A DNA stretch of 64,000 bases, taken from positions 107,157-171,156 of the forward strand of contig JACPMZ010000007.1 in assembly GCA_016185705.1 (NCBI GenBank). Reading direction: 5' to 3'. Below are positions 1-64,000 of the stretch, in pieces. Within the stretch, counting starts at the first letter, position 1. Each line of letters opens with the position of its first letter. The position numbers and the translations under genes were made by a program. The stretch is from Candidatus Woesearchaeota archaeon (GTDB taxonomy: Archaea; Nanobdellota; Nanobdellia; Woesearchaeales; UBA10216). The notes beneath the pieces were generated by a model, which was not told where the DNA came from, did no database searches, and saw only the letters and a list, made by a program, of their open reading frames with translations.

Positions 1-1
1 C

Positions 2-595
2 AACGGCCAGGGAATGGTCAGGCAGGTGCAGCGCATCGCATTCGGCACGTTTGCGACAACCACCACGTGCGGAAAATGCGGGGGAACAGGGCAGTTCATA
101 AAAAAGCGGTGCAGCGCATGCGGAGGAGAAGGCAGGACAGAAAAAAGCAGAACAATAGAAATCAAAATACCTGCGGGCATTGATACAGGAAACAGCCTCC
201 GGATTGCAGGGGAAGGAGAGGCGGGCGAGCGCGGAGCAGCAGCCGGAGACCTTTTTCTGACTGTCCGCGTAAAGCCGCACAAAATCTTTGAAAGGGAAGG
301 CGCAGACCTGCACATACAGCAGCCGCTGCCATTTGCAGCAGCAGCACTCGGAGGGGAAATAGAAGTGCCAACACTTGACGGAACTGCCACGCTGAAAATA
401 CCTTCCGGAACCCAGTCAGACACTGTTTTCCGGATGAAAGAAAAAGGGCTGCCATCGCTGGACAGCGGAGCCAGAGGCAGCCAATACGTCAAAGTGGTAA
501 TCAGCGTGCCTAAACAGCTCAGCAGCAGGCAAAAATCAGCGCTGAAGGAATTTGCCCGGGAAGAAAGGAAAGGCATACTGAAAAGAATATTCTAA
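2..595 (+). CDS. dnaJ: Chaperone DnaJ, C-terminal portion (5' end outside window)
   Basis: CxxCxGxG zinc-finger repeats (CGKCGGTG, CSACGGEG) followed by DnaJ C-terminal peptide-binding domain; frame is open to the window edge. Confidence 0.8.
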   Translation, partial: NGQGMVRQVQRIAFGTFATTTTCGKCGGTGQFIKKRCSACGGEGRTEKSRTIEIKIPAGIDTGNSLRIAGEGEAGERGAAAGDLFLTVRVKPHKIFEREGADLHIQQPLPFAAAALGGEIEVPTLDGTATLKIPSGTQSDTVFRMKEKGLPSLDSGARGSQYVKVVISVPKQLSSRQKSALKEFAREERKGILKRIF

Positions 596-627
596 ATAAA
601 TATAAACAGGCAGCGCTCTCTCACAGC

Positions 628-1437
628 ATGCATGCTGCCATAAACCAGTTCAACCTCAAAGCAACGCTTGAATCAGGCCAGATATTCAGGTGGGAAAAAA
701 TCGGCAGCTGGCACTACATTGTTGCCGGGGACGCAATTGTTAAAATCAGGCAGGACAAAAACAAAATAATCTACAGCAGCAGCAAAGAATTTGACGTTCC
801 TGCTTTCTTTGACCTCAAAAACAAACATTATGGCAAAATAATGAAAGATATCGGCAAAAACAAAAAGCTGGCAGCAGCTGTAGCAAAATACCGCGGCCTG
901 CGCATAATAAAGCAGCAGCCGTGGGAGTGCACAGCATCATTCATCTGCTCATCGTTCTCAAACATCAGGCGCATCAAAGCAAACCTTAATTCCGTAGCAG
1001 AGCAGTATGGGCAGAAAATTGAGTATGACGGGTACAGCAGCCATGCGTTCCCAACTGCCGCAGCCATAGCAGACAATCCCGCCCGATTAGACAGCTGCGG
1101 ACTGGGCTACAGAAAAAAATACCTTGCGGAAACAGCAAAAAAAGTCAGCAGCGGATTTGACTTCAATGCTTTGCCCCGCAGCTATGGCGAAGCAAAAAAA
1201 CAGATAATGCAGCTGGACGGCGTAGGCGAAAAGGTAGCCGACTGCATACTGCTGTTCTCTCTTGGCTTTACAGAGCCGTTTCCAGTGGATGTCTGGATAC
1301 AAAGGGCAGTGGCCAATGCATACTTCAAAAGCAGCAAAATCAGCGCAAAAGCAGCAGCAGAATTCGGGCGCAGAACCTTCGGCAAAAACGCAGGGTATGC
1401 GCAGCAGTTCCTTTACCACTTTGAGAGAAACAAATAG
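628..1437 (+). CDS. ogg: 8-oxoguanine DNA glycosylase / N-glycosylase-DNA lyase (HhH-GPD superfamily)
   Basis: HhH-GPD signature LDGVGEKVADCILLF with catalytic Lys, and Asp in FPVDVW; N-terminal ESGQIFRW motif. Confidence 0.7.
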   Translation: MHAAINQFNLKATLESGQIFRWEKIGSWHYIVAGDAIVKIRQDKNKIIYSSSKEFDVPAFFDLKNKHYGKIMKDIGKNKKLAAAVAKYRGLRIIKQQPWECTASFICSSFSNIRRIKANLNSVAEQYGQKIEYDGYSSHAFPTAAAIADNPARLDSCGLGYRKKYLAETAKKVSSGFDFNALPRSYGEAKKQIMQLDGVGEKVADCILLFSLGFTEPFPVDVWIQRAVANAYFKSSKISAKAAAEFGRRTFGKNAGYAQQFLYHFERNK

Positions 1438-1591
1438 CGCTGCCTTAGTGGAAAGGCATGTAGTCCAAAGCTACACCAAACCTGCAATGCACATTCCCCC
1501 CTTACTCCGAAAAAAGCGGCAGATGCTGCATAGCTCTGGGACAAAAAGACGGGGGATAAAGAAATACTATAAAAAAGTAATGCAAAAAAAT

Positions 1592-2512
1592 TTACTGGTA
1601 AAGCGGTTTCAAAGTTTCACGCACATCTCTTTCAAAACCAGCTCTCGTTGCCTCAGCAACATGCCTCTGACCAGCACCCAGAACAACATTAACAACCTGC
1701 TCAAGCGTAGGCCTAACCAACTGCCCTCCATCAGCGCGCTGCGCCTCCGGCGCTACCCCGACGAAACGCCCATCATCATAGATGACCCTGCCGAAGAGGC
1801 CATCAAAATTGCTGCCGAGGTACACCAGGCGCCCCTTAGCTTGAGCGTCAAAGCCAGCTTCATTGATTCTGTGATAGCTTCCAATATTGCTCCAACCTTC
1901 TCCGCCATCTTCTTTTCTACCAAAGAGCATTTTAGCCAATGCTTCCCTGTTATCAGGAGAACCTACAATCATAAGCACTCGGTCATCCCTCATGAAAGCA
2001 TCATACATTAATTGACCACTGCCATTGATGTTGGCTTTGTCTTTGTCCAATCGTGTAAAAGCAGTATAAGGAGTTCCTGCTGCAGGCACACGGCCTTTCT
2101 TAACGTCATCAAGATGGATTCTTGCAACATCCTGACCGTTGTAATTGCCTTTTCCGACAGCAACCCATTCGTCGTCATCAATCTGCATAAATGTATATTG
2201 TCCAGCTTTGGAAAATACTTTTTCCAGTCCTTCTGGAGTTGCAAAAGACCCTGCTGAATGCCATGTTTCATAAGAACGGTCGCCATCACGCTGACCATGA
2301 TATTCGCCAGTTATTGTGTCTACCCAATCAGGTCTGATTGCCTCACGAACCTCAGGATGATTAGCCATAGCTTGTATTGCCATCGGCATGTCAGCTACTT
2401 TTAAGCCATATTCTGTAGCCAATTTATCGGCCTCTTTTCGAGCATTGACATAGCCAGTCTGATCTGTAACTGCTGCGAGTACAGGGGATTTTATTTGCAC
2501 AATTTGTGACAT
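1592..2512 (-). CDS. Hypothetical protein (306 aa)
   Basis: Long ORF with a GGAGG RBS 7 nt upstream of the ATG; no recognisable motifs. Confidence 0.5.
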   Translation of the reverse strand: MSQIVQIKSPVLAAVTDQTGYVNARKEADKLATEYGLKVADMPMAIQAMANHPEVREAIRPDWVDTITGEYHGQRDGDRSYETWHSAGSFATPEGLEKVFSKAGQYTFMQIDDDEWVAVGKGNYNGQDVARIHLDDVKKGRVPAAGTPYTAFTRLDKDKANINGSGQLMYDAFMRDDRVLMIVGSPDNREALAKMLFGRKEDGGEGWSNIGSYHRINEAGFDAQAKGRLVYLGSNFDGLFGRVIYDDGRFVGVAPEAQRADGGQLVRPTLEQVVNVVLGAGQRHVAEATRAGFERDVRETLKPLYQ

Positions 2513-2634
2513 TTTAAGCGACCTCCATTGTAAAATGTATAACTTTTAATAGGTAAAACTGAGGCGGTATTTAAAAATTTCTGTTTTGAAATCACTGCGA
2601 AGTAGGGTTGTCTGTTTTAATAGGGGAGAAAACC

Positions 2635-2796
2635 TTAATCCTCTTTTAAAGGAAATTTTTCAACAATAACAAATTCTTTGCCATCAGCACGAACAGCAGT
2701 CACCTGCACCCTGGAACCGCTCTTCAACCCTATAGCCTTCGCTTCCCTCGTCACCAGCACGCCAATACCATTCCCGTAAGTGTTCAGCTGCTTCAC
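2635..2796 (-). CDS. Small AbrB/SpoVT-like swapped-hairpin protein (53 aa, putative GTG start)
   Basis: Translation VKQLNTYGNGIGVLVTREAKAIGLKSGSRVQVTAVRADGKEFVIVEKFPLKED resembles AbrB/MazE fold; below the ORF-track size cut-off. Confidence 0.3.
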   Translation of the reverse strand: MKQLNTYGNGIGVLVTREAKAIGLKSGSRVQVTAVRADGKEFVIVEKFPLKED

Positions 2797-2961
2797 CTCG
2801 TTTTTGCATTAACCCTTTTTAGGGCTTTAGCGGAAGCCCGTTCAGGGCGGAGCTAAAGCCAACTCAGTCCCTTGAAGAGGAACGGAGGCTTTAAAGAATT
2901 CTCATCGCTTCAAAGCCCAGAAATCAAAACAAATAAATATGAGTGCCTATTATGAGTACAC

Positions 2962-3177
2962 ATGGCAAGCATGAACATAGCAATCAAGAAGGAAGCGTAC
3001 GACTTTCTGAAAACACTGAAAAGCAGGGACCAGAGCTTCTCGGATATTATTCTGAGCTTTAAGAAGGACAGCAGCTCCCTGCTGAAATATTTTGGCGTGT
3101 TGAAAAACAGCGATTGGAAGACCAAGGAAAAGCGTATGGCTTCGTTACGGGACTCCTTTGAAGCGAGGCTTAGATGA
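2962..3177 (+). CDS. vapB: VapB-like antitoxin (archaeal DUF217-type)
   Basis: 71 aa, IAIKKEAYDFLKTLK...SFSDIIL motif; stop overlaps start of the downstream PIN gene (ATGA). Confidence 0.6.
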   Translation: MASMNIAIKKEAYDFLKTLKSRDQSFSDIILSFKKDSSSLLKYFGVLKNSDWKTKEKRMASLRDSFEARLR

Positions 3178-3566
3178 TAGCCCTTGATACAACCGCCATA
3201 ATTGATTTATTCAGGGGCGATGAGGCTGTTCGTAAGTTCTTTGAGAACAATACAGAACCCATAGCAGCCACTATAATGAACTATGCGGAACTGTTTTTTG
3301 GCCTTGACCCTGATGATTCCAGCCACAGCAAAGAAAGCGAGTACTATAAGGGGCTATTTGATGGCATATACCATTTTAATCTGTCTGAGAGTGCATGCGA
3401 AAAAGCTTCCTCATTATATTGGGAGCTGCAAAAGAATGGCACGCCTATCGGCCAGTTTGACTGCATAATAGCAGGCATACTTGTTGTCAATGGAGTCAAA
3501 AAAATTTTAACCAGAAATGTCAAACACTATTCCAAAATAAAGGAACTGAAAGCGGTGCCATATTAG
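3174..3566 (+). CDS. vapC: PIN-domain ribonuclease VapC toxin
   Basis: N-terminal IALDTTAIIDL with conserved acidic residues; 130 aa; coupled to upstream antitoxin. Confidence 0.75.
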   Translation: MIALDTTAIIDLFRGDEAVRKFFENNTEPIAATIMNYAELFFGLDPDDSSHSKESEYYKGLFDGIYHFNLSESACEKASSLYWELQKNGTPIGQFDCIIAGILVVNGVKKILTRNVKHYSKIKELKAVPY

Positions 3567-3631
3567 CTCCTGAAATCGAAAGCTTTAAATAAAAGCGCAT
3601 ATTTACACAGAGCAAGGTTTCTGGAGCTTTT

Positions 3632-4279
3632 ATGATGGACAATGCACAGTTGCAAATCAAGAAGGGCACAACCACTGTCGGAATTGTTTGCAAAGACGGC
3701 ATAGTGGTAGCTGCCGAGAAGCGCGCCACGATAGGCGGATTTATAGCTGACAAGCGTGCAGAGAAAATAGTGCTCATAACAGACAAGATGGTGCTGACAA
3801 CAGCAGGCACAGTAAGCGATGCGCAGCTGCTTGTAAAGCTCATTAGAGCTGAGCTCAAGCTGAAGCAGGTGCGCACCGGCCGGGAGGCAACAGTGAAAGA
3901 GGCAGCCAACCTGCTGGGCGGAATGATTTACGGCAACATCCGCAAGTTTTCAGTCATACCCGGCATAACGCAGTTTTTGCTTGCAGGCACAGACAATGAA
4001 GGAGAATTTTTGTATGACCTGTTCGTTGACGGCTCAGTGATGAAGATCAGCGATTATGTTTCTTCGGGCTCAGGCAGCATAGTAGTGTATGGAATCATGG
4101 AAGCAATGTACAAAAAAGAGATAGTAGTAAAGGAAGCAACTGACCTTGCGGTGAAAGCAATAAATGCCGCTATCCAGAGGGACAGCGCCTCAGGCAACGG
4201 CATTGTAGTTTTCGCAATAAGGAAGGATGGCATCAAGAAAATACTTGACAAAAACTTTGAATATGCCATCAAAGCGTGA
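3632..4279 (+). CDS. psmB: Proteasome subunit beta
   Basis: Propeptide followed by GTTTVGI with N-terminal Thr nucleophile; Ntn-hydrolase length about 215 aa. Confidence 0.9.
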   Translation: MMDNAQLQIKKGTTTVGIVCKDGIVVAAEKRATIGGFIADKRAEKIVLITDKMVLTTAGTVSDAQLLVKLIRAELKLKQVRTGREATVKEAANLLGGMIYGNIRKFSVIPGITQFLLAGTDNEGEFLYDLFVDGSVMKISDYVSSGSGSIVVYGIMEAMYKKEIVVKEATDLAVKAINAAIQRDSASGNGIVVFAIRKDGIKKILDKNFEYAIKA

Positions 4280-4307
4280 AGGGTTTCTCTGACACGGGAG
4301 AATTCTA

Positions 4308-6200
4308 ATGGCTGACATAATAAAAGAAATCATGAAAAATCTGCCCGAAGACAAGATAAGCGTGGCAGCATTTGAAGGAGCAAACATAGTGCTCTACACC
4401 AAAGACACCTCTTTTTTCCTGAACAACGAAGGCATGATTAAACAGGCAGTTGATGAAGTAAAGAAGCGCATAGAGCTCAGATGCGATCCAAGCATAACAC
4501 TGGAACAGGAAAAAGCAGAAAAAATCATCCGCAAGCTCATACCTGAGGAAGCAAAGGTGTCCAACATACTGTTTGACGAGCAGCGCTCACAAGTAATTAT
4601 TGAAGCTGAAAAGCCCGGGCTGGCAATAGGCAAACAAGGCAGCATACTGCACGACATCAGGAAAGAAACATTCTGGGTGCCCACTGTCAGGCGGACACCC
4701 GCGCTGCGCTCAAAAATCATAGAAAACATCCGGGCAGTGCTCTACCAGTACTCTGACTACCGGCGCAAATTCCTGGACAAAATAGGCCACAGAATCTACG
4801 ACGGCTGGATTCGCGGCAAAAAGAACGAGTGGATAAGGTGCACATACCTTGGAAGCGGCAGGCAGGTAGGAAGAAGCTGTATACTGCTGCAAACGCCGGA
4901 ATCCCGCGTAATGCTGGACTGCGGAGTGGATGTAGCATCCGCGCAGGAGCCTTACCCTTTCCTTGAATCGCCGGACTTCGACATCAATGAGCTTGACGCA
5001 GTCATAATCAGCCACGCCCACCTTGACCACGTCGGATTCCTGCCTTACCTTTTCAAATTCGGCTACCGCGGACCAGTATACATGACCGAGCCAACAAGAG
5101 ACATAGCTGCACTGCTCCTCCTGGACTTCGTAAAGATAATGAACTCAGAAAACAAATCGCCAATATTTGATGTGGAGGACATAAAGGAAATGGTCAAGCA
5201 CACAGTAACGCTTGCATACGAAGAAGTGAGCGATGTAACACCAGACGTGCGCATCACACTCTACAACGCAGGCCACGTGCTGGGAAGCGCGATGGTGCAC
5301 CTGCATGTAGGCAACGGACTCCACAACCTGCTGTACACAGGAGACATGAAATTCGGCAGGACAACCATGCTGGAGCCAGCTGCTACGCAATTCCCCCGCC
5401 TGGAAACGCTCATGATAGAAGCAACGTACGGCGGCAAGGAAAACATAGGCACCCCCCGGGAAGAAACAGACGAAGCGCTGGCAGAGCTGATAATTGATGT
5501 AGCGAAGAACAATGGGAAAATACTGCTGCCAGTACTCGGAAGCGGAAGGGCGCAGGAAATAATGGTTACAGTCCACAACCTGGTAAAAGCAGGGCGCTTA
5601 GAGCCGCTTCCTGTTTACATAGACGGCATGGTGTGGGACATAACGGCCATCCACACAGCATACCCTGAATACCTGAATTCAACTCTCAGGAGGCAAATTT
5701 TCCACAAAGACGAAAACCCCTTCCTGTGGGAGATGTTCAAAGAAGTCGGAGGCCCCAAGGAACGGAAGCAGGTGATAGAATCAACAGGGCCATGCATAAT
5801 AATCGCAACATCCGGAATGCTTGTGGGCGGGCCTTCTGTTGAGTATCTGCGGGCACTGGGCGAGGATTCCAAGAATGCAATGGCGCTGACATGCTACCAG
5901 GGCGAAGGCTCGCTGGGAAGGCGCATTCAGCGCGGAGAACGCGAAATAAGCTTCAGCAACGGGCCAAAGCAGGAAATGCTCTATCTGAAATGCGCAATAC
6001 AGACAATCGAAGGCTTCAGCGCCCACTCAAACAGAAAACAGCTCCTTAATTTTATCTACAAATGCAGTCCCAGGCCGAAGAAAGTCATAGTAAACCACGG
6101 CGAAAGCTCAAAATGCCTGGACCTGGCGAGCGCAATACACAAACTCAACCGAATAGAGACTTCTGCACCAAGAAACCTGGAAGCGGTGAGGATAAAATAA
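4308..6200 (+). CDS. Archaeal CPSF1-type beta-CASP ribonuclease (KH domains + metallo-beta-lactamase + beta-CASP)
   Basis: HAHLDHVGFLP (HxHxDH) motif, N-terminal KH-like domains; 630 aa typical of aCPSF1/FttA. Confidence 0.9.
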   Translation: MADIIKEIMKNLPEDKISVAAFEGANIVLYTKDTSFFLNNEGMIKQAVDEVKKRIELRCDPSITLEQEKAEKIIRKLIPEEAKVSNILFDEQRSQVIIEAEKPGLAIGKQGSILHDIRKETFWVPTVRRTPALRSKIIENIRAVLYQYSDYRRKFLDKIGHRIYDGWIRGKKNEWIRCTYLGSGRQVGRSCILLQTPESRVMLDCGVDVASAQEPYPFLESPDFDINELDAVIISHAHLDHVGFLPYLFKFGYRGPVYMTEPTRDIAALLLLDFVKIMNSENKSPIFDVEDIKEMVKHTVTLAYEEVSDVTPDVRITLYNAGHVLGSAMVHLHVGNGLHNLLYTGDMKFGRTTMLEPAATQFPRLETLMIEATYGGKENIGTPREETDEALAELIIDVAKNNGKILLPVLGSGRAQEIMVTVHNLVKAGRLEPLPVYIDGMVWDITAIHTAYPEYLNSTLRRQIFHKDENPFLWEMFKEVGGPKERKQVIESTGPCIIIATSGMLVGGPSVEYLRALGEDSKNAMALTCYQGEGSLGRRIQRGEREISFSNGPKQEMLYLKCAIQTIEGFSAHSNRKQLLNFIYKCSPRPKKVIVNHGESSKCLDLASAIHKLNRIETSAPRNLEAVRIK

Positions 6201-6233
6201 TAATTTTTTCTGTTCTAATAATTATCGGCCTTA

Positions 6234-6363
6234 TTGACAAGTTCACGCAGCCTCGCTCTGCTGCTGGCTTCCCTCCCTGCTTTTTCCCCCCCTTGAATAT
6301 TCAGGGGAGGGAAAAAGCAGGAAGAACGGCGGGATAAACGCAGCGGTAAAATGAACTTTTCAA
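6234..6363. mobile_element. MITE-like element family A, copy 1 (TIR TTGACAAGTTCAC ... ATGAACTTTTCAA; internal palindrome)
   Basis: Near-identical copy at 46328-46457 that has perfect 13-bp terminal inverted repeats; intergenic. Confidence 0.6.
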
Positions 6364-6382
6364 TAGCACCTAATTATCGGGT

Positions 6383-6522
6383 AATTTCAAGTTAAGTGGC
6401 AAAACCGTCGCATCCTTCCCTGATTTTTTTCTCCCCCCCTTAAAAAATAAGGGGGGAGAAAAAAATCAGCCAAGCAGGCATCGGCAAGCTCAGGATTGCA
6501 GGACACACAACTTGATATTACC
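6383..6522. mobile_element. Repeat element family B, copy 1 (contains palindrome CTGATTTTTTTCTCCCCCCC-TTAAAAAATAA-GGGGGGAGAAAAAAATCAG)
   Basis: Copies at 11585-11688 (same orientation) and 41752-41893 (reverse orientation). Confidence 0.6.
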
Positions 6523-6565
6523 TAATTATCGCAACTTTTATAACCTAAGCATTCAATTTTAGGGC

Positions 6566-7447
6566 ATGCAGCAGCTTATACATTTAGTCGTCCTTGCAGC
6601 TTTAGCGGTGGGCAGCTACACTGACTTCAAAACGAGGGAAGTTCCTGACTGGCTTAATTACGGCTTAATTGTTTTCGGAGTGGGCGTTAACCTGCTGCTG
6701 TCAATAGTTTTCTGGACATGGAGCTACATTGCCTACAGCATTATAGGACTGGCGCTGTTCATTGGCATAGCATGTGCCCTGTATTATTCCGGGCAGTGGG
6801 GCGGAGGGGACAGCAAAATGCTCATCGGCCTTGGAGCAGTGTTCGGGCTGCCAATATCTTTTGCGTGGCCTTATGTCAGCATGAATGCCTTTCTGATAGC
6901 GTTCTGGTTTAACCTGCTTATGGCAGGGGTTGTTTACGCAATGCTGTGGAGCATATACCTTCTTATAAAAAATTACAGGAAATTCCTGAAGGAAGCAGGA
7001 AAAGAAATGGTAAGGAAGAGAAAAATGAGGCGGCTGTCGCTGGCAGCGGCGATAGCAGCGCTGATTGCAGCAATAGCGATAAGCGACTTCCAGCTGAAAC
7101 TTCTGCTGACAGCAGCAGGGCTGCTCACAATCCTTACAATTTATTACACAATCTACTCCAAAGCAATTGAAAAAGCAGGAATGCACAAGCTCGTAACCCC
7201 AGCAGAGCTTACAGAAGGCGACTGGGTGGTGGAAGACGTAAAAGCCGGCAACAAATTAATTGCCAGCCCCAAAGACCTGGGAGTTACGAAAAAGCAGATA
7301 AAAATCCTGAAGCAGCTTTACGCGAAGCGAAAGATAAGAAAAGTCCTAATCAAAGTCGGCCTGCCGTTCGTGCCAAGCTTTTTTGCAGCGATGCTGCTGA
7401 CCATTCAATACGGGAATCTGTTCATGGCGCTGGCCGGGCTGCTGTAG
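6566..7447 (+). CDS. Type IV prepilin/preflagellin peptidase, A24 family, with C-terminal extension
   Basis: Polytopic membrane protein with the two catalytic Asp motifs SYTDFKTREVPD and GGGDSKML. Confidence 0.75.
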   Translation: MQQLIHLVVLAALAVGSYTDFKTREVPDWLNYGLIVFGVGVNLLLSIVFWTWSYIAYSIIGLALFIGIACALYYSGQWGGGDSKMLIGLGAVFGLPISFAWPYVSMNAFLIAFWFNLLMAGVVYAMLWSIYLLIKNYRKFLKEAGKEMVRKRKMRRLSLAAAIAALIAAIAISDFQLKLLLTAAGLLTILTIYYTIYSKAIEKAGMHKLVTPAELTEGDWVVEDVKAGNKLIASPKDLGVTKKQIKILKQLYAKRKIRKVLIKVGLPFVPSFFAAMLLTIQYGNLFMALAGLL

Positions 7448-7566
7448 CTGCAGCAATCTATGCAATGCTCTGGAGCATATATCTGATAATAAAAAATTAC
7501 AGAAAATTCCTGAAGGAAGCAGGCAAAGTTAATGAAGGAGGAAGCCCGCAGAAAAATACCTGCGCC

Positions 7567-8085
7567 CTAAGGCAACCTGTCCAGCTGCCTCATCATGTAA
7601 TCGCCTTCGCTGGAATCCAGTGTTTTGTCTTCGTCGTTAATGGTGAGCGGCTTTTTCTCATTCTTCTGAAACCCGCCGATGTTCCTGGTTTGTTCCTTCA
7701 GCTGCAGCTCAATTGTTGACAAGTCGTCTTCTGACAAGCGCTTGGGAGCCCAGTTGAAGCCCATGCCGTCGTTTTCTGAGCGGGGAATAATGTTTATGGC
7801 AAAATGGGCAATTTTTTGGCCTGCTGCCAGGCCGTTTTCAATTATTATGTTTGTGCCGTGCACCCTTAATGTTTCGAAAATAGACGTGGAAACTGCGTTT
7901 GCCACGCTGAAAAGATGCCCGGCAAGAAAATCAGGAACCTGCTCCAGAATGGTCAGGTGGTCCTTGGGCAGCACCAGAACATGCCCGAGGCTGGCCGGCT
8001 CAGGGCTCAGAGCAACCACTACCCTGTCGTCCTCGTAAATGTGAGTGCCGCTTTCAGCAATTTCGCAATAATCACACTTTGCCAT
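7567..8085 (-). CDS. HIT-superfamily protein, degenerate histidine triad (AHFAINIIPR)
   Basis: N-terminal CDYCEI and GHVLVLPKDH motifs typical of HIT proteins; triad reduced to a single His. Confidence 0.65.
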   Translation of the reverse strand: MAKCDYCEIAESGTHIYEDDRVVVALSPEPASLGHVLVLPKDHLTILEQVPDFLAGHLFSVANAVSTSIFETLRVHGTNIIIENGLAAGQKIAHFAINIIPRSENDGMGFNWAPKRLSEDDLSTIELQLKEQTRNIGGFQKNEKKPLTINDEDKTLDSSEGDYMMRQLDRLP

Positions 8086-8770
8086 CTGCCAGCACCCCTG
8101 TCAGCGAATCCAAATCAAACGGTCCAGGATTTTCAGCATCGCTGCTGCCTTTTTTCTTTTTCTTCGCAGTTTTTTTCAGTTTATTGGCAGCGGTTTTGGC
8201 AGGTTTGTCAGAAGCTTTCGGCTTCCCGGTTTTTGGTTTCCCGTCTTTTTGTTCCTTGGCTGGATTATCCCCAACCACCTCTGCCTCTGCTGCCAATTTT
8301 TTGGCAACAACTTTTTTCAGAACACCGGCGACAGCATCCATGTCCTTTTTGTCAAAAGGCCGCGAAGGAACAGCCATCCTGATGTTGTCGCTGTCATTCC
8401 TCGGAATTATGTGTATCATGAAATGAGGCGCACGCTGGCCAGCTGCAACTCCGTTTGCGATGAAAATAGTGGTGCCTTTGCACTGCAGCCCCTTAAGCGC
8501 AGCCTGCGAAAGCCCCTTAGTAACCATGAAAAGATGCTCAGCAAGCTCCTCAGGCAGCTGCGGCATCACAGAAAAATGCTCCTTCGGCATCAGCAGAATG
8601 TGCCCCTTAGCAGCAGGGTTGATGTCAAGCACAGCTATTGACTCTTCGTCAGAATAAACCTCCTTCGCAGGAACCCTGCCTGAAGAAATCTGGCAGAAAA
8701 CGCAGTTCTGCTTCTGAAAATCAGCGAGCTCCTCAGGACTCATCTGGGAAAGCTCCTCCTCGGTTACCAT
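8072..8770 (-). CDS. HIT-superfamily protein with Lys-rich C-terminal tail, triad PHFMIHIIPR (middle His absent)
   Basis: CVFCQI, GHILLMPKEH motifs; paralog of the downstream gene; 14-nt overlap. Confidence 0.65.
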   Translation of the reverse strand: MVTEEELSQMSPEELADFQKQNCVFCQISSGRVPAKEVYSDEESIAVLDINPAAKGHILLMPKEHFSVMPQLPEELAEHLFMVTKGLSQAALKGLQCKGTTIFIANGVAAGQRAPHFMIHIIPRNDSDNIRMAVPSRPFDKKDMDAVAGVLKKVVAKKLAAEAEVVGDNPAKEQKDGKPKTGKPKASDKPAKTAANKLKKTAKKKKKGSSDAENPGPFDLDSLTGVLADGKV

Positions 8771-9229
8771 AGTGTTATCACTTCTTGCTTATTCTATATA
8801 AATTTTTGGAGTATGTCTGCAAGCACTGTATTGGGCTATGATGTTCCAGGAATCCAAATTCCTTTGAATATGAAAGTTGAGAAGTAGGATAAATTGCCAG
8901 CAGCTTTACGTGAAATGCAAGCATCATCAAAAATATTTCAAGCACACTTTGAATTTAAGCGAGGGGATGTGAGTGGTTGGAGGAAATCGCCAATAAAAAT
9001 TTCCCTTGAAGAACTCTTTAACAAGCACACCATCCAGCCACCAGATACAACTCAATAGCTTCCTTTATGTTCCTTAATGATTCTTCCTTGATATGTCCTT
9101 ATCCTGTCCCGAAGAATACACAATATCTTGTAAGGTCGCTTAGTGGGGAAAAACGAATGTTAGCAGCATAAGTTTGGACTCGGCAAAAGCGAAATGTTTA
9201 TATATGACAATGCATTACAATGCGTTACA

Positions 9230-9505
9230 ATGGAAACGCTGTCAGTCAGGTTTGAGGAAGACTTCATTCACGATATGGAAAAAGTCATGAAGGTGCATAG
9301 GTATGCAACTAAGGCGGAGTTTGTACGTGAAGCGGTCAGGGAGAGAATTAAGGATTTAGAGAAAGAAGCAGCGCTGCTGAGATTAGAAAAAGCTTACGGC
9401 GCTGGAGCAAAAAGAGGCAGGCAAACTACTGATGAAAAGCTTCATAGAGCTGGGGAAGAAGCTGTGAGAGAAATTGCAAAGAGACTTGGTGTGGAGTCAG
9501 AGTAA
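9230..9505 (+). CDS. Ribbon-helix-helix (CopG-like) DNA-binding protein
   Basis: METLSVRFEEDFIHDMEK N-terminal beta-strand pattern followed by two helices; direct repeats TTACAATG just upstream. Confidence 0.5.
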   Translation: METLSVRFEEDFIHDMEKVMKVHRYATKAEFVREAVRERIKDLEKEAALLRLEKAYGAGAKRGRQTTDEKLHRAGEEAVREIAKRLGVESE

Positions 9506-10077
9506 TTCTTCTGGTTTCTTTGCTTCTGTGATGTCTTTGAGTTTATCAAAGTGCGGCGTCGTTGAAAAGTTGCCTTCACCGCTGCTTTTATTCTGCCTGT
9601 CCTGATTTTCCCCTCCCTTGCTATTTAAGGGAGGGGAAAATCAGTAAGCAAGCCAGCAAAACAACCTGCGCACATGAACTTTTCAATATCGCCTGAGAAA
9701 TAGCTGTGCAAACCACCAAAATTATATATCACTGCACATTCACAACGGCAAGGACACCGGTACGTTGGCAGAGCAGCACCGCGGCTCCTTTCGGGGAGTA
9801 GGCAGCTTTGCCCGCACCGTCCAAACATCACTGCCGTCAGCTTATTTGAGTTCTCTTCATGCCTGCTTTATTTCTCCCTTAACCTTGCAGTATCTCCGCA
9901 ACTGGCGTTTTTCCTGCGCAGTTCGGAGAAAACCAAGAGCTGCTGCAGGCAGAGGTGCTGTAAAAAGCAAGTGACGGGAAAGCGGGCATGGTGAAGGCAT
10001 AGAGGCAGCACACGCAAAACTTTAAATATAGCTGAATACAGTTTCTACTGCAATCATTTGGGGCAAAGAGGTGCAAC

Positions 10078-10383
10078 ATGTCTGGGAAAAAGAGGCCTAG
10101 TGAGCTACATGTAAGGATGGTTATTGAGTACTCGCGCATGAACCGCGAGAAGTCGCTGCTTGTTCTGGACAAGTCGCTGCTCATGTATTTTTCCTTTTTG
10201 TTTGTTGGAGTCGTGGGATTTGTAACTGGCTATTTTGATGAAAACTTCCTGAACGTCATGGTAATTCTGAGCTTTGGCGTGCTCGCAGTCGGCATCATCC
10301 CATACCTGGTAACGATGCACAAGGAAGAGAAGCGCATAAAAACGCTTATTAAGAAGTATGGGTTTGGAAAGGAGGAAGCATGA
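10078..10383 (+). CDS. Small membrane protein (2 TM helices)
   Basis: Hydrophobic segments; stop overlaps start of downstream pilin-like gene (ATGA). Confidence 0.4.
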   Translation: MSGKKRPSELHVRMVIEYSRMNREKSLLVLDKSLLMYFSFLFVGVVGFVTGYFDENFLNVMVILSFGVLAVGIIPYLVTMHKEEKRIKTLIKKYGFGKEEA

Positions 10384-10895
10384 GGGGGCTGGATAAGCGC
10401 GGCATCTCACCGCTGATAGCAACTATTCTGCTGATTGCATTTGCAGTTGCCCTGGGAGCTGTCATAATCAACTGGGGCCGCGGGGTAGTGGAGGAAAGAA
10501 ACGCGCAGCATGAGCAGGAGCTTCGCACCAATTGCGCGACTTTTATCCGGCTCCAGGCAAGCAGCATCAATGGCGATTCACAAATCTGCGCTGGCGGCTC
10601 AGGAAGCAGCGGTTATGTTGAGTTCAGTCTCGATAACAAAGGCAATAAAAAGGTGAACGAGCTAAGCCTGCTGCTCGGAGGCAAAAAAAGCGTTTACCAG
10701 ATTGTCAGCCTTGATAACTCAGCCATAATACCCGGCGGCGCATTGCTGAAAAAAATCCCCTACAACATTGATGAGTATGGAGAGCTGCAGTATGTGCGTT
10801 TCGTTCCAAAACTGGATATAGCAGGGGAAAGCACGACGTGCGCAAGCGCAACGCTGCAAATAAACACAGCCCAGATAAGGAGCTGCGAACAGTAA
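10380..10895 (+). CDS. Archaeal type IV pilin-like protein (class III signal peptide)
   Basis: KRG|ISPLIATILLIAFAVALGAVI matches the archaeal prepilin signal cleaved by A24 peptidases. Confidence 0.6.
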   Translation: MRGLDKRGISPLIATILLIAFAVALGAVIINWGRGVVEERNAQHEQELRTNCATFIRLQASSINGDSQICAGGSGSSGYVEFSLDNKGNKKVNELSLLLGGKKSVYQIVSLDNSAIIPGGALLKKIPYNIDEYGELQYVRFVPKLDIAGESTTCASATLQINTAQIRSCEQ

Positions 10896-10899
10896 GAGC

Positions 10900-11250
10900 T
10901 TATTCTTTCTTTGTTCCAGAATTAACCGTTTCAACAATCTTTTTCATGTTGTCATCAGATATGCTTATGACATAGCCCTGCAGTATTGCCTTGAGCTCAT
11001 CAACTGTCCTCGGCTGCATCTCAGCCATCTTGAATATGAACTCGTCCTTCATGCGGGGCACGTTGAGCTTCCTGATGGCGTCTATCAGCGATTTTTCCTT
11101 TGCCGCCTGCATAATAGGGACAGAATTAAGGTAGTCTTCCATCTTGGTAACGCGCACACTTGGCTCCTCGCTGCGCTTCTTAATCTTTTCAATCTCCGCC
11201 TTAAGCTCATTAAGCGAAACAGGCGTTTGATCAATTATTTTTGGTTCCAT
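10900..11250 (-). CDS. rpoF: DNA-directed RNA polymerase subunit F (Rpo4/RpoF)
   Basis: About 116 aa helical protein immediately downstream of rpl21e (conserved archaeal L21e-RpoF gene order); sequence pattern consistent with RpoF. Confidence 0.6.
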   Translation of the reverse strand: MEPKIIDQTPVSLNELKAEIEKIKKRSEEPSVRVTKMEDYLNSVPIMQAAKEKSLIDAIRKLNVPRMKDEFIFKMAEMQPRTVDELKAILQGYVISISDDNMKKIVETVNSGTKKE

Positions 11251-11536
11251 ACAGCCTCACCAGATGAACAGCGTTCACAACGATAATTTTGTCCTTGTTC
11301 CCGTCTCTTATCCTTACGTCGCAGTGGTTTGAACGGACAGCCATTACGCGCCCAGTCTTTCCGTGGAAGCGGCGGTGGTAAAGGCCTTTATGAATGTTTG
11401 GAGCTGCTCTCAATGCCACAGCATCCCCTATGCTGAACTGCTGGAAATATCTTGTTAAAGAAAGCTTCCCTTTCATCTTCTTGGGAACGCTAAAAATGCT
11501 CCTCGTTTTAGTGCGGCCAGTTCCAATATTCTTAAC
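11231..11536 (-). CDS. rpl21e: 50S ribosomal protein L21e
   Basis: MVKNIGTGRTKTRS ... HKGLYHRRFHGKTGRV signature of L21e; start placed at the internal Met. Confidence 0.85.
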   Translation of the reverse strand, partial: VKNIGTGRTKTRSIFSVPKKMKGKLSLTRYFQQFSIGDAVALRAAPNIHKGLYHRRFHGKTGRVMAVRSNHCDVRIRDGNKDKIIVVNAVHLVRLYGTKNN

Positions 11537-11584
11537 CATGCAAAAAGACAAAAAGAAGTATTATAAAAAGCTTGCTATCCTGCT

Positions 11585-11688
11585 CTGATTTTTTTCTCCA
11601 CCCCTTGAAAAATAAGGGGGGAGAAAAAAATCAGCCAAGCAGGCATCGGCAAGCTCAGGATTGCAGGACACACAACTTGACATTACCC
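11585..11688. mobile_element. Repeat element family B, copy 2 (lacks 5' 30 nt)
   Basis: About 95% identical to 6421-6522. Confidence 0.6.
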
Positions 11689-11915
11689 TATCCTGCCGGT
11701 ATCCGCGCAGGTAACTTGCCCGCCTGCAGCCACGCCCTGTTTCCTCGTGTTATTACTTTGCGCTGCTTTTTTCCACACCATAATACAGTAGCCCTGCATG
11801 CGCATGCTCTTGTTTTCTGCCAAAGATGGCAGTTATTGACAAGGGAAGTAGAGCGTTGAAGGAAAAAATAGTCCGGTTGCCGAGACACTGCTTGCGGCTC
11901 TCGCATGAAAAGCGC

Positions 11916-12392
11916 CTATCTTCTTCTCCGTCTCCCGGATTTCCTTTGAATCTTCCGCGATCTAAGCGCTTTCCGGAGTTTCCTGCGCTTCAGCCTTGAC
12001 CTTCGCTGCCTTCTGCGCAGCTTGCCGGACTTCCTGCGCTCAAGCAATGCACGGTGCTTCTTGACAACCTTGCGCAGTTCGTTAACCCGCTCTGTGATCT
12101 TTCTCACTAAAGTTTCCTTAGTCTTAACGCGGGCAATTTCCCTGGCTAATTCCTTGTCGCCAACCTCATCCCTAATCCAAACCTCAAAGTCATTCCTATC
12201 GCGATTCACATGATAACGGAAGGTGTCATCATCCACCTCCTCCAGCACCTTAGCCAGCGAGAACAAATTCCTGAGGTTGTCGTTTGTACAGAGCCAGAAC
12301 GGAATAGAAACCTTGCCTAAAATTCGCCGAGCATCTGAATATTGCACTGGTCTTTTCATCGTCAAAAAATCACTTTCATGACGACGAACCAT
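11916..12392 (-). CDS. Hypothetical protein with extremely basic Arg/Lys-rich C-terminal tail
   Basis: 158 aa; N-terminal globular part (FRYHVNRDRNDFEVWIRDEV), C-terminal 60 aa about 60% R/K. Confidence 0.5.
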   Translation of the reverse strand: MVRRHESDFLTMKRPVQYSDARRILGKVSIPFWLCTNDNLRNLFSLAKVLEEVDDDTFRYHVNRDRNDFEVWIRDEVGDKELAREIARVKTKETLVRKITERVNELRKVVKKHRALLERRKSGKLRRRQRRSRLKRRKLRKALRSRKIQRKSGRRRRR

Positions 12393-12684
12393 TCCATATA
12401 TAAATAACTTTCTTTACAACTAAATGGTGGTTGCATAAGCTTTTAAAGAGCATGCGGGCGGCGCTGCAAATGTCATTGCCCGCGTTCTCCGGCTGACTTT
12501 AAGCTTCACTTCTGCAGGCGCTTCCTTTTTTCCATCCCTTAAATTGCGAGGGAGGAAAAAAGGAAGCGCGAAGAAAAGCAGTCGCGATGTGAGCGGCAGT
12601 CCTATATACTATATATGCTATCAAATCAGCTATAAAACCTTTATAATAAAGCTTAAATAGGCAGACTGCTCAGATGACAATTTG

Positions 12685-12834
12685 ATGGTTCTGGATTTTG
12701 TAAGCGCCGGACTTGAAAGCTATTTGCAGAAGTGTGCAGGCTGCAGCGCCATACTCAACTACGGCACCAACACCAAATTTGACGAAAAGCTCGTGGCGCA
12801 CATATGCACCAGCTGCGGGCAGGTGCTGAGGTAG
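12685..12834 (+). CDS. Small zinc-ribbon protein (49 aa, CxxC...CxxC)
   Basis: MVLDFVSAGLESYLQKCAGCSAILNYGTNTKFDEKLVAHICTSCGQVLR; below the ORF-track cut-off. Confidence 0.35.
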   Translation: MVLDFVSAGLESYLQKCAGCSAILNYGTNTKFDEKLVAHICTSCGQVLR

Positions 12835-12965
12835 AGCTGGTTTCAGCCCACTTTCCTAATCCGTTTTGTCTTACTGAGAGCAAAGTTCCATTATTCTAAA
12901 TAGCGCCACTCGCCACTGGACATGGGTGCGTAAGGATTATAAATAACTTAATATAAGGAGGTATC

Positions 12966-14255
12966 ATGCCAGAATTTATGAGTGTTATCCCAGTAACCAT
13001 TAAGGAAATGCAACGAGATTCTACATGGGACTTTGCTACTGCTGATACTAAGGAATTTACTCATTGCTTCCATTCTTATCCTGCCATGATGATTCCACAA
13101 GTTGCTAGAAAAATGCTGAAAATTTATGGGAAACAGGATAGCTCACTCATTGACCCTTTTATGGGTAGCGGCTCGGTTCTTGTTGAAGGGATGCTACACG
13201 AACCTATCACTAGCGCTTATGGATTAGATATAAATCCTTTGGCTATTTTAATAGCAAAAACTAAAACTACACCAATCAAACCGCAACTTTTGGAAAACAC
13301 GTTTTCTAAAATTTTGTCTGAATTTGATAAAAAAAAGAACACTGATCTTGGTTTCTATAATCTAACTAACATTAAATACTGGTTTAAAGAGCAAGCTATT
13401 AATGACTTATCCAGACTTAAAAGTTCAATTGATGAGGTAGATAACGGCAAGATTAAAAATTTCTTTCTGGTTTGTTTTTCAGAAACAACTCGTAAAGTAT
13501 CAAATACCCGTCCAGGTGAATTCAAGCTATACCGGATTAATGAAAAGAAGTTAGCCAATTATTTGCCAAATACCCTTGAGGTATTTACCCATGTTGTTAA
13601 GCGCAATATCAAAGGTATGCACTCATTTTATAGCGCATTCAACTATTTAGACAAAAAAACTGCCATAAATATTTACAAGGAAGACAGCCGAACAAAGACG
13701 TCAATCCCTTCGGAATCTTGTGACATTTTGGTGACTTCACCACCATACGGAGATTCAAGAACCACTGTAGCTTATGGGCAGTACAGCAGATTAAGCTCGC
13801 AATTATTGGGATATTCTTATGACGAAATAAGGCGGGTGGACCAGAACGGTTTAGGAGGAAAGCGCTCATATAAAGAAAACAATCTTGATTCGCCGCACCT
13901 GCAATCTGCATTGGATAAAATATCTGCGGCTGATGAAATTCGTGCTTTAGATGTGCTTGCTTTTTATGAAGATTTCAATAAGTGCATAACCGAAATAGAT
14001 CGTATTATGAAACCTAATTCACATCTTTGTTTTGTTGTCGGCAACAGAACTGTCAAAGGAGTAAAAATCCTAACTAACGCCATAATCGCAGAATTGTTTG
14101 AGTCTAGAGAAAACTATTCTCATTTGAAAACGATAATCAGAAAAATACCAAATAAGAAAATGCCTAAAATCAATAGTCCAACTAACGTAAAAGGCGTTAC
14201 AGGGCAAACAATGGATGAAGAATACCTCCTAATTCTTAAAAAGCTTAATTGCTAA
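12966..14255 (+). CDS. DNA methyltransferase of a type II R-M system, probably N4-cytosine-specific (motif I DPFMGSGS, motif IV TSPPYGD)
   Basis: FxGxG before SPPY with about 170 aa between them (alpha-class order); strong SD TAAGGAGGT; low-GC island. Confidence 0.8.
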   Translation: MPEFMSVIPVTIKEMQRDSTWDFATADTKEFTHCFHSYPAMMIPQVARKMLKIYGKQDSSLIDPFMGSGSVLVEGMLHEPITSAYGLDINPLAILIAKTKTTPIKPQLLENTFSKILSEFDKKKNTDLGFYNLTNIKYWFKEQAINDLSRLKSSIDEVDNGKIKNFFLVCFSETTRKVSNTRPGEFKLYRINEKKLANYLPNTLEVFTHVVKRNIKGMHSFYSAFNYLDKKTAINIYKEDSRTKTSIPSESCDILVTSPPYGDSRTTVAYGQYSRLSSQLLGYSYDEIRRVDQNGLGGKRSYKENNLDSPHLQSALDKISAADEIRALDVLAFYEDFNKCITEIDRIMKPNSHLCFVVGNRTVKGVKILTNAIIAELFESRENYSHLKTIIRKIPNKKMPKINSPTNVKGVTGQTMDEEYLLILKKLNC

Positions 14256-14537
14256 GACGGGCTGTGTTGAAAACCTCGCTTCCAGTAACTTTGCCAGTCC
14301 GCTGCCTTTTCATCTTCCCCTAATTTTTAAGGGGAGATGAAAAGGCAGCGGTTGAAAATGTAAGAATCGTGGAAGCGATATGTCACATTTTCAACAGAGT
14401 CTGATAAGACGGTACTTACTCAACTGAACTTTTATCCTCAGCGCATATATCCACCCTCCCTTAACTTTCGTAGGGAGGAGGAAATAGAGCGCAGTTGTGA
14501 GCAAGCGAAGTTGAGCAATGCAGGTACTATAAGAAAA

Positions 14538-15245
14538 CTACATTATCTGTTTTCTATGGCTGAAGCATAATTCCAACTTATCTGGAAGCACTCTAAATGC
14601 GGTGCCGTGATCGTGCGTTCTTCCGTTAGAATACTGGCCAATTCTGATATCAACCATTATTGTCCCTTCTTTCAGAAGGTTTAAAAAATTTTCAAAATCA
14701 AAGCCATTCAATAGCCAAGTTTCGTTAAACCAAAACATCTCTTGTTTACCGTCCCCGTTTACATCTGCTTTTACGTACATCAGTCTTGGAAGCTTTCGCT
14801 CAAAAGATTCTCTTAAAGTATTTTTGTCCCAATAACCAAATGATTTCCCATCTGGCGTCACTAGCTCTATTTTGTTGGTACTAATTTTAATCTTAAATCC
14901 TGGTTTGCCTTTCAAATTATTGAAATCAACAGCATTTACTGTTGAATGCAACTTCTTTTTGTTATTGCCTTTTGCAGATGGATAACCAAATTGTTTCAGC
15001 AACAAAGAATTAGCCTTTGGCGGCAAGGGAGATTTTGTAAACAGAGTAAGCAAGCTCTTAGTGTGCTTCCTAGTAGACTTAAGCTCAAGCATTAGACCAT
15101 TTGGGCCAGGCACATTATTTTCCTTTATTTTCAGTTCATCCTCCAAAGTTTTTCCAATACCAGTATTTCCAGCTCTATGCGTCTTAATATATCCCAAATC
15201 TTTAAGTCGCTTCAAATCCTGCACAAGCGCAGCATAACCGATCAT
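14538..15245 (-). CDS. Type II restriction endonuclease, MvaI/BcnI-like (from-memory resemblance)
   Basis: Convergent partner of the MTase; segments GNTGIGKTLEDELKIKENNV, LLTLFTKSP, HDHGTAFRV resemble BcnI/MvaI as recalled. Confidence 0.5.
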   Translation of the reverse strand: MIGYAALVQDLKRLKDLGYIKTHRAGNTGIGKTLEDELKIKENNVPGPNGLMLELKSTRKHTKSLLTLFTKSPLPPKANSLLLKQFGYPSAKGNNKKKLHSTVNAVDFNNLKGKPGFKIKISTNKIELVTPDGKSFGYWDKNTLRESFERKLPRLMYVKADVNGDGKQEMFWFNETWLLNGFDFENFLNLLKEGTIMVDIRIGQYSNGRTHDHGTAFRVLPDKLELCFSHRKQIM

Positions 15246-15518
15246 TTACTTCTAAAAATAAGAGTTCTAAATTTAAAGTTTCTGGTTTTTAATTGTATTT
15301 CCGTTTAAATCCATTTCCAAATATTTAGCCAAAATATAGTTAGGGACATAAATATCCTATCCGCATATTTCCAGTGTCCAGTGGTTTGTATAGAATATAT
15401 AGAGAAAAGTTAATATATATTTGTCCGTATTCGTTGACAACAAAAGAGGTGGGGCTTAAAACTAGCCTAAGATCCTCTTTTGGCTGGTTCTCTACCCCGC
15501 CTTTTTTGGAGGTAAAAA

Positions 15519-15656
15519 ATGGAAATGGGTCTAGTGGGATTTGGAGTTATTTCCCTACTTTTGGGTATTGGGGGAACATTAAGAGTTGGCTTTGGAGGTT
15601 TGGTTGTTGGTGGAACATTAGGAGGTGTTCTTATCGTTTTAGGCTATATATTATGA
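15519..15656 (+). CDS. Small Gly-zipper hydrophobic peptide (45 aa)
   Basis: GGAGGT SD 7 nt upstream; MEMGLVGFGVISLLLGIGGTLRVGFGGLVVGGTLGGVLIVLGYIL; more plausible than the overlapping 99-aa track ORF. Confidence 0.35.
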   Translation: MEMGLVGFGVISLLLGIGGTLRVGFGGLVVGGTLGGVLIVLGYIL

Positions 15657-15680
15657 GGGAAGGAGATGTTTGACCAAATG

Positions 15681-16193
15681 TCATACTGTTAGCGCTTTGG
15701 CAAATGCTCCCAGCAGGTTGTCATCGTTGTTCTGATACTCATATTCAACATTGCTTCCTATAAGCCAGGGCTTTACCTTGATTACCTTTCCGGCTTCGGC
15801 AAAAGCTTCAGGCTTGTCATCAATAGCAATAACGTGGGCAAGGGGCACGTTTGAGTCTTCAGCAACTTTCCTAAGGCTCTTCTTCCCTTCCATAAGATCC
15901 TCATGACCGTAAACCCTTGCAAACTCGCTATCCAGACCGAGCAGCTTAAGCTTCTTGTTTGTTATCTCCTTGCTCACAACCGAAAACGCCACCAGCCTGA
16001 AGTGCTTTCTGGCTTCTGCCACAAATTCCTGAAGCCTCGGCCGGGGAGCTAAGTAATACTCGTTCACAACTCCCGGAAACGTGACAGTATCGCCTTCAAA
16101 ATCCAGATAATTCTTTCTGAACCTTTTCAGAAAAAAAAGAGGCTCAAGACTAAGCATAGTTTCGTCAACGTCAACAACCAACACCTTCATCAT
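15681..16193 (-). CDS. HAD-superfamily phosphatase, NIF/FCP1-like
   Basis: DxDxT motif VVDVDETML near N-terminus. Confidence 0.6.
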   Translation of the reverse strand: MMKVLVVDVDETMLSLEPLFFLKRFRKNYLDFEGDTVTFPGVVNEYYLAPRPRLQEFVAEARKHFRLVAFSVVSKEITNKKLKLLGLDSEFARVYGHEDLMEGKKSLRKVAEDSNVPLAHVIAIDDKPEAFAEAGKVIKVKPWLIGSNVEYEYQNNDDNLLGAFAKALTV

Positions 16194-16295
16194 GCCCCTA
16201 TCGTTATGCAGAGGTATTTAAAGTTTTGTCCACTCCAAACACCCGATAACTTATACGTAAACATAACAAACTATTTAAACAATTCTTCAGCGCCT

Positions 16296-19200
16296 ATGCG
16301 TATGGCTGAGTTTCCACGCGAATACGATTTCAAAAAGATAGAGGAAGAGATGTCTGCTTTCTGGGATGCTGAAAAAATAGCTGAGGAAACGATAAAGCTG
16401 GATGAAAGCAGGCCGCTGTTTTCTTTCCTTGAGGGGCCGCCGACTGCCAATGCGCCTCCGGGGCTGCATCACGTGCAGAGCAGGTTTTACAAGGATTTGG
16501 TGTGCAGGTTCAACTACATGAAAGGGTTTTCTGTGCCGCGGAAGGGCGGGTGGGACTGCCACGGGCTGCCTGTTGAAGTGCAGGTTGAGAAAAAGCTCGG
16601 GCTGAAGACAAAAAAGGATGTTCTGAACTACGGAATAGGAAATTTCAATGAGCTGTGCAGGAAAGACGTTTTTACGTTCATCAAGGATTGGGACAAATTA
16701 ACAAAGCGGATGGCGTTCTGGATTGACATTGAAAACCCTTATGTTACGCTTACAAATGAATACATTGAAAGCGTATGGTGGAGTCTTAAGGAGCTGTACG
16801 GCAAAAAGCTGCTGTACGAGGACCACAAGGTTGTTCCTTACTGCCCGAGATGCGAGACGCCATTAAGCAGCCATGAAGTTGCATTGGGTTATAATGACGT
16901 AACAGAGGACACAATAACTACAAAATTCAAGCTTAAAGATGAAGACAGGTATTTGCTTGCCTGGACTACAACGCCGTGGACTACGCCGAGCAACATAGGG
17001 CTTGCTGTGGGGAAAGATATTGTTTACGTCGTTGTTGAGAAAGAGGGGGTTCAGTACATTCTTGCAAAGGCTGCCGCTGAACGATACTTTACAGAGCCGG
17101 TTATAATTCAGGAGATGGCAGGCGATGAGCTGGTTGGAAAAGAATATGTTCCGCTATTTGACTATTTTGTCGGAAAGCTGGACAAGCCTGCGTGGAGAAT
17201 AGTGGCAGCAGACTACGTTAACACAGAAGAAGGAACAGGCGTCGTGCACCAGGCGCCAGCATTTGGAGAGGAAGATTATGAAACAATAAAAAAGGAAGGG
17301 ATGGCTTTCGTGCAGCCAGTGGACCAAAGCGGCAGGTTCACGAAAGAGGTAAGCGATTTTGAAGGAATGTTTGTGAAGGACGCTGACCCTGAAATTATTG
17401 CAATGCTTGAGAAAAACAACGCGCTTTTCAGTAAAGAAAAGTACACGCACAGCTATCCGTTCTGCTGGCGATGCGACACGCCGCTGCTGTACTATGCGCT
17501 GAAGTCGTGGTTTGTGAAGGTAACTGCAGCCAAGGAACGGCTTATTGAGCTCAATCAGCAGATAAAATGGTATCCTGAGCACATAAGGGACGGCAGGTTT
17601 GGCGAATGGCTGCGAAACGTCAAAGACTGGGCACTAAGCAGGAACAAGTTCTGGGGAACGCCGCTGCCAATATGGAAATGCAGCTGCGGGAAAACTACAG
17701 CGATTGGCAGCAGGGAAGAGCTTGAGGCAGCGTCTGAACGGGATATAAAGGAGCTTGACCTCCATAAGCCGGCTATTGATGAAATAACCATTGACTGCAG
17801 CTGCGGAAAGAAAATGAATCGCGTTCCTTATGTTATTGACACGTGGTATGACTCGGGAGCTGCAGCCTTTGCGCAACTGCATTATCCGTTTGAGAACAAG
17901 GCGCTGTTCAGAAAACTTTTTCCGTACTCATTCATCACAGAGTCTATTGACCAGACCCGCGGCTGGTTTTACACGCTGCATGCACTGGGAACGCTGCTGT
18001 TTGACACATATGCGTACAAATCAGTCGTTGTCGGAGGCCTGCTTGTTGATGAGAAAGGCGAGAAGATGAGCAAAAGCAAAGGCAACACCCTAAACCCGTT
18101 TGATGTTTTTGATAAAATTGGCGTAGATGCTGTGCGGCTGCAGCTGTGCAGCAGCTCTCCGGATAACACAAAGCGCTTTGGGTATGAGCTTGTCAAGGAA
18201 AATGTTTTTCCATTCATGACAACGCTTTGGAACGTGTGCGTTTTCGCCAACAACCGTGCGGGCAGCGAAGGCGTAACAAAACTAAGGGCAGAAGACAAAT
18301 GGCTTATTTCCAGGACGAACACTTTGCTGCAAAAATTCACGCAGGAATTCGAGGCAAACAACTACCACCGCTGCTATGAGGAGCTCAAGTGGTTTGTGGT
18401 AGAGGACTTATCAAGGTGGTATATACGGCTTGTCAGAGAGAGAACTGACGATGCAGTGAGCGACACGCTGAGTTATGCGATTGGAATAATTGCAAAGCTG
18501 CTGGCCCCGTATGCGCCGTACATGGCCGAATACATCTACCTCAAACTGGTGCGGGATGAGGCGAAGAGCGTGCACCACTGCGCATGGCCGCAGGTGGAGA
18601 AAATTGACGCTGACCTGGAGAAAAAAATGAGCACTGCAAGGGCAATAGGCCAAGCCATACTGTCATTAAGGGAAAAAATAAACCGCGGGATAAGATGGCC
18701 CATCAAGCAGGCGGTGATAGCCGCCGAGGACCAGCTGGCAGGCGAAGTGATTGCACAGCTGGGACCTCTAATCGTCCATCAGACCAATGTCAAGAAGCTG
18801 ACTGTGCAGAAAGAATTCACAGAGGCAAAAGTGAAAATCAAGCCGGACTACGCAAAGCTCGGCCCTGTCTACGGAGAGGCAACGCCGAAAATAATCGCGC
18901 ATTTTACAATGAAAGGCCACGATGCGATACTGAAAAGATTAGCTGAGGACGGACACTACGATATGGGCATAGACGGCAAACAGTACAGGCTTGAACGCGA
19001 CCACTTTATTTTCACAACAGAGCTTCCTGACAAGTACGACTCTGCGGATTTCGGCATGGGAGCCGTATACATAGACAAGGAGCTGACTCCGGAAATGGAA
19101 GCAGAAGGGCTTTCCAGAGAGCTCATCCGGCTGATACAGCAGTCCAGAAAAGAAAAAAGCCTGGAAAAAACAGACGCGGTCAGCATCATCGTGAGAGCTG

Positions 19201-19379
19201 ACCCCGAAACAAAGCAAAAACTGCAGCCCCACTGCCTCCAAATAAAAAGCAGGGTAGGAGCGAAGCAGCTGGAAATAACCGATGCACCGCAGGAAAGCGC
19301 AAATCTTGAGTTAGTCAAGGTTCATACGATAAGAAACAGGAAGTTTGAGGTATTTTTCGCAAAAACTACTTTTTTGTGA
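16296..19379 (+). CDS. ileS: Isoleucine--tRNA ligase
   Basis: Class I aaRS HIGH-type region (GLHHVQS), KMSKS motif, editing domain; about 1030 aa. Confidence 0.95.
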   Translation: MRMAEFPREYDFKKIEEEMSAFWDAEKIAEETIKLDESRPLFSFLEGPPTANAPPGLHHVQSRFYKDLVCRFNYMKGFSVPRKGGWDCHGLPVEVQVEKKLGLKTKKDVLNYGIGNFNELCRKDVFTFIKDWDKLTKRMAFWIDIENPYVTLTNEYIESVWWSLKELYGKKLLYEDHKVVPYCPRCETPLSSHEVALGYNDVTEDTITTKFKLKDEDRYLLAWTTTPWTTPSNIGLAVGKDIVYVVVEKEGVQYILAKAAAERYFTEPVIIQEMAGDELVGKEYVPLFDYFVGKLDKPAWRIVAADYVNTEEGTGVVHQAPAFGEEDYETIKKEGMAFVQPVDQSGRFTKEVSDFEGMFVKDADPEIIAMLEKNNALFSKEKYTHSYPFCWRCDTPLLYYALKSWFVKVTAAKERLIELNQQIKWYPEHIRDGRFGEWLRNVKDWALSRNKFWGTPLPIWKCSCGKTTAIGSREELEAASERDIKELDLHKPAIDEITIDCSCGKKMNRVPYVIDTWYDSGAAAFAQLHYPFENKALFRKLFPYSFITESIDQTRGWFYTLHALGTLLFDTYAYKSVVVGGLLVDEKGEKMSKSKGNTLNPFDVFDKIGVDAVRLQLCSSSPDNTKRFGYELVKENVFPFMTTLWNVCVFANNRAGSEGVTKLRAEDKWLISRTNTLLQKFTQEFEANNYHRCYEELKWFVVEDLSRWYIRLVRERTDDAVSDTLSYAIGIIAKLLAPYAPYMAEYIYLKLVRDEAKSVHHCAWPQVEKIDADLEKKMSTARAIGQAILSLREKINRGIRWPIKQAVIAAEDQLAGEVIAQLGPLIVHQTNVKKLTVQKEFTEAKVKIKPDYAKLGPVYGEATPKIIAHFTMKGHDAILKRLAEDGHYDMGIDGKQYRLERDHFIFTTELPDKYDSADFGMGAVYIDKELTPEMEAEGLSRELIRLIQQSRKEKSLEKTDAVSIIVRADPETKQKLQPHCLQIKSRVGAKQLEITDAPQESANLELVKVHTIRNRKFEVFFAKTTFL

Positions 19380-20307
19380 TTGCGTAGACGTAAGTAGCGT
19401 AAATTCTGGACGGCTTGAATTTCTGCTTGAACTGCAGCAGCGGCTTTGGGCTTCCGCCAAAGTCAACCTCGCTGTATCCCATTTTTTTCAGTGTTACAAG
19501 ATCATTCCAGTTGGCATACTCGCCAAGGCATTCTATCCTGCTGTCATAAATGCCAACCGCCGAATAATATGCGCCTAAAGCGTTGGGAACATTCCAGCCG
19601 GCGGTGATGCTCGCAACTTTGCCGTCCACCAAAACACTTTTGGCAAGATTGCAGCCTGCAAAATCCAGGTCAATGAATTTATTGTAAAAATCAGTATCAG
19701 TATAGTTTGAGTTTTTGCGGTGTACATAGTATCCTGTAACCCTGCGGCGCAGCTTCCATTCCTCCACAACAGCCTTTAGGTCATCCTTCTCCACGCTGCT
19801 GCTGTCCACAATTCTAATCCTGTGCGACTTCCTGAACCTGTTGAGAATGTTTCTCATCTTCTTCCACAGCCCGCCCCGGAGCTTATCCCCCTCCCAGCCA
19901 GTCATATCGTAAACAGGCCAATACAAAACGCAGTTTGGATCGCTTATTTTGTAAGATGAACTGACAGCATCGTCAACAATTTTTTTCCTGTCCATAGTAA
20001 GCTCGGCAACAAACTTGTTCAGCTTTCTTTTCTGCTTCAGAAAATCCAGTGCTTCCCTGACCAGCTGCGCCTGCTGGGCTTCCGGCGCAAGCGGAGCGCC
20101 AATCATGCTCCATTTTTTTGCAGCAGCGTTATTTATTGTAAGAAGGCCGTATTTACCTTCCCTAATGTAGATGCACTCATCACCCTTTAGTTCAACGGCA
20201 TTATGCGCAAGATAGTAGCCGAAATTATGCTCAGGAGCGCTGCCATAGGCTGCAACAGCGCTTTCTATCAGCCTGCGTTCGCTTTCAATGTCTTCAATCA
20301 GCTCCAT
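19366..20307 (-). CDS. DUF2156 / MprF C-terminal-like (aminoacyl-tRNA-dependent transferase fold) protein, paralog 1
   Basis: 313 aa; C-terminal VDFGGSP...FKQKFKP motif resembles LPG-synthase C domain; 3' end overlaps ileS by 14 nt. Confidence 0.5.
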   Translation of the reverse strand: MELIEDIESERRLIESAVAAYGSAPEHNFGYYLAHNAVELKGDECIYIREGKYGLLTINNAAAKKWSMIGAPLAPEAQQAQLVREALDFLKQKRKLNKFVAELTMDRKKIVDDAVSSSYKISDPNCVLYWPVYDMTGWEGDKLRGGLWKKMRNILNRFRKSHRIRIVDSSSVEKDDLKAVVEEWKLRRRVTGYYVHRKNSNYTDTDFYNKFIDLDFAGCNLAKSVLVDGKVASITAGWNVPNALGAYYSAVGIYDSRIECLGEYANWNDLVTLKKMGYSEVDFGGSPKPLLQFKQKFKPSRIYATYVYAITKK

Positions 20308-21235
20308 TTTTCACCAGCGAATAACTTTTTTTTATCAGATGCGGCCTGTACGACCTCTTTATGCGCTCAAGGTACTTAACGTCCCAGTCCTCGCCTGCGT
20401 TGACGTACTCACAGTCAAACAGCTTCATAAGCTCGCCGTAGATAAATACTGAAAGCCCCTTGATGCGCAGGTTTGTCTTCTCAAAAAAATCCGTGCAGAT
20501 TATGCTGCTTGTTCGCTCTGCAAAGCTGTAGCCCTGCACCTTGCCGTCAACCAGCACAACCACGCCTTTAAGGCCAAGCGTGTTTGCAAGCTCCAGCGCT
20601 CTTTCATTGGCGGCAACCTCTGCATCAAGCTTCTCCACGTCAGCATCCTCAATTGTTTCGAGTTTCTGCTCTTTCCAGCGGTGAAGCAAATCAAGGCAGC
20701 CTGCCCTGTGCCTGCCAGCGTTGTACTGCTCAACAGCGCAGGAATAGTTTTTCATAAAATAATTTTTAAGATTCCTCTTGCTCTTATAACTGTCTCCTTT
20801 AAGCTCAATGATGTCTGTCCTTTTGTATATGTAGTCCTGGTTCTGCTCCTGCAGCTTAAAGCCGCTGAGGTTTGCGTATGCGTCCTTAAGCTCCTCAGGA
20901 ATGTACATCATGGCAGGATTTTCCGGAATCCCGCGCTCTGCGTTGTAATCCTCGCACATGCTGAAGCACCTGCCCAGAGTGTCAGCGAGCTTTTTTCCGG
21001 GAACAACGGGCCCCCAGATGCAGCGTTTGCCCTCAAAAGTCAGGAACAGGCACAGATTGCCGTTTATCAAAGCCCATTCCATTTCGCCATAACAGCCATC
21101 CCACAGATAAAGCCACGCAAAGCTGTGCTCCGCCAAAGGAAACTGAAGCGAGCCATAAGCTTTGTCAAAAATTTTTTTGTCAGCTGGAGCGAGCTTTTGC
21201 ATTTGACTGAGTATTTGCATCTTTTTTGCCTTCAA
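20294..21235 (-). CDS. DUF2156 / MprF C-terminal-like protein, paralog 2
   Basis: 313 aa; VNAGEDWDVKYLERIKRSYRP C-terminal motif; tandem with paralog 1, 14-nt overlap. Confidence 0.5.
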   Translation of the reverse strand: MKAKKMQILSQMQKLAPADKKIFDKAYGSLQFPLAEHSFAWLYLWDGCYGEMEWALINGNLCLFLTFEGKRCIWGPVVPGKKLADTLGRCFSMCEDYNAERGIPENPAMMYIPEELKDAYANLSGFKLQEQNQDYIYKRTDIIELKGDSYKSKRNLKNYFMKNYSCAVEQYNAGRHRAGCLDLLHRWKEQKLETIEDADVEKLDAEVAANERALELANTLGLKGVVVLVDGKVQGYSFAERTSSIICTDFFEKTNLRIKGLSVFIYGELMKLFDCEYVNAGEDWDVKYLERIKRSYRPHLIKKSYSLVKNGAD

Positions 21236-21358
21236 AAAGCTTTTTTTGCGAAATGAGTTTTTATATTTTGCTATTTTTTGTAATGAAGCGATGAGAATTC
21301 TTTAAAGCTGCAGTTACCAAGGAACTGCTGCTGGCATCCGGCTACAACATAAATTGAA

Positions 21359-22243
21359 TCATTTGCAGTAGAATTCCCCAATCAGCTTGTAGACGAGCTT
21401 TGCAGCGGTGAAGTCAGGCGCATGCATTCCGGGTATGGGCATGAATTCCATGACATCAAAGCCAACAACTTTTTTTGCGGAAAGCTTTCTGAGAAATTTC
21501 AGCAGCGTAAACCAGTCAAAGCCGCCGGGCTGCGGAGTGCCGACAGCAGGCATGATGCCTGGATCCAGAGCATCGAGGTCAATTGTTAAGTAAACTATGT
21601 CAGAAAGCTTTGAAATTGCCTCGTCCATCCATCTGTCATCCTGCTTTGCGAGCGTTTCGTGCGCCCAGAATACCGGAATTTTTTCCTTTTCAATGAACTC
21701 TGCCTGGTCATCAGCAAGACTTCTTATGCCTGCAAGCACAACAGGGCACATCTCGTAGCAGCGGCGGGCCACGCAGCCGTGATCCCATTTGCTCCCCCCA
21801 TTCAGGTCTGCCATGTCAGCATGGGCATCAACATGCAGCACGCTTAAGCCGGGATACTTTTCCTTAAAAGCGCGCACAGCGCCGGAAGTGAGCGAGTGCT
21901 CGCCGCCCAGCATTACAAACTTTTTGCCGTCTTCAAGAATTTTTTTCGTTGATTCATAAACGCGATCTATCGTCTGCCTGGCGTCATCCATAATTTCCAG
22001 CTCGTCAAGCGTGCAAATGCCGACTTCAGAAAAATTCTTCTTTGATTCCTCGTCAAAGAACTCCACGACCCTTGACGCTTCAATGATTGCACGAGGCCCG
22101 TCCCTTGTTCCAGGCTTATATGAAGTTGTGCCGTCATAAGGCACAGGGAAAATCACAACTCCTGCCCTATCATAGTCCGCGAGTTCGTGCGGCAAGCCAC
22201 CAAAGTTGAAGGGAGCATAAAAATGCGGGTTTTTGACTGCCAT
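21359..22243 (-). CDS. speB: Agmatinase (arginase/ureohydrolase family)
   Basis: GGEHS, DAHAD, IDLDALDP Mn-binding motifs. Confidence 0.85.
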   Translation of the reverse strand: MAVKNPHFYAPFNFGGLPHELADYDRAGVVIFPVPYDGTTSYKPGTRDGPRAIIEASRVVEFFDEESKKNFSEVGICTLDELEIMDDARQTIDRVYESTKKILEDGKKFVMLGGEHSLTSGAVRAFKEKYPGLSVLHVDAHADMADLNGGSKWDHGCVARRCYEMCPVVLAGIRSLADDQAEFIEKEKIPVFWAHETLAKQDDRWMDEAISKLSDIVYLTIDLDALDPGIMPAVGTPQPGGFDWFTLLKFLRKLSAKKVVGFDVMEFMPIPGMHAPDFTAAKLVYKLIGEFYCK

Positions 22244-22274
22244 AAGAAAACAAATGTGCGCTCATTTATAAATT

Positions 22275-22727
22275 TTAATGCGCAGCAAGCCTTGAATATC
22301 TGACTCTTTCCCTGAATGCAATCTCAGCAGATTTCTCCGTGCTTCTTGGATAATGCTTTATGAATTCCCTTCCCCTGTTGATGAAATTCTTCTCCACTTT
22401 TACAGCGCCAAGCATCTTTGTCAGCAAATCAACTGCGTACTTTATGTCGAAATCCTTGCAGGAAAATATGTCAAAAGTTGCGTAACCGTCCTCCGGGAAG
22501 GTGTGGATTGCCATGTGGCTCTCAACCAAAATGACAAAGCCGGTAACTCCGCCGCGGTCGAACGAATCTATGCCCTGGGCTGGAACCGAGGTAACCTGCG
22601 GGTCAGAGAACTTACTCATGCCAAGCTTTTCAGGCATTTCATTAAGGACTCTTGTAACAAAGTGAGAATCTGCCAGCTTATTTCTGTCGCATCCATACAG
22701 GTCCATGGTCAGGTGCGGTCCAAACAT
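22275..22727 (-). CDS. speH: Pyruvoyl-dependent decarboxylase of the SpeH family (AdoMet decarboxylase or arginine decarboxylase paralog)
   Basis: VESHMAIHTFPE self-cleavage (ES) motif; about 150 aa. Confidence 0.75.
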   Translation of the reverse strand: MFGPHLTMDLYGCDRNKLADSHFVTRVLNEMPEKLGMSKFSDPQVTSVPAQGIDSFDRGGVTGFVILVESHMAIHTFPEDGYATFDIFSCKDFDIKYAVDLLTKMLGAVKVEKNFINRGREFIKHYPRSTEKSAEIAFRERVRYSRLAAH

Positions 22728-22887
22728 TTTATCATCATTTTGTTATAATTTTTCTACTATTAAGAATCAGTTCCCTCATCTCTTTTTGATTCATAAATTT
22801 TGTAAACATTGCAGTTGCAACAGTCATATTGCTGATGCCATTTATGAAGTATCTTATATTTAAACTTAACTGTTTTTCATATTACTT

Positions 22888-23793
22888 TCAGAAGAATTCG
22901 TTTACAGAAAGGACAAGCAGCGGGAAAATAATCTGGGCGTCTCCGTAAACTGTGACTGCTTTGCCCCTGACTTTTCCCCATGATTTTGCTTCAGAAGTCG
23001 TAGCGCCTGACAGCGAGCCGTGATACGGCGATGAGCTGTTAATGTATACTGCATAGTCAAGGCCGTTCAAAATGTTTGAAATAATAAGGTGATGCTTTGC
23101 TATTCCGCCGCCGAGAACAATGCCCAAAGTTTTTTCTGCTGCCATGCCCAACTCAAGCAATCTCGAGAAATCTTTTACGGCATCTATTTTAAAGTCAGGA
23201 TTTTTTTGCTGAAAAAAAGCAAGCTGCATGCCGAAAGCGCCGTCAGTTATGCCCGGACAAAAAATCGGGACGCTGTTTTTGCTTGCCCAGTGCAGCAGCG
23301 AGCCCTCGCTTCCAATTCTTTTGCCAATTTCAGAAATCAATTCCGAAACTGCAATATCTTTTTTAACAGCGTAAATTTCGCCGATAGCCTTTTCTGAAAA
23401 CTTTTCAAGGAATTCGTAGCGGTCATTGGGAACAAGTATGTTGCCCATCCTGTTAATGCCCCGGCTGCCCAATTCCTCGTCGTCAGACTCAAAACTGCCC
23501 TGCAGGTATGGCAGCTTGCTTCTGTTAATGTCCTCGTCAATGGTTCCGGAAGTCGTAATAATCGCGTCTACCTTCTTCCTCTTTACCAGGTCAACAAAAA
23601 CGCCGCGCAGGCCTGATGCTGCCATGTTGGAAGTGAAACTCAGAAATGTGAAAGCGTTGTTCTTCTTTGCCTCGGAAAGAATTTCAGCTGCCTCTCCCAT
23701 GTTCTGCGCCTGGAAACCTGAGTCCCTGAACTGCGCCACAAGGTCGGCAGCTTTCATGCCATTGGTTAATCGAATGTCCTTTATTTCTCTCAT
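22888..23793 (-). CDS. dys: Deoxyhypusine synthase
   Basis: Length and C-terminal SEAKSWGKV motif; NAD-binding glycine-rich segments. Confidence 0.9.
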   Translation of the reverse strand: MREIKDIRLTNGMKAADLVAQFRDSGFQAQNMGEAAEILSEAKKNNAFTFLSFTSNMAASGLRGVFVDLVKRKKVDAIITTSGTIDEDINRSKLPYLQGSFESDDEELGSRGINRMGNILVPNDRYEFLEKFSEKAIGEIYAVKKDIAVSELISEIGKRIGSEGSLLHWASKNSVPIFCPGITDGAFGMQLAFFQQKNPDFKIDAVKDFSRLLELGMAAEKTLGIVLGGGIAKHHLIISNILNGLDYAVYINSSSPYHGSLSGATTSEAKSWGKVRGKAVTVYGDAQIIFPLLVLSVNEFF

Positions 23794-24037
23794 AAAGCAT
23801 GCCGCAACTGCCTATGGAATAAAAAGTTTGTGAGAAAATGGCAATCTCAGGCAAACTGTTTTTTTCAGCTGCCTGCCCTCACCTTTTATTCCCTCCAACT
23901 TTTAAGGGAGGGAATAAAAGACGAGAGACAGAACAAGCAAAAGCTGTCATCACAGGAAAAAATCAGCAGGGCTGGCGCAAACCGGAAAGTTTACTTTATG
24001 CAAACATATTTATACCAGATTATTAAAAGTTTTAATA

Positions 24038-24511
24038 ATGAAAGTAGTCGCTGAACAGCCGCTGGCTGAAATAATTCTGAGAAAATACGAGCTGCCTGAC
24101 CATATTAAAGAACGGGAGCTTGTGAAAAAGCTTTGCCTTTCCCTTGGCCTGCTGCAGCCGGGAGATTCGAGGGATGTTGTTGTTGATGTGCTGCACGTGC
24201 TGCTGAAAAACAGGAAAAGGCGAAAGCTGCTTACAGTGTCTGAGATAGAGAAAAAAGTTGTGCAGAACCGGAAGCTGCACAAAGTAGCTATGCTTGGAAT
24301 AGCGTCTTCCAATATACGGCGGCAAATCAAGCGCCTGAGGAACATGCTGATTGTTGAGAAAATCAGGACCGGCTACCGAATCAGCGAGTTCATGCCGATG
24401 CAGCAGCTCTTTGCAGAAAAAATACAGGGATTAATGCTGCCCAACATTGTGCAGCGAATAAACGGATATCTGCAAAGGGCTGATGATGTTTTCTCGGTGA
24501 AGAAGAACTGA
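24038..24511 (+). CDS. Hypothetical protein, possible winged-helix regulator
   Basis: 157 aa, helical; no firm family assignment. Confidence 0.4.
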   Translation: MKVVAEQPLAEIILRKYELPDHIKERELVKKLCLSLGLLQPGDSRDVVVDVLHVLLKNRKRRKLLTVSEIEKKVVQNRKLHKVAMLGIASSNIRRQIKRLRNMLIVEKIRTGYRISEFMPMQQLFAEKIQGLMLPNIVQRINGYLQRADDVFSVKKN

Positions 24512-24737
24512 AGATTTCGTTTCTCTGCCTCGCAATGTTTTTTATCGCCAGCTTCCTTTTTTCCTCCCTTCGCAAAGGTGAGAGAGGGAAAAGGGAAGCT
24601 GGTTTGTTGCTGTGAGAGAGGGCTGCAAAGTTTTGTCGTCTACAAAACAAAAAGCTTTAAATACAGGATAATTACATGAAGAGAAGTCACGACGAGAAAA
24701 GCGTCTTGATGATAAAAAAGATAAGGGGGATGCAAAA

Positions 24738-24968
24738 ATGGCTGAAAAAGTAGCAAAGGTTGGAATAAAGAAGGAAGACGGATACCTGTATTTCGTTGAC
24801 AAAAAAGGCAACGTAGGCAGAGCAAAGATGGTTCGCGGTGGAAGAAAGAAAGGGAAACAGAAACAACAGGTAGTTGCCAAGGTTGGCGTAAAGAAAGCCA
24901 AGGGATACCTTTACTTCATTGACAAGAAAGGGGATATTTCCAGGGCAAAGATGGTGCGCGGGAGATAA
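24738..24968 (+). CDS. Small basic protein with internal tandem repeat KVG(I/V)KK..GYLYF(V/I)DKKG..(G/S)RAKMVRG
   Basis: 76 aa; two 30-aa repeats; A-rich RBS-like stretch upstream. Confidence 0.45.
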   Translation: MAEKVAKVGIKKEDGYLYFVDKKGNVGRAKMVRGGRKKGKQKQQVVAKVGVKKAKGYLYFIDKKGDISRAKMVRGR

Positions 24969-24982
24969 GTCCCGCTTTTTTT

Positions 24983-25624
24983 TTATTTCTTCAGCGATTT
25001 AATCGCAGCCGCAGGATTAGGGCTGCCATAAATGTAGGAGCCTGCCACCAGAATATCAGCGCCTGCTGAAACGGCAAGCTTCGCAGTTTCCTTGTTTATG
25101 CCGCCGTCAACCTGAATTTCTGCGTTTAGATTTTTTGAATCAATCATTGAACGCAGCTCGCGAATTTTCGGCAACACTGACTCAATAAACTTCTGGCCGC
25201 CGAAGCCGGGGTTGACGGTCATGAGCAGAATCATATCCACATTTTCAATGATGCTTTCTGCGCTGGAAATTTCGGTGGACGGATTAATGGCGATTGCAGC
25301 TTTTTTTCCGCTGCTGCCAACCTGCTTAATAGCCGCGTATAAATTCCGGGCTGCTTCAACATGAATTGTAATTGAATCTGCGCCTGCAGCAGAGAACTCA
25401 TCAATGTATTTTTCCGGCTGCTCTATCATCAGGTGGACGTCAAGCTGAAGCTTTGTCACTCTGCGGATGGCCGCCACTGCAGCAGGGCCAAAAGTTATGT
25501 TTGGAACAAAATGGCCGTCCATGACGTCAATGTGCAGCAAATCAGCGTGCTTCTCAACCTTTTTTATGTCGCGCTCAAGATTTGCGAAATCTGCAGACAG
25601 AATGGAAGGCGCAATTTTTACCAT
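24983..25624 (-). CDS. rpe: Ribulose-phosphate 3-epimerase
   Basis: MVKIAPSILSADF start, HIDVMDGHFVPN, MTVNPGFGGQ motifs. Confidence 0.85.
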   Translation of the reverse strand: MVKIAPSILSADFANLERDIKKVEKHADLLHIDVMDGHFVPNITFGPAAVAAIRRVTKLQLDVHLMIEQPEKYIDEFSAAGADSITIHVEAARNLYAAIKQVGSSGKKAAIAINPSTEISSAESIIENVDMILLMTVNPGFGGQKFIESVLPKIRELRSMIDSKNLNAEIQVDGGINKETAKLAVSAGADILVAGSYIYGSPNPAAAIKSLKK

Positions 25625-25705
25625 TCTGCAAATTTCATCACGTCGGTATTTAAAGTTATTGCTTTCAACCCAGTATCTCCGAAACTGCCTTAGTTCCATC
25701 CACTG

Positions 25706-25757
25706 CGCTCTATTTCCTCCTCCCTCGAAATTTTAAGGGAGGAGGAAATAGAGCGCC
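25706..25757. repeat. Perfect 52-bp palindromic hairpin (GCGCTCTATTTCCTCCTCCC-loop-GGGAGGAGGAAATAGAGCGC); right half repeated at 14467-14490
   Basis: Direct inspection; member of the intergenic GC-stem hairpin family. Confidence 0.7.
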
Positions 25758-25881
25758 GCAGCACGAACCGCCCCGGATGCAATCGGAGATGCTGTTCAAA
25801 TATCATGGCGATGAAACACGGGAAAGCTGACGTTGCCCAAATCAGCAAAATTTATAAATAAGCCGTGGTAGCTAACGAAGC

Positions 25882-26577
25882 ATGTCTGAAGCTAAGCACA
25901 TCGCAATCATTCTCGACGGTAACCGGAGATTTGCCAAACGGCTGATGGCAAAGCCATGGAAGGGGCACGAGTTCGGAAGGGAGAAAGTCGGGAAGCTGCT
26001 GGAGTGGTGCATGGAACTGGGGATAAGGGAAGTTACGCTGTACGCGTTCTCTGTCGATAATTTCAACAGGCCGAAGAAGGAATTTGATTATCTCATGAAG
26101 CTATTCAGGGAAGCGTTTGAGAGCGTTAAGGACGATGCAAGAATTCACGAGAAGAAAGTTCGCATCAATTTCCTCGGCAGGATTGGCATGTTTCCTGAAG
26201 ACGTTGCGAAAGCAATGCGGGTTTTAATGGAGGCGACTAAAACTTATGATGAGTATGTAGTTAATTTCTGCATGGCCTACGGCGGCCGAGAAGAAATCGT
26301 GGATGCGGCTGCTAAGATGATAGCTGATTTGGAGAAAGGCGCGATAAAAGCTGAGGACATAAATGAGGAAAAGTTCAAGTCATACCTGTATTCTCCGCGG
26401 GAGCCAGACCTTATTATACGCACAGGCGGAGAGAAAAGACTCAGCGGATTTCTGTTATATGCTTCCTCGTATGCAGAGCTGATATTTCTTGACAAAATGT
26501 GGCCTGAATTTGAGAAAGGTGATCTTGTGGCCTGCTTGGAAGACTTCAGGCAGCGCGAAAGAAGATTCGGGCGTTAA
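25882..26577 (+). CDS. uppS: Undecaprenyl/tritrans,polycis-polyprenyl diphosphate synthase (cis-prenyltransferase)
   Basis: HIAIILDGNRRFAKR and RTGGEKRLS motifs. Confidence 0.9.
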   Translation: MSEAKHIAIILDGNRRFAKRLMAKPWKGHEFGREKVGKLLEWCMELGIREVTLYAFSVDNFNRPKKEFDYLMKLFREAFESVKDDARIHEKKVRINFLGRIGMFPEDVAKAMRVLMEATKTYDEYVVNFCMAYGGREEIVDAAAKMIADLEKGAIKAEDINEEKFKSYLYSPREPDLIIRTGGEKRLSGFLLYASSYAELIFLDKMWPEFEKGDLVACLEDFRQRERRFGR

Positions 26578-27605
26578 TGCTTCCTCGCAACCATGAACCT
26601 TCCCAGCTCGCTTAATGTCTTTTTTGCGGCAGTATCGGGAAGCAGAGGCTCTAATCTGCTCCATGAGCGCTCTACAATTTTCGCAGCCACAGCTTCAGAG
26701 TAATCCAACGCTTTGTGTTTCCTTATTATTTCAATAGCCGCATTTATTTCGTCTTTTTCCTTGGTGTGCTTTTTCAGAATGCCAATCAGCATGCGCCTGT
26801 CCTGCGGATTAGCCAGCGATAAAGTTCTCAGCAGAGGGAAACTTATTTTTGCCTCAGTGATGTCTTCTCCATAATCTTTGCCCAAGCTGCTTTGCAGGTT
26901 TAGAATATCGTCCTGAATCTGGAAGGCAATGCCTATGGATTCTGCAAAGCTGCCTAACGCAGCTGCCTGCTGTTCTGAGCCGCCGCCAAGGATTGCCCCC
27001 ATCTTGGCAGACAGCCTGGCAAGCGTGCCAGTTTTATTGGCGCACATCGCAAAGTACTGCTGCTCTGTAATTCTTTTGAGATGGCTGTGCCAGTGGATGT
27101 CTGTTCCCTGGCCGAGGTGCAGTTTCAGCAGTTCCTGAGAAATAAGCTCATGAATCTTCAACTTTTGTGCTGCATTGAGACTGCGAAGGACTGTCAGCGG
27201 CAAAAAATACAGCATGCTGCCAAGATTCACTGCCACGTCAGTGCCATAGCGCACGTGAATTGCCGGCTGGCCGCGCCTGGTCAAAGAGCTGTCCTCAATG
27301 TCATCAGCGATAAGACTGCCGGTATGTATCAGCTCAGGGATGACAGCAAATTTTCTTATTCCATCAGGATTGCCGCCAACTGCGCTGCAGGAAAGGAACA
27401 TGAGCAGCGGCCTCCATCTTTTGCCGCCCCTGCCAAGCAGGTCCCAAACAGGATTTGAAAGAGACGCATTGACTGCCCTGACATCCCAGCTTCCGGCGCC
27501 GAAAACCCCGCTGAGCCATTTATGATTTATCCTCTCCGGCAGAAATTCCCTAAGCGCAGAATCTACGGTTTTGGTGTTAGCTTCCAGGATTCTTTCAATG
27601 CCCAT
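26574..27605 (-). CDS. idsA: Geranylgeranyl diphosphate synthase / trans-polyprenyl synthetase
   Basis: FARM LIADDIEDSS and SARM QIQDDILN aspartate-rich motifs. Confidence 0.85.
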   Translation of the reverse strand: MGIERILEANTKTVDSALREFLPERINHKWLSGVFGAGSWDVRAVNASLSNPVWDLLGRGGKRWRPLLMFLSCSAVGGNPDGIRKFAVIPELIHTGSLIADDIEDSSLTRRGQPAIHVRYGTDVAVNLGSMLYFLPLTVLRSLNAAQKLKIHELISQELLKLHLGQGTDIHWHSHLKRITEQQYFAMCANKTGTLARLSAKMGAILGGGSEQQAAALGSFAESIGIAFQIQDDILNLQSSLGKDYGEDITEAKISFPLLRTLSLANPQDRRMLIGILKKHTKEKDEINAAIEIIRKHKALDYSEAVAAKIVERSWSRLEPLLPDTAAKKTLSELGRFMVARKH

Positions 27606-27677
27606 ACGGAATGGAAGCGCAAATTGCTATAAAAATTTATGCAAACTTTAATAAACCAATAGCCCGTAAACTGGCGC

Positions 27678-28751
27678 ATGAAAGAGATTGTAAGGCTGAC
27701 TTCAGATATGATAAGGTTCGAGACAACAGCGGACAAGCCAGAGGAGATAAGAAAATGCGCAGATTACATAATGGCTTACCTGCGCGGGCACGGAATAGTT
27801 GTGAAAAAGTTTGAGAAAAACAAAAAGATTTCCATAGCTGCAACCTACAGGCGCACGAGGAGCCCGAAAATATTCCTGAACGCGCATTTCGACGTTGTGC
27901 CTGCCAGCAGACGCCTCTTTTCGCCAAAAGTGAAATCAGGAAAGCTTTATGGCAGGGGAAGCGAAGACTGCAAAGTGCAGGTTGCGGTGCTTATGAAGAT
28001 AATGAAGGACATGGCCGCTCTGAAGCCCGACATCGGAATAATGCTGACATCTGACGAGGAAGTGCACGGCCATGACGGAGTGCGTTATCTGCTTTCTGAG
28101 AATGGCTATTCGGCAGAATTCGCAATAGTTGCAGACGGCGGAGATAATTTTGACATCGTAACAAAGCACAAAGGCGTGCTGCAGGTAAAGCTTTCTGCGA
28201 AAGGCAGGTCTGCGCACGCTTCCCGATACTGGGAAGGAGGGGAGAACGCAATTGAAAAGCTGATAGCTGCCTACTCCAAGGTGCAGAAAATTTTCCCGAA
28301 ACTCACAAAGCCGGAATGGAAAACAACTGCAAACCTCTCAAAAATAAGCGGAGGGGATGCATTGAACAAAGTGCCTGACTACGCTGAGCTGTATCTGGAC
28401 ATCCGCAGGACAGAAAAAGACGCCCCACAGGATATCATGAAAAAGCTGCAAAGCATAGAAGGAATACAGGTTGAAAAAGTAGCTGACGCAGACATGCTGA
28501 TAACAAACGAAAATAATCCCTACATCAGGCAGCTCCAGAAGTCAGCAGAAAAAATACTGAAACGCAAGGTCCGCACGTACCATGAGCACGGAGCAACTGA
28601 TGCAAGATACTTCTGTGAAACCGGAATACCTGCGGTTCTGTTCAAGACAATAGGATTCGGGGCGCATTCGGAAAATGAGCACGTTGTAATATCAAGCATT
28701 GAGCCTTACTACAATATTCTGGCGGATTTTATACGGGCAACGGCAAAATAA
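27678..28751 (+). CDS. M20-family metallopeptidase (ArgE/DapE-like)
   Basis: Length, HFDVVP, metal-binding D/E/H pattern typical of M20 deacylases. Confidence 0.75.
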   Translation: MKEIVRLTSDMIRFETTADKPEEIRKCADYIMAYLRGHGIVVKKFEKNKKISIAATYRRTRSPKIFLNAHFDVVPASRRLFSPKVKSGKLYGRGSEDCKVQVAVLMKIMKDMAALKPDIGIMLTSDEEVHGHDGVRYLLSENGYSAEFAIVADGGDNFDIVTKHKGVLQVKLSAKGRSAHASRYWEGGENAIEKLIAAYSKVQKIFPKLTKPEWKTTANLSKISGGDALNKVPDYAELYLDIRRTEKDAPQDIMKKLQSIEGIQVEKVADADMLITNENNPYIRQLQKSAEKILKRKVRTYHEHGATDARYFCETGIPAVLFKTIGFGAHSENEHVVISSIEPYYNILADFIRATAK

Positions 28752-29119
28752 AGCTTTTTGCCATTCCCTGCGGCGCGCTACCTGATTTTGTACTCGGCAT
28801 CAATTATAGCGGAAGACACAAGTAATTATACAAAATAGTTGTGTCTTCCTGATATAGCGACTGACAAACATGTACAAAAACTAATGTCAGTCGCTATATT
28901 TTGGAAGGATTTCTGCCTGTTTTTCTTTTTAATTTTCCGGCGAGAAGAGCGATAACGCCAATGGTTGCCCCCACTGCCAGCAGCGCAAATATGAGCACAG
29001 GCATAAATATTATGAGGAGGAGGCTTATTGGCAATAACAGCATTGCTGCTATCCTGCTATTCGCTACAAAACGCAATTTGGGCATCAGAATGCACAAAAC
29101 ATACTGCTTTTAATATGTT

Positions 29120-29344
29120 TTACCTTTTATACCTGTACATGTACTGGTTTGCCCGGCCAGTGGGCCTGTACAATACCTGCTTGGACTTGCGCAGCTTGGA
29201 CAGGTTGTTTATTACAGAGCCTGTAGAAACCTTCAGGTTCTTGGCTATCTCCTTGGAGGTAAACCACTTAACCCTGAACTTTTTCAAAAAATCGCTGACT
29301 TCCTGTTGTCCCATTTTTTCTTCCCCTAAAGAATGTCTGGACAC
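29120..29344 (-). CDS. Small winged-helix DNA-binding protein
   Basis: 74 aa; FTSKEIAKNLKVSTGSVINNLSKL HTH-like segment. Confidence 0.4.
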   Translation of the reverse strand: MSRHSLGEEKMGQQEVSDFLKKFRVKWFTSKEIAKNLKVSTGSVINNLSKLRKSKQVLYRPTGRANQYMYRYKR

Positions 29345-29947
29345 TGGAGACTAGTATTTAAACCTAACGATTTAGGGGGTGCCGAAAAATGCCACTATCA
29401 GTATCGCAACCCCCAGAAATATGCCATAAATAATCAATGTTGCAACAGTCTGATAGCCCAGACATGCAAATGCCCTTTTAAGAAAACTATCGGAATTCAG
29501 CCATCCTTTGTAGCTGTGCGTGTCTGCTTTCGGCTTTTTCTCAGGCATGGGCTGGAAAATATGTTCTTATTTATAAACCTTTTTGCTGCAAAGGAGTTTG
29601 TCGACTAATTCACCTTGCTGCCTCTTGCGCTGCTTTTTCTCCCCCTTAACTTTCGAAGGAGGGCAGATAAGCAGCGCGGCAGTGAACAGGTGCGCAACAC
29701 CAAATCGACAAACTCGCTGCAAAGGATGGCTGAAGATGAAATGGCTCAAGCCGGGAAGGAACAATAGGGAAGAAAGGATAAATTTTGTTGAATACCGGGC
29801 ACACTATGTCAGAACACATCCCTGCAAGGAATGGAGCCGCCAGCAGAAAGTTCTCATCAACAGCATCATACAAAGCGCAAGGAGCGTCAGGCTCACACCA
29901 AGGCAGTATCTTGGGATAAAGGGCGAGGTTTGCAGGCGGCAGGCTGC

Positions 29948-30415
29948 TCAGGTGGTAAGCTTGGCGAGAATTTCCGTAAGATACCTTGGGCTGATGTAAT
30001 AGCCGGCTTTGACAAGCTGGCTTATTAACGTGACAGCCTCTTTTTTTGTTATAATTTTCCTTCCAACAGCCCTAATAAGCACGCTTGTTGTTCTGAGAAA
30101 ATTTATGCCTAACGCTTTGGCAGCCCTGATTGCTGCTGCATCGTCAATCAAAAGATCGTCATTACTTTCTTTCGCAAGGCTGAGTGAGGAATTCTCGCCT
30201 TTACCAAGCCCCAACTCAACAATTTGCTTAGGGTTGGCAACCATTATCCATCCTTCGTTAATGGCATCGCTTATTGAAGAATGTCCTGGTTTTCCTTCAA
30301 CCAAAACCTCATCCTTAACCACTTCTGTTACTGTAACACTGCCAAACAGCGCTTTTAGCAGCCTCAGCCGGCCAATTTTTGCAAGGCAGATGAGCGGAGT
30401 GGAATTGGCTATCAT
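29948..30415 (-). CDS. DUF3368 PIN-like nuclease toxin
   Basis: 155 aa, paired and overlapping with upstream UPF0175 gene. Confidence 0.6.
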   Translation of the reverse strand: MIANSTPLICLAKIGRLRLLKALFGSVTVTEVVKDEVLVEGKPGHSSISDAINEGWIMVANPKQIVELGLGKGENSSLSLAKESNDDLLIDDAAAIRAAKALGINFLRTTSVLIRAVGRKIITKKEAVTLISQLVKAGYYISPRYLTEILAKLTT

Positions 30416-30723
30416 TTTAGCAGCTTGAGGTCATTTTCAAGGTCTTCTTCAGAATAGCCTGTCCAGTCCAGGTTTCTTTCCTTAACGAGCTCAAGCATTT
30501 CCCACAGAGAAACACCGCATTCTTCTGCTGCCTTCCCAATCGACTTCTTATGCGCAGCAACGTCCTCAAGCGCAGCTTTTATCTTCAATTCATGTATGGA
30601 ACTGACCAGTAAACGACGCACAACTTCGCTCCTGTCAGTCTGCCATCTATTCTCCACTTCGGCCAAGTCCTTCAGGACTGATTTGTCCAGCCTAACTGAT
30701 ATTGTCGCTGCCATTGTATTCAA
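30412..30723 (-). CDS. UPF0175-family antitoxin
   Basis: 103 aa; C-terminal helix-turn-helix AAEECGVSLWEMLELVKERNL typical of UPF0175. Confidence 0.55.
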   Translation of the reverse strand: MNTMAATISVRLDKSVLKDLAEVENRWQTDRSEVVRRLLVSSIHELKIKAALEDVAAHKKSIGKAAEECGVSLWEMLELVKERNLDWTGYSEEDLENDLKLLK

Positions 30724-30797
30724 TATAATATATTGTACACATATTTAAGCTTATCGCTTTTAATGCTCTTTTGCCATAATCCGGTATCATTGAAATG

Positions 30798-32708
30798 TCA
30801 GAAACGCTGATGCGCAATCTCCTTCTTCAGCTGCTGCAGGAACGCGTCTGCTTTCACTGCGCCGAGAATCTTGTTGTCGCGGGTTCTGACAGTTACGGTG
30901 CCTGCTTTTTGCTCCCTTTCTCCAGCAACGAGAATGTAGTTTACCTTGGCTATCTCTGCTTCCCTTACCTTGTAGGGTATGGACTCTGCCCTTGTGTCGG
31001 TTTCTGCCCTGATGCCATTGTCCTTGTAGCTGGCCGCAATTTTTTCCGCGTAGCTGTTGAATCTGTCGGAAACTGAAAGGATTCTGACCTGCACAGGACT
31101 CAGCCAAAGCGGGAACTTGCCGCCGTAATGCTCAATCAGCAGGCCTATGAAGCGCTCAAAGCTGCCAATCAGTGCGCGGTGGAGCATTACAGCAGTGTGC
31201 TTCCTCCCGTCTTTGCCTTCATACTCTGCACCCATCCTGGAAGGCATCTGGAAGTCAAGCTGGATGGTGGCAAGCTGATGCTCCCTGCCCAAAGCATCCT
31301 TAACGTCAATGTCTATTTTCGGGCCGTAAAATGCGCCCTCTCCAGGCTTGATTTCGTACTTAATCTTATTCTGCTTCAGAACTTTCTCAAGGGCTGCCTC
31401 TGCCTCGTCCCACAGCTTTTTGTCTCCCATTGACTTCTCCGGCTTTGTTGACAGTTTTGCCGTGAACGGAAATTGGAAAGTGTCTGTAAAAATAAATTTG
31501 GTGAATTCAATCAGCGCATTGAGCTCAGCCATAATCTGCTCGGGCGTGCAGAAAATGTGGGAATCGTCCTGTGAGAATTTCCTCACTCTCGTGAGGCCGC
31601 CAAGGACGCCGCGCAGCTCGTTGCGGTGCAAATAGCAGAAATCAGCGTAGCGAATAGGAAGCTCCTTGTAGCTCCTTGCCCGGGAATTAAAGATAAGCAC
31701 GTGGCTGGGGCAGTTCATGGGCTTCAAACTAAAATCTGCGTCATCAACCTTCAGCAAAAACATGTTCTCGCGGTAGTGCTGCCAGTGGCCTGACTGCTCC
31801 CACAGCTCTTTGTTGAACATTTGCGGAGTAATAACCTCCTGATAGCTGCGTTTCCAGTATTCGCTGCGGATGAAGTCCAGCAGCAAATTGTAGATAACAG
31901 TGCCTTTCGGCAGGAAGAATGGGCTGCCGGGGCTCCAGTCGTGGAACATAAAGAGCTCAAGCTGCTTGCCGAGCCGGCGGTGGTCGTTTTTTTCTGCAAG
32001 CTCAAGCTGCTTATTGTAGTCGTTCAGCATCTTTCTGTCAGGAAACGCAACGCCGTAAATTCTTTGCAGCTCATCGTTCTTCTGATTGCCGCGCCAGTAA
32101 GCAGAGGAAAGCTTAGTCAGCTTTATTGCCTTAATGCTGCCGGTAGAAGGCGCATGCGGACCGCGGCAAAGGTCAACGAATTCGCCCTGCCTGTAAGCTG
32201 TTATGCTTTTGCCCTTTGCTTCCTCATCAATGATTTCCAGCTTGTACTTGTTGTCCCTGAACAGCTTTTTCGCTTCAGCAACTGATAATTCCGTCCTCTT
32301 TACCTGATGGTTTTCCACAGCAATTTTATGCATCTCACCCTCAATCTTTTTCAGGTCGTCAGGATGAAAGGGGTCGTGGGCTATGTCGTAGTAAAAGCCG
32401 CCCTCTATGGCCGGGCCTATTGTCAGGCGCGATTTCGGGTATAAGCGCAATACTGCCTGAGCCAAAAGATGGGCTGCAGAGTGCCAGAAAACCTGCTTTC
32501 CCTGGGCGCTGTCAAAAGTGTGCACCTTAAAAGCAGAGTCTTTCGTGAGAGCAGAGGACAAGTCAACAAGAACGCCATCCACTTCAGCAACTACAGCATC
32601 TGCAGCCAAGCGCCTGCCAATGGCCTCGGCAACCTTCATCGCAGTGATTCCGGAAGGGAACTGCTTTTTACTGCCGTCAGGCAGTGTTATTATAATTTTT
32701 TTTGGCAT
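30798..32708 (-). CDS. thrS: Threonine--tRNA ligase
   Basis: TGS/editing N-terminus, class II motifs, anticodon-binding C-terminus; 636 aa. Confidence 0.95.
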   Translation of the reverse strand: MPKKIIITLPDGSKKQFPSGITAMKVAEAIGRRLAADAVVAEVDGVLVDLSSALTKDSAFKVHTFDSAQGKQVFWHSAAHLLAQAVLRLYPKSRLTIGPAIEGGFYYDIAHDPFHPDDLKKIEGEMHKIAVENHQVKRTELSVAEAKKLFRDNKYKLEIIDEEAKGKSITAYRQGEFVDLCRGPHAPSTGSIKAIKLTKLSSAYWRGNQKNDELQRIYGVAFPDRKMLNDYNKQLELAEKNDHRRLGKQLELFMFHDWSPGSPFFLPKGTVIYNLLLDFIRSEYWKRSYQEVITPQMFNKELWEQSGHWQHYRENMFLLKVDDADFSLKPMNCPSHVLIFNSRARSYKELPIRYADFCYLHRNELRGVLGGLTRVRKFSQDDSHIFCTPEQIMAELNALIEFTKFIFTDTFQFPFTAKLSTKPEKSMGDKKLWDEAEAALEKVLKQNKIKYEIKPGEGAFYGPKIDIDVKDALGREHQLATIQLDFQMPSRMGAEYEGKDGRKHTAVMLHRALIGSFERFIGLLIEHYGGKFPLWLSPVQVRILSVSDRFNSYAEKIAASYKDNGIRAETDTRAESIPYKVREAEIAKVNYILVAGEREQKAGTVTVRTRDNKILGAVKADAFLQQLKKEIAHQRF

Positions 32709-32940
32709 TGGCGAATCACCGTTTAAGTCAGTATAAATATGTTTTTGTCAAGAACACCTCACCAATGGCTGGGTCGTGTTCTTGAGCATGCTCAGAAACC
32801 GCTTCTGGCGATTTCTGACATGTCAGAAAAATGAATGGCTTACGCTGTGGTGGTAGAAGTCTGGATTTGGATGCAATTCATCTTAATCGCAGTAGAAGCT
32901 GTTGGGGTTTTTATGCATTGCTATATGCTTTATATGCGAG

Positions 32941-33756
32941 CTATTTGTGTGCGGCTTCTGCAGGTTCTCTTTTTCTAGAATATCCTCTTTCCCGCATGTC
33001 GCCTGATTTAAGGTATGTTACGATATCGGCAATAAGTACACTAGTGTCCTTAGTGTAAGGATGATCAGGGTGCTTCAAGCCAGCTTTGTCGAATTTTGGC
33101 TTAAGAAGGTCTGCCAGTTCCATTCTGTCATCTTCTGTGAACAAATCCTGTGTAGCACGTTGTTCAAGGTTTGTGCGGTACATGGTGCGCGAATTATCTG
33201 CTAAAGTACGCATCCTGCTCAAAGCCTGCGCTTTGGTTTTCCCCCTAAAGCTTCTAAGATAAGTATCCTCAAGCGGATTCAGTCGTCTTCCGGTCTGAGG
33301 GTCAATGTGGTGTTGTGCGAATAACTGACCTTTTAGGCTTCTTATTTCATCTTCCGTAAGTCCCGCTTTCTTTGCTTTCTCAATGCGCTCCTTGAAATCA
33401 GTGATTATTCTGCTAAGCGCTTTATCGACATAATGTTCCATAATGCTAGTAGCTTCGTCTTTCGTCAGCTTGGTGCTTGACTTCTTGTCTTTAAAAACCT
33501 CCTCGATATGGGCCACTCCTGCATGGTAAGAACCTGTTTTCTCATCGTCCGATTTCCCTGTTGGGTTACCGTTTACGACATGCTCAGCGTGCTGTTCAAA
33601 AAGCTCGTCAATTTCGTTTTCAGGATCAGTCTTTTCCTCAAGAGCTTTCATGCGCTCCTCAAGTGGCTCATTAATGTAGCTGCGCATGTACTTAATAACC
33701 TCATGCGCACCCTTTTCCCTTGCTGCCTCAATGGTCACTTTCTTTTCCTTAGCCAT
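32941..33756 (-). CDS. Hypothetical charged helical protein (271 aa)
   Basis: Long ORF, divergent from the NTase-fusion gene. Confidence 0.45.
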   Translation of the reverse strand: MAKEKKVTIEAAREKGAHEVIKYMRSYINEPLEERMKALEEKTDPENEIDELFEQHAEHVVNGNPTGKSDDEKTGSYHAGVAHIEEVFKDKKSSTKLTKDEATSIMEHYVDKALSRIITDFKERIEKAKKAGLTEDEIRSLKGQLFAQHHIDPQTGRRLNPLEDTYLRSFRGKTKAQALSRMRTLADNSRTMYRTNLEQRATQDLFTEDDRMELADLLKPKFDKAGLKHPDHPYTKDTSVLIADIVTYLKSGDMRERGYSRKREPAEAAHK

Positions 33757-33873
33757 GCCCTGCTTTTATCCTATCGCATTTATAAACTTTTTTGCTCTGC
33801 GCAGGTTGGATGCGTCTCCAGCCGGTTGTGAACAGCGTTCTGCAAAGCTTTATAAACATCTGCTGACCACGTT

Positions 33874-35880
33874 TTGTTGTTAAAAATGGCCAAAAAGAAG
33901 AGCAAGGATTACGCTGCTCCTGAGCCGGGCAAAGCAAATGTTCAGGACGAGTTTTCCAGAATTGCTGCGAACCTGCCGAAGGATGCGCAGGCCAAGCTTA
34001 AAGAGATTAAGAAAAGTCTGGACAAGTTCAAGGAGCAGCTTCTGAAGAAGTTTGACAAATACATTATTGGCATTGCATTGCTGCCTCCGAAGCTGAGCGA
34101 GCAGCAGCTTGCAGCTTTGCCGCCGGAGATGCAGATGGCAGCAATGCAGCAGCCGCAGCACGTTTCCCTGCAGCCGCAGATGCCTCAGATGCCTGCAGCT
34201 CCTGTTTCCGGATTACCTACAACAGCTGCGCCTCTGCAAATGCCGGCTCCAGCAGCTCCGCCAAAAGATGCCATTAATATAGTTGTCCTTGTAGATGACT
34301 CAGACAGCAAAAAGATGGCGAAGTTTGAACTGAAGAACAAGCTTACCGCCATAATAATTGAGATTGCGAAGGGCATTGACAAAAAAATAATCCCGCAAAC
34401 CCTTATCCTGTCCGAGCTGTGGCAGAGCTGCTATGATACAAAATATGATTTGCTGAGAATGATCGCCTACTCAGCGCCGTTCTACGATACAGGAATGATT
34501 GCGGCAATAAAAATATCTGAAGTGCACAAGGAAATGGTGCTGAAAAAGTTTGAGAAATACATCGTAAGTTACGTATTGGCAGGCTCGCTGATTCAGGGCA
34601 AGGCAACTGCAAAGTCAGACATTGACGTATTTATCGTAGTGGACGATACTGATGTCAAGCGCATGACGCGCGCTGAGCTCAAGGACAAGCTCCGGGCAAT
34701 AATAATCGGCATGGGCATAGAAGCAGGGGATGCGACAGGCATCAAAAACAAATTAAACGTGCAGGTTTACATTTTAACAGACTTCTGGGACAGCGTAAAG
34801 GAGGCAAACCCGATAATATTTACGTTCTTAAGGGACGGCGTTCCACTGTACGACCGCGGAACGTTCATGCCGTGGAAGCAGCTGCTGCAGATGGGAAGAA
34901 TCAAGCCGAGCAGCGAAGCAATTGATTTGTACATGAGTTCAGGCGACCAGCTGATAAGCAGGGTGAAGTACAAGCTCAAGGAGATTGGCATGGAGGACAC
35001 ATTTTGGGCAATACTGACGCCAACGCAGGCAGCCATAATGCTTTACGGAGTGCCGCCGCCAACTCCGAAAGAAACTCCGGACGTGCTTCGCGATATTTTT
35101 GTAAAAAAGGAAAAGCTGCTGGAGGAAGAATACGTCAAAATACTGGAAAGAAACATCCAGCTTCGCAAGGATTTGGAGCACGGCGACAAAAAAGAGCTGA
35201 CAGGAGCAGAAGCTGATAAGGTGCTGAGCGATTCTGAGAAATACCTGAAGCGGCTCGACAAGCTGTTCAAAGACCTGCAGAAAATAAAGGAGGAGGAAGG
35301 CGTTGTGCAGACCTACGACCGAGTAATAACCGTAATCAGGGACGTGCTTCGGCTGGAAGGAATAGAAAAGGTGAGCGACGTTGAGCTTATAACGATATTC
35401 GAGGACGAGCTCATCAGCAAGGGCAAAATGCCTGCCAAATTCCTGAGGATGCTGAACGGCATACTGAAGGCAAAGCAGGACTACGATGCAGGAAAGCTGA
35501 CGAAAGCAGAGGTGCACAAAATAAAAAAAGACTCGGACGAGATAATCCGCTACTTAATAGAGCACATGCAGCGCAAGCGCGGCAAAGAGCTGGAAAAAGC
35601 AAAGATTCGCGTAAAGCACGGCAACAGGTTCGGAGAAGTTATGCTGATAGGGAGCGACGTGTTCATTATCCACGATGTGGACCATGAAGAAAAAGAAATA
35701 TCGAGAGGCAAGCTCTCTGAGTCTGGCGCAATAACTTCTGTAAAGCGCTCCACCCTCGACGAGCTGGAAAAAGTGCTTGCAAACACAGAAATACCTCCCA
35801 AAGTTTTCATCAAAGAAAAAATATTTGAAGACCTGAAAGCAATCTTTGGGAAGGATGTAGAGATACTTGTAAACAACTAA
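33874..35880 (+). CDS. Large fusion protein: tandem minimal nucleotidyltransferase domains (first degenerate, with Q/P-rich insert) + helical HEPN-like region (R-x4-H)
   Basis: GSLIQGKATAKSDIDVFIVVDD (canonical Pol-beta NTase motif) preceded by a diverged repeat KYIIGIALLPPK...DAINIVVLVDD; LRKDLEHG motif downstream. Confidence 0.6.
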   Translation: MLLKMAKKKSKDYAAPEPGKANVQDEFSRIAANLPKDAQAKLKEIKKSLDKFKEQLLKKFDKYIIGIALLPPKLSEQQLAALPPEMQMAAMQQPQHVSLQPQMPQMPAAPVSGLPTTAAPLQMPAPAAPPKDAINIVVLVDDSDSKKMAKFELKNKLTAIIIEIAKGIDKKIIPQTLILSELWQSCYDTKYDLLRMIAYSAPFYDTGMIAAIKISEVHKEMVLKKFEKYIVSYVLAGSLIQGKATAKSDIDVFIVVDDTDVKRMTRAELKDKLRAIIIGMGIEAGDATGIKNKLNVQVYILTDFWDSVKEANPIIFTFLRDGVPLYDRGTFMPWKQLLQMGRIKPSSEAIDLYMSSGDQLISRVKYKLKEIGMEDTFWAILTPTQAAIMLYGVPPPTPKETPDVLRDIFVKKEKLLEEEYVKILERNIQLRKDLEHGDKKELTGAEADKVLSDSEKYLKRLDKLFKDLQKIKEEEGVVQTYDRVITVIRDVLRLEGIEKVSDVELITIFEDELISKGKMPAKFLRMLNGILKAKQDYDAGKLTKAEVHKIKKDSDEIIRYLIEHMQRKRGKELEKAKIRVKHGNRFGEVMLIGSDVFIIHDVDHEEKEISRGKLSESGAITSVKRSTLDELEKVLANTEIPPKVFIKEKIFEDLKAIFGKDVEILVNN

Positions 35881-36224
35881 ATTTCCAAATCGCTATCCTG
35901 CACGTATTCTTTCCCAAGCTTAATGGAAACTTCCGCTTTCAGCGTTTCCCTGCCGAGATAAGCTGCGTGGTCAAGTCTTGAAACTGCGCCTGATTTCAGG
36001 ATTGCCTGGCATAATTGTTTTGCGCCATCTCCTGCCCACTTCTTCAGAATTACGTTGTTCTGCCTGCAGAGGCCGACTTCTATCCTCTTTGTTTCAGGAT
36101 TTATGCGGATGAGAAAATATCCCTTCGGATCGTAATTAAATTCATCAGCATCATACGCTTTGGCTGCGTCTATTTCCTCCATGCCGCTGCTGAAAGAGAC
36201 TTCCGGTTTTGGTATTTTTGCCAT
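35877..36224 (-). CDS. Hypothetical protein (115 aa)
   Basis: ORF with 4-nt overlap to upstream gene end; GYFLIRINPETKRIEVG motif, family uncertain. Confidence 0.4.
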   Translation of the reverse strand: MAKIPKPEVSFSSGMEEIDAAKAYDADEFNYDPKGYFLIRINPETKRIEVGLCRQNNVILKKWAGDGAKQLCQAILKSGAVSRLDHAAYLGRETLKAEVSIKLGKEYVQDSDLEI

Positions 36225-36341
36225 GAAAATGGGAAATTGAAAGCGTTAATAAAGATTGCTGCTTTGAAGACGCTTGGCCGCTTTTTTTCCCCCCATTAAA
36301 AATCATGGGAGGCAATAAAAAGCACAGGTGCGAGAAAAACA

Positions 36342-36815
36342 TTAACCCTTAGAACCATAATCCTTGCTTGATGGGCCTGAAACAGAATAATCCTGCTGCC
36401 CCTGCCCTGATGCCGAGTAAGTTTTTGCCGGCGAGCCGTCTGCTTCGTACGCTTTCAGCTGCACGCCTTCCTTAAGGCCTGCAGCTGTTACTGAAAACAG
36501 CTGCCCGCAGCTGCAGCCGGCCATAACCGGCTTCTTTTTTTCTGCAGGTTCGTCCATGCTTTGTTGCCGGGGAGAATCGCTGCTGCTGCTATTCTTATTA
36601 GCATCCTCATTGGAAAAATTAGCAGTAGCTGCGTTGCTCTGAGTTTTCATCTTCCACTCCTGCTCTTCCTCAATTATTCTGCGCTCAAAATCGCTTTCGC
36701 TAATCGGAGCTATGACCACGTCTGTGCCGTCATCATGGTGGTGGCGGGTTTCAATAAGTTTAATGGTATCCTTAAGCTGCTTTTCCCTTATTGCGTCAGA
36801 GATTCCGTCTTTCAT
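36342..36815 (-). CDS. Hypothetical protein with Ser/Gln-rich low-complexity C-terminus
   Basis: Translationally coupled (TAACATG) to upstream zinc-ribbon ORF. Confidence 0.4.
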   Translation of the reverse strand: MKDGISDAIREKQLKDTIKLIETRHHHDDGTDVVIAPISESDFERRIIEEEQEWKMKTQSNAATANFSNEDANKNSSSSDSPRQQSMDEPAEKKKPVMAGCSCGQLFSVTAAGLKEGVQLKAYEADGSPAKTYSASGQGQQDYSVSGPSSKDYGSKG

Positions 36816-36816
36816 G

Positions 36817-37002
36817 TTACAAGTCGCTGCAGTCAGTTTTGAAACCGCAGTTAGGGCAGATGTAAGTGCAGTGCACCCTCTTAATTGTCGTTCCGCACAT
36901 AATGCATTCCTCAGGGCTCACGCTTAAAACATTTTGCACATATAAAGCCAATATGCGGAGTTTTATTAATTTATCGCTGGACCGCTTAAGCACTCGCCGC
37001 AC
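36817..37002 (-). CDS. Zinc-ribbon protein (61 aa, CxxC...CxxC)
   Basis: ECIMCGTTIKRVHCTYICPNCG. Confidence 0.4.
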   Translation of the reverse strand: MRRVLKRSSDKLIKLRILALYVQNVLSVSPEECIMCGTTIKRVHCTYICPNCGFKTDCSDL

Positions 37003-37113
37003 TCCTTATTTTCTCCCTCCCCTGACTTTAGGGGAGAAAATAAAGAGCAATGAAGTGCGTTTTTGGATACGGACAGCGAAAGTTTTATATAAGCTCTTCC
37101 CCCTTTTTGCTGC

Positions 37114-37758
37114 ATGGCTGAAGGTGCGAAAGGATTATTTGCGCGGTTCCGAAAGAAGAAAGAGGAAAAGCCCGCTGATAAAAAAGGGCCAATTGAGATT
37201 CATGAGCCGCACGCACCTGCTTACAGCGAAAGCATTGGCAAGCTGTTCCCTACAAGAATAAAATACCGCGGGCTTTATGACCTGGATGGCCTGTACAGGC
37301 TGATGTCAAACTGGCTGAGGCAGAGGCGCTACCGCGTATATGAAACTCTTTACAAGTCCAAGCCGCCTGAGCTTGAAATAAGGTGGACTGCTGAAAGGGA
37401 AAAGTCAGGGTTTGTGATGGAAGTCATTACAATTTACTACCACAGCTACGGGGAATATGATGTTGACGTTGTAATCAACGGCAGGAAGAAGAAGATGACA
37501 AACGCTAGGATGATTCTGACCTTGGGCGGTGACATAAAGGCGCCTTACGAAGACATATTCGGAAGGCCCCGGTGGACTGCAAACGCAACTGAGCGAAGAC
37601 TGCTAAACCTCTTCCGGAACTGGTTTGTCAAAAGGGATTTGGAATCAGTTTACTGGGATACATTGTATTATGAACTGCAGAAATTCCAGGGAGCCATAAA
37701 GGATTTCCTCAGAATGGAAGCAAAAGGAAACATTTACGAATCCAAGCCGAGTGAATAA
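37114..37758 (+). CDS. Hypothetical protein, paralog 1 of a tandem pair
   Basis: Shares Y.GL....L..L...WL...., KK(M/I)...R / G.V.M motifs with downstream gene. Confidence 0.5.
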   Translation: MAEGAKGLFARFRKKKEEKPADKKGPIEIHEPHAPAYSESIGKLFPTRIKYRGLYDLDGLYRLMSNWLRQRRYRVYETLYKSKPPELEIRWTAEREKSGFVMEVITIYYHSYGEYDVDVVINGRKKKMTNARMILTLGGDIKAPYEDIFGRPRWTANATERRLLNLFRNWFVKRDLESVYWDTLYYELQKFQGAIKDFLRMEAKGNIYESKPSE

Positions 37759-37760
37759 AA

Positions 37761-38300
37761 ATGTCGGAAAGAAGATTGGTTGTGGACCACATGCGCCTGA
37801 AGTACGAAGGGCTGTTCAGCGCATTCGAGCTGTACAAACTTATTGATAACTGGCTGAGGGAGAAAGCGTTTGACAGGAGAGAGCTGCGAAACGAGGAGCA
37901 TGTGCGTCCTGATGGAAAATACGTTGAGCTTGTGCTGATGCCGTGGAAAAAGATAACTGACTACGCACGCCACGTAATACGGCTGGAGATAAGGATGCAT
38001 AAGCTGAAGGAAGTCGTGGTTGAGAAAGACGGCCAGCGCATGAAAATGAACCAGGGCAGGGTGGACATGATAATAGATGCGTACCTTGATACGGATTATG
38101 AGGACCGGTGGGAGCAGAAGCCGTTTTACTTCTTCATGCGCACGCTGTTTGACAAATTCATATACCGGACGTACTCAACCCAGTTTGAAGAATTGCTTGT
38201 GGAGAATGTTCATCAGCTGCACACAGCCATCAAGTCGTTTCTGAACCTGTACAAATACGAGTTTGAGCCGATGACATTGCCTGAAATGACTAAGCTGTGA
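37761..38300 (+). CDS. Hypothetical protein, paralog 2 of tandem pair
   Basis: 2-nt spacing from paralog 1; homologous core. Confidence 0.5.
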   Translation: MSERRLVVDHMRLKYEGLFSAFELYKLIDNWLREKAFDRRELRNEEHVRPDGKYVELVLMPWKKITDYARHVIRLEIRMHKLKEVVVEKDGQRMKMNQGRVDMIIDAYLDTDYEDRWEQKPFYFFMRTLFDKFIYRTYSTQFEELLVENVHQLHTAIKSFLNLYKYEFEPMTLPEMTKL

Positions 38301-38472
38301 TTGTTTTTTCTATTGCATGTCAGTAGGGCAATGCTGTTCTTAACAGCAACGGCTTTGCAAGCAGAGGGGAAGCAAAAAGAAATCTGGAGATATTTAAAAT
38401 GCTGCACAAGTTGGCGTAAGAATGCGGGCAGCGGAAATCCGATGGTTTCCTGGTCTGCATTTAGTTCGTAAA

Positions 38473-38569
38473 TGCGGGGGACGTGATTCGAACACGCGCA
38501 ACCACTAAGGTACAGGATTGCTTCTGAAACTTAAGTCCTGCGCTTTTGACCAGACTCAGCCACCCCCGC
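38473..38569 (-). tRNA. tRNA-Leu (anticodon UAA) with putative 11-nt intron at canonical 37/38 position
   Basis: 7-bp acceptor GCGGGGG/CCCCCGC, 3-bp D-stem, anticodon stem CAGGA/TCCTG, long variable arm, T-arm GCGTG-TTCGAAT-CACGT. Confidence 0.6.
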
Positions 38570-38792
38570 ATAGCGGCATTGCTTCAGGCATTGTTTATAA
38601 ATTTTTGTGGTGTGTGAAGTCAGCTCCTCAAGTATCTGCCTTTATCCTGCCAACTCAAATTCCAATCCCCCAACTCAATTTCACGCTGCGCTGCTTTTTT
38701 TCCCTCCCCTAAAATTTAAGGGGAGGAAAAAAAGCAGCGGGGACCCTTACATTTGCGAAAGTCTAATAAGCCAGTGCAGTAATTGTGTGTGA

Positions 38793-39332
38793 ATGGCAGA
38801 TATTCTCGGCTGGGGCTCAGGGACTTTGATTGTTATTGCAGTCCGGCTTCTCGTGCCTTTAACAATATTCTGGAAACCGCTTCCTGGCGCAATACTGTCT
38901 GTGCTGGCAGACACTTTTGACGTGGTCCTGCTTACACTTATCGGCAGAGGCTTTTTCCCTGACTACACCAAATTTGACAAGGCGCTGGACTGGTACTTCA
39001 TGCTTTTTATGATGGTGAAGTCGTGGCAGTGGGAGCCGCTGGCAAAATGGACGGCTGCTGCACTGTTTGGCTGGCGAACAGCTGGAGTGGCACTGATTGA
39101 AGCAACAGGAACGCGGCAGCTTCTGTTTGTTTTTCCCAACCTTTTTATCCTGTGGTGGTTTTTCAACCAGATAAGGATGCAGTATGCGCCTAATTTTAAG
39201 CTTACACCCAAGCGCGTCATTGCTGCGCTGCTGATACTGCTCATTCCAAAACTTGCCCAGGAATATTACCTGCACATTTTCCAAGCACAGCCCTGGACAT
39301 GGATTCAGGAGCACATTTTAAGAATTAAGTAG
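38793..39332 (+). CDS. Hypothetical membrane protein (Trp-rich, 4-5 TM)
   Basis: Hydrophobicity pattern. Confidence 0.5.
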   Translation: MADILGWGSGTLIVIAVRLLVPLTIFWKPLPGAILSVLADTFDVVLLTLIGRGFFPDYTKFDKALDWYFMLFMMVKSWQWEPLAKWTAAALFGWRTAGVALIEATGTRQLLFVFPNLFILWWFFNQIRMQYAPNFKLTPKRVIAALLILLIPKLAQEYYLHIFQAQPWTWIQEHILRIK

Positions 39333-39755
39333 CCGAATTTTATCTCCCTCAGCAATGCCGTAATGCTTTGTTAAGTTGCCGTTAATCTCCAGCACATACT
39401 TTACAGGAACGCCTGACTGGTATGTTGGGCACGGCTCTGCTGCGCATGGCGCGGCTTGATGAATTTTCCTGATAACAAACTTTTCATCAATAAATATGAT
39501 GTCCAGCGGAATCAAGGTGTTTTTCATCCAAAAACTTCGTTGGGCAGAGTCGGGGAATACGAAAAGCATACCCCTGTCAGCTGCAAGCGATTCGCGGAAC
39601 ATCAAGCCCTGCCTGAACTCTTCCTGCGTTTTGGGCAGCTCAACTTCAAATTCGTAGCTGTTGATTGATACAATTGCTGTGTTATCAGATGCAGAACTAT
39701 TACTTGTGCAGCTAACAGTTGTTATAAGCAGTAACAGCAGCAAAAGCCTTGGCAT
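39318..39755 (-). CDS. DUF192-family secreted protein
   Basis: Signal peptide MPRLLLLLLLITTVSC, GLMFRESL...GMLFVF...FWMKNTLIPLDIIFID motifs. Confidence 0.65.
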   Translation of the reverse strand: MPRLLLLLLLITTVSCTSNSSASDNTAIVSINSYEFEVELPKTQEEFRQGLMFRESLAADRGMLFVFPDSAQRSFWMKNTLIPLDIIFIDEKFVIRKIHQAAPCAAEPCPTYQSGVPVKYVLEINGNLTKHYGIAEGDKIRLLNS

Positions 39756-39810
39756 CCCAACACAATTTATGGCAATATTTAAAAACAATTCTAAACCTTT
39801 GCATTGAAAT

Positions 39811-39893
39811 GCCTCTGTAGCTCAGTGGTGGAGCGTTACCTTGGTATCCATACAAAAAGGTAGAGGTCGCGGGTCCAATTCCCGCCAGAGGCT
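39811..39893 (+). tRNA. tRNA-Thr (anticodon GGU) with putative 11-nt intron at 37/38
   Basis: Acceptor GCCTCTG/CAGAGGC, D-arm GCTC-AGTGGTG-GAGC, anticodon stem TTACC/GGTAG, T-arm GCGGG-TCCAATT-CCCGC. Confidence 0.6.
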
Positions 39894-40013
39894 TTACATA
39901 CAAAAACATTATTTACAATATTGTACATTTTTTAGCTGACAACTACTGTAAAATTAATAATTTATTTTTGGCTGTTCTTTTTACAAAGGTTTATAAGTTT
40001 CCTGTTCCAGTAA

Positions 40014-40811
40014 TTGCTTATGAAGCTTTTTTTGCTGCTGATGGCTGCACTTGTTGCTGCTGCGTGCCAGGTTCCTCAGCAAACAGCGCCGCCCGGGACT
40101 GACACTGCTCCTGCAGCGCAGCCGACTGAGCAGGAGCAGACTGTGCAGCGCGAACAGGATGAGGCTGATGACGTCACTGTGCCTGAGCCTGAAGTTTCCA
40201 AGCAGCCAGATTTTCAGTATCCCTTTTTAGGCAGCAGCCCAGTAAGCATAGTAATCTATGGAGATTATGCATCCGGCACTGATACTCAAGTGAATAATTT
40301 CCAGGTTGCTGCGCTGGAAAGGGACTATGTTAAAAGCAATAAGGCGAAGATTGTGTTTAAGCCTTATCCGCTGGGAGGGGATGATTCGTGGCGGGCAGCA
40401 CGCGCATCCTTATGCATGTGGGAGCAGGGCAGCAAGCAGTTCTGGAACTACCACGATGTTCTTCACACCTTTTACCTGCGCCTTGACGAGGAATCGCTGA
40501 ACAATTATGCAGGAAGGGTTCCAAATGCAGACAAGGAAAAGTTTGCTGAGTGCCTTGCTTCAGAAAAATATAAAGACGTGATAATAGCGACTCGGGCATA
40601 CGGGGACTCAATCGGCATAGGCAAGACACCAAGCTTTGTTATTGGCGAAGAAACAATAATAGCTGACGTCAACGTGCCTTACAAAACTTTTAAGGATGCT
40701 GTGGACAAAGAATTGAAGCCAGACCAAAACCTTTTCACCGGCTCTGTTGTCTTCAACGCTGTATCTGCTACGAGAAGCCTTGTCGGCTGGCTTCTGGGAC
40801 AGTTCTCATGA
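40014..40811 (+). CDS. DsbA/thioredoxin-fold lipoprotein lacking the CxxC active site
   Basis: Lipobox LVAAAC; Thr/Pro/Gln-rich linker; DsbA-like core but YASG in place of CxxC. Confidence 0.5.
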   Translation: MLMKLFLLLMAALVAAACQVPQQTAPPGTDTAPAAQPTEQEQTVQREQDEADDVTVPEPEVSKQPDFQYPFLGSSPVSIVIYGDYASGTDTQVNNFQVAALERDYVKSNKAKIVFKPYPLGGDDSWRAARASLCMWEQGSKQFWNYHDVLHTFYLRLDEESLNNYAGRVPNADKEKFAECLASEKYKDVIIATRAYGDSIGIGKTPSFVIGEETIIADVNVPYKTFKDAVDKELKPDQNLFTGSVVFNAVSATRSLVGWLLGQFS

Positions 40812-41134
40812 ATTTTATAATTGGCGCTTTTACCGCTTGCATCCCCCCTTAATGTTCAGGTGTAGATGAAAGGGCAGCGGATTTGCGGCTGGTGTTTTGC
40901 TTGGCTTGTTTCCTGATTTTCCCCTCTCTCAATATTTAGGGAAGGTAAAAACAGGGCAGCTTGGAATTAGTTTCGAAGGCAACTTTTCAATTATGCAGTT
41001 TATTTTGTGCTGTTTTGAAAATCTTACCTTCAGGCGCCCATGAACTTTTCATCGCTTCATGACCAAAATAAACGATAGATTTAAATAGTGAAATATGCAA
41101 TACCCCTCCTAATTACAAAAAGAGGTGTTTTATA

Positions 41135-41551
41135 ATGGCTAAAAAGAGGAAAGTTCCTGTTGTAAAGAAGAATGGCCTTGTTCCGCAAAGAGGAGGCGGA
41201 GGAATAAATCCGGGCTCATTTGGAAGTTTGGCATTCCTGTTTGGAGCGGTTATAGCAATAATTGCAGGACTTGTCAGCCCAACGTCGCCCAACCCTGTCC
41301 TGACATCACTCTTAATATCGCTTGGTATCGTTGTCGGCCTGCTCAACATAACAACGAAAGAAACAAGTCTGTTCATCCTGTCAACAGTGTCGCTGGTCAT
41401 TGTATCAGCGCTTGGCGGTGCAGTGCTTGGCCAAGTAGCGTTTGTCGGCCAGTACCTTGAGGGAATATTAAGGTCAATACTGACCTTCGTCATCCCGGCA
41501 ACCATAATAGTTGCATTGAAAACCGTAGCTGCGCTTGCTGAGAACAAATAA
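41135..41551 (+). CDS. Small membrane protein (138 aa)
   Basis: Basic N-terminus then 3 TM segments; followed by long T-tracts (terminator-like). Confidence 0.45.
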   Translation: MAKKRKVPVVKKNGLVPQRGGGGINPGSFGSLAFLFGAVIAIIAGLVSPTSPNPVLTSLLISLGIVVGLLNITTKETSLFILSTVSLVIVSALGGAVLGQVAFVGQYLEGILRSILTFVIPATIIVALKTVAALAENK

Positions 41552-41751
41552 TTTTTTTTGTTTTATCTTTTTTTTCTTAAATTTTTTTTATAATTTTTTT
41601 CTGCTCTGCCTTATTGTTCACTGCGGTGGTGGCGGCAGTTAGCGAAGATGCAGCAGGTTAGCGTCTTTGCACCTGCTATTATCGCTGCTGCGGAATGCCG
41701 GATGCCTGAAATTTTTAATAACGCCCGATAACTTAAAAATACGAAAGTCCC

Positions 41752-41893
41752 GGGTAATGTCAAGTTGTGTGTCCTGCAATCCTGAGCTTGCCGATGCCTG
41801 CTTGGCTGATTTTTTTCTCCCCCCTTATTTTTTAAGGGGGGGAGAAAAAAATCAGGGAAGGATGCGACGGTTTTGCCACTTAACTTGAAATTA
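41752..41893. mobile_element. Repeat element family B, copy 3 (reverse orientation, full length)
   Basis: Reverse complement of 6383-6522; ends 12 bp before a tRNA gene. Confidence 0.6.
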
Positions 41894-41905
41894 TTCTTGC
41901 TGACA

Positions 41906-41990
41906 GGGCCTGTGATCTAGCGGCTATGATGCTTCCTTGACTTGGAAGATGTCCCCAGTTCGAAACAAAGCGAGAGTCTGGGCGGGCCCA
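41906..41990 (+). tRNA. tRNA-Val (anticodon GAC)-like gene with 12-nt insertion after T-loop position 60
   Basis: Acceptor GGGCCTG/CGGGCCC, anticodon stem CTTCC/GGAAG, loop TTGACTT (U37 unusual), T-stem CCCAG/CTGGG split by CAAAGCGAGAGT. Confidence 0.4.
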
Positions 41991-42044
41991 TAGAAAAAAA
42001 GCAGGTGAGCCAAAATCAAAATCGAGCTGAAGCCGGTATACGTT

Positions 42045-43073
42045 GTGGTGCTGATTCTGGCAGCTTTAGCCCTGGCCCTGCTCAAACCCTTCATACCTAC
42101 TATTCTGACTGCCATTGTCATTAGCTACATCAGCTATCCGCTGTACAACTGGCTGAGCAACAAATTGCACAAAAAGACCATATCGGCATTTGTTACGCTG
42201 TTCGTGGTGCTTCTCATCATAACAGTGCCAACAATCTTTGCAGTAAATGCGTTGTCAAAGGAAATATTTGCAGGATACCTGGTTGCCAAGCAATACCTTG
42301 CAACAGGCGCACAGACAGTCAGCTGCCAGGGCAATTTCATGTGCGGCATAATGAAGTCCATAGGCTTAAGCGACCCTGGGGTAGCCAATTTCATCTCAGA
42401 CTCGCTTGGCAAAGCGACAGCATTAATCTTTGGAGCCCTGACAAACTACATCCTCGCGCTGCCAAAAACCTTGGCGAACATCTTCATAGCAATATTCCTC
42501 ACATACTACCTGCTTAAGGACGGAAAGCAGCTTGTGTCATACGCAAAAAGAATAATCCCTCTGAAGTCAACAAGGCAGGAGATGCTGATTAAAAGGCTGA
42601 ACGACGTCACTTACGCAGTGGTGTACGGCAACGTAATAGTAGCTGTCATCCAGGGCATACTTCTTTCCATAGGATTCTTCATATTCGGAGTGGGTTCGCC
42701 GCTAATCTGGGGTGTTGTAACAGCATTCACCTCCCTGATACCATTCCTGGGGGCGTTTGTCGTGTGGCTGCCTGCCTCGCTGTTCCTGATAATAAGCGGC
42801 TACAGTTCAGGAGACGGAGTAACCCTGCTGAAAGGAGTGGGGCTCATGCTTTACGGGTTTATCTTCGTAAGCAGCATTGACAATATCCTGAAGCCAAAGA
42901 TTATTGGAGACAGGGCCAAGCTGCACCCGGCGCTTGTTCTTCTCGGAGTTATCAGCGGGCTGGCAGCATTAGGAATAGTCGGCGTCATAGTAGGGCCTGT
43001 TCTGATTGCGCTGGCAGCCACAGTGATACAATTAGTTTCCAGAAACAGGAATTCTAACTCGCATTCACAGTAG
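42045..43073 (+). CDS. AI-2E family transporter (UPF0118/PerM)
   Basis: 8-TM topology and C-terminal ILKPKIIGDRAKLHP motif. Confidence 0.8.
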   Translation: MVLILAALALALLKPFIPTILTAIVISYISYPLYNWLSNKLHKKTISAFVTLFVVLLIITVPTIFAVNALSKEIFAGYLVAKQYLATGAQTVSCQGNFMCGIMKSIGLSDPGVANFISDSLGKATALIFGALTNYILALPKTLANIFIAIFLTYYLLKDGKQLVSYAKRIIPLKSTRQEMLIKRLNDVTYAVVYGNVIVAVIQGILLSIGFFIFGVGSPLIWGVVTAFTSLIPFLGAFVVWLPASLFLIISGYSSGDGVTLLKGVGLMLYGFIFVSSIDNILKPKIIGDRAKLHPALVLLGVISGLAALGIVGVIVGPVLIALAATVIQLVSRNRNSNSHSQ

Positions 43074-43782
43074 CAATTATCTGCTCGTTAACCGATTGCC
43101 TGCAAATATCAATAACAGACTTTACCCCAATCAATTCGCAGATTCCAGCATCCTTCTTACTCTTGGCAACGCGCTGGAAACAGGTCCAGCGGTTCTCCCT
43201 AATGCCCAGCTCGTTGCACAAATCCGCGTCCTGAGTTGATACAGCCACAGCCAGAAAACAGCGCTCCCTTTTAGTGCTGTCTGATATGTAAACGCAGCTC
43301 GCACCGTAATTAATCTTCTTGGCAAGAGTGTCGTAGCATAAGTCAGCGAAGGAGTCCCGCTCAATCTTGCTGCAAATCTCACTCTTATTAGTGGCTTCTG
43401 CCACATTTGAGTAGCACACATCCTTCCAGTCAGCGTCATCAATGTTTTCGCATACAGGCAGCTCGGCCCTAAGCCCGGCAATCCTTGCCAGACAATAGCC
43501 CTGCGCCTTCTCATCCTTAATGTCCTGGCAGCCAAGCCTGTCATCAGCACTGATGCTGACTTCTGCCCTGCAAGAGCTTTCCAATGCCGAATTTTCCTGG
43601 ATGAAGCTGCACGGGTCAGAATTATTCAGCGAGACAGCAAGCTCAGCATAGCAGCTATTTCTTTCAGCAGTCTGATTAATTTCGCTGCACGCATCATCAA
43701 AGGTTTTCTCCTTAACAATCCCGCCGGTAGTGCATGCAGCAGCAAAAACAGCTACAGCAGCCAGCAGCAGCACCCATCTCAT
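43054..43782 (-). CDS. Secreted lipoprotein built of eight about 23-aa Cys-pair repeats
   Basis: Signal/lipobox MRWVLLLAAVAVFAAAC; repeats C-x10-11-C-x3-(A/V); start placed at internal Met. Confidence 0.55.
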   Translation of the reverse strand: MRWVLLLAAVAVFAAACTTGGIVKEKTFDDACSEINQTAERNSCYAELAVSLNNSDPCSFIQENSALESSCRAEVSISADDRLGCQDIKDEKAQGYCLARIAGLRAELPVCENIDDADWKDVCYSNVAEATNKSEICSKIERDSFADLCYDTLAKKINYGASCVYISDSTKRERCFLAVAVSTQDADLCNELGIRENRWTCFQRVAKSKKDAGICELIGVKSVIDICRQSVNEQIIATVNAS

Positions 43783-43861
43783 AGCTTCAGAGCGAAAAAA
43801 TAGGGGTATAAAAATATTGTGTTGGGTTTCCAATGCCTGCAAAGAATTAGCCGTTTGGCGC

Positions 43862-44572
43862 TCACAGCATCGCCTTAACCATCCTGTTGCCCAAAGCTTT
43901 AACCGGCCTGGGCAATGAGAGCTGCCCGGCAAAGGAGTAGATTGATGTGAGCAGCAGAACATACAGATTCCTGAATTTGTCAAATATTGATAAATGGCTG
44001 GTCTTGGTAGCGTACGTTATTCCCTCCACAAAACCTATGTTCCTGAACCTGCTGCCGAAGTACAGATGCCTGTTGACGACCTTTTTCGGCCCTCCTTTCT
44101 GGCTGTCGTGGAAAGCAATAACGCCGCCATCTATCAGATGCGGCTCCCACAGCTTATAGTCAAGCAGAACCATTTCGTACTCATGAGCGCCGTCAATCCA
44201 CAAAAAGCCGATTTTTTTGTCCCAGTTCCTGGCTGCGGCTTCAGAGGTTTTCACAATCGGCTTTACCAAACCGTCAACTTTGGCAGCTTTGACATTTTGC
44301 TTAAATTCCTCAAAAGTCCACACTTTGCCAAACATCTTCTTGTGCTCGGATGAGCCGGTGTGCGGGTCAATAGCATAAACGGCAGCATGGTTTCCGTCCT
44401 TAGAACCGCTGGCAAGCCAGACAGTTGACTTGCCCTTCCAGCTGCCAATTTCAACTATTGCAGCGCTTTGCGGACATTTCCTGGCAGAATTGTAAAGAAA
44501 TCTGCCCTCAGCAGGCGAAAGCCAGCCGTCAATAGATGCAGCGGTTTTCTGCAGTTCGCCTAATCTGTCCAT
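43862..44572 (-). CDS. Class I SAM-dependent methyltransferase (O-MTase-like)
   Basis: IVEIGSWKGKST glycine-rich SAM motif; GFLWIDGAHEYE. Confidence 0.7.
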   Translation of the reverse strand: MDRLGELQKTAASIDGWLSPAEGRFLYNSARKCPQSAAIVEIGSWKGKSTVWLASGSKDGNHAAVYAIDPHTGSSEHKKMFGKVWTFEEFKQNVKAAKVDGLVKPIVKTSEAAARNWDKKIGFLWIDGAHEYEMVLLDYKLWEPHLIDGGVIAFHDSQKGGPKKVVNRHLYFGSRFRNIGFVEGITYATKTSHLSIFDKFRNLYVLLLTSIYSFAGQLSLPRPVKALGNRMVKAML

Positions 44573-44809
44573 GAAAACACACCAACGCGGCAATATATAA
44601 ATTTTTTTGGCAATTCAGCATAATAAGATCGCTTTTGTAATATCTATTCTTTACCTCGCACAATAGCGCTGCTTTTTTCCCTCCCCTTAAAATTTAGGGG
44701 AGGGAAAAAAAGCAGCGGTTATCAGCGCAAAGAGGACAGCAGCGTGAATCATTGGCAGGGGAATCAAATACCCAAAAGCTTTATATTTGCATAAAACGCT
44801 TATTAAGGC

Positions 44810-46309
44810 ATGGATGATGCTACTAAGAAGTATCTGATAATAGGGGGCATACTGCTGCTTGCAGTTGCTGTGCGGCTGTACGGGCTGACTGCTGAAAGCA
44901 TATGGTTTGACGAAGCATTTTCCATATACGTTGCGCAGCAGCCGGCTTCCACTATTATGTCGCTGCCTGACACCAATCCGCCGCTGCACATACTTGGAAT
45001 GTCTTTCCTGGTAAAGCTGTTTGGAGCAACTGCCTTCTGGGCGCGGCTGCCGTCTGTGCTTTTCGGAGCAGGAGCTGTGCTGTTCTCCTACCTTGTATTC
45101 AAAAAAATATTTGGAGAGAAAACAGCTGTAATCTCGGCGCTGATAGTCGCATTATCCAGCTACCACATAATCTTTTCGCAGGAAGCAAGGATGTATGCCA
45201 TGCTTGGATTCATGGCGCTGCTTTCAATGCACGCATACATATCCTATCTCCAGACTCCGACGAGAAAAACAGGCATGTACTATACTGCAGCAACCATCCT
45301 TCTTGCGTTTACCCACGTTTACGGGTTGCTCCTTATCCTGACGCAGAACATCTTCTACTACATGATATACCGCAAATACCAGCGCAGCATGAAGCACTGG
45401 GCGCTGATGCAAATCATAGTATTCATTTTTTACCTCCAGTGGCTGCCAACCCTGCTGCAGCAGGCAGCCCTTGTGCAAAACAGTTTTTGGCTGTCACACT
45501 TCCAGACAGCCAGCGCCATATTTTTGCCGCTGATATTCTCCGGGGAGCTGCTGCTTGGGGCAGTGCTGACAGCGCTTGCAGCGCTCGCAATATGGAAGCT
45601 TTTCAGGACGCAAAGAAACCCTGAAGCAGAGCTGCCAAAACTGGTGCTGCTGTGGATGACAGTTCCTGCGATAGTAGCAGTCGCTTACTCAATACTCGCA
45701 ACCCCTGTGTTTTTGCATAAGTACGTCATGTACAGCTCCTTCCCATTCTACGCATTTGCTGCGCACGCAGCCGGCAAACTGCCCCAGCCAAAGAAGTGGG
45801 GCGTTATGGGAATAATAATCGGGCTGTCATTTTTTGCAATACTTTACCAAGCGCAGAACACAGACAACGACAACTGGAGCGCAGCGCTAAGCCACGTGCA
45901 GTCAATAGACGACGGCAGCACCGTAATAGTAAACCCTCCGTTCCAGCTCGTGCCGTTCATGTATTATTACGACAAGGAATGCTTCAGCCAGAGCTACCTT
46001 TACAACTGCGCGCGGGACAAAAGAATATTCACGTCAAGGGACTGGACTACTGCCACAGACACCCTTAGCCATTCCGAGAAGATAGTTGTTGTTGATGTGA
46101 CGTTCCCGGGAGCGCAAGAGCCTGATATTGCTGGAAATCTCAGCAAGACGCATGTATTAACATCCGAGCAGCGATTTGAAGCGCTGCCAAGCGGCTCAAT
46201 GTACTACAGCCTCAAGCTGGCAAACGGCGTGCTTCCTGACGTAATAAAATCAATAAGGGAGCGAAGCACATCCACCATAACCGTAAGGGAGATGTACAGC
46301 GTGAACTAA
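44810..46309 (+). CDS. Glycosyltransferase family 39/83-like (ArnT/PMT-type) membrane protein
   Basis: N-terminal RLYGLTAESIWFDEAFS loop motif and multiple TM helices. Confidence 0.7.
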   Translation: MDDATKKYLIIGGILLLAVAVRLYGLTAESIWFDEAFSIYVAQQPASTIMSLPDTNPPLHILGMSFLVKLFGATAFWARLPSVLFGAGAVLFSYLVFKKIFGEKTAVISALIVALSSYHIIFSQEARMYAMLGFMALLSMHAYISYLQTPTRKTGMYYTAATILLAFTHVYGLLLILTQNIFYYMIYRKYQRSMKHWALMQIIVFIFYLQWLPTLLQQAALVQNSFWLSHFQTASAIFLPLIFSGELLLGAVLTALAALAIWKLFRTQRNPEAELPKLVLLWMTVPAIVAVAYSILATPVFLHKYVMYSSFPFYAFAAHAAGKLPQPKKWGVMGIIIGLSFFAILYQAQNTDNDNWSAALSHVQSIDDGSTVIVNPPFQLVPFMYYYDKECFSQSYLYNCARDKRIFTSRDWTTATDTLSHSEKIVVVDVTFPGAQEPDIAGNLSKTHVLTSEQRFEALPSGSMYYSLKLANGVLPDVIKSIRERSTSTITVREMYSVN

Positions 46310-46327
46310 TAGTAAAACGCATTAATA

Positions 46328-46457
46328 TTGAAAAGTTCACGCAGCCTCGCTCTGTTGCTGGCTTCCCTTCCTGCTTTTTCCCTCACCTGAATATTTAAGG
46401 GAGGGAAAAAGCAGGAAGAACGGCGGGATAAACGCAGCGGTAAAGTGAACTTTTCAA
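46328..46457. mobile_element. MITE-like element family A, copy 2 (perfect 13-bp TIRs TTGAAAAGTTCAC/GTGAACTTTTCAA)
   Basis: About 93% identical to 6234-6363; between convergent genes. Confidence 0.65.
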
Positions 46458-46557
46458 TAGCACCTGCGCTTTGCCAAACAGCAATTGAACAGCCCTTTTG
46501 CAATTTGCTGTTTACGCATTCTGCGCTGTCCGATTCTGCAATACGCCATGCGGCAGT

Positions 46558-46809
46558 TCACCGAGAATCTGGAGGTTTTCCATAAATCCTTACAAGTTTG
46601 TTCCTTGAAGTGCCGCCTTTGACAATCTCAACATCCGCTTTTCTTACGCTAAAATAATCAGCCAGCAATTCAACAAGCTCCTTATTAGCCCTGCCCTTAA
46701 CAGCAGGCCTGGTTAAGCGCACTTTCAATCCGCTGCTTTCCGCAGACACGCTACTGTGTTTTGCGTTGGGAACTGCCCGTACCCTGACTTCTGTGAAATC
46801 ACCGTTCAT
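46558..46809 (-). CDS. DUF167 (YggU-like) protein
   Basis: MNGDFTEVRVRAVPNAK...LKVRLTRPAVKGRANKELVELL family signature. Confidence 0.65.
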   Translation of the reverse strand: MNGDFTEVRVRAVPNAKHSSVSAESSGLKVRLTRPAVKGRANKELVELLADYFSVRKADVEIVKGGTSRNKLVRIYGKPPDSR

Positions 46810-46883
46810 AACCAACACCAGCACTAACTACAACTATACAAATATTTGCATTTTGAGAAAGACGCCGGGACTGGACTTTTAAT

Positions 46884-47228
46884 TCAAATTGTTTTGTATT
46901 GATCCTGGCTCAAGGGAAAGTAGACTGCACTATAGATGTCAACTAATATGTTTCTGGATGGCGGAGTTACTAGGACAGCGATTTTTTCTTCGCGATACAT
47001 TTGTTCATTCAAATCGGAAAGAAAATACGCCCACGTAAGCCCAACTGCTGCAATCACATGATTCCTGATATTTTCACCATGTGCTAAAATAGCAGTCAAA
47101 TCTGAAATCTGTATGGAGCTTCGACTATCATCTCGAATAATAGTGACTCCTCGTCCCTCATCTTCTACTTTGTCGATAGGATACGATTCGCCACCCATCG
47201 AAAGCATGTACAAATTAGGATTGTTCAT
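46884..47228 (-). CDS. Hypothetical protein, possibly a truncated remnant, on low-GC island
   Basis: 114 aa ORF; small 45-aa ORF (47252-47389) directly upstream. Confidence 0.35.
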   Translation of the reverse strand: MNNPNLYMLSMGGESYPIDKVEDEGRGVTIIRDDSRSSIQISDLTAILAHGENIRNHVIAAVGLTWAYFLSDLNEQMYREEKIAVLVTPPSRNILVDIYSAVYFPLSQDQYKTI

Positions 47229-47588
47229 ATAAAATCGGTTATTGCCGGAGTTTATAAATCTTTCGAATTTTTTATCACTCTGAAGTTATTAATATTGTGG
47301 ATTCCTCGGTGAGGATTTGCACGAATGTTTTCCATTCCGCGCTCAATGGCTTTGAGCAGCTGTTGGTTGAACCACGGATATATTAGCATATTACGGCTTT
47401 TGGCAATGAGAAAAACGCCGGGACAGGACGGCGGACGAGCAGTGCGACGCCTTGCCCTTTTTGACCGCCATCAGAGACCAATGCCCTGCTTCTTTAATAT
47501 ACATTCTCGGAGAACGGATATATAAAGCTTGTCCGAAAGATTTATATAAAACTTGTTGTAATATTACTATGCGTAGTAGGTGATGTAA

Positions 47589-47864
47589 ATGGAAATGTCA
47601 ATAACAAAAATATCAAGAAATGGGCAAGTGGTTATTCCGGCAGAAGTGAGAAGCGATGCCGGTATTGGGCCAGATGCCAAATTTATTGTTTTCAACGAAG
47701 GTGGCAACATCATGCTCAAGCCGTTGCGGAAAGAAATGCTTGCAAAGGACATGAAACTCATAGAAAAAATACATCGTAGCGAGGAAGAGATTAAAGGCGG
47801 AAAATTTGTGAAGGCAGACAGCGCGATGAATGAAGAGGAGATTGACGACCTTTTGATGGCCTAA
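47589..47864 (+). CDS. AbrB/SpoVT-family antitoxin
   Basis: MEMSITKISRNGQVVIPAEVRSDAGIGPDAKFIV swapped-hairpin motif. Confidence 0.65.
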   Translation: MEMSITKISRNGQVVIPAEVRSDAGIGPDAKFIVFNEGGNIMLKPLRKEMLAKDMKLIEKIHRSEEEIKGGKFVKADSAMNEEEIDDLLMA

Positions 47865-47865
47865 C

Positions 47866-48111
47866 ATGGAGATTCTTTTTTCTGAAGAGTTTAGGAAAGA
47901 GTTTAAGAAAATAAAGGACAAGGAAACGCGATTGAGAATCATCAAGCAGGTAAAGAAACTTGCAGAAACTCCTGAAGCGGGGAAACCACTCAAGTACGGG
48001 CTTAAGCAGCACAGGAGCGTGCGCATTTCTCCATACAGGATAATTTATCGCATAGAAAGCGATAAACTTATCATCAACTGTTTTGACCACCGCAAGGATG
48101 TGTACAAATAA
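47866..48111 (+). CDS. relE: RelE/ParE-family toxin
   Basis: 81 aa; C-terminal SPYRIIYRIESDKLIINCFDHRKDVY typical of RelE/ParE. Confidence 0.7.
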   Translation: MEILFSEEFRKEFKKIKDKETRLRIIKQVKKLAETPEAGKPLKYGLKQHRSVRISPYRIIYRIESDKLIINCFDHRKDVYK

Positions 48112-48180
48112 GATAGACGTTCTAAAATGTGCCACATTTTGAGCACATAACTTTAAATAGCAATTGACTAATGATCGATT

Positions 48181-48711
48181 ATGGAAATTCGTAAGATAAC
48201 AAAAACTGATAAAAGAGGAAAACGACTCTTTGTAGAAATTGGGAAAAAAATGAAATCAGAAGCTGACCTTCCAGCCCTGAAAAAGGGAGACCAAGTTTTA
48301 GTGATGACCCAAAGAAAGCTTACTCCAACTCAAATGCAAGCACTTGTTGGTAAATATGTAAAATTTTTTGACATTTCTGATGAAGACTCATATGCTTTGA
48401 GTTTTGAAGGTATTGTTGCTATCAACAAACCTGATTTTTGGGGTAGGGATGATGATAAATCTGCCAAGTTCAAGTACGCCCTTTTAGAACAAGAATTAGG
48501 GCCAATAGATGCATTTGACGACCTAAATTATGTATTTGATTTGCAAGTAATCCCTGGCAGAGAGCGGCATGTAAACAAGGTTTCTTGTTACAAGTGTAAA
48601 AAACAATTTTTTGAAGCATATAGATATTGTCCACACTGCGGAAAACATAATCAATTATTTAGGGATGAGATAAAAAATGGCAAAATGGTTTATAAACAAA
48701 AAGGGTTATAG
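48181..48711 (+). CDS. Hypothetical protein with C-terminal zinc ribbon
   Basis: CYKCKK...YCPHCG; low-GC island. Confidence 0.45.
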   Translation: MEIRKITKTDKRGKRLFVEIGKKMKSEADLPALKKGDQVLVMTQRKLTPTQMQALVGKYVKFFDISDEDSYALSFEGIVAINKPDFWGRDDDKSAKFKYALLEQELGPIDAFDDLNYVFDLQVIPGRERHVNKVSCYKCKKQFFEAYRYCPHCGKHNQLFRDEIKNGKMVYKQKGL

Positions 48712-48913
48712 GCGTTTTAGCGATTCGGGGAACAGTGTACATCGCTGGGTTGCCGGTAAAAAGCTAGGAAGACCACTTCGAACGGAGGAACGTGTGCATC
48801 ATATAAACAGAGATAAACTAGACAATAGACCAAGTAATCTGTGGGTATTCAAAAACCAAACGGAACACACCAAAGCTCACAGAAGGGATAAGAAACGATA
48901 CGGATTTTGGTAA
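48677..48913 (+). CDS. HNH endonuclease
   Basis: VHHINRDKLDNRPSNLWVF...HTKAH core HNH motif; overlaps previous gene in another frame. Confidence 0.7.
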   Translation: MAKWFINKKGYRRFSDSGNSVHRWVAGKKLGRPLRTEERVHHINRDKLDNRPSNLWVFKNQTEHTKAHRRDKKRYGFW

Positions 48914-48935
48914 TTAAAAAAAGGAGGTGACGCAA

Positions 48936-49050
48936 ATGGGAAAAACGTATTATTGCATACAGTGTAATAGAGAAATAAAACAGAAAGGCAGATGCCTTCC
49001 TTGTAATATGGAAGCAAAAAGGAGAAGAGAAGCACAAGAAAGAAAATATT
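48936..49050 (+). CDS. Mini zinc-ribbon protein (38 aa)
   Basis: AGGAGGTGA SD; MGKTYYCIQCNREIKQKGRCLPCNMEAKRRREAQERKY. Confidence 0.3.
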
Positions 49051-49124
49051 AAATCTCCTTTAACTGATTTTTTTACTATTTATTGGAACCACGTTCTTTT
49101 TCATTTTTTGTTCCTCCAGAAGAA

Positions 49125-49410
49125 GCAGGCCCTTGTATTTAAGCCGGGTTGCCTTTATGTGGCCACAAAGCACGGGCTTGACTTTCAAAGACCACGCCCA
49201 AACACGGACGTGACTTTGAAAGGTTACGCCGGGACTGGGACATACTCACTGCGGTTCGTAGCCCCAGTCCCGGCTCTGTTCGCTTCGCTCACTACGCCGG
49301 GACTGGGACTTTCATTGACTCTGATGTTGTTCAGCCAGTCTTTTTTGAACCCAGACACCCTTAACGGGAACAGCCTCACTTGATTGTTCCAGGGCTGCGC
49401 GATGCCAGAT
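49125..49410 (-). ncRNA. Candidate structured ncRNA; carries RNase P RNA-like motifs GAAAGUCC (5' region) and AACCCGGCUUA (3' region)
   Basis: GC-rich, ORF-poor, 12-bp hairpins, 17-nt direct repeat; motif order and strand fit RNase P RNA P4 strands but the fold is not confirmed. Confidence 0.25.
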
Positions 49411-49760
49411 TACGCGATCCCGGCACAGGCATAAGCTGTTTGGCAGTTTATTTAAATGTGATGATTTGGGCGGGGTTGTTGCGAAAACAGCTTTTCATGC
49501 CCGCTGCTGTTCACTTTATCCAAACTTCTTTTATTTCTCACAGCGATAATTAGGGGGAGAAGAAAAGAAGCTGAACTAAGCTTTGGCACAATTGACCTAT
49601 AGGAAATAACCTTAATTTTCGTATGTTTTGAAATGATTGCAAGGTTATTTCCTAATAAGCAAATCACCTATTCGTTAGGAACAAAATTCCGATTATTAAA
49701 GTGATTTGCTATAATTACGCAACAACCCCTATTCGTATAATGAAAAAATGTTCCAATAAA

Positions 49761-50066
49761 TTATATTTCAACAAAAACCCCGTCATTTTCTACAATTACC
49801 TTGTACGCAGGCACCTTGGCGCCGGGCTGGGTCTGGGATTCGCCAGTTTCCAGGTCATATTCCCATGCGTGCAATGGGCAGGTAACTGTTTCCCCGGCTA
49901 CAAATCCTTCGCCTAAAGAACCGCCCTGATGGGCGCAGATGTTTGAGATGGCAAAAAACTTTCCTTTAATGTTGAACACCGCTATTTCTTTGCCGGCAGC
50001 TTCCACTATCTTTGAGCTGCCTTCTGGAATTTCGTTCACGTTTGCTACTTTGATTTTTTGCGGCAT
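49761..50066 (-). CDS. Rieske [2Fe-2S] domain protein (NirD-like small subunit)
   Basis: CAHQGGSL ... CPLHAWEYDL (CxH...CxxH). Confidence 0.8.
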   Translation of the reverse strand: MPQKIKVANVNEIPEGSSKIVEAAGKEIAVFNIKGKFFAISNICAHQGGSLGEGFVAGETVTCPLHAWEYDLETGESQTQPGAKVPAYKVIVENDGVFVEI

Positions 50067-50267
50067 TTTAAATTCGTCTGAAATACCTCTAATTTTCCCA
50101 CCATGCTCCTCTGCTTCTTAACCACCATCCGATGATTTTTTCCCTACCCTGAAATGTCAGGAGAGGGAAAAAAGCAGCGGGAATAAAAAAGTCCCTTGGA
50201 GCGCTTTGTGCTTAGCGAACAAACAGAAACGGAAAGTCTTATAAATATTTTGCCACGCACTATTGCT

Positions 50268-51236
50268 ATGATATGCCTTGGAATTGAGTCAACTGCACAT
50301 ACTTTCGGAGTTGGGATAGCCAATAGCAGCGGCAAAGTGCTGGCTAATGTCCTTAAGCCGGTCGTTACAAAAAAGGGCGGAATAATTCCTGCAGAAGCAT
50401 CTGACCACCACGTTAAAGTTTGTGATGAAGCTATAAAAGAGGCGCTGGCAGCTGCTAAATTTAAGCTTTCTGATGTTGGCTTAATAGCTTTCGCGCAGGG
50501 ACCGGGAATAGGGCATTGCTTAAGAGTTGGGGCAATGGCAGCAAGGAGTTTGTCATTGCTGCATAAACTGCCTTTAGTGGGAGTTAATCACTGCATAGCC
50601 CATCTTGAAATCGGCAAGCTGCTGACTGCAGCGAAGGAGCCTGTGCTTCTTTACGTTTCCGGAGCAAACACGCAGGTGATAGCGTTTGAAAGCGGAAAAT
50701 ACAGGGTGTTTGGAGAAACACTGGACATCGGAGTGGGAAACATGCTTGACGTATTCGGCAGGGAAATCGGCTTCGGCTTTCCTGCCGGGCCTAAGATAAT
50801 GGAAACTGCAGCCAAAGGAAAAAAATACGTTGAGATTCCGTACGTCATCAAAGGAATGGATGTCAGCTTTGGCGGAATCCTGACAAACGTTTCAGAGAAA
50901 GCAAGAAGCGGCAAATACAGCAAGGCAGATTTGTGCTACAGCCTGCAGGAAACAGTTTTTGCAATGCTTGTGGAAGCAGCTGAGCGCGCAATGGCCCACA
51001 CTGGCAAAAAAGAGCTGCTATTGGGAGGCGGTGTTGCTTCTAACATAAGGCTGCAGGAAATGTGCAGAATCATGTGCAGGGAAAGAAATGCGAAGATGTT
51101 TGTTCCTGAAAGGCAGTTCCTTGTGGATAATGGCGCAATGATAGCATGGCTTGGAATACTGGAACACAAAAAAGGCAAACAGACGAAAATCAAAGACTCG
51201 GGAATAAAGCCGTACTGGCGGACGGATGAGGCCTAA
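50268..51236 (+). CDS. kae1: tRNA N6-adenosine threonylcarbamoyltransferase Kae1
   Basis: MICLGIESTAHTFGVGIA N-terminus, His-pair metal site, ASKH-fold length; ORF could start as early as 50196. Confidence 0.9.
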   Translation: MICLGIESTAHTFGVGIANSSGKVLANVLKPVVTKKGGIIPAEASDHHVKVCDEAIKEALAAAKFKLSDVGLIAFAQGPGIGHCLRVGAMAARSLSLLHKLPLVGVNHCIAHLEIGKLLTAAKEPVLLYVSGANTQVIAFESGKYRVFGETLDIGVGNMLDVFGREIGFGFPAGPKIMETAAKGKKYVEIPYVIKGMDVSFGGILTNVSEKARSGKYSKADLCYSLQETVFAMLVEAAERAMAHTGKKELLLGGGVASNIRLQEMCRIMCRERNAKMFVPERQFLVDNGAMIAWLGILEHKKGKQTKIKDSGIKPYWRTDEA

Positions 51237-51439
51237 GCGGCTGCAGCAGCTTCAATAACCTTTTTTGAGTCACCAACAAATATCAGGCTCGCATTAACTA
51301 TTTCAATTGCAATCACTTTCCCGTTCTTCGCAATATCAACAACAATGCCATTAGGCAATTCCACACTTTTCCAATAATCAGCGGACTCAAGCTGTATGTT
51401 CAATATATCGTGGTTCTTATCGTAAATAGTTTCAACCAT
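51233..51439 (-). CDS. DUF2283-family small protein
   Basis: TIYDKNHDILNIQLESADYWKSVELPNGIVVDIAKNGKVIAIEIVNAS matches DUF2283 pattern. Confidence 0.55.
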   Translation of the reverse strand: MVETIYDKNHDILNIQLESADYWKSVELPNGIVVDIAKNGKVIAIEIVNASLIFVGDSKKVIEAAAAA

Positions 51440-51764
51440 TTTAATCTAAGCAAGAGGTTATTGCTTCTATATTATGCTTCCCCTTTCTTCGGTAAACTAT
51501 ACTCACGGACAATAGTTTTCATACAAATAGTTGTCCGTTCGTAATAAGCAAATGACATATCCATGTATAAAGATTTGTGTCATTTGCTATACTTTTAGCA
51601 ATCTGCCAGTTGCCGGAACTCTTGCTATAGCGTTGAATAGGCCTTCCCATGCTCTGTCTTTCAAAATTTTTGAGTTCTGTAGCGCAAACTCAATAAAATC
51701 ATCAGTCCTGCCGAAACTTTCTTTTTTTGCTCCAGTAATCACTATGCTCTATCGCCATATTAGC

Positions 51765-52103
51765 CTACCTGATTATTTTTTCCGCAACAATTTCCTTCTC
51801 GCCCCTGTAGTCCTTAACCTCTCCGACAACAGTGACGTCATCCCCGACACCGAACGTCAGCATGCTCTTGTCAAAAACAACAACTTTCGCAGTTCTCATT
51901 TCAGCGATTTCAACCAGCGCCATATTTTCAAATTCCTCAACTGCAATTACCTTTCCCCTGATTTTCACGTCTTCCAAATCAGCTCCATTCAATTCAGAAA
52001 TGCTTATCTCTTCAGCGTCTGCAAACAAAGAAATTACAAACAGCAGGAACAAGCCGATAAAGCTTGCAATAAGCGACAGTTTAACCAGCGAGCGCTCATT
52101 CAT
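51765..52103 (-). CDS. Membrane-anchored OB-fold (tRNA_anti-like) protein
   Basis: N-terminal TM helix then OB-fold-like beta-rich domain. Confidence 0.5.
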   Translation of the reverse strand: MNERSLVKLSLIASFIGLFLLFVISLFADAEEISISELNGADLEDVKIRGKVIAVEEFENMALVEIAEMRTAKVVVFDKSMLTFGVGDDVTVVGEVKDYRGEKEIVAEKIIR

Positions 52104-52149
52104 GCAATTTACTTATGCTTTGAGATTTATAAGCTTAGCCCCAAAAAAG

Positions 52150-52262
52150 CCGGAAGATATCCGGAACTTCCGAAAATTGTCCGGGCGGTTTAAAAACTTT
52201 CTGCCGAAAATTACGGCGAAAACCGGAAGATTTCCGGCTTTTCCGCAAAGTTTCCGGAAAAA
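52150..52262. promoter_or_regulatory. Three spaced palindromic CCGGAA-n5-TTCCGG-type sites in a divergent promoter region
   Basis: GCCGGAAGATATCCGGAA, ACCGGAAGATTTCCGGCT, TTTCCGGAAA at about 37-bp spacing. Confidence 0.4.
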
Positions 52263-52305
52263 ACAGGGCAAGGCATATTAATCCTAAAAACAAAAAAGAA
52301 GATGT

Positions 52306-52471
52306 GCCGGCGTTGGATAGTTTGGTAAGCCGCTGAGTTAAGAGCTCAGTGCCTGTAAAGGCTCCGGGGTTCAAATACTTTTCGGTTTTGCCGCTGGGTT
52401 GGAATTGTCAGAAATCAAAGATTTCTGAACATGGTCAGGAATCTTCGATTCCAGACATCCCCTCGCCGGCG
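52306..52471 (+). ncRNA. tRNA-like element (type II, Leu/Ser-like) with about 86-nt insertion after T-loop position 60
   Basis: Perfect 7-bp terminal pairing GCCGGCG/CGCCGGC, anticodon-like hairpin CTGAG-TTAAGAG-CTCAG, variable-arm hairpin GCCT-GTAA-AGGC, GGGG-TTCAAAT T-arm half. Confidence 0.3.
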
Positions 52472-52482
52472 CGTTACTTAAA

Positions 52483-53685
52483 ATGATGCTGGAAATTTTG
52501 GCGGCAGTGGCAATTGGAATCGTATTGGGCATATTTACGGGCTTGATTCCAGGCGTTCATGTTAATTTAGTAGCGGCAGTTATGCTAACTATTTCTCCTT
52601 TTCTGCTTCAGCACTTTTCGCCGTTGTCGCTGGCAGCAGCGATTATTGCAATGTCCATCACGCATGTATTCCTTGACTTTGTTCCGTCAATTTTTCTGGG
52701 TGCGCCGAGCGATGCTACTGCGCTTGCCGTGCTGCCCGGGCATCGGCTGTTGCTGCAGGGCAGGGGTTATGAAGCTGTGTTTTTGTCTGCGGTTGGCGGG
52801 TTTTTTGGAGTGGCTGCAATTGTCGGGCTTCTGCCGCTTATAATTCTGGCTGTGAAGCAAATTTTTGCGTTTGTAAGCCCGCATATCGGATTGATACTGC
52901 TGGGCATAGTCTTGTACAATATTGTCCGCGAAAAAGGATTCGCAAACAGGTTTTGGAGTTTTGCCGTAATTGCCCTGGCAGGAATGCTTGGAGTTTTAAC
53001 ACTAAGCATTCCCAACCTGGAGCAGCCGCTTCTTCCGCTGCTGGCAGGGCTGTTCGGGATAAGCACGCTGATGGCAGGCACCATGAGGCATGCTGCAGTG
53101 CCGATACAGCTTTTGGAAATAAAAGCAATGAATAAAGCTGCAGTAGCCAAATCAGTTGCAGCAGGAAGCTTTGCAGGCGGGCTGATGGGCATATTTCCTG
53201 CATTAGGCCCTGCGCAGGCAAGCATGCTTGCCCGCGATTTAATAGGCAAAGCAGGAAACAGGACGTATCTGGTGACGTTAGGCGCTGTAAGCACCTCATC
53301 AATGCTATTCGGGCTTGTAACGCTGTTCACAATCAACAAAGCAAGGAACGGCTCAATAGCAATGATGGCTGAGCTTGTCGCTGTCGGCAAAACAGAATTT
53401 ATTTTTTTAATAGCAGCAGCAGTAGCAGCAAGCGGAGCAGCATTAATTCTGACAATTGCCATCGGCAAATTCTTTGCAATGAACATACACAGAATCAGCT
53501 ACGAATACATCTCCTGCGCAATAATCTTTCTGATAGCTGCAATGACATTTTACTTCTCACAGCTGACAGGGCTGATAATACTTGTTACAGGCACAGCCAT
53601 AGGGCTGCTGGCAATAACAAAAAACGTAGCAAGGCACAACCTGATGAGCTGCCTTATGATGCCGGTGATATTTTATTATCTGTGA
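52483..53685 (+). CDS. TctA-family (DUF112) membrane transporter subunit
   Basis: GxxxGxIPGV motifs, about 10 TM helices, 400 aa. Confidence 0.65.
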   Translation: MMLEILAAVAIGIVLGIFTGLIPGVHVNLVAAVMLTISPFLLQHFSPLSLAAAIIAMSITHVFLDFVPSIFLGAPSDATALAVLPGHRLLLQGRGYEAVFLSAVGGFFGVAAIVGLLPLIILAVKQIFAFVSPHIGLILLGIVLYNIVREKGFANRFWSFAVIALAGMLGVLTLSIPNLEQPLLPLLAGLFGISTLMAGTMRHAAVPIQLLEIKAMNKAAVAKSVAAGSFAGGLMGIFPALGPAQASMLARDLIGKAGNRTYLVTLGAVSTSSMLFGLVTLFTINKARNGSIAMMAELVAVGKTEFIFLIAAAVAASGAALILTIAIGKFFAMNIHRISYEYISCAIIFLIAAMTFYFSQLTGLIILVTGTAIGLLAITKNVARHNLMSCLMMPVIFYYL

Positions 53686-53838
53686 CTGCTGCGCAGCTTA
53701 CTGCCTCTGTCCTTTGCTCTCAGCATATGCGGATAGGAAGAAAAAGTGCAAAAGCTGCGCCAGGAAATAAGCGCAGAGTCATCTGGCTTTGGAGACTCTC
53801 CAATAATTATTTAAATAACTTCTGAACAGCAATGCCTT

Positions 53839-54096
53839 ATGGAAGGCACAATATCAAACTTCAGAAGAGGGCGCCACACTATTCATACAAGCCAGATGAT
53901 AGTGCAAGTCAAGGGCGTTGACACCAAAGAAAAAGCAGCTGAACTTCTCGGCAAAGCCGTTGTATGGACGTCTCCGGCCAAAAAAGAGCTGAAGGGAAAA
54001 ATTATCGCTGCCCATGGCAGCAGCGGCGCGGTAAGAGCAAAGTTTGAAACCGGAATGCCCGGCCAGGCTGTTTCCCAGAAAGTCAGGATTGAATAA
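53839..54096 (+). CDS. rpl35ae: 50S ribosomal protein L35Ae
   Basis: ISNFRRGRHTIHTSQMIVQVKG...HGSSGAVRAKF signature. Confidence 0.8.
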   Translation: MEGTISNFRRGRHTIHTSQMIVQVKGVDTKEKAAELLGKAVVWTSPAKKELKGKIIAAHGSSGAVRAKFETGMPGQAVSQKVRIE

Positions 54097-54939
54097 TTAC
54101 GCTAATTTAACCCCGCCGCTGGGCAAAGCCCTTATGATTTCGTCAAGCTCTCCACCAATCCTATGCTGAATTTTTTTTGCGGCTGCAGAGGTTTTTTCGC
54201 TGCCCTGCCTTATCTCCACAAAATTTTTGCACTGCTTTCTGACAGCAGCGACCGGGCCGCACATAATTGAGCCATCATCAGCCATTCCAACTGCCAGTTT
54301 CAATTCAGCAAGCATATCAGCTGTTTTCCCCTTAATTATAAACGAGCCCTTTTCCAGGTATTCTCCGGGCTTAGGGGATCGCGATAACTGTTCAGGCTTA
54401 ACATAAAAAACGTCTGCATGCGACAATCCAAGCTTCCAAGCCCTTGAAAATGCAGCGGTTGCAATGGCAGCTTCCTCCAGCGTATTCTGACCAACCTTTT
54501 TGTTCTCAGCCTTGACAACAAAGAAGGGCGAGCCCTGCATCTGCGCATGAAAAACAATGTCATTATTTTCAGCGTGCTTCTTAACAACAATCTCATTCGT
54601 AGCAGCGTCCCGGCCGCCAACGCACAGAAAGCCCTCGCTTGAAACAAACCACCTGAACTTTTCATACCACTTCTTTTCCCTGGCGCTTTTACCGGATTTT
54701 TCAACAGCAGCAAGCCCCTTTTTTTGCAACAACAGCTCCAGCTGCTGCTGACTCTTTTCCAGAGCCTTCTCAGCGCCAGCAAGCTTTCTTTTGGCTTTTT
54801 TGGCAGCTTCAAAGTAAGATGCAGCGTTTTCATCAATTGTTTTGCGAATGTCTAAACTAATTTCCATAGCTGATAAAACTGCGGAGCGCTTTATAATTTT
54901 TTCTGCATGAGGTGGGGAAATTAATCCTGCACCAGCCAT
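54097..54939 (-). CDS. NFACT-family protein with DUF814 (NFACT-R) domain
   Basis: Coiled-coil N-terminus; VGGRDAATNE and IVFHAQMQGSPFFVVK motifs. Confidence 0.6.
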   Translation of the reverse strand: MAGAGLISPPHAEKIIKRSAVLSAMEISLDIRKTIDENAASYFEAAKKAKRKLAGAEKALEKSQQQLELLLQKKGLAAVEKSGKSAREKKWYEKFRWFVSSEGFLCVGGRDAATNEIVVKKHAENNDIVFHAQMQGSPFFVVKAENKKVGQNTLEEAAIATAAFSRAWKLGLSHADVFYVKPEQLSRSPKPGEYLEKGSFIIKGKTADMLAELKLAVGMADDGSIMCGPVAAVRKQCKNFVEIRQGSEKTSAAAKKIQHRIGGELDEIIRALPSGGVKLA

Positions 54940-55019
54940 TTATTTAATGAACCATTCTGAAACCCCTTTAACGCAATACAACCCAATATACAAACGTTTA
55001 TAAACATCCCAGCTTTTGC

Positions 55020-55622
55020 ATGCATAAAATGTTAATGGAAGTGGAGAAAATGGAGGAGCGCGAAGTTAAAAGGTCCCGGGAAGAGCATGCAATAGTGCTT
55101 GATTTCCTGCCGAACGGCTATCCGTTCCAAAGCAGGCCGGGACAGATGAGCATGCCCATAGTGCAAGCTCTCGGAAAAGAGCACATGATACTGTTGGAAC
55201 TGGTTCCCAAGAAGGATGTAAAGCTCCAGCCCCACGAGGAAGTCTACATAGGCGAGGGCAAGCGCGAGCAAATCCATCACATAAACGGAAAGCTCGCTCC
55301 TGAAAAGCTGACTTCAACAGCAAAAGCCGAGCTGGAATTTGTAGTAATGAACCTTGTCAGGAAAAAGGAGAAAGATTTCATAGACTTCTTTAATAAAGCC
55401 CAGCCGTTAAGCACAAGAATGCACAGCATTGAACTGATCCCAGGCATGGGCAAGAAAAGAATGTGGGAAATCCTGGATGAACGGCAAACAAAGCCATTTG
55501 AAAGCTTTGCGGACTTCAAAAAGCGCGTAAAGCTGCTGCCTGACATAGAAAAAAGCATCATACGCAGAATAATGCTGGAAATAACCACAGAGCAGAAGCA
55601 CTACCTTTTTGTGGACAGATAA
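55020..55622 (+). CDS. DUF655-family RNA-binding protein
   Basis: HAIVLDFLPNGYP...VYIGEGKREQIHHINGKL pattern. Confidence 0.6.
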   Translation: MHKMLMEVEKMEEREVKRSREEHAIVLDFLPNGYPFQSRPGQMSMPIVQALGKEHMILLELVPKKDVKLQPHEEVYIGEGKREQIHHINGKLAPEKLTSTAKAELEFVVMNLVRKKEKDFIDFFNKAQPLSTRMHSIELIPGMGKKRMWEILDERQTKPFESFADFKKRVKLLPDIEKSIIRRIMLEITTEQKHYLFVDR

Positions 55623-55684
55623 CCTGTTTCTGTATAGCGGCTGCAGAAAAGATTTAAATACCGAATCACGCAATATTACAAAAA

Positions 55685-56065
55685 ATGGTGACGAAATCTT
55701 TGAGGCAAATAATTGAAGAATACCGGCTGGTGCCGTATCACGTCGTTTCCGAAGGTGGCGCCGCGACATTACCTTCCCCGAAGCAGCCAGGAATAAGCGA
55801 AATATACAGCTACATCAAAAATCTGCCTTTAGAACAGCTTGAAAAAATTGCAGATAATTTTCTCGGCACAGAACACGGAGGCATAATATCCGCTCAAGCT
55901 GAAGAAATTTTTACCGTAAAGCACGAATTGGAATTTCTCGGCGTCAATTCGGTAAGTCTGCAGGCGTCAGGATACGACAAACTGGACGCAGGAGAAAGAA
56001 TTAAAATAGCCAACCACCGGGTACTTCTGTTAGCTGCTTTTTACCTTGGCCTGTATAGTAAATAA
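55685..56065 (+). CDS. Hypothetical protein (126 aa)
   Basis: ORF overlapping start of downstream PCMT-like gene. Confidence 0.4.
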   Translation: MVTKSLRQIIEEYRLVPYHVVSEGGAATLPSPKQPGISEIYSYIKNLPLEQLEKIADNFLGTEHGGIISAQAEEIFTVKHELEFLGVNSVSLQASGYDKLDAGERIKIANHRVLLLAAFYLGLYSK

Positions 56066-56951
56066 CTTTAAGAAACCGTCCCGATTCGCTGCTTCTATGC
56101 CATCAGAAATTGCGGAGACTGTTAGCGATCCGTTTGCTCGCCTGTTCGCTGAAACGATATCTTTAGGAAACGCCCGTGATAGTCATCTTTTTGGCCTTTT
56201 CGCCATTTCGCCGTTCAACCCCCTTATTCTGCGAAGATTATATCCCGAAACTGTCTTTACAGACATAAACGCGCTTCTGGAAGCGTTTAGGGAAGTTCCG
56301 CGGGATTATTATTTGCATCCTGAATTCCGCACCCTATCGCTGACAGACATAGTTATACCAATCTGGCACACTGCTGAAGCAGGCAGCATAGCAGAACAGG
56401 CGTGGGACGCATTTCAACGGCAGGATTTGGATGCAGCAGCCAAATATTGCGTGCAAATTGGGAAACTTTCTGGCGGCGTGATAAATACTTCACAACCATC
56501 CATTATGCAATTTGCCCTCGCACTGGCAAATATAAAACCAGGCTCAATCGTCAGAGAAGTGGGATCAGGATGCGGCTATAACCTGGCTTTAATGGCAAGA
56601 CTGGCTTATGATGGCCAAGTTGAGGGTATGGAAATAAATCATGCCCTGGCAAAGTATTCACAAGAAAAAATAGCGCTAACCGGATTGAAGAATATAACCG
56701 TGCAGTGCGGAGATGCCAAGGAGATTGCTCCAGCTCAGCCTTTAGACGCCATAATTGTAAGTGCAACCACTACCGAAGCAGTGGCGCTTCAAATGACAAA
56801 CCACCTAAACAACGGAGGGCGGCTGGTGGCTCCTATACAAAACGGCGATTCTCCGGGCAGTGCCAGATATCATGTTTACACGAGAGAAAATGGGCAAACA
56901 AGCCTGTTGATAACAACAACTCCTGAGGTTAATTTTGTTACCTTAAGCTGA
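56046..56951 (+). CDS. pcm: Protein-L-isoaspartate O-methyltransferase-like protein with about 120-aa N-terminal extension
   Basis: TSQPSIMQFALALANIKPGSIVREVGSGCGYNLALMA ... GGRLVAPIQ. Confidence 0.7.
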   Translation: MACIVNNFKKPSRFAASMPSEIAETVSDPFARLFAETISLGNARDSHLFGLFAISPFNPLILRRLYPETVFTDINALLEAFREVPRDYYLHPEFRTLSLTDIVIPIWHTAEAGSIAEQAWDAFQRQDLDAAAKYCVQIGKLSGGVINTSQPSIMQFALALANIKPGSIVREVGSGCGYNLALMARLAYDGQVEGMEINHALAKYSQEKIALTGLKNITVQCGDAKEIAPAQPLDAIIVSATTTEAVALQMTNHLNNGGRLVAPIQNGDSPGSARYHVYTRENGQTSLLITTTPEVNFVTLS

Positions 56952-57343
56952 TTGTTACGATACTGAACTCACTTTCTCTCATGGTGCCTAAACTTTTCCG
57001 GCTGTTCTGGCGCTGTCAGCTGAAAAACCGCCCTTTTTGCTCTCCCTGCTTTCCAACGCTCTTCCAGACCCTGAAACAAAAAATGAAGCGTTTGGGTATT
57101 GAGCAATGGCAGATGCTGCTGCCTGCTGCCCCCTAAACTCTCACTTTTGAAAATCAAGATTTATTGATTACAATATTGTAAATAATTTAATAAAAACGCT
57201 TAAAATTTTTAAGCGATATTTATTGTTAATAATTTAAGAAATAATTAAATCTTTTAATAACTTCATTACTGTATATTTTAGTAAATTATTGAAACTTTTA
57301 GTAACAATTTTATGAATCTTTCCATCAATTTAAGCTGCAATTT

Positions 57344-58153
57344 TCACAAATCATCAAGCGGGCTCTTGACTTTTTTCAGCTCTTCCGTCGAGACTCTGGT
57401 GTAAATTTGCGTGGTTTGGAGGTTGGCGTGGCCCAGCAGCTCCTGTATTTTGCGGATGTCGGTGCCTGATTCAAGAAGGTGCGTGGCAAAGCTATGGCGC
57501 AGCGTGTGCGGGCTTACCTTTTTCCTTATGCCTGCTTTCAGAGCTGCCCTGGCAACTATTTTCTGCACGTTCCTTGCTGTCATCGGCTGCCCTTTTTTGT
57601 TCGTCAAAAGCAGCCGGTTTTCACTCATATCAGGCATGTAATCCTTAATAGCTGAAATAAGCCCGTCTGAGAGTATTATCAGCCGGTCCTTGTTGCCCTT
57701 GCCTTTCCTCACCCAGCCAATCTTTTCGCTCAATTCAAGGTCATTTAAGCGCAGATTAAGGCATTCTGAGAGCCGAAGCCCGGATGAGTACAAAAGCTTG
57801 ATAATAAGCCTGGATTTGGCGCTTTTAGCGTGTTCTATGAGCCTCCTGACCTCTACCTTTGTTAATACTGCCGGAAGGCGCTTATCGACTTTTGGGGTCT
57901 TCAGGTTGACTATATTTTTCTTAAGCAATCCGTCGTAGAAGAATTTCAATGCAGCTTTCACAAGCGCCACTGATCTGGCAGACAGCTTCCTGTCACCAAT
58001 AAGGTAGCCCAGATAGTACTTTATGTCTTCCTCGACGACAAACTGGGGCTCTTTTTTGATGAATTGGAGAAACTTTTTGTTGTGCAATACGTATGCCATA
58101 ACTGTCCTTTCGCTGAAGCCGCGAAGCTTAAGCTCTGAAACAAGCTCATCCAT
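57344..58153 (-). CDS. xerA: Tyrosine recombinase XerA/XerD-like
   Basis: R..HTLRHSFATHLLESGTDIRKIQELLGHANLQTTQIYTRV with catalytic Tyr. Confidence 0.9.
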   Translation of the reverse strand: MDELVSELKLRGFSERTVMAYVLHNKKFLQFIKKEPQFVVEEDIKYYLGYLIGDRKLSARSVALVKAALKFFYDGLLKKNIVNLKTPKVDKRLPAVLTKVEVRRLIEHAKSAKSRLIIKLLYSSGLRLSECLNLRLNDLELSEKIGWVRKGKGNKDRLIILSDGLISAIKDYMPDMSENRLLLTNKKGQPMTARNVQKIVARAALKAGIRKKVSPHTLRHSFATHLLESGTDIRKIQELLGHANLQTTQIYTRVSTEELKKVKSPLDDL

Positions 58154-58238
58154 GAAACTTATGCGAACCTTTCACTATTTAATTGTTTTCAAAGAAGAAG
58201 AAAGAAGAAGAAAAAGGAAGCAAAAGCTTCCCACAAAA

Positions 58239-58457
58239 TTACTTCATAAACTTGCCCTTAAGCACCCACAAAGCGCTCAAGCCAACCAGCACATATACAA
58301 CGTTTGCGACTGCCCCGTCGGCAAAACTGCCGAGGGCAATGTCAACAACGTTCAGGTTGGGGCCTATAAAGTTGCCAACGCCAGCCAGACCCCAGTTAAG
58401 GGCTCCAATCAGCACCAGCCAGTCAGCAACCTGGTTTATTTGTTCTGTACCTGCCAT
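58239..58457 (-). CDS. DUF378-family small membrane protein
   Basis: VLIGALNWGLAGVG ... VVYVLVGLSAL. Confidence 0.6.
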   Translation of the reverse strand: MAGTEQINQVADWLVLIGALNWGLAGVGNFIGPNLNVVDIALGSFADGAVANVVYVLVGLSALWVLKGKFMK

Positions 58458-58555
58458 TAAAATACACCTCTTGCATAGTTTTTATGCGCTTATGGAAGAA
58501 CTAGTATTTAAAACTAACGGTTTTTTCAGAGGAGAGCGGGAGGCTTTCATAAGCC

Positions 58556-59161
58556 CTATGTTTCACGTAGCTCCATATACTCGGCAGCAATTTCAGAATG
58601 CATGCTTATAGGCACCAATGTTCCTTCATTAAGTCTTTCAGTCACCTCACCCATTGTTAGACAGGTGCATTGTATTCGCTGCTCTACCCGGATCCCCATC
58701 TCTATACCACCACCCCGCTTTTTTTTAACCTCAAAGTTAAATGAAGCATACGAAATGTCTTTATATTCGGTTGGTATCGGGACATCTACTATTGTTAAAT
58801 GATCCTTGTAACCATCCCTTGCTAGTTGTGTGGGTAGCCAAGGATTTCCATCAAGGAGTCTAGCTGCCACTGAATCTGCCTTAGTTACTTTTTTTACCTT
58901 CTCTGGCGTAAGCACAGCTCCTTCCAAAGTTTCAATAATAATCCTGCCCCCATCATTAGCAACTATTTTAAATTCGTTGGGAGTGTAACTTCCTTCAACA
59001 ACTGCAACTGCTGATACTCGGAAAGCATTACGGTCGTACACTTGCGCAAGGAGCGCACCAGGCACTATGCCTGGAGATTCTTTATCCCTGTTTTCCTCAA
59101 GGAATTGTTTTATTGCGTTTTCAATTTCCATTTTCTCACACAATTTGAGGTTACTGGGCAT
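58556..59161 (-). CDS. Hypothetical protein (201 aa)
   Basis: Long ORF, no recognisable motifs. Confidence 0.4.
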   Translation of the reverse strand: MPSNLKLCEKMEIENAIKQFLEENRDKESPGIVPGALLAQVYDRNAFRVSAVAVVEGSYTPNEFKIVANDGGRIIIETLEGAVLTPEKVKKVTKADSVAARLLDGNPWLPTQLARDGYKDHLTIVDVPIPTEYKDISYASFNFEVKKKRGGGIEMGIRVEQRIQCTCLTMGEVTERLNEGTLVPISMHSEIAAEYMELRET

Positions 59162-59258
59162 TATATAAGCTTTTTGTTTCTTCTGAGTAGTGACCTGCTG
59201 GAGTGCACAAAGCTTTTAAAACACCTCCAAACCGCTACTGACTAAATCCTGGTTGTAG

Positions 59259-59708
59259 ATGATGAAAATGCAAAAATTTGAAGAAATAGTGGCGAGCATT
59301 GAGAATACTCTGGCAAAGGCCGGTGTGCAGATGCGTCTGGTTAACGGCCCATACATATCAGACAGCGGTCGCGAAGTCAATTTAGTGCATGGCGGCGAGG
59401 TGGGTGGCGGATTAATAAAGGTTATCCAGGGCCTTAGCCCGGTAATATCTTATGTGCCCTGGCTAACCTTTCAGGAAATGCAGCTGGACAAAATCTATCC
59501 GCTGTCAAGGCTTCCTGAGGATGCCGGACTCCCCAACATATTTACGCCGCGTGAAGAATTTTACCCCGGACTGACTGTAACATTCACCATGCCTGATGGC
59601 AGAGAAGCAGATTTTGACGTTTCCCCTGATGGAATAACACAAAGCTGCTCTAACTTCAGCGATAATTATCAGGAAGCCTTACGCCAGATTCTGAAGTTAC
59701 AACTGTAA
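59259..59708 (+). CDS. Hypothetical protein (149 aa)
   Basis: Long ORF, no recognisable motifs. Confidence 0.4.
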   Translation: MMKMQKFEEIVASIENTLAKAGVQMRLVNGPYISDSGREVNLVHGGEVGGGLIKVIQGLSPVISYVPWLTFQEMQLDKIYPLSRLPEDAGLPNIFTPREEFYPGLTVTFTMPDGREADFDVSPDGITQSCSNFSDNYQEALRQILKLQL

Positions 59709-59783
59709 CTGCGCTTTGCCGATTCTCCTTGCCTATAAGACGGTCAAACAGGGAGTTTATAAGATTAAAATGGTGATGGTGAA

Positions 59784-60116
59784 ATGATACGAGACAAGTG
59801 TGATGAGTGTGGCGGCAAGCTGGTTGATAGGCAGGTTGACTTCGGCATGTTCGGCGTTAGCTTGGGCAAGTTCCCTGCTGAGGTGTGCACCAAATGCGGC
59901 GAGGAAGTCTTCACAGAGGAAACCTCTGCCAAGATTGACGGAGCAGCTAAGGAAAAGGGCTTGTACGGACTTGCAGCGTCTACTACTGTTGGCAAGTCAG
60001 GCGACTCCCTCGATATCCGCATCAGCAAGAAGGTTGCCGAGTTTGTCAACCTCCAGAAAGGCCAGACTGTTATGGTGCATCCTGAAGGCAAGAACAGGAT
60101 AGTTATCACGTTTTAG
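59784..60116 (+). CDS. Zinc-ribbon + AbrB/SpoVT-like domain protein (antitoxin-like)
   Basis: CDECGG...CTKCGEEVF then ISKKVAEFVNLQKGQTVMVHPEGKNRIVI. Confidence 0.5.
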   Translation: MIRDKCDECGGKLVDRQVDFGMFGVSLGKFPAEVCTKCGEEVFTEETSAKIDGAAKEKGLYGLAASTTVGKSGDSLDIRISKKVAEFVNLQKGQTVMVHPEGKNRIVITF

Positions 60117-60124
60117 CTAGGTCC

Positions 60125-60200
60125 CCCCGCCCGGAAAGGGGAAAAAGAGGGGTTCCTGGCGGGTTTTGCGGCAGCGATATGTTTTTATAGTAGCTAACCT
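60125..60200. promoter_or_regulatory. Repeated promoter/operator module 1 (GGAAAGGGGAAAAAGAGGG ... GGCAGCGATATGTTTTTATAGTAG, TATA about 25 nt before ATG)
   Basis: Near-identical modules at 60655-60733 and 61193-61255. Confidence 0.45.
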
Positions 60201-60211
60201 TTAAACAGGAT

Positions 60212-60391
60212 ATGACTGTCACTATAACTATCAACAAGGAAGCAATTGCTGACCTTGTAAAGCTGAAAGACGAGTTTAATTCTGTAGTTGAATCCCTTGA
60301 ACTTATGGCTGACAAGGAATTTATCGACTCCTACCAAAGGTCAAAGGAGCAGATAAAAAAGAGGGAGTTTGTCGATTGGAATGCCCTATAA
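60212..60391 (+). CDS. Small antitoxin (59 aa) of RelE cassette 1
   Basis: Leaderless-type ATG after TATA; stop overlaps toxin start. Confidence 0.5.
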   Translation: MTVTITINKEAIADLVKLKDEFNSVVESLELMADKEFIDSYQRSKEQIKKREFVDWNAL

Positions 60392-60629
60392 GATTCTGCC
60401 GACTAAAGAGTTCTCTAAGGACTTTGGTAAGCTTGATGCGCACCTTCAGGATAGAATAAAGAGGAAAATTGAGGAGGTTGCGGAAGACCCGACAAGATAC
60501 AAGCATCTTCATTACGACCTTGCCGGCAGCTGCCGCCTGTGGATAGGCAAGCTCAGAATCATCTTTTCCTACAACGCAAGCAAACAGGAGCTGTATCTTG
60601 AAAAGGTAGTAGTCGGGCACGAGTATTAA
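60381..60629 (+). CDS. relE: RelE/ParE-family toxin, cassette 1
   Basis: MPYKILPTKEFSKDF...CRLWIGKLRIIFSYNASKQELYLEKVVVGHEY. Confidence 0.7.
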   Translation: MPYKILPTKEFSKDFGKLDAHLQDRIKRKIEEVAEDPTRYKHLHYDLAGSCRLWIGKLRIIFSYNASKQELYLEKVVVGHEY

Positions 60630-60734
60630 GCGAAAGTTGATTTCTACGTGTTCCAGCCGGCTCCGGAAGGGGAAAAGAGGGAATTCACGACGGCAGCGAT
60701 AGGTTTTTATAGTAGGACGCGTTTAAATACGTGT

Positions 60735-60929
60735 ATGGAAGCACTAACGTTAGAGCGGGTGTATGAGGACGTCAAGGAAATAAAGCAGCAGCTTAAGAGG
60801 TTAAACCTAATGCTTGAAGAAGACTTTGAACTAAGCGAGCACGCTAAAAAGGAGCTGGCAGAGTCCAGAAAAATGCCGCGGGCAGAATACGTCAGCCAAA
60901 AAGAGATGGAAAAAGAGTTCTTAAGATGA
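60735..60929 (+). CDS. Antitoxin (64 aa) of RelE cassette 2
   Basis: Start at internal Met after TATA module; helical; stop overlaps toxin start. Confidence 0.55.
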   Translation: MEALTLERVYEDVKEIKQQLKRLNLMLEEDFELSEHAKKELAESRKMPRAEYVSQKEMEKEFLR

Positions 60930-61186
60930 CTTACTCTGTTGAGTGGCATCCTAAAGTCAGAAAGTTCCTGCGCAAATTGCCAGAAGAAATGTCAGCCAGG
61001 ATTGTGCTTAAAGTAAAGGAATCCGCAGGAGACCCTTTCCGCTACCTTGAGCATTATGAAGGCAAAGACCACTACAAGCTCAGGGTTGGCGACTACAGAC
61101 TGCTGATTGATGTTGATTTTAAAAACAAAGTTCTGCTGGTGCAGGTAGCTGGCCACAGGGGAAACATCTACAAACATCCTCAATAA
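60926..61186 (+). CDS. relE: RelE/ParE-family toxin, cassette 2
   Basis: MTYSVEWHPKVRKFLRKLP...DYRLLIDVDFKNKVLLVQVAGHRGNIY. Confidence 0.7.
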   Translation: MTYSVEWHPKVRKFLRKLPEEMSARIVLKVKESAGDPFRYLEHYEGKDHYKLRVGDYRLLIDVDFKNKVLLVQVAGHRGNIYKHPQ

Positions 61187-62035
61187 TGGCCTGCTCAGCG
61201 GCTCCGAAATGGGAAAAGAGGGCAAAAGAAAGCGGTTTATGGGTTTTATGCGCAAGCGATCAAACGAATTAGTTTATGACTTAGGCAGCTTTGGCGCCTC
61301 TCCAGGTTTAGAGAATTGACCTGTGCGCAAGTCGAGTATAACGCCATCGGGTGCTCGAATTATACCTTCGAGTCCTGCTCTTATTATGGCAGCATTGTTG
61401 AAGTGGAAACTTACTTCCCCGCCAAGGGCTGATAATCGCTCAACTTCATTACGTATCCAATCTCGGATACCTTCCAGGCTTGTGAAAGGACCAGTTCCTA
61501 CATACTCGCCCTTTAAAGACGGTGCCTCACTACCTTGAACCCCTACTGAGATAAGGTAAGACTTAGGACCTGTTTGAAAAATCTCTCCTGTGTAGGTTGT
61601 ACCCCTAATAGGCGGGGTGGGTACTGTTTGTCAGGCATAATCGAAGGTAATTCAAGCATAGCCGAAGGTAATTTACCTACGCTTATAAAGTTATCGCTAC
61701 AATCAAACTGCGAGGGGCAAAATACGTATAATACTTCTTATAAGAACCTTTTTGGCTGTTTTCTGGAAAAACCTTCGAAAATGGCGGATTTCTTGCCGGG
61801 ATGCAGGGGCCAGCGGCCAAATATTATCCACAAAACAACCAACAAACCTGCCACGATTACTATTCCCGCTTTAATTGATTTTGGTAGTGACTCTAACGCT
61901 GACATAATTCGATAGAAAGTGTCAAAATTACTTAAACCTTTCGCTCAGAAAAATGGCTGGTTTGGGGTTTTTGGATAGTTTGCAGCTGCGCAGCCAAGCA
62001 AAAACATCAAATCTGCAGGGCATCACCAGCCTAAT

Positions 62036-62539
62036 TTAGAAGCCGAGGTCGTTGAGTGAAGTACCATGAGGCACTGCCCTTCTCGGAAGGATGCTCATGG
62101 GCAGTTTAAGCTGCTCATTTCCTGCAATTCTCTTGAAAATAATGAAACGCAGAGTTTGGTAACCTGCAGCGGCAGAAAACACACCCCTTTTTTCGGGCGT
62201 GCTTGTGATAAGATATTCCCGCAAAATGGCGTTTCCTCCTAAAGCGCCATCTACAGCCCTGGTTAAATTGAATACATGTTCTTGTCCTTTATAATCATCA
62301 TCTTTAGGTTTTCCCAGAAGCTGCCGGGCATATGTGTCAGATCCCTGGGCATGGTGTGCCATAAGCAGGAAAACAGACTCAAGGGTGGCTGTTTTACGGG
62401 ATAGCACGCCAGTTTTTACCAACCGGTTCAGCAGTTGTTTAACGAACTCCTCAACGCCCGGCTGCTCGTAAATCAGTTCTCCTCTGTGAAGGAATTTCTG
62501 CTCGTCTGAAAGCTGTCTGAGCCATTCGTCAAGAGCCAT
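62036..62539 (-). CDS. Hypothetical protein (167 aa)
   Basis: Long ORF; family not recognised. Confidence 0.4.
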   Translation of the reverse strand: MALDEWLRQLSDEQKFLHRGELIYEQPGVEEFVKQLLNRLVKTGVLSRKTATLESVFLLMAHHAQGSDTYARQLLGKPKDDDYKGQEHVFNLTRAVDGALGGNAILREYLITSTPEKRGVFSAAAGYQTLRFIIFKRIAGNEQLKLPMSILPRRAVPHGTSLNDLGF

Positions 62540-62685
62540 GCAAAGCAGGAACTTCAGTCAATATTTAAGTTTTTTTGTCCTCGGACTGCCGTAGAAAATC
62601 TCCTTCGCCAACCCATTCTCGCACGGCTCTCCTGCTTATTGAATGGTGACACAAAATAAGCCGGGAAAAAGAGCATTAATTTTTA

Positions 62686-63150
62686 CTACACAGCCAGCCG
62701 GCTGAATTCTTTGCGCGCCTTGACTGTAAGGAGCATGCTTCCGCTCTCCGGCAGCTTCTTATGCCTGAACCTCGGAGGATGGGGCAGCGTTTTCCGACGG
62801 AGAATAAAAGTCAGGGCAGCCAAAAAAGGCGGATACACTGCATGAATCAGCAGATTGAAAGTCCTGCCGATGAAGGAGGAGTAGCTTTGCCTCGTGATTT
62901 CTGCGGCTGCTGCGCTGCCCCAATAAACTTTTTTATCGGTAAAAAGCATCAATGCAAAGCCGTAATCCTCTCCGAACTGGGCTGCCATCAGTTTCTTAGC
63001 TGCTTTCGTGCTGTAGCCGATGCCTTTAAGCCTGCCCCACGTCCCGAAAGCCGTGCAAGCGCTGCACTTGTCGTCGTAAACAACAATTCCTGCCATAAAG
63101 CGGCATAAAGCTGCGCCAGATAAAAACTTAACTGAAAAAGCCAGGTGCAT
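62686..63150 (-). CDS. DCC1-like thiol-disulfide oxidoreductase family (DUF393) protein
   Basis: IVVYDDKCSACTAF CxxC motif near N-terminus. Confidence 0.6.
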   Translation of the reverse strand: MHLAFSVKFLSGAALCRFMAGIVVYDDKCSACTAFGTWGRLKGIGYSTKAAKKLMAAQFGEDYGFALMLFTDKKVYWGSAAAAEITRQSYSSFIGRTFNLLIHAVYPPFLAALTFILRRKTLPHPPRFRHKKLPESGSMLLTVKARKEFSRLAV

Positions 63151-63429
63151 GCAGCAGCCGCTGATTTGGACAGGGCCGGACTCATATCATAATATTTAAT
63201 TATATCTTAAAATATTTAATAAAAATAACTATTATAACTTTTAGTTATTTACTATACTTTTTAGTAATATCAAAGTGCAGATTTTTTACGGTTTTTAATG
63301 ATTCAATGACCGAAAAATCCCAATTTTTCCAAAAAACATTTTAGGCACCATGCGAGAAAGTGAGACCTTTCCGGTTTTATAAATACAAAACAGAAATATT
63401 TAAATATTTACTGTTTCTACATACTATCT

Positions 63430-63675
63430 ATGGCTACAATAACCGTCAACGTGGATGATGAAGTGTATGAGCGCTTCAGAAGGATTGCCGCTAAGGAAAG
63501 AAATGGAAAAAAGGGATTTCTTGGCGACGCAATAACTGATAATATGAAAAAATACGTTAGGGAAAAGGAGCAGGACTCTATTAAGAAACGGCTGCTTTAT
63601 CGAATAAGGAAAGGATACAAGTTAGGCGTTTGGAAAGGCGGGTTCGATCGTGATGCGCTCTATGACAGGCACTAA
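63430..63675 (+). CDS. Ribbon-helix-helix antitoxin (VapB/CopG-like)
   Basis: MATITVNVDDEVYERFRRIAAKE N-terminal strand-helix pattern; followed by PIN gene. Confidence 0.55.
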   Translation: MATITVNVDDEVYERFRRIAAKERNGKKGFLGDAITDNMKKYVREKEQDSIKKRLLYRIRKGYKLGVWKGGFDRDALYDRH

Positions 63676-64000
63676 TCTTTGCATGCTTGACTCAAACGTG
63701 TTGGTGTATGCCTTTGAGGCTGCAGAGAGTCTTAAGCATCAATCGGCATCGGAACTGCTTGAGAATATTGTGGAAGGAAAAGTTAAGGCGGCGTTGTCAA
63801 CGCAGATACTCTCGGAATTCTTCGTGAATGTAACTGCAGAGAAAAAACACAGCGTAGTCGCTACGCCGCTTTCAGTTGAGGAGGCAGGGGAAATTATCAG
63901 CGAGTTGACATCGCTACCAGAGCTTGAAATATTCGGAATTAAGGTCAATAATGTCCTTGACGCGCTGGAAATTAAAAAATCGTCAAAAGCAAGCTACTGG
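63662..64000 (+). CDS. vapC: PIN-domain VapC toxin, 3' end outside window (start may be internal Met at 63683)
   Basis: MLDSNVLVYAFE... PIN N-terminal motif; open to window edge. Confidence 0.6.
   Translation, partial: MTGTNLCMLDSNVLVYAFEAAESLKHQSASELLENIVEGKVKAALSTQILSEFFVNVTAEKKHSVVATPLSVEEAGEIISELTSLPELEIFGIKVNNVLDALEIKKSSKASYW

What the first reader, a model, noticed from the sequence alone, without database searches (positions are those of the whole stretch)
37114..38300. Tandem pair of paralogous proteins of unknown family
The adjacent genes (214 and 179 aa, 2-nt spacing) share a collinear core (Y.GL....L..L...WL; V..P.....E; KKM / RMKMN ... FL). They follow a zinc-ribbon/low-complexity operon and precede a tRNA-Leu. 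I recognise no domain. Tandem paralogs often act as heteromers.
Basis: seen in the sequence. Interest (0 to 1): 0.5.

Follow-up and report, generated by a model that had tools for sequence, protein, structure and literature searches.

The report
Conserved tandem paralog operon in Woesearchaeota
Two adjacent genes in this DPANN (Woesearchaeota) archaeal genome are real, ancient paralogs of an uncharacterised protein family. They are kept side by side in almost every related genome and probably work together as a complex, but their function is still only inferred.

Summary
ORF A (37114-37758, 214 aa) and ORF B (37761-38300, 179 aa) are collinear paralogs (BLASTP 25% identity over 158 aa, E=1e-9; profile-profile E=9e-14).

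- **Host and spread:** the window is from a Candidatus Woesearchaeota archaeon. The family occurs in at least 246 species genomes and 1777 50%-identity clusters. Every named source is Woesearchaeota or Nanoarchaeota, and none is viral.
- **Gene order:** A sits directly upstream of B in 79 of 80 informative loci (median gap 2 nt). In 30 loci a third paralog, C, precedes A.
- **Transcription unit:** a conserved BRE/TATA box lies 30-31 nt before the first ATG in 56 of 76 loci, so (C-)A-B is a self-contained, leaderless operon.

My best reading is inferred, not shown: an obligate hetero-oligomer that binds an anionic ligand, most likely RNA or a nucleotide. The hints are these:
- a basic hairpin tip conserved in all three paralogs
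- linkage to a large Pol-beta nucleotidyltransferase in 28 of 80 loci
- B::NUDIX-like fusions next to aCPSF1 in divergent relatives

It is a new, uncharacterised family of a known fold class, of moderate interest.

The parts
37077..37092 (+). Archaeal promoter: BRE-like CGAAAG (37077-37082) followed by the TATA box TTTTATATAA. The core TTTATATA at 37084-37091 starts 30 nt before the ATG of A, which implies a leaderless or near-leaderless mRNA.
   Evidence: Sequence read. The same CGAAAnnTTTATAAA element starts at -30/-31 from the first ATG of the cluster in 56 of 76 related loci. The promoter function is inferred from the archaeal consensus and has not been measured.
37114..37758 (+). Gene A, 214 aa. 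It has a disordered N-terminal extension (about residues 1-39) followed by a beta-alpha-beta4-alpha core (about residues 40-200). It is basic (pI 9.6) and rich in aromatic residues.
   Evidence: ORF. 100% identical to NCBI HYX10_03560, a hypothetical protein of a Ca. Woesearchaeota archaeon. AF2 model pLDDT 76. Composition.
37132..37161 (+). Short conserved motif in A's N-terminal extension: G7-L-F-A-R-F-R-K-K-K16 (family consensus GLxxLFxxKK). The extension is present only in the window's subclade (A of about 198 aa or more).
   Evidence: Alignment A2. The resemblance to the archaeal stalk aP1 C-terminal L-x-x-L-F-G motif (PMC4267659) is an unverified lead.
37761..38300 (+). Gene B, 179 aa, the most conserved member of the family. 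Topology: beta1 (2-19), alpha1 (21-34), a four- to five-stranded antiparallel sheet with a long hairpin (69-89 / 92-112), and a long C-terminal helix (121-168). It starts 2 nt after A's stop codon.
   Evidence: ORF. 100% identical to HYX10_03565. AF2 model pLDDT 83.6, pTM 0.75. Alignment A1 has 62% mean column identity.
38301..38309 (+). T-rich tract TTGTTTTTT immediately after B's TGA stop. It is probably an archaeal oligo-T terminator that closes the bicistronic unit.
   Evidence: Sequence read. The terminator role is inferred from general knowledge of archaeal oligo-T termination.
33886..35880 (+). Context gene: a large (about 665 aa) Pol-beta-type nucleotidyltransferase with a HEPN-like helical region. 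It is a separate transcription unit, but it lies upstream on the same strand in 28 of 80 related loci.
   Evidence: Pfam Polbeta/NTP_transf_2 at residues 223-276. Clustering of neighbours. 61% mean column identity across 21 species. Weak PDB profile hits to the DrrA NTase domain and to AF0298 UPF0332. Not homologous to A, B or C.
38472..38570 (-). tRNA-Leu(TAA), convergent with B. It is a neighbour and not part of the operon.
   Evidence: ARAGORN; Rfam RF00005, 48.9 bits.

Best explanation
A and B are subunits of one lineage-specific housekeeping complex of Woesearchaeota. They descend from an ancient duplication; a third paralog, C, is retained next to them in about a third of lineages. They are transcribed together from their own BRE/TATA promoter as a leaderless bicistronic mRNA, and B's translation is coupled to A's. 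Each protein is a single TBP-like/KA1-like beta-alpha-beta4-alpha domain with three notable features: the open face of the sheet is polar, a long beta-hairpin carries a conserved basic tip (G-K-x-K), and the C-terminal helix is rich in aromatic residues. I propose that the paralogs assemble into a hetero-oligomer (A-B, or C-A-B where C exists) that acts as a non-catalytic binding or adaptor module for an anionic ligand. The most likely ligand is RNA or a nucleotide-bearing RNA end, so the complex would work in RNA processing or translation rather than in defence or metabolism. What is shown: paralogy, near-universal adjacency and order, the autonomous operon, the fold class, and the restriction to Woesearchaeota/Nanoarchaeota. 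What is inferred: physical association, ligand type, and cellular process.
For: - **Paralogy:** BLASTP E=1e-9. hhalign gives A-B 9e-14, C-B 2.6e-18 and C-A 8e-17.
- **Fixed order:** A lies directly upstream of B in 79/80 informative species loci. The median gap is 2 nt and many junctions overlap by 1 or 4 nt.
- **Own promoter:** a conserved BRE/TATA box starts at -30/-31 from the first ATG in 56/76 loci, and a T-tract follows B.
- **Diverged subunits:** A and B each keep their own, different invariant residues. B has PWKK, LDTDYE.RWE.KP and FDKF.Y; A has YKSKPPELE, AER and KKKM.NAR. This is the pattern expected of non-interchangeable subunits.
- **Cellular and vertically inherited:** at least 246 species genomes, all Woesearchaeota/Nanoarchaeota. 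There are 1777 clusters, no viral contigs and no PADLOC hits.
- **Conserved charged residues:** positions kept in all three paralogs include the hairpin tip G91-x-K93-x-K95, plus E41, K63 and K158. Reading the sequence directly, the alternate residues of strand 69-89 that face away from the core are R70, R74, E76, R78 and H80.
- **RNA/nucleotide-flavoured context:** a Pol-beta NTase lies upstream in 28 loci. Other neighbours are a YGR210/YchF-like GTPase (22 loci), HisRS, TruD, Adk and a ribosomal-protein operon.
- **Fusions in divergent relatives:** B is fused to a NUDIX-like domain and sits directly after aCPSF1 on the same strand.
Against: - No direct evidence of A-B contact. No multimer prediction could be run, and there are too few sequences for coupling analysis.
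- Neighbourhood evidence is weak in reduced DPANN genomes, where a large share of genes are informational anyway.
- The NTase is a separate transcription unit. It is never found next to triplet (C-A-B) loci, so its linkage may simply be inherited synteny.
- B is roughly neutral (pI about 7-7.8) and C about 7.1. Only A is clearly basic.
- The NUDIX-like domain matches fall below Pfam's thresholds and its Nudix box is degenerate.
Confidence: 0.4

Rival explanations
1. The proteins are lipid or hydrophobic-ligand carriers of the helix-grip (StART/SRPBCC/Bet v 1-like) type. The aromatic-rich C-terminal helix and the sheet would enclose a cavity, for example to acquire or shuttle host-derived lipids, which DPANN archaea are generally thought unable to make themselves.
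Against: Foldseek TM-scores are only 0.2-0.3, and no SRPBCC/START Pfam model matches even at E<=1. The topology has four to five strands and one N-terminal helix, not the beta-alpha-alpha-beta6-alpha of true helix-grip proteins. Lipid carriers usually act as monomers and have no need for two or three fixed paralogs. The conserved positions shared by all three paralogs are mostly charged (E41, K63, K93, K95, D112, K158). There is no membrane or lipid-metabolism gene linkage.
Confidence: 0.12
2. The pair forms a peripheral membrane or protein scaffold. KA1-like domains would bind acidic phospholipids, and A's N-terminal GLxxLF-KKK segment would act as an amphipathic membrane or partner anchor.
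Against: The N-terminal extension exists only in the window's subclade and is absent from most A orthologs (170-182 aa). There is no sequence match to Pfam KA1. KA1 similarity is at fold level only, and no membrane-related neighbours are conserved.
Confidence: 0.1
3. The pair is a toxin-antitoxin or other defence or mobile two-gene module in which one paralog neutralises the other, as VapW does for VapD.
For: The B-family profile gives a 39-residue local match to the VapW antitoxin (9kan_B, E=0.002). VapW is itself an inactivated paralog of its toxin (PMC11980593). The genes are small, adjacent and overlapping. An MNT-like NTase lies nearby.
Against: VapW/VapD have a ferredoxin-like beta-alpha-beta-beta-alpha-beta fold, which differs in topology from these models. 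The match covers only one beta-alpha unit. The family shows near-universal, syntenic, apparently vertical conservation with B 45-88% identical across 80 species. There are no PADLOC hits and no viral contigs. The neighbours are housekeeping genes.
Confidence: 0.02
4. The similarity is due to chance or composition, or one of the ORFs is not a real gene.
For: Pairwise identity is only 25% and both proteins are rich in K, E and aromatic residues.
Against: E=1e-9 with compositional adjustment and profile-profile E=9e-14. The predicted topologies are identical. Both ORFs are intact and conserved in dozens of species.
Confidence: 0.01

Closest known systems
KA1 (kinase-associated 1) domains, and the related KA-1/VCR RNA-binding domains of METTL16 and TUT1
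   Different: There is no sequence similarity (6-11% identity in the structural alignments) and no Pfam KA1 hit. A and B are about 170 aa against about 100 aa for KA1, with an extra strand, a roughly 20-residue hairpin and a 47-residue C-terminal helix. They are stand-alone proteins in two or three paralogous copies, not C-terminal appendages of an enzyme. They are archaeal, whereas KA1 is eukaryotic.
SRPBCC / StART-like / Bet v 1 helix-grip superfamily
   Different: TM-scores are only 0.2-0.3. A and B have fewer strands and a single N-terminal helix. There is no Pfam match, no evidence of a cavity, and the family-wide conserved residues are charged rather than cavity-lining.
Heterodimers of paralogous TBP-like-fold proteins (Mediator Med18/Med20), and the internally duplicated TBP saddle
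VapD-VapW toxin-antitoxin pair (PMC11980593)
   Same: Both are adjacent paralogs, and there is a weak local profile match to VapW (E=0.002, 39 residues).
   Different: VapD/VapW have a different fold topology (ferredoxin-like/Cas2-like). A and B show housekeeping-type distribution and synteny, and they lack the patchy, mobile distribution expected of a TA module.

Membership tests
KA1 domain (Pfam PF02149) | Significant sequence match to the family profile | tested here: not met
   The Pfam-A scan of A and B at E<=1 lists only OrtA (E=0.089) and Gtr1_RagA (E=0.035), both far below their cut-offs. There is no KA1 hit.
KA1 domain (Pfam PF02149) | beta-alpha-beta-beta-beta-alpha fold with both helices on one face of the sheet | tested here: inconclusive
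KA1 domain (Pfam PF02149) | Binding of acidic phospholipids or RNA through a basic surface | not testable with these tools
   Only the conserved basic hairpin tip (G-K-x-K) can be pointed to.
SRPBCC / START / Bet v 1-like | Sequence match to any SRPBCC-clan profile | tested here: not met
   No such Pfam or NCBIfam hit at E<=1 for A or B. There were also no Pfam hits for the 26 C members at E<=0.01.
SRPBCC / START / Bet v 1-like | Helix-grip fold (beta-alpha-alpha-beta6-alpha) enclosing a hydrophobic ligand cavity | tested here: inconclusive
TBP-like fold class (beta-alpha-beta4-alpha, SCOP d.129; definition from my own knowledge) | Secondary-structure order beta-alpha-beta(4)-alpha with an antiparallel sheet covered by helices on one side | tested here: met
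Type II toxin-antitoxin (VapD/VapW) | Ferredoxin-like Cas2/VapD fold and homology across the whole domain | tested here: not met
   Only a 39-residue local match (E=0.002). The VapW fold is described as beta1-alpha1-beta2-beta3-alpha2-beta4, against beta-alpha-beta4-alpha here.
Type II toxin-antitoxin (VapD/VapW) | Patchy, mobile distribution typical of TA or defence modules | tested here: not met
   The genes are syntenic in 79/80 species loci with housekeeping neighbours. There are no PADLOC hits and no relatives in viral contigs.
NUDIX hydrolases (for the fused relatives P0255/P0286 only) | Nudix box GX5EX7REUXEEXGU and a Pfam NUDIX match above threshold | tested here: not met
   NUDIX E=0.047 and NUDIX_4 E=0.0022, both below the gathering scores. 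PDB Ap4A hydrolase 5cfi E=0.0012. By direct reading, the box reads ADLQEETGI in P0255 and RQLKKVGI in P0286, so it is degenerate. The domain is NUDIX-like in fold and probably not catalytic. The window's own B has no such domain.

The most novel reading that the evidence does not exclude
A, B and (where present) C form a Woesearchaeota-specific RNA-binding hetero-oligomer built from KA1/TBP-like domains. It would act as the substrate-recognition partner of RNA-end enzymes: the strongly conserved Pol-beta NTase-HEPN protein encoded upstream in many genomes, aCPSF1 and the NUDIX-like domain in divergent relatives, or the ribosome and translational GTPases through A's stalk-like GLxxLF motif. That would make it a previously unknown, lineage-specific component of archaeal RNA processing or translation.
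Probability: 0.15. Interest if true: 0.7.

Novelty: new variant of a known kind. Interest (0 to 1): 0.42.

Why it matters
Woesearchaeota and other DPANN archaea have tiny genomes in which a large share of the conserved genes have no assigned function. This operon is one of those genes that is kept almost everywhere in the group: B is 45-88% identical across 80 species, and the gene order, promoter and spacing are all fixed. It is therefore likely to do something central to the biology of the lineage.

This work turns two 'hypothetical proteins' into a concrete, testable target, by defining:
- a three-member paralog family
- a conserved leaderless operon
- a TBP/KA1-like fold with a basic hairpin
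- recurrent links to a nucleotidyltransferase, to aCPSF1 and to a NUDIX-like domain

If the complex proves to be an RNA-processing or ribosome-associated factor, it would be a new lineage-specific part of the archaeal information-processing machinery. If it proves to bind lipid, it would bear on how DPANN archaea obtain membranes. As things stand, it is a well-documented conserved family of unknown function, not a surprise.

Tried and rejected
- **Curated libraries:** Pfam, NCBIfam, PADLOC and PHROGs scans of A and B gave nothing significant. A Pfam scan of all 26 C members gave nothing.
- **PDB by sequence:** single-sequence searches gave 0 hits. Profile searches gave only VapW (E=0.002, 39 residues) and glypican or L22 noise. 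I read the VapW paper and rejected homology because the fold topology and the distribution both differ.
- **NTase carrying a hidden C-like domain:** I tested whether this could explain why NTase and C never co-occur. hhalign of A, B and C against the NTase alignment gave probabilities below 1%, so I rejected it.
- **A third paralog in this genome:** there is none in the 64-kb window in any frame. No C-family hit carries this MAG's HYX10 locus-tag prefix. This is inconclusive for the rest of the genome.
- **Viral or mobile origin:** no relatives in IMG/VR.
- **Identity of the NTase:** only weak PDB profile hits, to the DrrA NTase domain and to a UPF0332/HEPN protein. It remains unresolved.
- **Literature:** general papers on DPANN hypothetical families exist (for example PMC9258230 and PMC8204110, listed), but I found nothing that names this family.
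- **A-B complex model:** both structure-prediction jobs went on the monomers, so no complex could be modelled.

Full report
**1. Checking the observation**

The two ORFs are present exactly as reported. A is 37114-37758 (+, 214 aa) and B is 37761-38300 (+, 179 aa). The junction reads TAA-AA-ATG.

BLASTP of A against B gives one collinear alignment of 158 residues. It has 25% identity, 44% positives and E=1e-9 for the single comparison, with compositional adjustment. Profile-profile comparison of the two family alignments gives 98.1% probability and E=9.1e-14. Paralogy is therefore real.

The described surroundings are also correct:
- a 60-aa Zn-ribbon ORF (36817-37002) and a low-complexity ORF (36342-36815), both on the minus strand
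- a convergent tRNA-Leu(TAA) at 38472-38570

**2. Origin and spread**

Both proteins are 100% identical to hypothetical proteins HYX10_03560 and HYX10_03565 of a Candidatus Woesearchaeota archaeon.

- B has 133 close homologs and A has 34. All are unnamed or 'hypothetical', and every named source is Woesearchaeota, Nanoarchaeota or Nanoarchaeia.
- A profile of the B family finds 1777 50%-identity clusters at E<=1e-3 among 1.84 billion representatives, and 1055 at E<=1e-10.
- A scan of one genome per GTDB species finds relatives in 246 species genomes. Those labelled 'uncultured Methanosarcinales' appear to me to be mislabelled MAGs, judging by their sequence neighbours.
- No relative was found in IMG/VR viral contigs.

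**3. Gene order and a third paralog**

I called ORFs in 80 species loci and scored them with HMMs of the A and B families.

- An A-type gene lies immediately upstream of B, on the same strand, in 79 of 80 loci that have enough upstream DNA. L024 has a non-ATG start. L037 is the only exception.
- The median A-B gap is 2 nt, and many junctions overlap by 1 or 4 nt.
- In 30 loci a third, more divergent paralog (C, about 190-215 aa) lies just upstream of A, giving C-A-B. In two more loci C is about 2 kb away.
- hhalign confirms three-way homology: C-B E=2.6e-18 and C-A E=8e-17.
- The window holds only A and B in all six frames. No C-family protein with this MAG's locus-tag prefix was retrieved.
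- On a neighbour-joining tree of B, triplet loci form one large clade. The window belongs to a subclade in which A has gained an N-terminal extension of about 40 residues.

**4. Transcription unit**

In the window, a BRE-like CGAAAG and the TATA box TTTATATA (37084-37091) lie 30 nt before A's ATG. A T-tract, TTGTTTTTT, follows B's stop codon.

Across 76 loci, a TATA-like element starts at -30 or -31 from the ATG of the first gene of the cluster in 56 cases. That first gene is A in pair loci and C in triplet loci. The element usually appears as CGAAAnnTTTATAAA.

By the usual archaeal geometry (my own knowledge), this places the transcription start at or next to the ATG. So (C-)A-B is a self-contained, leaderless operon, and the downstream genes are translationally coupled. 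The minus-strand Zn-ribbon and low-complexity genes, and the upstream NTase, are separate units.

**5. What the proteins look like**

There is no significant hit in any curated library (details and call numbers are in the tried-and-rejected section).

AlphaFold2 with the family alignments gives confident models:
- B: pLDDT 83.6, pTM 0.75
- A: pLDDT 76, with residues 1-39 and the last 12 residues disordered

Both share one topology: beta1, alpha1, four to five antiparallel strands including a very long hairpin (B 69-89 / 92-112), then a C-terminal helix of about 47 residues. This is the beta-alpha-beta4-alpha 'TBP-like' fold class.

Structure searches give only fold-class matches:
- Foldseek against the PDB gives TM-scores of only 0.2-0.3.

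So this is a new sequence family within a common fold class, with no close structural relative in the PDB.

Composition is unusual:
- 14-17% aromatic residues, against 9% for other window ORFs
- A is basic (pI 9.6 here, family median 8.9)
- B is about neutral

Positions conserved in all three paralogs are F19, L24, Y25, W31, E41, K63, Y68, the hairpin tip G91-x-K93-x-K95, D112-Y113, K158 and L163, in B numbering. Beyond these shared positions, A and B each have their own invariant motifs. That is what I would expect of specialised, non-interchangeable subunits. Reading the sequence directly, the residues of strand 69-89 that point away from the hydrophobic core are R70, R74, E76, R78 and H80. 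The open face of the sheet is therefore polar and charged, not greasy.

**6. Context**

Clustering the neighbours gives two recurrent contexts.

- **Pair loci.** In 28 loci, a Pol-beta nucleotidyltransferase of 630-715 aa lies upstream on the same strand. Of the 80 loci, 21 also carry a CBS + Zn-ribbon (DUF7573) gene, in 20 of them just upstream of A on the same strand. This is the window's 33886-35880 gene. It is very well conserved (61% mean column identity over 21 species). Its only weak profile hits are to the DrrA NTase domain and to a UPF0332/HEPN protein.
- **Triplet loci.** In 22 loci, a divergently transcribed YGR210/YchF-like Obg GTPase lies upstream. HisRS, adenylate kinase and TruD are often nearby.

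One further locus abuts the S13-S4-S11-RpoD-L13-S9-RpoN operon. The NTase and C never occur in the same locus. The NTase is not homologous to A, B or C.

Two divergent relatives (P0255, P0286) carry the B domain fused to a C-terminal NUDIX-like domain:
- Pfam NUDIX_4 E=0.002 and NUDIX E=0.047
- PDB Ap4A hydrolase E=0.0012
- a degenerate Nudix box

In both cases the order on one strand is proteasome subunit, aCPSF1 (KH/beta-CASP), a 166-aa paralog, then B::NUDIX-like.

**7. Interpretation**

Shown:
- true paralogs
- an order-wide, vertically inherited, autonomous operon with fixed gene order
- a TBP/KA1-like fold
- no link to viruses or known defence systems

Inferred, in decreasing order of confidence:
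1. A and B (and C) associate into a hetero-oligomer (about 0.6).
2. The complex is a binding or adaptor module and not an enzyme.
3. The ligand is anionic, most likely RNA or a nucleotide-bearing RNA end (about 0.3). The hints are the conserved basic hairpin tip, basic A, KA-1-type structural neighbours, NTase linkage, the NUDIX-like fusion, aCPSF1 adjacency and translation-related neighbours.

These contextual hints are individually weak. Reduced DPANN genomes are dominated by informational genes, and the NTase is a separate transcript. Lipid-carrier and membrane-scaffold readings remain open (about 0.1 each). A toxin-antitoxin reading is essentially excluded by the distribution.

**8. Novelty and score**

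The family matches no curated family and no solved structure beyond fold class. I found no paper that describes it; one search lists only general surveys of DPANN hypothetical families.

It is best described as a new family, and a new variant, within the known TBP-like/KA1-like fold class, organised as tandem paralogs. For a specialist this is a solid but unsurprising 'conserved hypothetical' of DPANN archaea. Its value is as a well-defined target. Interest: 0.42.

Noticed in passing
window 33886-35880 (+): A large (about 665 aa) Pol-beta-type nucleotidyltransferase. By direct reading it has an apparent internal duplication: a degenerate first NTase-like segment around residues 135-165 and a canonical GS...DxD segment at 233-256. 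It also has a HEPN/UPF0332-like helical region and a PQ-rich low-complexity insert. It is very well conserved across Woesearchaeota (61% mean column identity, many invariant residues), yet matches no characterised family beyond the minimal NTase domain.
   Followed up: partly
L085 2742-4225 and L087 5508-6969: Divergent relatives in which the B-type domain is fused to a C-terminal NUDIX-like domain with a degenerate Nudix box. A 166-aa paralog precedes the fusion, and proteasome and aCPSF1 (KH/beta-CASP) genes lie just before that on the same strand.
   Followed up: partly
window 37132-37161 (A residues 7-16): The conserved GLxxLF-KKK motif in A's clade-specific N-terminal extension resembles the archaeal ribosomal stalk aP1 C-terminal L-x-x-L-F-G motif, which binds aEF1A/aEF2 (PMC4267659). 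Some orthologs read GGLAGLFG or GGLANLFG. Orthologs also carry variable His/Gly/Asn-rich inserts before it.
   Followed up: no
window 36342-36815 (-): A low-complexity protein (157 aa) with a CxCG motif. It is conserved at the same position, between the NTase and A, in 11 related loci, and it has no family match.
   Followed up: no
window 36817-37002 (-) and, for example, L024 4933-5478: The window's 60-aa Zn-ribbon ORF gives a weak DUF7573 hit. In 20 other species a CBS-pair protein ending in the same DUF7573-type Zn ribbon sits directly upstream of A on the plus strand. The window's small ORF may be a remnant or a rearranged relative of that gene.
   Followed up: no
window 38472-38570 (-): The tRNA-Leu(TAA) is 99 nt long, with the anticodon reported at position 38. 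That is longer than a typical tRNA-Leu and may indicate a short intron or extension. Rfam covers the full tRNA model at 48.9 bits.
   Followed up: partly
window 35877-36224 (-): A small PterinBD-DUF4346 protein (Pfam E=3e-21) is encoded tail-to-tail with the NTase and abuts its stop codon (both ORFs include base 35877-35880).
   Followed up: no
L037 (JASMCJ010000008.1) 8001-8543: The only one of 80 species loci in which B has no A-type or C-type paralog within 8 kb on either side.
   Followed up: partly

What the first reader, a model, noticed from the sequence alone, without database searches (positions are those of the whole stretch)
38473..41990. tRNA genes with minimal 11-nt anticodon-loop introns and a T-loop insertion
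tRNA-Leu(UAA) (38473-38569, minus) and tRNA-Thr(GGU) (39811-39893) both fold canonically only if an 11-nt insert immediately 3' of position 37 is removed (TTTCAGAAGCA and TCCATACAAAA). tRNA-Val(GAC)-like (41906-41990) needs removal of a 12-nt insert (CAAAGCGAGAGT) between T-loop position 60 and the 3' T-stem, and it has U37. Such short introns and non-canonical positions are known from reduced archaeal lineages, but they imply a relaxed-specificity splicing endonuclease.
Basis: partly seen in the sequence, partly recalled or inferred. Interest (0 to 1): 0.5.

Follow-up and report, generated by a model that had tools for sequence, protein, structure and literature searches.

The report
Tiny introns interrupting archaeal tRNA genes
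Three transfer-RNA genes of an uncultured Woesearchaeota archaeon each carry a real 11-12-base intron of a known relaxed archaeal type; this matters mainly because such genes escape standard tRNA finders.

Summary
tRNA-Leu(UAA) (38473-38569, minus) and tRNA-Thr(GGU) (39811-39893) each carry an 11-nt insert between positions 37 and 38. tRNA-Val(GAC) (41906-41990) carries a 12-nt insert in the T loop. Orthologous genes in other Woesearchaeota have the same exons but inserts of different sequence and length, or none. After in-silico splicing, 16 Val orthologs pair in 100% of stem cells, and 14 of 20 pairs show compensatory changes. The last six intron bases follow the archaeal rule: four pair with loop positions 32-35 (or 54-57) and two lie in a 3-nt bulge. 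The 5' cut falls in a terminal loop, so these are bulge-helix-loop (relaxed BHB) introns. A close precedent exists: a 13-nt 59/60 intron in ARMAN-2 that is cleaved in vitro. This is therefore a new member of a known kind. The window holds no splicing endonuclease gene, so its type could not be checked. I also found two further interrupted tRNA genes that all tools missed: Ser(GGA), and a Ser-like class II tRNA with a Leu anticodon (AAG). At least five tRNA genes lie in the window, and all five are interrupted.

The parts
38473..38569 (-). tRNA-Leu(UAA) gene, 97 nt, class II, A73. Exon 1 is 38530-38569 and exon 2 is 38473-38518.
   Evidence: Rfam tRNA 48.9 bits. Own Leu model R3 98.7 bits. ARAGORN calls Leu(taa) after splicing. 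Orthologs are in L004 (13-nt intron) and L006/L048 (no intron).
38519..38529 (-). 11-nt intron TTTCAGAAGCA at 37/38 of tRNA-Leu. AAG (i7-i9) pairs with C32-U33-U34. The 3' bulge is C-A|A38. The 5' cut lies in a 9-nt loop (BHL).
   Evidence: the BHL fold is -3.3 kcal/mol, 0.1 above the minimum. (3 of 4 H pairs at register 0).
39811..39893 (+). tRNA-Thr(GGU) gene, 83 nt, U73. The T loop is TCCAATT, with an unusual C55.
   Evidence: Rfam 56.1 bits. Model R2 89.6 bits. ARAGORN calls Thr(ggt) after splicing. Orthologs carry 12-, 33-, 49- and 0-nt introns.
39847..39857 (+). 11-nt intron TCCATACAAAA at 37/38 of tRNA-Thr. CAA (i7-i9) pairs with U32-U33-G34. The 3' bulge is A-A|A38.
   Evidence: The same [A/U]CAA-NN| tail occurs in all five distinct Thr introns (11-49 nt).
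41906..41990 (+). tRNA-Val(GAC) gene, 85 nt, with U37. Standard tRNA finders do not detect it.
   Evidence: No Rfam or ARAGORN hit. ARAGORN calls Val(gac) after splicing. It is syntenic upstream of the AI-2E transporter gene in L004, L006, L010 and about 30 metagenome loci. Covariation is shown.
41965..41976 (+). 12-nt intron ACAAAGCGAGAG at 59/60 in the T loop of tRNA-Val. CGAG (i7-i10) pairs with U54-U55-C56-G57. The 3' bulge is A-G|U60. The 5' cut is 2 nt after the helix, in an 8-nt loop.
   Evidence: The RNAfold minimum-energy structure of the T arm plus insert is exactly this BHL (-8.3 kcal/mol). L004 has TTTTAGCGAGAA and L010 has TTTTTTTTACGAGAG: the 5' part varies while CGAG is kept.
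49295..49424 (-). It has a 10-nt intron at 37/38 (49377-49386, CAATCAAGTG) and a 35-nt intron at 59/60 (49309-49343).
   Evidence: Found by my own T-arm/acceptor scan. ARAGORN calls Ser(gga), 85 nt, after removing both inserts. An ortholog with different intron sequences is in L010.
52306..52471 (+). Additional gene: class II tRNA with anticodon AAG, G73 and an 82-nt insert at 59/60 (52376-52457).
   Evidence: The ortholog in L004 (about 16218-16332) has a 30-nt insert and compensatory changes in the acceptor, D and variable stems.

Best explanation
These are functional tRNA genes of a Woesearchaeota (DPANN) archaeon, interrupted by very short protein-spliced introns.

In the precursor, the four intron bases that lie 3-6 nt from the intron's 3' end pair with the first four loop bases of the host arm. 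These are positions 32-35 in the anticodon loop of Leu and Thr, and 54-57 in the T loop of Val. The pairing extends the arm by a 3-4-bp helix. The last two intron bases and the first base of the next exon are left as a 3-nt bulge, which carries the 3' splice site. The 5' splice site lies two bases beyond the helix, inside a 6-9-nt terminal loop. The introns are too short to form the inner helix and second bulge of a full bulge-helix-bulge motif. The structure is therefore a bulge-helix-loop (relaxed hBH) motif.

The archaeal splicing endonuclease EndA would cut at both sites, and an RtcB-type ligase would join the exons. The products would be canonical 86-nt Leu, 72-nt Thr and 73-nt Val tRNAs.

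Shown here: the gene structure, the conserved helix and bulge register, variability and presence/absence of the introns among orthologs, and covariation of the spliced cloverleaf.

Inferred from established knowledge: cleavage by EndA, ligation, and that the enzyme has broadened specificity.
For: 1. Removing the inserts restores canonical tRNAs that an independent predictor accepts. In one search the unspliced Thr and Val constructs give no call. The unspliced window Leu is still called, as the uninterrupted fold treated under the rival explanations.
2. Orthologs in other genomes keep the exons but change the insert.
   - Leu: 11, 13, 23, 26, 35 or 0 nt.
   - Thr: 11, 12, 33, 49 or 0 nt. L006 (33-nt intron) and L048 (no intron) have identical exons.
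   - Val T loop: 12, 12, 15, 29, 46, 78 or 0 nt.
3. Register test on 30 distinct 37/38 introns of 10-49 nt from four tRNA species. Loop positions 32-35 pair with intron positions n-5..n-2 at a mean of 3.67 of 4 pairs, and 29 of 30 introns have at least 3 pairs. Registers shifted by 1 to 4 positions give 1.1-2.2 pairs. U33-A and C33-G covary.
4. In the T-loop introns, G57-C (Val) and A57-U (Ser) covary. This is my hand tabulation of sequences.
5. The minimum-energy fold of the Val T arm plus insert is the exact BHL, in both the window and L004.
6. Sixteen distinct Val orthologs spliced in silico pair in 100% of 320 stem cells. Fourteen of 20 pairs show changes on both sides. Slid controls give 29-52% pairing.
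7. The host is archaeal: an FttA KH domain and other archaeal markers are present, and the closest genome is a Candidatus Woesearchaeota MAG.
8. Precedent: a 13-nt hBH/BHL intron at 59/60 of ARMAN-2 pre-tRNA-Cys is cleaved in vitro (PMC3239211). DPANN alpha4 EndAs with an L3 loop correlate with disrupted tRNA genes (PMC5829648).
Against: - There are no RNA data, so splicing itself is not observed.
- No EndA or RtcB gene lies in the window, so the enzyme type is unknown.
- In Leu and Thr the central helix has only 3 pairs plus a purine-purine mismatch. The BHL fold is not clearly the thermodynamic optimum for these minihelices: -3.3 versus -3.4 kcal/mol for Leu, and not among the top folds shown for Thr.
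- An alternative intron-internal hairpin competes in both Leu orthologs.
- My splicing script chose the intron boundaries by requiring stem pairing. This inflates the pairing percentage for the anticodon and T stems, though not for the acceptor and D stems.
Confidence: 0.9

Rival explanations
1. The inserts are not removed. The mature tRNAs carry enlarged anticodon or T loops, or, for Leu, the uninterrupted 99-nt fold proposed by ARAGORN.
For: ARAGORN returns an uninterrupted Leu(taa) fold for the window gene. It also returns uninterrupted Leu calls for the L004 and L025/L027 orthologs in genomic context.
Against: The uninterrupted Leu fold uses an anticodon stem with an A.A mismatch and a G.U pair, built from intron bases that differ in every ortholog. 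Intronless orthologs with the same exons exist for Leu, Thr and Val. Insert length ranges from 0 to 78 nt at the same site. An 18-19-nt anticodon or T loop would be incompatible with decoding and with the T-loop/D-loop core (established tRNA knowledge).
Confidence: 0.03
2. The genes are decaying pseudogenes and the inserts are random insertions.
For: The Val gene scores below threshold with every general tRNA detector. Val has an unusual U37 and Thr an unusual C55.
Against: All stems are intact after splicing, and compensatory changes are seen across 16 Val orthologs. The Leu-Thr-Val-transporter order is conserved down to 35% protein identity of the neighbouring gene. The inserts obey a precise structural register. 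My scans found no uninterrupted tRNA gene in the window.
Confidence: 0.03
3. The introns are placed differently: Thr is really 'Phe(AAA)' with an 11-nt intron at 32/33 as ARAGORN reports, or the Val insert sits at 60/61.
For: ARAGORN -i reports tRNA-Phe(aaa) i(33,11) for 39811-39893. Removing CAAAGCGAGAGT also yields a tRNA-Val that ARAGORN accepts.
Against: - Thr: intronless orthologs read TTGGTAA with anticodon GGT. U73 and the G1-C72/C2-G71/C3-G70 pairs fit archaeal tRNA-Thr identity (my own knowledge of tRNA identity rules). An AAA anticodon with an intron at 32/33 has no support from the intronless orthologs, all of which read GGT.
- Val: T60 is nearly invariant in the 16 spliced orthologs (15 of 16 by my count of the alignment). 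Only 59/60 puts the 3' cut after the second base of a 3-nt bulge and the 5' cut 2 nt after the 4-bp helix.
Confidence: 0.05

Closest known systems
ARMAN-2 (Candidatus Micrarchaeum) pre-tRNA-Cys(GCA) intron: 13 nt, position 59/60, relaxed hBH/BHL motif (Fujishima et al. 2011, PMC3239211)
   Same: It is in a DPANN archaeon. It occupies the same T-loop position (59/60) and has nearly the same length (13 versus 12 nt). It has the same architecture: an exon helix, a 3' bulge and a short helix, with the 5' site in a loop. Cleavage in vitro has been demonstrated for it.
   Different: The host phylum differs (Micrarchaeota versus Woesearchaeota), as does the tRNA species. The ARMAN-2 enzyme is the three-unit epsilon2 type. 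The enzyme of this lineage is unknown. Published surveys suggest an alpha4 type with an L3 loop in other DPANN, including one Woesearchaeota genome (PMC5829648).
Crenarchaeal and Thaumarchaeal BHL/HBh'/hBH introns (Aeropyrum pernix, Thermoproteales, Cenarchaeum; PMC3241643, PMC4090602)
   Same: These are relaxed motifs that lack one bulge. They are very short: the A. pernix BHL introns are described as 5-7 nt. They occur at canonical and non-canonical positions, and many genes are disrupted per genome.
   Different: Those lineages use (alpha-beta)2 EndA with the Crenarchaea-specific loop. The organisms are phylogenetically distant and thermophilic.
Canonical hBHBh' archaeal tRNA introns at 37/38
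   Same: The rule is the same: positions 32-35 pair with the intron, and a 3-nt 3' bulge is cut after its second base. Longer orthologous introns in relatives are perfect hBHBh', for example the 31-nt Val intron in L006.
   Different: The window's 10-12-nt introns have no inner helix h' and no 5' bulge. Strict-specificity alpha4 and alpha'2 enzymes are reported not to cut such substrates (PMC5829648).
11-bp anticodon-loop introns of Cyanidioschyzon merolae nuclear tRNA genes (PMC3728597)
   Same: The length is the same (11 bp), and the tRNA gene set is highly disrupted.
   Different: The host is a eukaryote with the eukaryotic endonuclease. There is no evolutionary link with this lineage.

Membership tests
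Archaeal endonuclease-spliced (BHB-type) tRNA introns | The host is an archaeal tRNA gene that folds as a canonical cloverleaf only after the insert is removed. | tested here: met
   Archaeal marker genes are present. ARAGORN calls Leu, Thr and Val after in-silico splicing, and the unspliced Thr and Val are not called. Covariation of the spliced cloverleaf is shown.
Archaeal endonuclease-spliced (BHB-type) tRNA introns | The 3' splice site lies after the second base of a 3-nt bulge that abuts an exon-exon helix. | tested here: met
   The bulges are CA|A (Leu), AA|A (Thr) and AG|U (Val), each next to the anticodon or T stem.
Archaeal endonuclease-spliced (BHB-type) tRNA introns | A central 4-bp helix forms between loop bases of the 5' exon (32-35 or 54-57) and the intron's 3' segment. 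| tested here: met
   Val has 4 of 4 pairs, one of them G.U. Leu and Thr have 3 of 4 with a purine-purine mismatch at the loop end. Across 30 introns the mean is 3.67 of 4 pairs at the canonical register, against 1.1-2.2 at shifted registers.
Strict hBHBh' subclass | A second 3-nt bulge carries the 5' splice site and is followed by an inner intron helix h'. | tested here: not met
   The 10-12-nt introns leave only a 6-9-nt terminal loop. They belong to the relaxed BHL/hBH subclass. Longer orthologous introns (L006 Val, L046 Val) do form h'.
Archaeal endonuclease-spliced (BHB-type) tRNA introns | The insert varies in sequence and length, or is absent, in orthologs whose exons are conserved. | tested here: met
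   L006 and L048 Thr have identical exons, one with and one without a 33-nt intron.
Archaeal endonuclease-spliced (BHB-type) tRNA introns | The intron is excised by EndA and the exons are ligated by RtcB. The genome encodes an EndA of broad specificity. | not testable with these tools
   No tRNA_int_endo or RtcB domain was found among the 49 distinct window ORFs scanned. phmmer with M. jannaschii EndA (sequence verified against PDB 1a79) found nothing in 672 kb of held DNA.
Self-splicing group I / group II introns in tRNA genes | A catalytic RNA core of a couple of hundred nucleotides or more (my own knowledge of these intron classes). | tested here: not met
   The inserts are 10-82 nt. There is no Rfam intron hit in the window.

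The most novel reading that the evidence does not exclude
This Woesearchaeota lineage may process a class of 10-12-nt bulge-helix-loop micro-introns. These have a helix of only 3 bp plus a mismatch, no inner helix, and they interrupt every tRNA gene found in 64 kb. The enzyme may be an alpha4-type EndA whose substrate range exceeds what has been shown biochemically for any alpha4 enzyme. If so, subunit architecture would be decoupled from substrate breadth. Large-scale 'missing tRNA' calls in DPANN genomes would then be an annotation artefact.
Probability: 0.25. Interest if true: 0.45.

Novelty: new member of a known kind. Interest (0 to 1): 0.3.

Why it matters
**Annotation.** In this window Rfam finds two of five tRNA genes. 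ARAGORN finds one by default and two with its intron option, and then miscalls Thr as Phe. Three genes were invisible because a short insert sits in the T loop. Published surveys already suspect unidentified disrupted tRNA genes in DPANN genomes (PMC5829648). This locus shows concretely what they look like in Woesearchaeota. It also gives a simple rule for finding them: the intron tail pairs with 32-35 or 54-57, and two bulged bases follow.

**Biology.** The set of orthologs (the same gene with 0-, 11-, 12-, 33- or 49-nt introns, and the same intron position shared by four tRNA species) documents rapid intron gain, loss and shrinkage in a reduced-genome archaeon. It also predicts an EndA with relaxed specificity in this lineage.

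It does not reveal a new mechanism.

Tried and rejected
- **Rfam on the Val gene.** An Rfam search at E<=10 over 36-44 kb was run to see whether the Val gene is weakly detectable. It is not.
- **ARAGORN's alternative calls.** These were the uninterrupted Leu fold and Phe(AAA) with an intron at 32/33. Both were rejected on comparative grounds.
- **Search for EndA.** Pfam scans of 49 distinct ORFs, and phmmer with a verified M. jannaschii EndA against all held DNA, found nothing. The enzyme type stays open.
- **Codon reassignment.** The class II tRNA with anticodon AAG but Ser-like features suggested a CUU Leu-to-Ser reassignment. This was rejected. In IleRS, the 20 CTT codons align with Leu in 102 homologs of 48-60% identity. 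All 12 conserved columns are Leu, and the mean Ser fraction is 0.03.
- **Wider orthologs of the AAG tRNA.** I looked upstream of TctA homologs in four more distant relatives (L089-L092). No tRNA is present there, so the adjacency is confined to the window/L004 clade.
- **Literature.** Marck & Grosjean 2003 (PMC1370505) is not held. No supplement is held for PMC5829648. I could not find a stated lower length limit for archaeal tRNA introns beyond the A. pernix remark in PMC3241643.
- **The 82-nt insert of the AAG tRNA.** I could not resolve its splice geometry. Its first 30 nt match the 30-nt intron of L004, and an extra 52 nt (two similar hairpins) follow. This may be a nested second intron.


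Full report
**Observation**

The window is archaeal. It encodes an FttA/aCPSF1 with the archaeal KH domain, IleRS, ThrRS, a proteasome subunit, Kae1 and deoxyhypusine synthase. Its IleRS is 100% identical to an NCBI protein from a Candidatus Woesearchaeota MAG on a 250-kb contig.

The Rfam tRNA model hits 39811-39893 (+, 56.1 bits) and 38473-38569 (-, 48.9 bits). In both alignments 13 nt occupy the place of 2 model positions at 37/38, which means an 11-nt insert. The third candidate, 41906-41990, is missed by Rfam even at E<=10 and by ARAGORN with or without its intron option.

After in-silico removal of the proposed inserts, ARAGORN returns canonical tRNA-Leu(taa), tRNA-Thr(ggt) and tRNA-Val(gac).

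**Comparative evidence**

The gene downstream of tRNA-Val, an AI-2E family transporter, led to a Woesearchaeota MAG at 73% protein identity (L004) and a distant one at 35% (L006). Both keep the Leu, Thr, Val and transporter genes together; in L006 the three tRNA genes lie in that order directly upstream of the transporter.

| tRNA | Window | L004 | L006 |
|---|---|---|---|
| Leu(UAA) | 11-nt intron | 13-nt intron | none; reads CAGGACUUAAGAUCCUG, exactly the predicted spliced arm |
| Thr(GGU) | 11-nt intron | 12-nt intron | 33-nt intron |
| Val(GAC), T loop | ACAAAGCGAGAG | TTTTAGCGAGAA | normal T loop, plus a perfect 31-nt hBHBh' intron at 37/38 |

L048 has Thr exons identical to L006 but no intron.

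A scan of JGI metagenomes with an alignment of the transporter gave 80 loci. Covariance models built from the spliced sequences found about 30 distinct Val, 11 Thr and 7 Leu orthologs.
- Gene lengths run from 72 to 165 nt because of introns.
- Introns at 37/38 are 10-49 nt long.
- Introns at 59/60 are 12-82 nt long.
- A few genes carry introns in the D region.

Sixteen distinct Val orthologs spliced in silico pair in 100% of 320 stem cells. Fourteen of 20 pairs show changes on both sides. Sliding the 3' partner by 1-3 columns gives only 29-52% pairing.

**Structure of the introns**

Literature rule: in archaeal pre-tRNAs the first two anticodon bases are part of a central 4-bp helix formed with the intron, and this helix is flanked by two 3-nt bulges that carry the splice sites (PMC4090602).

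I tested this on 30 distinct 37/38 introns from four tRNA species. Positions 32-35 pair with intron positions n-5..n-2 at a mean of 3.67 of 4 pairs, and 29 of 30 introns have at least 3 pairs. Registers shifted by 1 to 4 positions give 1.1-2.2 pairs. U33-A covaries with C33-G.

The window's introns read as follows:
- **Leu:** C32-U33-U34 pair with A-A-G. A35.G is a mismatch. The bulge is CA|A38.
- **Thr:** U32-U33-G34 pair with C-A-A. G35.A is a mismatch. The bulge is AA|A38.
- **Val:** U54-U55-C56-G57 pair with C-G-A-G. The bulge is AG|U60. The 5' cut is two bases after the helix.

For Val, this is the RNAfold minimum-energy structure in both the window and L004. It fixes the intron at 59/60 (41965-41976) and gives the T loop UUCGAAU. 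T60 is nearly invariant in the spliced orthologs (15 of 16 by my count of the alignment).

None of the three introns is long enough for an inner helix, so the 5' site sits in a 6-9-nt loop. This is a bulge-helix-loop (relaxed hBH) motif. For Leu and Thr the thermodynamic support is weak: the BHL fold is 0.1 kcal/mol above the optimum for Leu, and a competing intron hairpin exists. The argument for those two therefore rests on the comparative register, not on energy.

**What is known**

A 13-nt intron at 59/60 forming a relaxed hBH/BHL motif occurs in ARMAN-2 pre-tRNA-Cys and is cut in vitro by its epsilon2 endonuclease (PMC3239211). BHL introns in Aeropyrum pernix are described as very short, 5-7 nt (PMC3241643).

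Relaxed motifs are reported to need EndAs with an inserted specificity loop. DPANN lineages, including one Woesearchaeota genome, were reported to have alpha4 enzymes with an L3 loop and more disrupted tRNA genes. Undetected disrupted tRNAs were explicitly suspected there (PMC5829648).

In the held library, only two papers mention both Woesearchaeota and tRNA introns, and neither describes these introns. The finding is therefore a new member of a known kind, and 'minimal' is not a record.

A scan for T arms with an insert at 59/60, combined with acceptor pairing and ARAGORN, found two more genes.
- **tRNA-Ser(GGA), 49295-49424 (-).** It has a 10-nt intron at 37/38 and a 35-nt intron at 59/60. 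An ortholog lies in L010.
- **A class II tRNA with anticodon AAG, 52306-52471 (+).** It has an 82-nt insert at 59/60. The ortholog in L004 has a 30-nt insert and compensatory changes in three stems.

All five tRNA genes detected in the window are interrupted, by six introns in total.

**The AAG tRNA**

This tRNA is odd. Its GCCGG acceptor start, G73 discriminator and variable-arm format (1 + 4 bp + tetraloop + 4 + 2) match the lineage's tRNA-Ser genes. They do not match tRNA-Leu(UAA), which has A73 and a conserved UUAGU variable loop.

I tested the obvious implication, that CUU is read as Ser. CTT codons of IleRS align with conserved Leu in 102 homologs (12 of 12 conserved columns), so the code is standard. 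ARMAN-4/-5 are reported to have tRNA-Leu(AAG) (PMC3239211). Who charges this tRNA remains open.

**Limits**

- No RNA data were available.
- No EndA or RtcB gene lies in the window or in any held locus.
- The intron boundaries used for the covariation count were chosen by a script that requires stem pairing.

Noticed in passing
It has a 10-nt intron at 37/38 (49377-49386) and a 35-nt intron at 59/60 (49309-49343). An ortholog with different intron sequences is at L010 2375-2516.
   Followed up: yes
window 52306-52471 (+); L004 about 16218-16332: A class II tRNA with anticodon AAG (Leu codon CUU). It has a Ser-like acceptor stem (GCCGG...), a G73 discriminator and a Ser-like variable arm. An 82-nt insert (30 nt in L004) sits at 59/60. 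CUU is still Leu by codon-conservation analysis of IleRS, so the charging identity of this tRNA is unexplained.
   Followed up: partly
window 49227-49294 (-): The 14-nt 3' exon of tRNA-Ser (TCCCAGTCCCGGCG) is repeated exactly 54 nt downstream. An inverted copy (GCCGGGACTGGGG) lies between the two, so the region can form an acceptor/T-stem minihelix. It may be a recombination or integration scar, or an alternative 3' exon.
   Followed up: no
window 6281-6316, 6424-6465, 9606-9640, 25713-25748, 37009-37040, 38695-38733, 40905-40960, 41810-41851, 44673-44711: A family of hairpin elements of the form T-run, C-rich arm, AT loop, G-rich arm, A-run; most of the copies I checked lie between called ORFs. 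The copy upstream of tRNA-Val, with about 135 nt around it, is replaced by about 30 unrelated bases in an otherwise identical strain contig (L001). Two Logan contigs break inside the 38.7-kb copy. The elements could be bidirectional terminator-like or miniature mobile elements.
   Followed up: partly
window 39865-39871: tRNA-Thr has the T loop TCCAATT, that is C55 in place of the near-universal U55. The orthologs in L004 and L006 have TTCAAT. The strain contigs L001 and L002 share the C.
   Followed up: partly
window 41938-41944; L004, L010, L046: U37 in tRNA-Val(GAC) (loop TTGACTT) is shared with L004. It recurs in L046 (TTGACTC), and all three of these genes lack an anticodon-loop intron. 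The next relative, L010, also lacks that intron but has G37. Many more distant Val orthologs have C33 (loop TCGACA).
   Followed up: partly
window 12966-15245: A restriction-modification pair: a DNA methylase at 12966-14255 and an MvaI/BcnI-family endonuclease at 14538-15245. It sits in the lowest-GC stretch of the window (0.40 against about 0.47) and is probably horizontally acquired.
   Followed up: no
L006 3729-3871 (-): A tRNA (the anticodon loop reads CTCCTAA, apparently Arg-CCU) with a 71-nt intron at 37/38. The intron contains C-box-like (TGATGA) and D-box-like (CTGA) motifs, which is reminiscent of the intron-encoded C/D box guide RNAs of archaeal tRNA-Trp.
   Followed up: no

What the first reader, a model, noticed from the sequence alone, without database searches (positions are those of the whole stretch)
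46860..49060. Low-GC island with HNH endonuclease, RelE/AbrB toxin-antitoxin pair, zinc-ribbon mini-proteins and a probable gene remnant
The AT-rich stretch between the GT39-like gene/MITE copy and the GC-rich ncRNA-like region encodes several items. These are a possibly truncated 114-aa ORF preceded by a 45-aa ORF, an AbrB antitoxin plus RelE/ParE toxin, a 176-aa protein with C-terminal zinc ribbon, an HNH nuclease overlapping it out of frame, and a 38-aa zinc-ribbon peptide. Several have strong SD sites (AGGAGGTGA), which are rare on native genes here. Composition and content suggest a decayed integrated element or defense islet.
Basis: partly seen in the sequence, partly recalled or inferred. 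Interest (0 to 1): 0.5.

Follow-up and report, generated by a model that had tools for sequence, protein, structure and literature searches.

The report
tRNA-linked islet of selfish gene modules
A 2.4-kb AT-rich patch in a Woesearchaeota (DPANN archaeon) genome is a pile-up of small selfish gene modules next to a hidden, twice-interrupted serine tRNA gene; it is bounded and subdivided by four copies of that tRNA's tail, the usual scar of mobile DNA insertion, so it is an ordinary kind of thing in a little-studied lineage.

Summary
The ORFs, domains and low GC are real: AbrB/MazE plus RelE/ParE, a 176-aa zinc-ribbon protein overlapped by a 78-aa HNH_3 nuclease, and a 38-aa zinc-ribbon peptide. 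GC is 0.389 against 0.458 for the window.

The new result is that the neighbouring "GC-rich ncRNA-like region" holds an undetected tRNA-Ser(GGA) gene on the minus strand (49424->49295). It has two introns, one in the T-loop. The islet starts at its 3' end. The last 15-23 nt of the tRNA recur as direct repeats at 49225-49241, 47413-47429 and 46862-46884, with one inverted copy at 49244-49275. These are att-like scars of at least two insertions. No integrase is present.

The content is a mosaic of independently mobile units:
- A RelE/AbrB pair that is widespread in DPANN archaea.
- A ~790-bp cassette (176-aa protein plus small HNH) with its own conserved operator and promoter. Relatives of it sit in nine distinct, unrelated contexts elsewhere, seven of them with an HNH_3 partner.
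- Two orphan ORFs.

In the relative L119, the tRNA is followed within 96 nt by a gene that lies 4.7 kb away here. Not supported: "several strong SD sites" (one strong, one moderate), the "gene remnant" call, and a recognised defence system. Verdict: a tRNA-associated integration remnant, of modest interest.

The parts
49295..49424 (-). tRNA-Ser(GGA) gene, type II (long variable arm). It has a ~10-nt intron at 37/38 (49377-49386) and a 35-nt intron in the T-loop at 59/60 (49309-49343). It is the presumed integration target.
   Evidence: ARAGORN and Rfam miss it. After in-silico removal of both inserts, ARAGORN calls tRNA-Ser(gga). Homologues align in exons and vary in insert length. L005 lacks the T-loop insert and is called tRNA-Ser directly. 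The unspliced fold keeps the acceptor and T stems.
49294..49316 (-). O1: the genuine 3' end of the tRNA (end of T-loop intron, T-stem 3' strand, acceptor 3' strand, discriminator, +1). It is the reference copy of the att-like repeat.
49244..49275 (+). O': an inverted copy of the repeat core (GCCCCAGTCCCGGCT). It forms a 12-bp hairpin with O2.
   Evidence: (I22)
49225..49241 (-). O2: an exact 17-nt second copy of the tRNA 3' end (TACGCCGGGACTGGGAC on the + strand).
49053..49224 (.). GC-rich segment with two stable hairpins. No homologue or Rfam family was found. It lies inside the repeat-bounded islet.
48936..49052 (+). zn38: a 38-aa CxxC...CxxC peptide with a strong SD site (AGGAGGTGA, 48922-48930). 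GC3 is 0.23.
48677..48913 (+). A 78-aa HNH_3 nuclease with no DNA-binding domain. It is the second gene of the cassette and overlaps orf176 by 35 nt.
48181..48711 (+). orf176: a member of a family of 21 clusters (at 90% identity) with no annotation. The model shows an SH3/Sm-like beta-barrel plus a C-terminal zinc ribbon. It is the first gene of the cassette.
48124..48180 (+). Cassette promoter region: conserved ATGTGCCACAT (48127-48137), GAGCACA (48141-48147) and a TATA box TTTAAATA (48152-48159). There is no SD site.
47535..48111 (+). Type II toxin-antitoxin module: AbrB/MazE antitoxin (47589-47864) and RelE/ParE toxin (47866-48111), with about 54 nt of upstream region that travels with it.
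47407..47429 (-). O3: a third copy of the tRNA 3' end (core 47413-47429, 1 indel). It shares an 8-nt T-rich flank (TGAGAAA on the + strand) with O4.
   Evidence: (D8, 21/23 identical)
47252..47389 (-). orf45, with no homologue or domain. Its status as a gene is uncertain.
46884..47228 (-). orf114, an orphan. It shows only a weak motif resemblance to Calx-beta repeat junctions.
46854..46884 (-). O4: the distal copy of the tRNA 3' end, including the last 8 nt of the T-loop intron (46862-46884), plus the 8-nt shared flank. It is the outer boundary of the islet and is followed by the DUF167 gene.
   Evidence: (D8, D11)

Best explanation
The islet (46854-49316) is a remnant of at least two successive site-specific insertions into the 3' end of a two-intron tRNA-Ser(GGA) gene of a Woesearchaeota archaeon. 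Each insertion duplicated the tRNA's terminal 15-31 nt. The tRNA therefore stayed intact while older copies (O2, O3, O4) were pushed outward.

The flank pattern suggests an order. The orf45/orf114 segment came first, with a core of about 31 nt that reached 8 nt past the tRNA. The 1.8-kb segment carrying the TA pair, the orf176-HNH cassette and zn38 then inserted at the tRNA-proximal copy. A last small event left the O2/O' palindrome. The recombinase has been lost or acts in trans.

What remains is a mosaic of self-contained selfish modules:
- An autoregulated AbrB-RelE addiction module, which would penalise loss of the region.
- A ~790-bp cassette encoding a zinc-ribbon/beta-barrel protein and a minimal HNH_3 nuclease, with its own operator and promoter. 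It behaves like a free-standing homing-endonuclease or addiction cassette.

Shown: the tRNA identity, the repeats, the composition, the independence of the modules, and absence from the relative L119. Inferred: integrase-mediated mechanism, order of events, and the biochemical roles of the proteins.
For: - tRNA identity. Spliced in silico, ARAGORN calls tRNA-Ser(gga). Forty-six metagenome loci and five genome loci carry the same gene, with conserved exons and a T-loop insert of 12-79 nt.
- Repeats. A 14-mer core occurs four times in direct orientation, all within this 2.5 kb, against 0.30 expected and 0/100 shuffles reaching four. O3 and O4 match at 21/23. O4 matches the tRNA end over 23 nt including intron sequence.
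- Uniqueness. Forty-five of the 46 metagenome loci, and all four of the five genome loci in which the core is found (L005 has no match), have a single copy of the core.
- Flanks. O3 and O4 carry T-rich flanks like the native trailers of relatives, whereas O1 does not.
- Comparison with L119 (Kae1 83% identical). The orthologue of window gene 43862-44572 starts 96 nt after the tRNA in L119, against 4.7 kb here. Sequence 3' of the tRNA differs in L119, L090 and the window.
- Parallels. In L146 one AAA_14/DUF4143 gene is flanked by a 13/15 repeat. In L090 a MazF TA pair plus one ORF is flanked by a 12/15+TTTA repeat. In L154 a MazE/RelE pair lies directly 3' of the tRNA.
- Composition.
- Module independence. 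TA homology with L213 ends at 47535-48105, in another context. Cassette homology is confined to 48124-48914, in unrelated contexts.
- Assembly. Independent Logan contigs reproduce 46438-47442 and 47504-49255 at 100% identity.
- Literature. Integration normally leaves one complete and one partial tRNA copy at opposite ends of an element (PMC9897764). Disrupted, hard-to-predict tRNA genes are expected in DPANN (PMC5829648).
Against: - No integrase or any recombinase domain lies in the islet. A crude tyrosine-recombinase motif scan of the whole window found none.
- The repeats are short and imperfect: 15-23 nt, with indels in O3 and O4.
- No intact related element with an integrase was found, and there are no matches in IMG/VR, phage or plasmid collections.
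- The nearest relatives are distant (Kae1 at most 84% identical), so absence from L119 could reflect ordinary rearrangement.
- The extra 4.7 kb also contains two genes of native composition (PMT_2 and DUF167) that lie outside the repeats.
- In most other genomes the tRNA is followed by housekeeping genes, so it is not a general hot spot.
- TA-pair composition is native-like.
- The junctions 47443-47503 and 49256-49294 are supported only by the window's own assembly.
Confidence: 0.6

Rival explanations
1. Piecemeal accretion without a tRNA-targeting integrase. The intergenic space 3' of the tRNA is simply permissive. The TA pair and the orf176-HNH cassette arrived separately by homing or illegitimate recombination, and the tRNA-end copies arose by local duplication or slippage.
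For: The modules have sharp, independent homology boundaries and occur alone elsewhere. No integrase is present. The TA pair has native-like GC3 while the cassette does not, which suggests different arrival times. There is an inverted copy as well as direct ones.
Against: Local duplication does not explain why the copies sit exactly at segment boundaries. It also does not explain the O4 flank pattern: O4 shares tRNA-side sequence with O1 and distal flank with O3. The same repeat-bounded layout recurs at this tRNA in L146 and L090.
Confidence: 0.2
2. A host-beneficial defence islet. RelE/AbrB acts as an abortive-infection module, and orf176-HNH is a two-component anti-virus nuclease kept by selection.
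For: The genes look intact. Several orf176 cassettes sit among R-M, PD-(D/E)XK or DUF1016 genes (L084, L210, L211, L083). The nuclease partner is conserved in 7 of 9 distinct loci.
Against: PADLOC gives only sub-threshold hits: CARF_RelE at 0.0057 and ZorE at 0.0038. Other cassettes lie between housekeeping genes (L085, L086). There is no sensor or ATPase component. This reading is compatible with the best explanation rather than exclusive of it.
Confidence: 0.12
3. A native, vertically inherited region. Low GC reflects short genes and spacers, and the repeats are chance or regulatory motifs.
For: The TA pair has native-like composition. RelE homologues are ubiquitous in Woesearchaeota.
Against: Four copies in 2.5 kb against 0.3 expected. 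orf176 and zn38 GC3 lie more than 3 SD below the mean. The region is absent 3' of the tRNA in L119, in L090 and in about 45 other loci.
Confidence: 0.05
4. Assembly chimera. Metagenome contigs were mis-joined at the short repeats.
For: Independent Logan contigs end at 47442 and 49255, within about 14 nt of O3 and O2.
Against: The repeats (15-23 nt, imperfect) are shorter than usual assembly k-mers. The Logan contig 46438-47442, recorded in six samples, and contigs from two further runs covering 47504-49255 reproduce most junctions at 100% identity. The NCBI contig is 250 kb.
Confidence: 0.03

Closest known systems
tRNA-associated genomic islands and integrated elements of archaea and bacteria (for example PYG1 in Pyrococcus yayanosii; pNOB8/SSV-type integrations in Sulfolobales)
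   Same: The islet abuts the 3' end of a tRNA gene, is bounded by direct repeats made of the tRNA 3' part, has atypical composition, carries selfish cargo, and shows piling-up of copies at one tRNA (PMC9897764).
   Different: It is only 2.4 kb and has no integrase. The repeats are short (15-31 nt) and degenerate. The target is an intron-split tRNA and the repeat includes intron sequence. No intact parent element is known.
Type II RelBE/ParDE toxin-antitoxin modules with an AbrB/MazE-fold antitoxin
   Same: Gene order is antitoxin then toxin, with 1 nt between stop and start. Both domains score above the Pfam gathering thresholds. The module has its own upstream region and is found in other contexts.
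   Different: Nothing unusual. It is notably conserved across DPANN: 73-88% identity among the 120 best-scoring of 266 matching clusters.
Free-standing HNH_3 homing endonuclease genes of phages (I-HmuI-like; PHROG HNH families)
   Same: It has an HNH_3 catalytic core. The compact cassette carries its own promoter and is inserted between unrelated genes in different genomes.
   Different: The nuclease is only 78 aa and has no AP2, NUMOD or HTH DNA-binding module. It is always preceded by a 165-180-aa zinc-ribbon/beta-barrel protein of unknown function. No target site or empty site has been shown. It was found in cellular DPANN contigs, not viral ones.
Archaeal tRNA genes with non-canonical introns (Thermoproteales, DPANN)
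   Same: A cloverleaf is recovered after removing an insert at 37/38 and one at 59/60. By hand inspection there is a helix-bulge arrangement: UUCA/UGAA 4-bp helix flanked by 3-nt bulges. Insert length varies among homologues.
   Different: Nothing in kind. This particular gene is not detected by ARAGORN or Rfam.

Membership tests
tRNA-targeting integrated element / genomic island | Lies directly next to a tRNA gene, usually at its 3' end | tested here: met
   The islet begins at base 49294, one base after the discriminator of tRNA-Ser(GGA).
tRNA-targeting integrated element / genomic island | Bounded by direct repeats that reproduce part of the tRNA | tested here: met
   O1 and O4 match over 23 nt with 1 mismatch and 1 indel. 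O2 and O3 are internal copies. 0/100 shuffles give four matches.
tRNA-targeting integrated element / genomic island | Encodes a site-specific recombinase (integrase) near one end | tested here: not met
   No recombinase domain in any ORF of at least 38 aa. orf114 has no homologues. A motif scan of the window was negative, although that test is crude.
tRNA-targeting integrated element / genomic island | Atypical base composition or codon usage | tested here: met
   GC 0.389 against 0.458. GC3 is 0.23-0.38 for four genes against 0.51 +/- 0.08. The TA pair is an exception.
tRNA-targeting integrated element / genomic island | Absent from the same site in related genomes (empty site) | tested here: inconclusive
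   L119 has the MTase orthologue 96 nt after the tRNA, and L090 and about 45 other loci lack the islet. However, the nearest relatives are only 83-84% identical in Kae1, and DUF167 has no close relative.
Type II toxin-antitoxin (RelE/ParE with AbrB/MazE antitoxin) | Adjacent small antitoxin and toxin genes with family domains above the curated thresholds | tested here: met
   MazE_antitoxin 37.7 bits (cut-off 24.7). ParE_toxin 46.9 bits (cut-off 23). TIGR01439 AbrB 39.9 bits (cut-off 28.3). RelE_StbE 28.4 bits (cut-off 27.9).
Type II toxin-antitoxin (RelE/ParE with AbrB/MazE antitoxin) | Toxin activity neutralised by the antitoxin | not testable with these tools
   Needs expression experiments.
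HNH_3 homing endonuclease | HNH_3 catalytic domain with its conserved His/Asn residues | tested here: met
   HNH_3 36.7 bits (cut-off 24.8). The motif VHHINRDKLDNRPSNL...H is present. There are 15 PHROG HNH hits.
HNH_3 homing endonuclease | Attached DNA-recognition module (AP2, NUMOD, IENR or HTH) | tested here: not met
   The 78-aa protein is the HNH_3 domain alone.
HNH_3 homing endonuclease | Presence/absence polymorphism at a defined target site between otherwise homologous genomes | not tested
   The cassette occurs in unrelated contexts.
Intron-containing archaeal tRNA | Canonical cloverleaf and anticodon after intron removal | tested here: met
   ARAGORN calls tRNA-Ser(gga), 85 nt with a long variable arm. 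The L005 homologue is called tRNA-Ser directly.
Intron-containing archaeal tRNA | Bulge-helix-bulge (or relaxed) motif at the exon-intron junctions | tested here: inconclusive
   By hand inspection only. The T-loop intron has a 4-bp UUCA/UGAA helix between two 3-nt bulges. The 10-nt intron fits only a bulge-helix-loop with one mismatch. No dedicated tool was run.
Known anti-phage defence systems (PADLOC) | Match to a defence-system protein model | tested here: not met
   Only CARF_RelE at E 0.0057 and ZorE at E 0.0038, each covering a fragment of the model.

The most novel reading that the evidence does not exclude
The orf176-nuclease pair may be a previously undescribed, autoregulated two-gene selfish or defence system of DPANN archaea. 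A zinc-ribbon/beta-barrel protein would bind the conserved TGTGnCACA operator and target or neutralise a minimal nuclease. That nuclease is HNH_3 in 7 of 9 distinct loci and other small proteins in the rest.

In addition, the integrase-less mini-islands bounded by tRNA-Ser 3'-end repeats (window, L146, L090) may be cassettes mobilised in trans at a tRNA end, rather than mere wreckage.
Probability: 0.2. Interest if true: 0.6.

Novelty: new member of a known kind. Interest (0 to 1): 0.38.

Why it matters
Mobile elements and integration sites are almost undescribed in DPANN archaea.
- This locus gives a concrete example of a tRNA-end integration scar in a Woesearchaeon.
- It shows that the target tRNA is invisible to standard tRNA finders because of a T-loop intron. 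Such islands, and the tRNA complement itself, will therefore be under-annotated in these genomes.
- It isolates a compact, recurrent two-gene nuclease cassette of unknown function that could be tested experimentally.
- It does not change any general principle.

Tried and rejected
- The GC-rich neighbour as a known ncRNA: Rfam finds nothing at gathering or at E<=10. A resemblance of GAAAGTCCC to RNase P CR-I, and an SRP RNA reading, were both dropped once the homologue alignment showed a tRNA.
- orf176 and HNH as one frameshifted gene: rejected. Both are separate, conserved ORFs in four other loci, with no overlap in L085.
- orf114 or orf45 as a split (SSV-type) integrase: no homologues and no domains.
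- orf114 as a Calx-beta gene fragment: only summed 7-8-bit repeat hits, so not demonstrable.
- Empty-site test through DUF167: the best non-self hit is 49% identical.
- Synteny in 80 Kae1 loci from GTDB genomes: none carries DUF167 or the islet, and only L009 has a Rieske homologue beside Kae1.
- Viral or plasmid origin: no hits in IMG/VR, phage DNA, plasmid DNA or BFVD folds.
- The 114-aa partner in L207 as a DUF559 nuclease: this was a by-eye impression with no Pfam support.
- tRNA-Ser as a general integration hot spot: downstream genes in about 45 loci are mostly housekeeping.
- Homologues of 49053-49294 and 47390-47588: none found.
Full report
**Organism and setting.** Kae1 (50196-51236) is at most 74% identical to Woesearchaeota MAGs in GTDB genomes. 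orf176 is recorded at NCBI as HYX10_03640 of a Candidatus Woesearchaeota archaeon, on a 250-kb contig. Independent Logan contigs from runs SRR12113430/31/33 reproduce 46438-47442 and 47504-49255 at 100% identity.

**Check of the observation.**
- Pfam, PHROGs and NCBIfam confirm an AbrB/MazE antitoxin (47589-47864), a RelE/ParE toxin (47866-48111) and a 78-aa HNH_3 nuclease (48677-48913). The nuclease overlaps the 176-aa ORF (48181-48711) by 35 nt in another frame.
- The zinc-ribbon calls for orf176 and the 38-aa peptide rest on CxxC pairs seen in the sequence and on sub-threshold Pfam hits.
- The region has GC 0.389 against 0.458 for the window. Only 2.3% of equal-sized windows are as low.
- The anomaly is uneven. 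GC3 is 0.27 for orf176, 0.23 for zn38, 0.37 for orf114 and 0.38 for HNH, against 0.51 +/- 0.08 for 54 crude genes. The TA genes are native-like at 0.47 and 0.51.
- Two sub-claims do not hold. Only zn38 has AGGAGGTGA and only MazE has a moderate site, so "several strong SD sites" is overstated.
- orf114 cannot be shown to be a gene remnant. Among 1.8 billion representatives it matches only itself plus giant Calx-beta/Ig repeat proteins, and those matches are many individually insignificant 7-8-bit hits.

**The hidden tRNA.** The motif CGCCGGGACWGGAC occurs four times in the window, all between 46863 and 49308 and all in the same orientation. The expectation is 0.30, and 0 of 100 shuffles reach four.
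- The same sequence starts a conserved ~130-200-nt element next to Kae1 in other Woesearchaeota.
- Aligned on the minus strand, this element is a serine tRNA. It has a GCCGGGA/TCCCGGC acceptor stem, a D-arm, an anticodon loop CTGGAA, a long variable arm and a CTGGG/CCCAG T-stem.
- The T-loop is interrupted after TTCAAA by an insert of 12-79 nt in different genomes.
- L005 lacks that insert, and ARAGORN calls it tRNA-Ser with one canonical intron.
- Removing a 10-nt insert (49377-49386) and a 35-nt T-loop insert (49309-49343) from the window sequence gives an 85-nt sequence that ARAGORN calls tRNA-Ser(gga).
- The unspliced RNA still folds with the acceptor and T stems closed.
- By hand, the T-loop junctions fit a 4-bp helix (UUCA/UGAA) between two 3-nt bulges, with symmetric cuts.
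- ARAGORN and Rfam both miss the gene. This agrees with the literature remark that DPANN genomes hide disrupted tRNA genes (PMC5829648).

**The repeats as att-like scars.** On the tRNA strand the four copies read as follows:

| Copy | Sequence (tRNA end, then flank) | Coordinates |
|---|---|---|
| O1 | AATGAAAGTCCCAGTCCCGGCGT / AGTGAGCG | the real 3' end, 49316->49294 |
| O2 | GTCCCAGTCCCGGCGTA / ACCTTTC | 49241->49225 |
| O3 | GTCC-TGTCCCGGCGT / TTTTCTCA | 47429->47407 |
| O4 | AATTAAAAGTCC-AGTCCCGGCGT / CTTTCTCA | 46884->46854 |

- There is also one inverted copy at 49244-49275, which forms a 12-bp hairpin with O2.
- O4 shares tRNA-side sequence with O1, including the last bases of the intron. 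It shares its T-rich distal flank with O3.
- T-rich trailers follow the tRNA in relatives (TTTAAC, TTTACAC, CATTTTTTC), but not at O1.
- The simplest reading is nested integration. The orf45/orf114 segment entered first, with a core of about 31 nt. The 1.8-kb segment then entered at the tRNA-proximal copy. A last small event left O2/O'. This order is inference.
- One complete and one partial tRNA copy at opposite ends is the standard footprint of integrated elements (PMC9897764).

**Comparison with relatives.**
- A metagenome scan for the tRNA end returned 120 loci, 46 with the same gene. Forty-five of these have a single copy of the core. So do all four of the five genome loci in which the core is found (L005 has no match).
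- Their downstream genes are mostly housekeeping: PfkB, beta-CASP, IMPDH, Kae1.
- The two closest relatives, L119 and L090 (Kae1 83-84% identical), share the divergent tRNA/Kae1 layout. L090 is syntenic with the window to the right of Kae1.
- In L119 the orthologue of window gene 43862-44572 (Methyltransf_24, 67% identical) begins 96 nt after the tRNA. In the window it lies 4.7 kb away.
- That extra 4.7 kb contains the islet plus two genes of native composition (PMT_2 and DUF167) outside the repeats. No further repeat copy lies beyond O4.
- With relatives this distant, the empty-site test is suggestive rather than decisive. DUF167 has no close relative at all.
- Three other loci show the same theme on a small scale:
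  - L146 has one AAA_14/DUF4143 gene between two tRNA-end copies.
  - L090 has a MazF TA pair plus one ORF, followed by a degenerate copy (12/15 plus an identical TTTA flank).
  - L154 has a MazE/RelE pair directly 3' of the tRNA.

**Content: a mosaic.**
- The RelE toxin is 73-88% identical to the 120 best-scoring of 266 matching clusters, many from sources named Woesearchaeota or Nanoarchaeota. That is more conserved than Kae1.
- In L213 the same pair sits in another context, and DNA homology is confined to window 47535-48105.
- orf176 belongs to a family of only 21 clusters (at 90% identity), with no annotation, no PDB sequence match and no IMG/VR relatives.
- In nine distinct loci elsewhere, its gene is followed by a small partner gene in every case but one (L083). 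The partner is HNH_3 in seven of the nine. One of those (L209) is fused to a 571-aa protein, and one (L083) is separated by 2.9 kb of helicase/nuclease fragments. The partner is an unassigned 114-aa protein in L207/L208 and a 120-aa membrane protein in L210.
- DNA homology with the window is confined to 48124-48914.
- All loci share an upstream ATGTGnCACAT...GnGCACA motif next to a TATA box, with no SD site.
- The neighbourhoods are unrelated to one another. They include RNA polymerase genes, Trm1/EPSP synthase, and R-M and nuclease-rich islands.
- The cassette therefore moves on its own. It resembles a free-standing homing-endonuclease gene or an addiction module. Its nuclease lacks any DNA-binding domain, and no target site has been shown.
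- PADLOC recognises no defence system.

**What is missing.** No integrase or other recombinase lies in the islet, and a crude motif scan of the window found none. No related intact element was found, and there is no similarity to phage or plasmid records. The GC-rich hairpins at 49053-49224 remain unexplained.

**Verdict.** The "defence islet" reading has no support. The thing is a tRNA-associated integration remnant made of selfish modules. That is a known kind of feature, here in a poorly studied lineage and with a target tRNA that standard tools miss. The orf176-nuclease cassette is the only component that might be new in kind.

Noticed in passing
window 12966-15245: The only other low-GC patch in the window (GC3 0.33-0.37) is a type II restriction-modification pair: a DNA methylase (12966-14255, +) and an MvaI/BcnI-family endonuclease (14538-15245, -).
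   Followed up: partly
window 49295-49424 (-), and 46 metagenome loci (e.g. L119, L090, L106): tRNA-Ser(GGA) has a second intron in the T-loop (59/60), with an insert length of 12-79 nt across Woesearchaeota. ARAGORN and Rfam do not detect it, so tRNA sets of these genomes are probably under-called.
   Followed up: yes
window 39811-39893 (+): Rfam finds a tRNA here (56 bits) that ARAGORN misses. It is presumably another intron-containing tRNA.
   Followed up: no
window 44667-44717, 46326-46459, 50129-50180: A family of palindromic elements (TTTTTCCCTCCCC...GGGGAGGGAAAAA) lies between genes. The copy at 46326-46459 has perfect 15-nt terminal inverted repeats. They are MITE-like or bidirectional-terminator-like.
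   Followed up: no
window 49425-50195: A Rieske-protein gene (49761-50066, -) and an AT-rich spacer with a 14-nt perfect inverted repeat (49600-49654) lie between the tRNA 5' end and Kae1. In L119 and L090 that gap is only about 80-90 nt, so this side of the tRNA also gained DNA.
   Followed up: partly
L146 1762-3150; L090 113-1750: Other Woesearchaeota contigs carry 1.4-1.6-kb gene sets bounded by a second, degenerate copy of the tRNA-Ser 3' end, without an integrase. L146 has an AAA_14/DUF4143 ATPase. L090 has a MazF/VapB-like TA pair plus a 294-aa ORF.
   Followed up: partly
L083 6001-9740: In a 1.1-Mb contig, the orf176 and HNH homologues are separated by 2.9 kb holding fragmented UvrD-helicase and PD-(D/E)XK genes. 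A DUF2779/RNase_H_2 gene lies next to the cassette both here and in L211.
   Followed up: no
window 47866-48111 and P0031-P0149: The RelE toxin is 73-88% identical to the 120 best-scoring DPANN protein clusters. That is higher than the best identity of the universal Kae1 protein (84%), which suggests recent horizontal spread or strong constraint.
   Followed up: partly
window 47442/47504 and 49255 (ends of L214 and L001): Independent Logan contigs of the same organism end within about 14 nt of repeat copies O3 and O2. This could reflect assembly-graph branching at the repeats, or strain variants differing at these sites.
   Followed up: no
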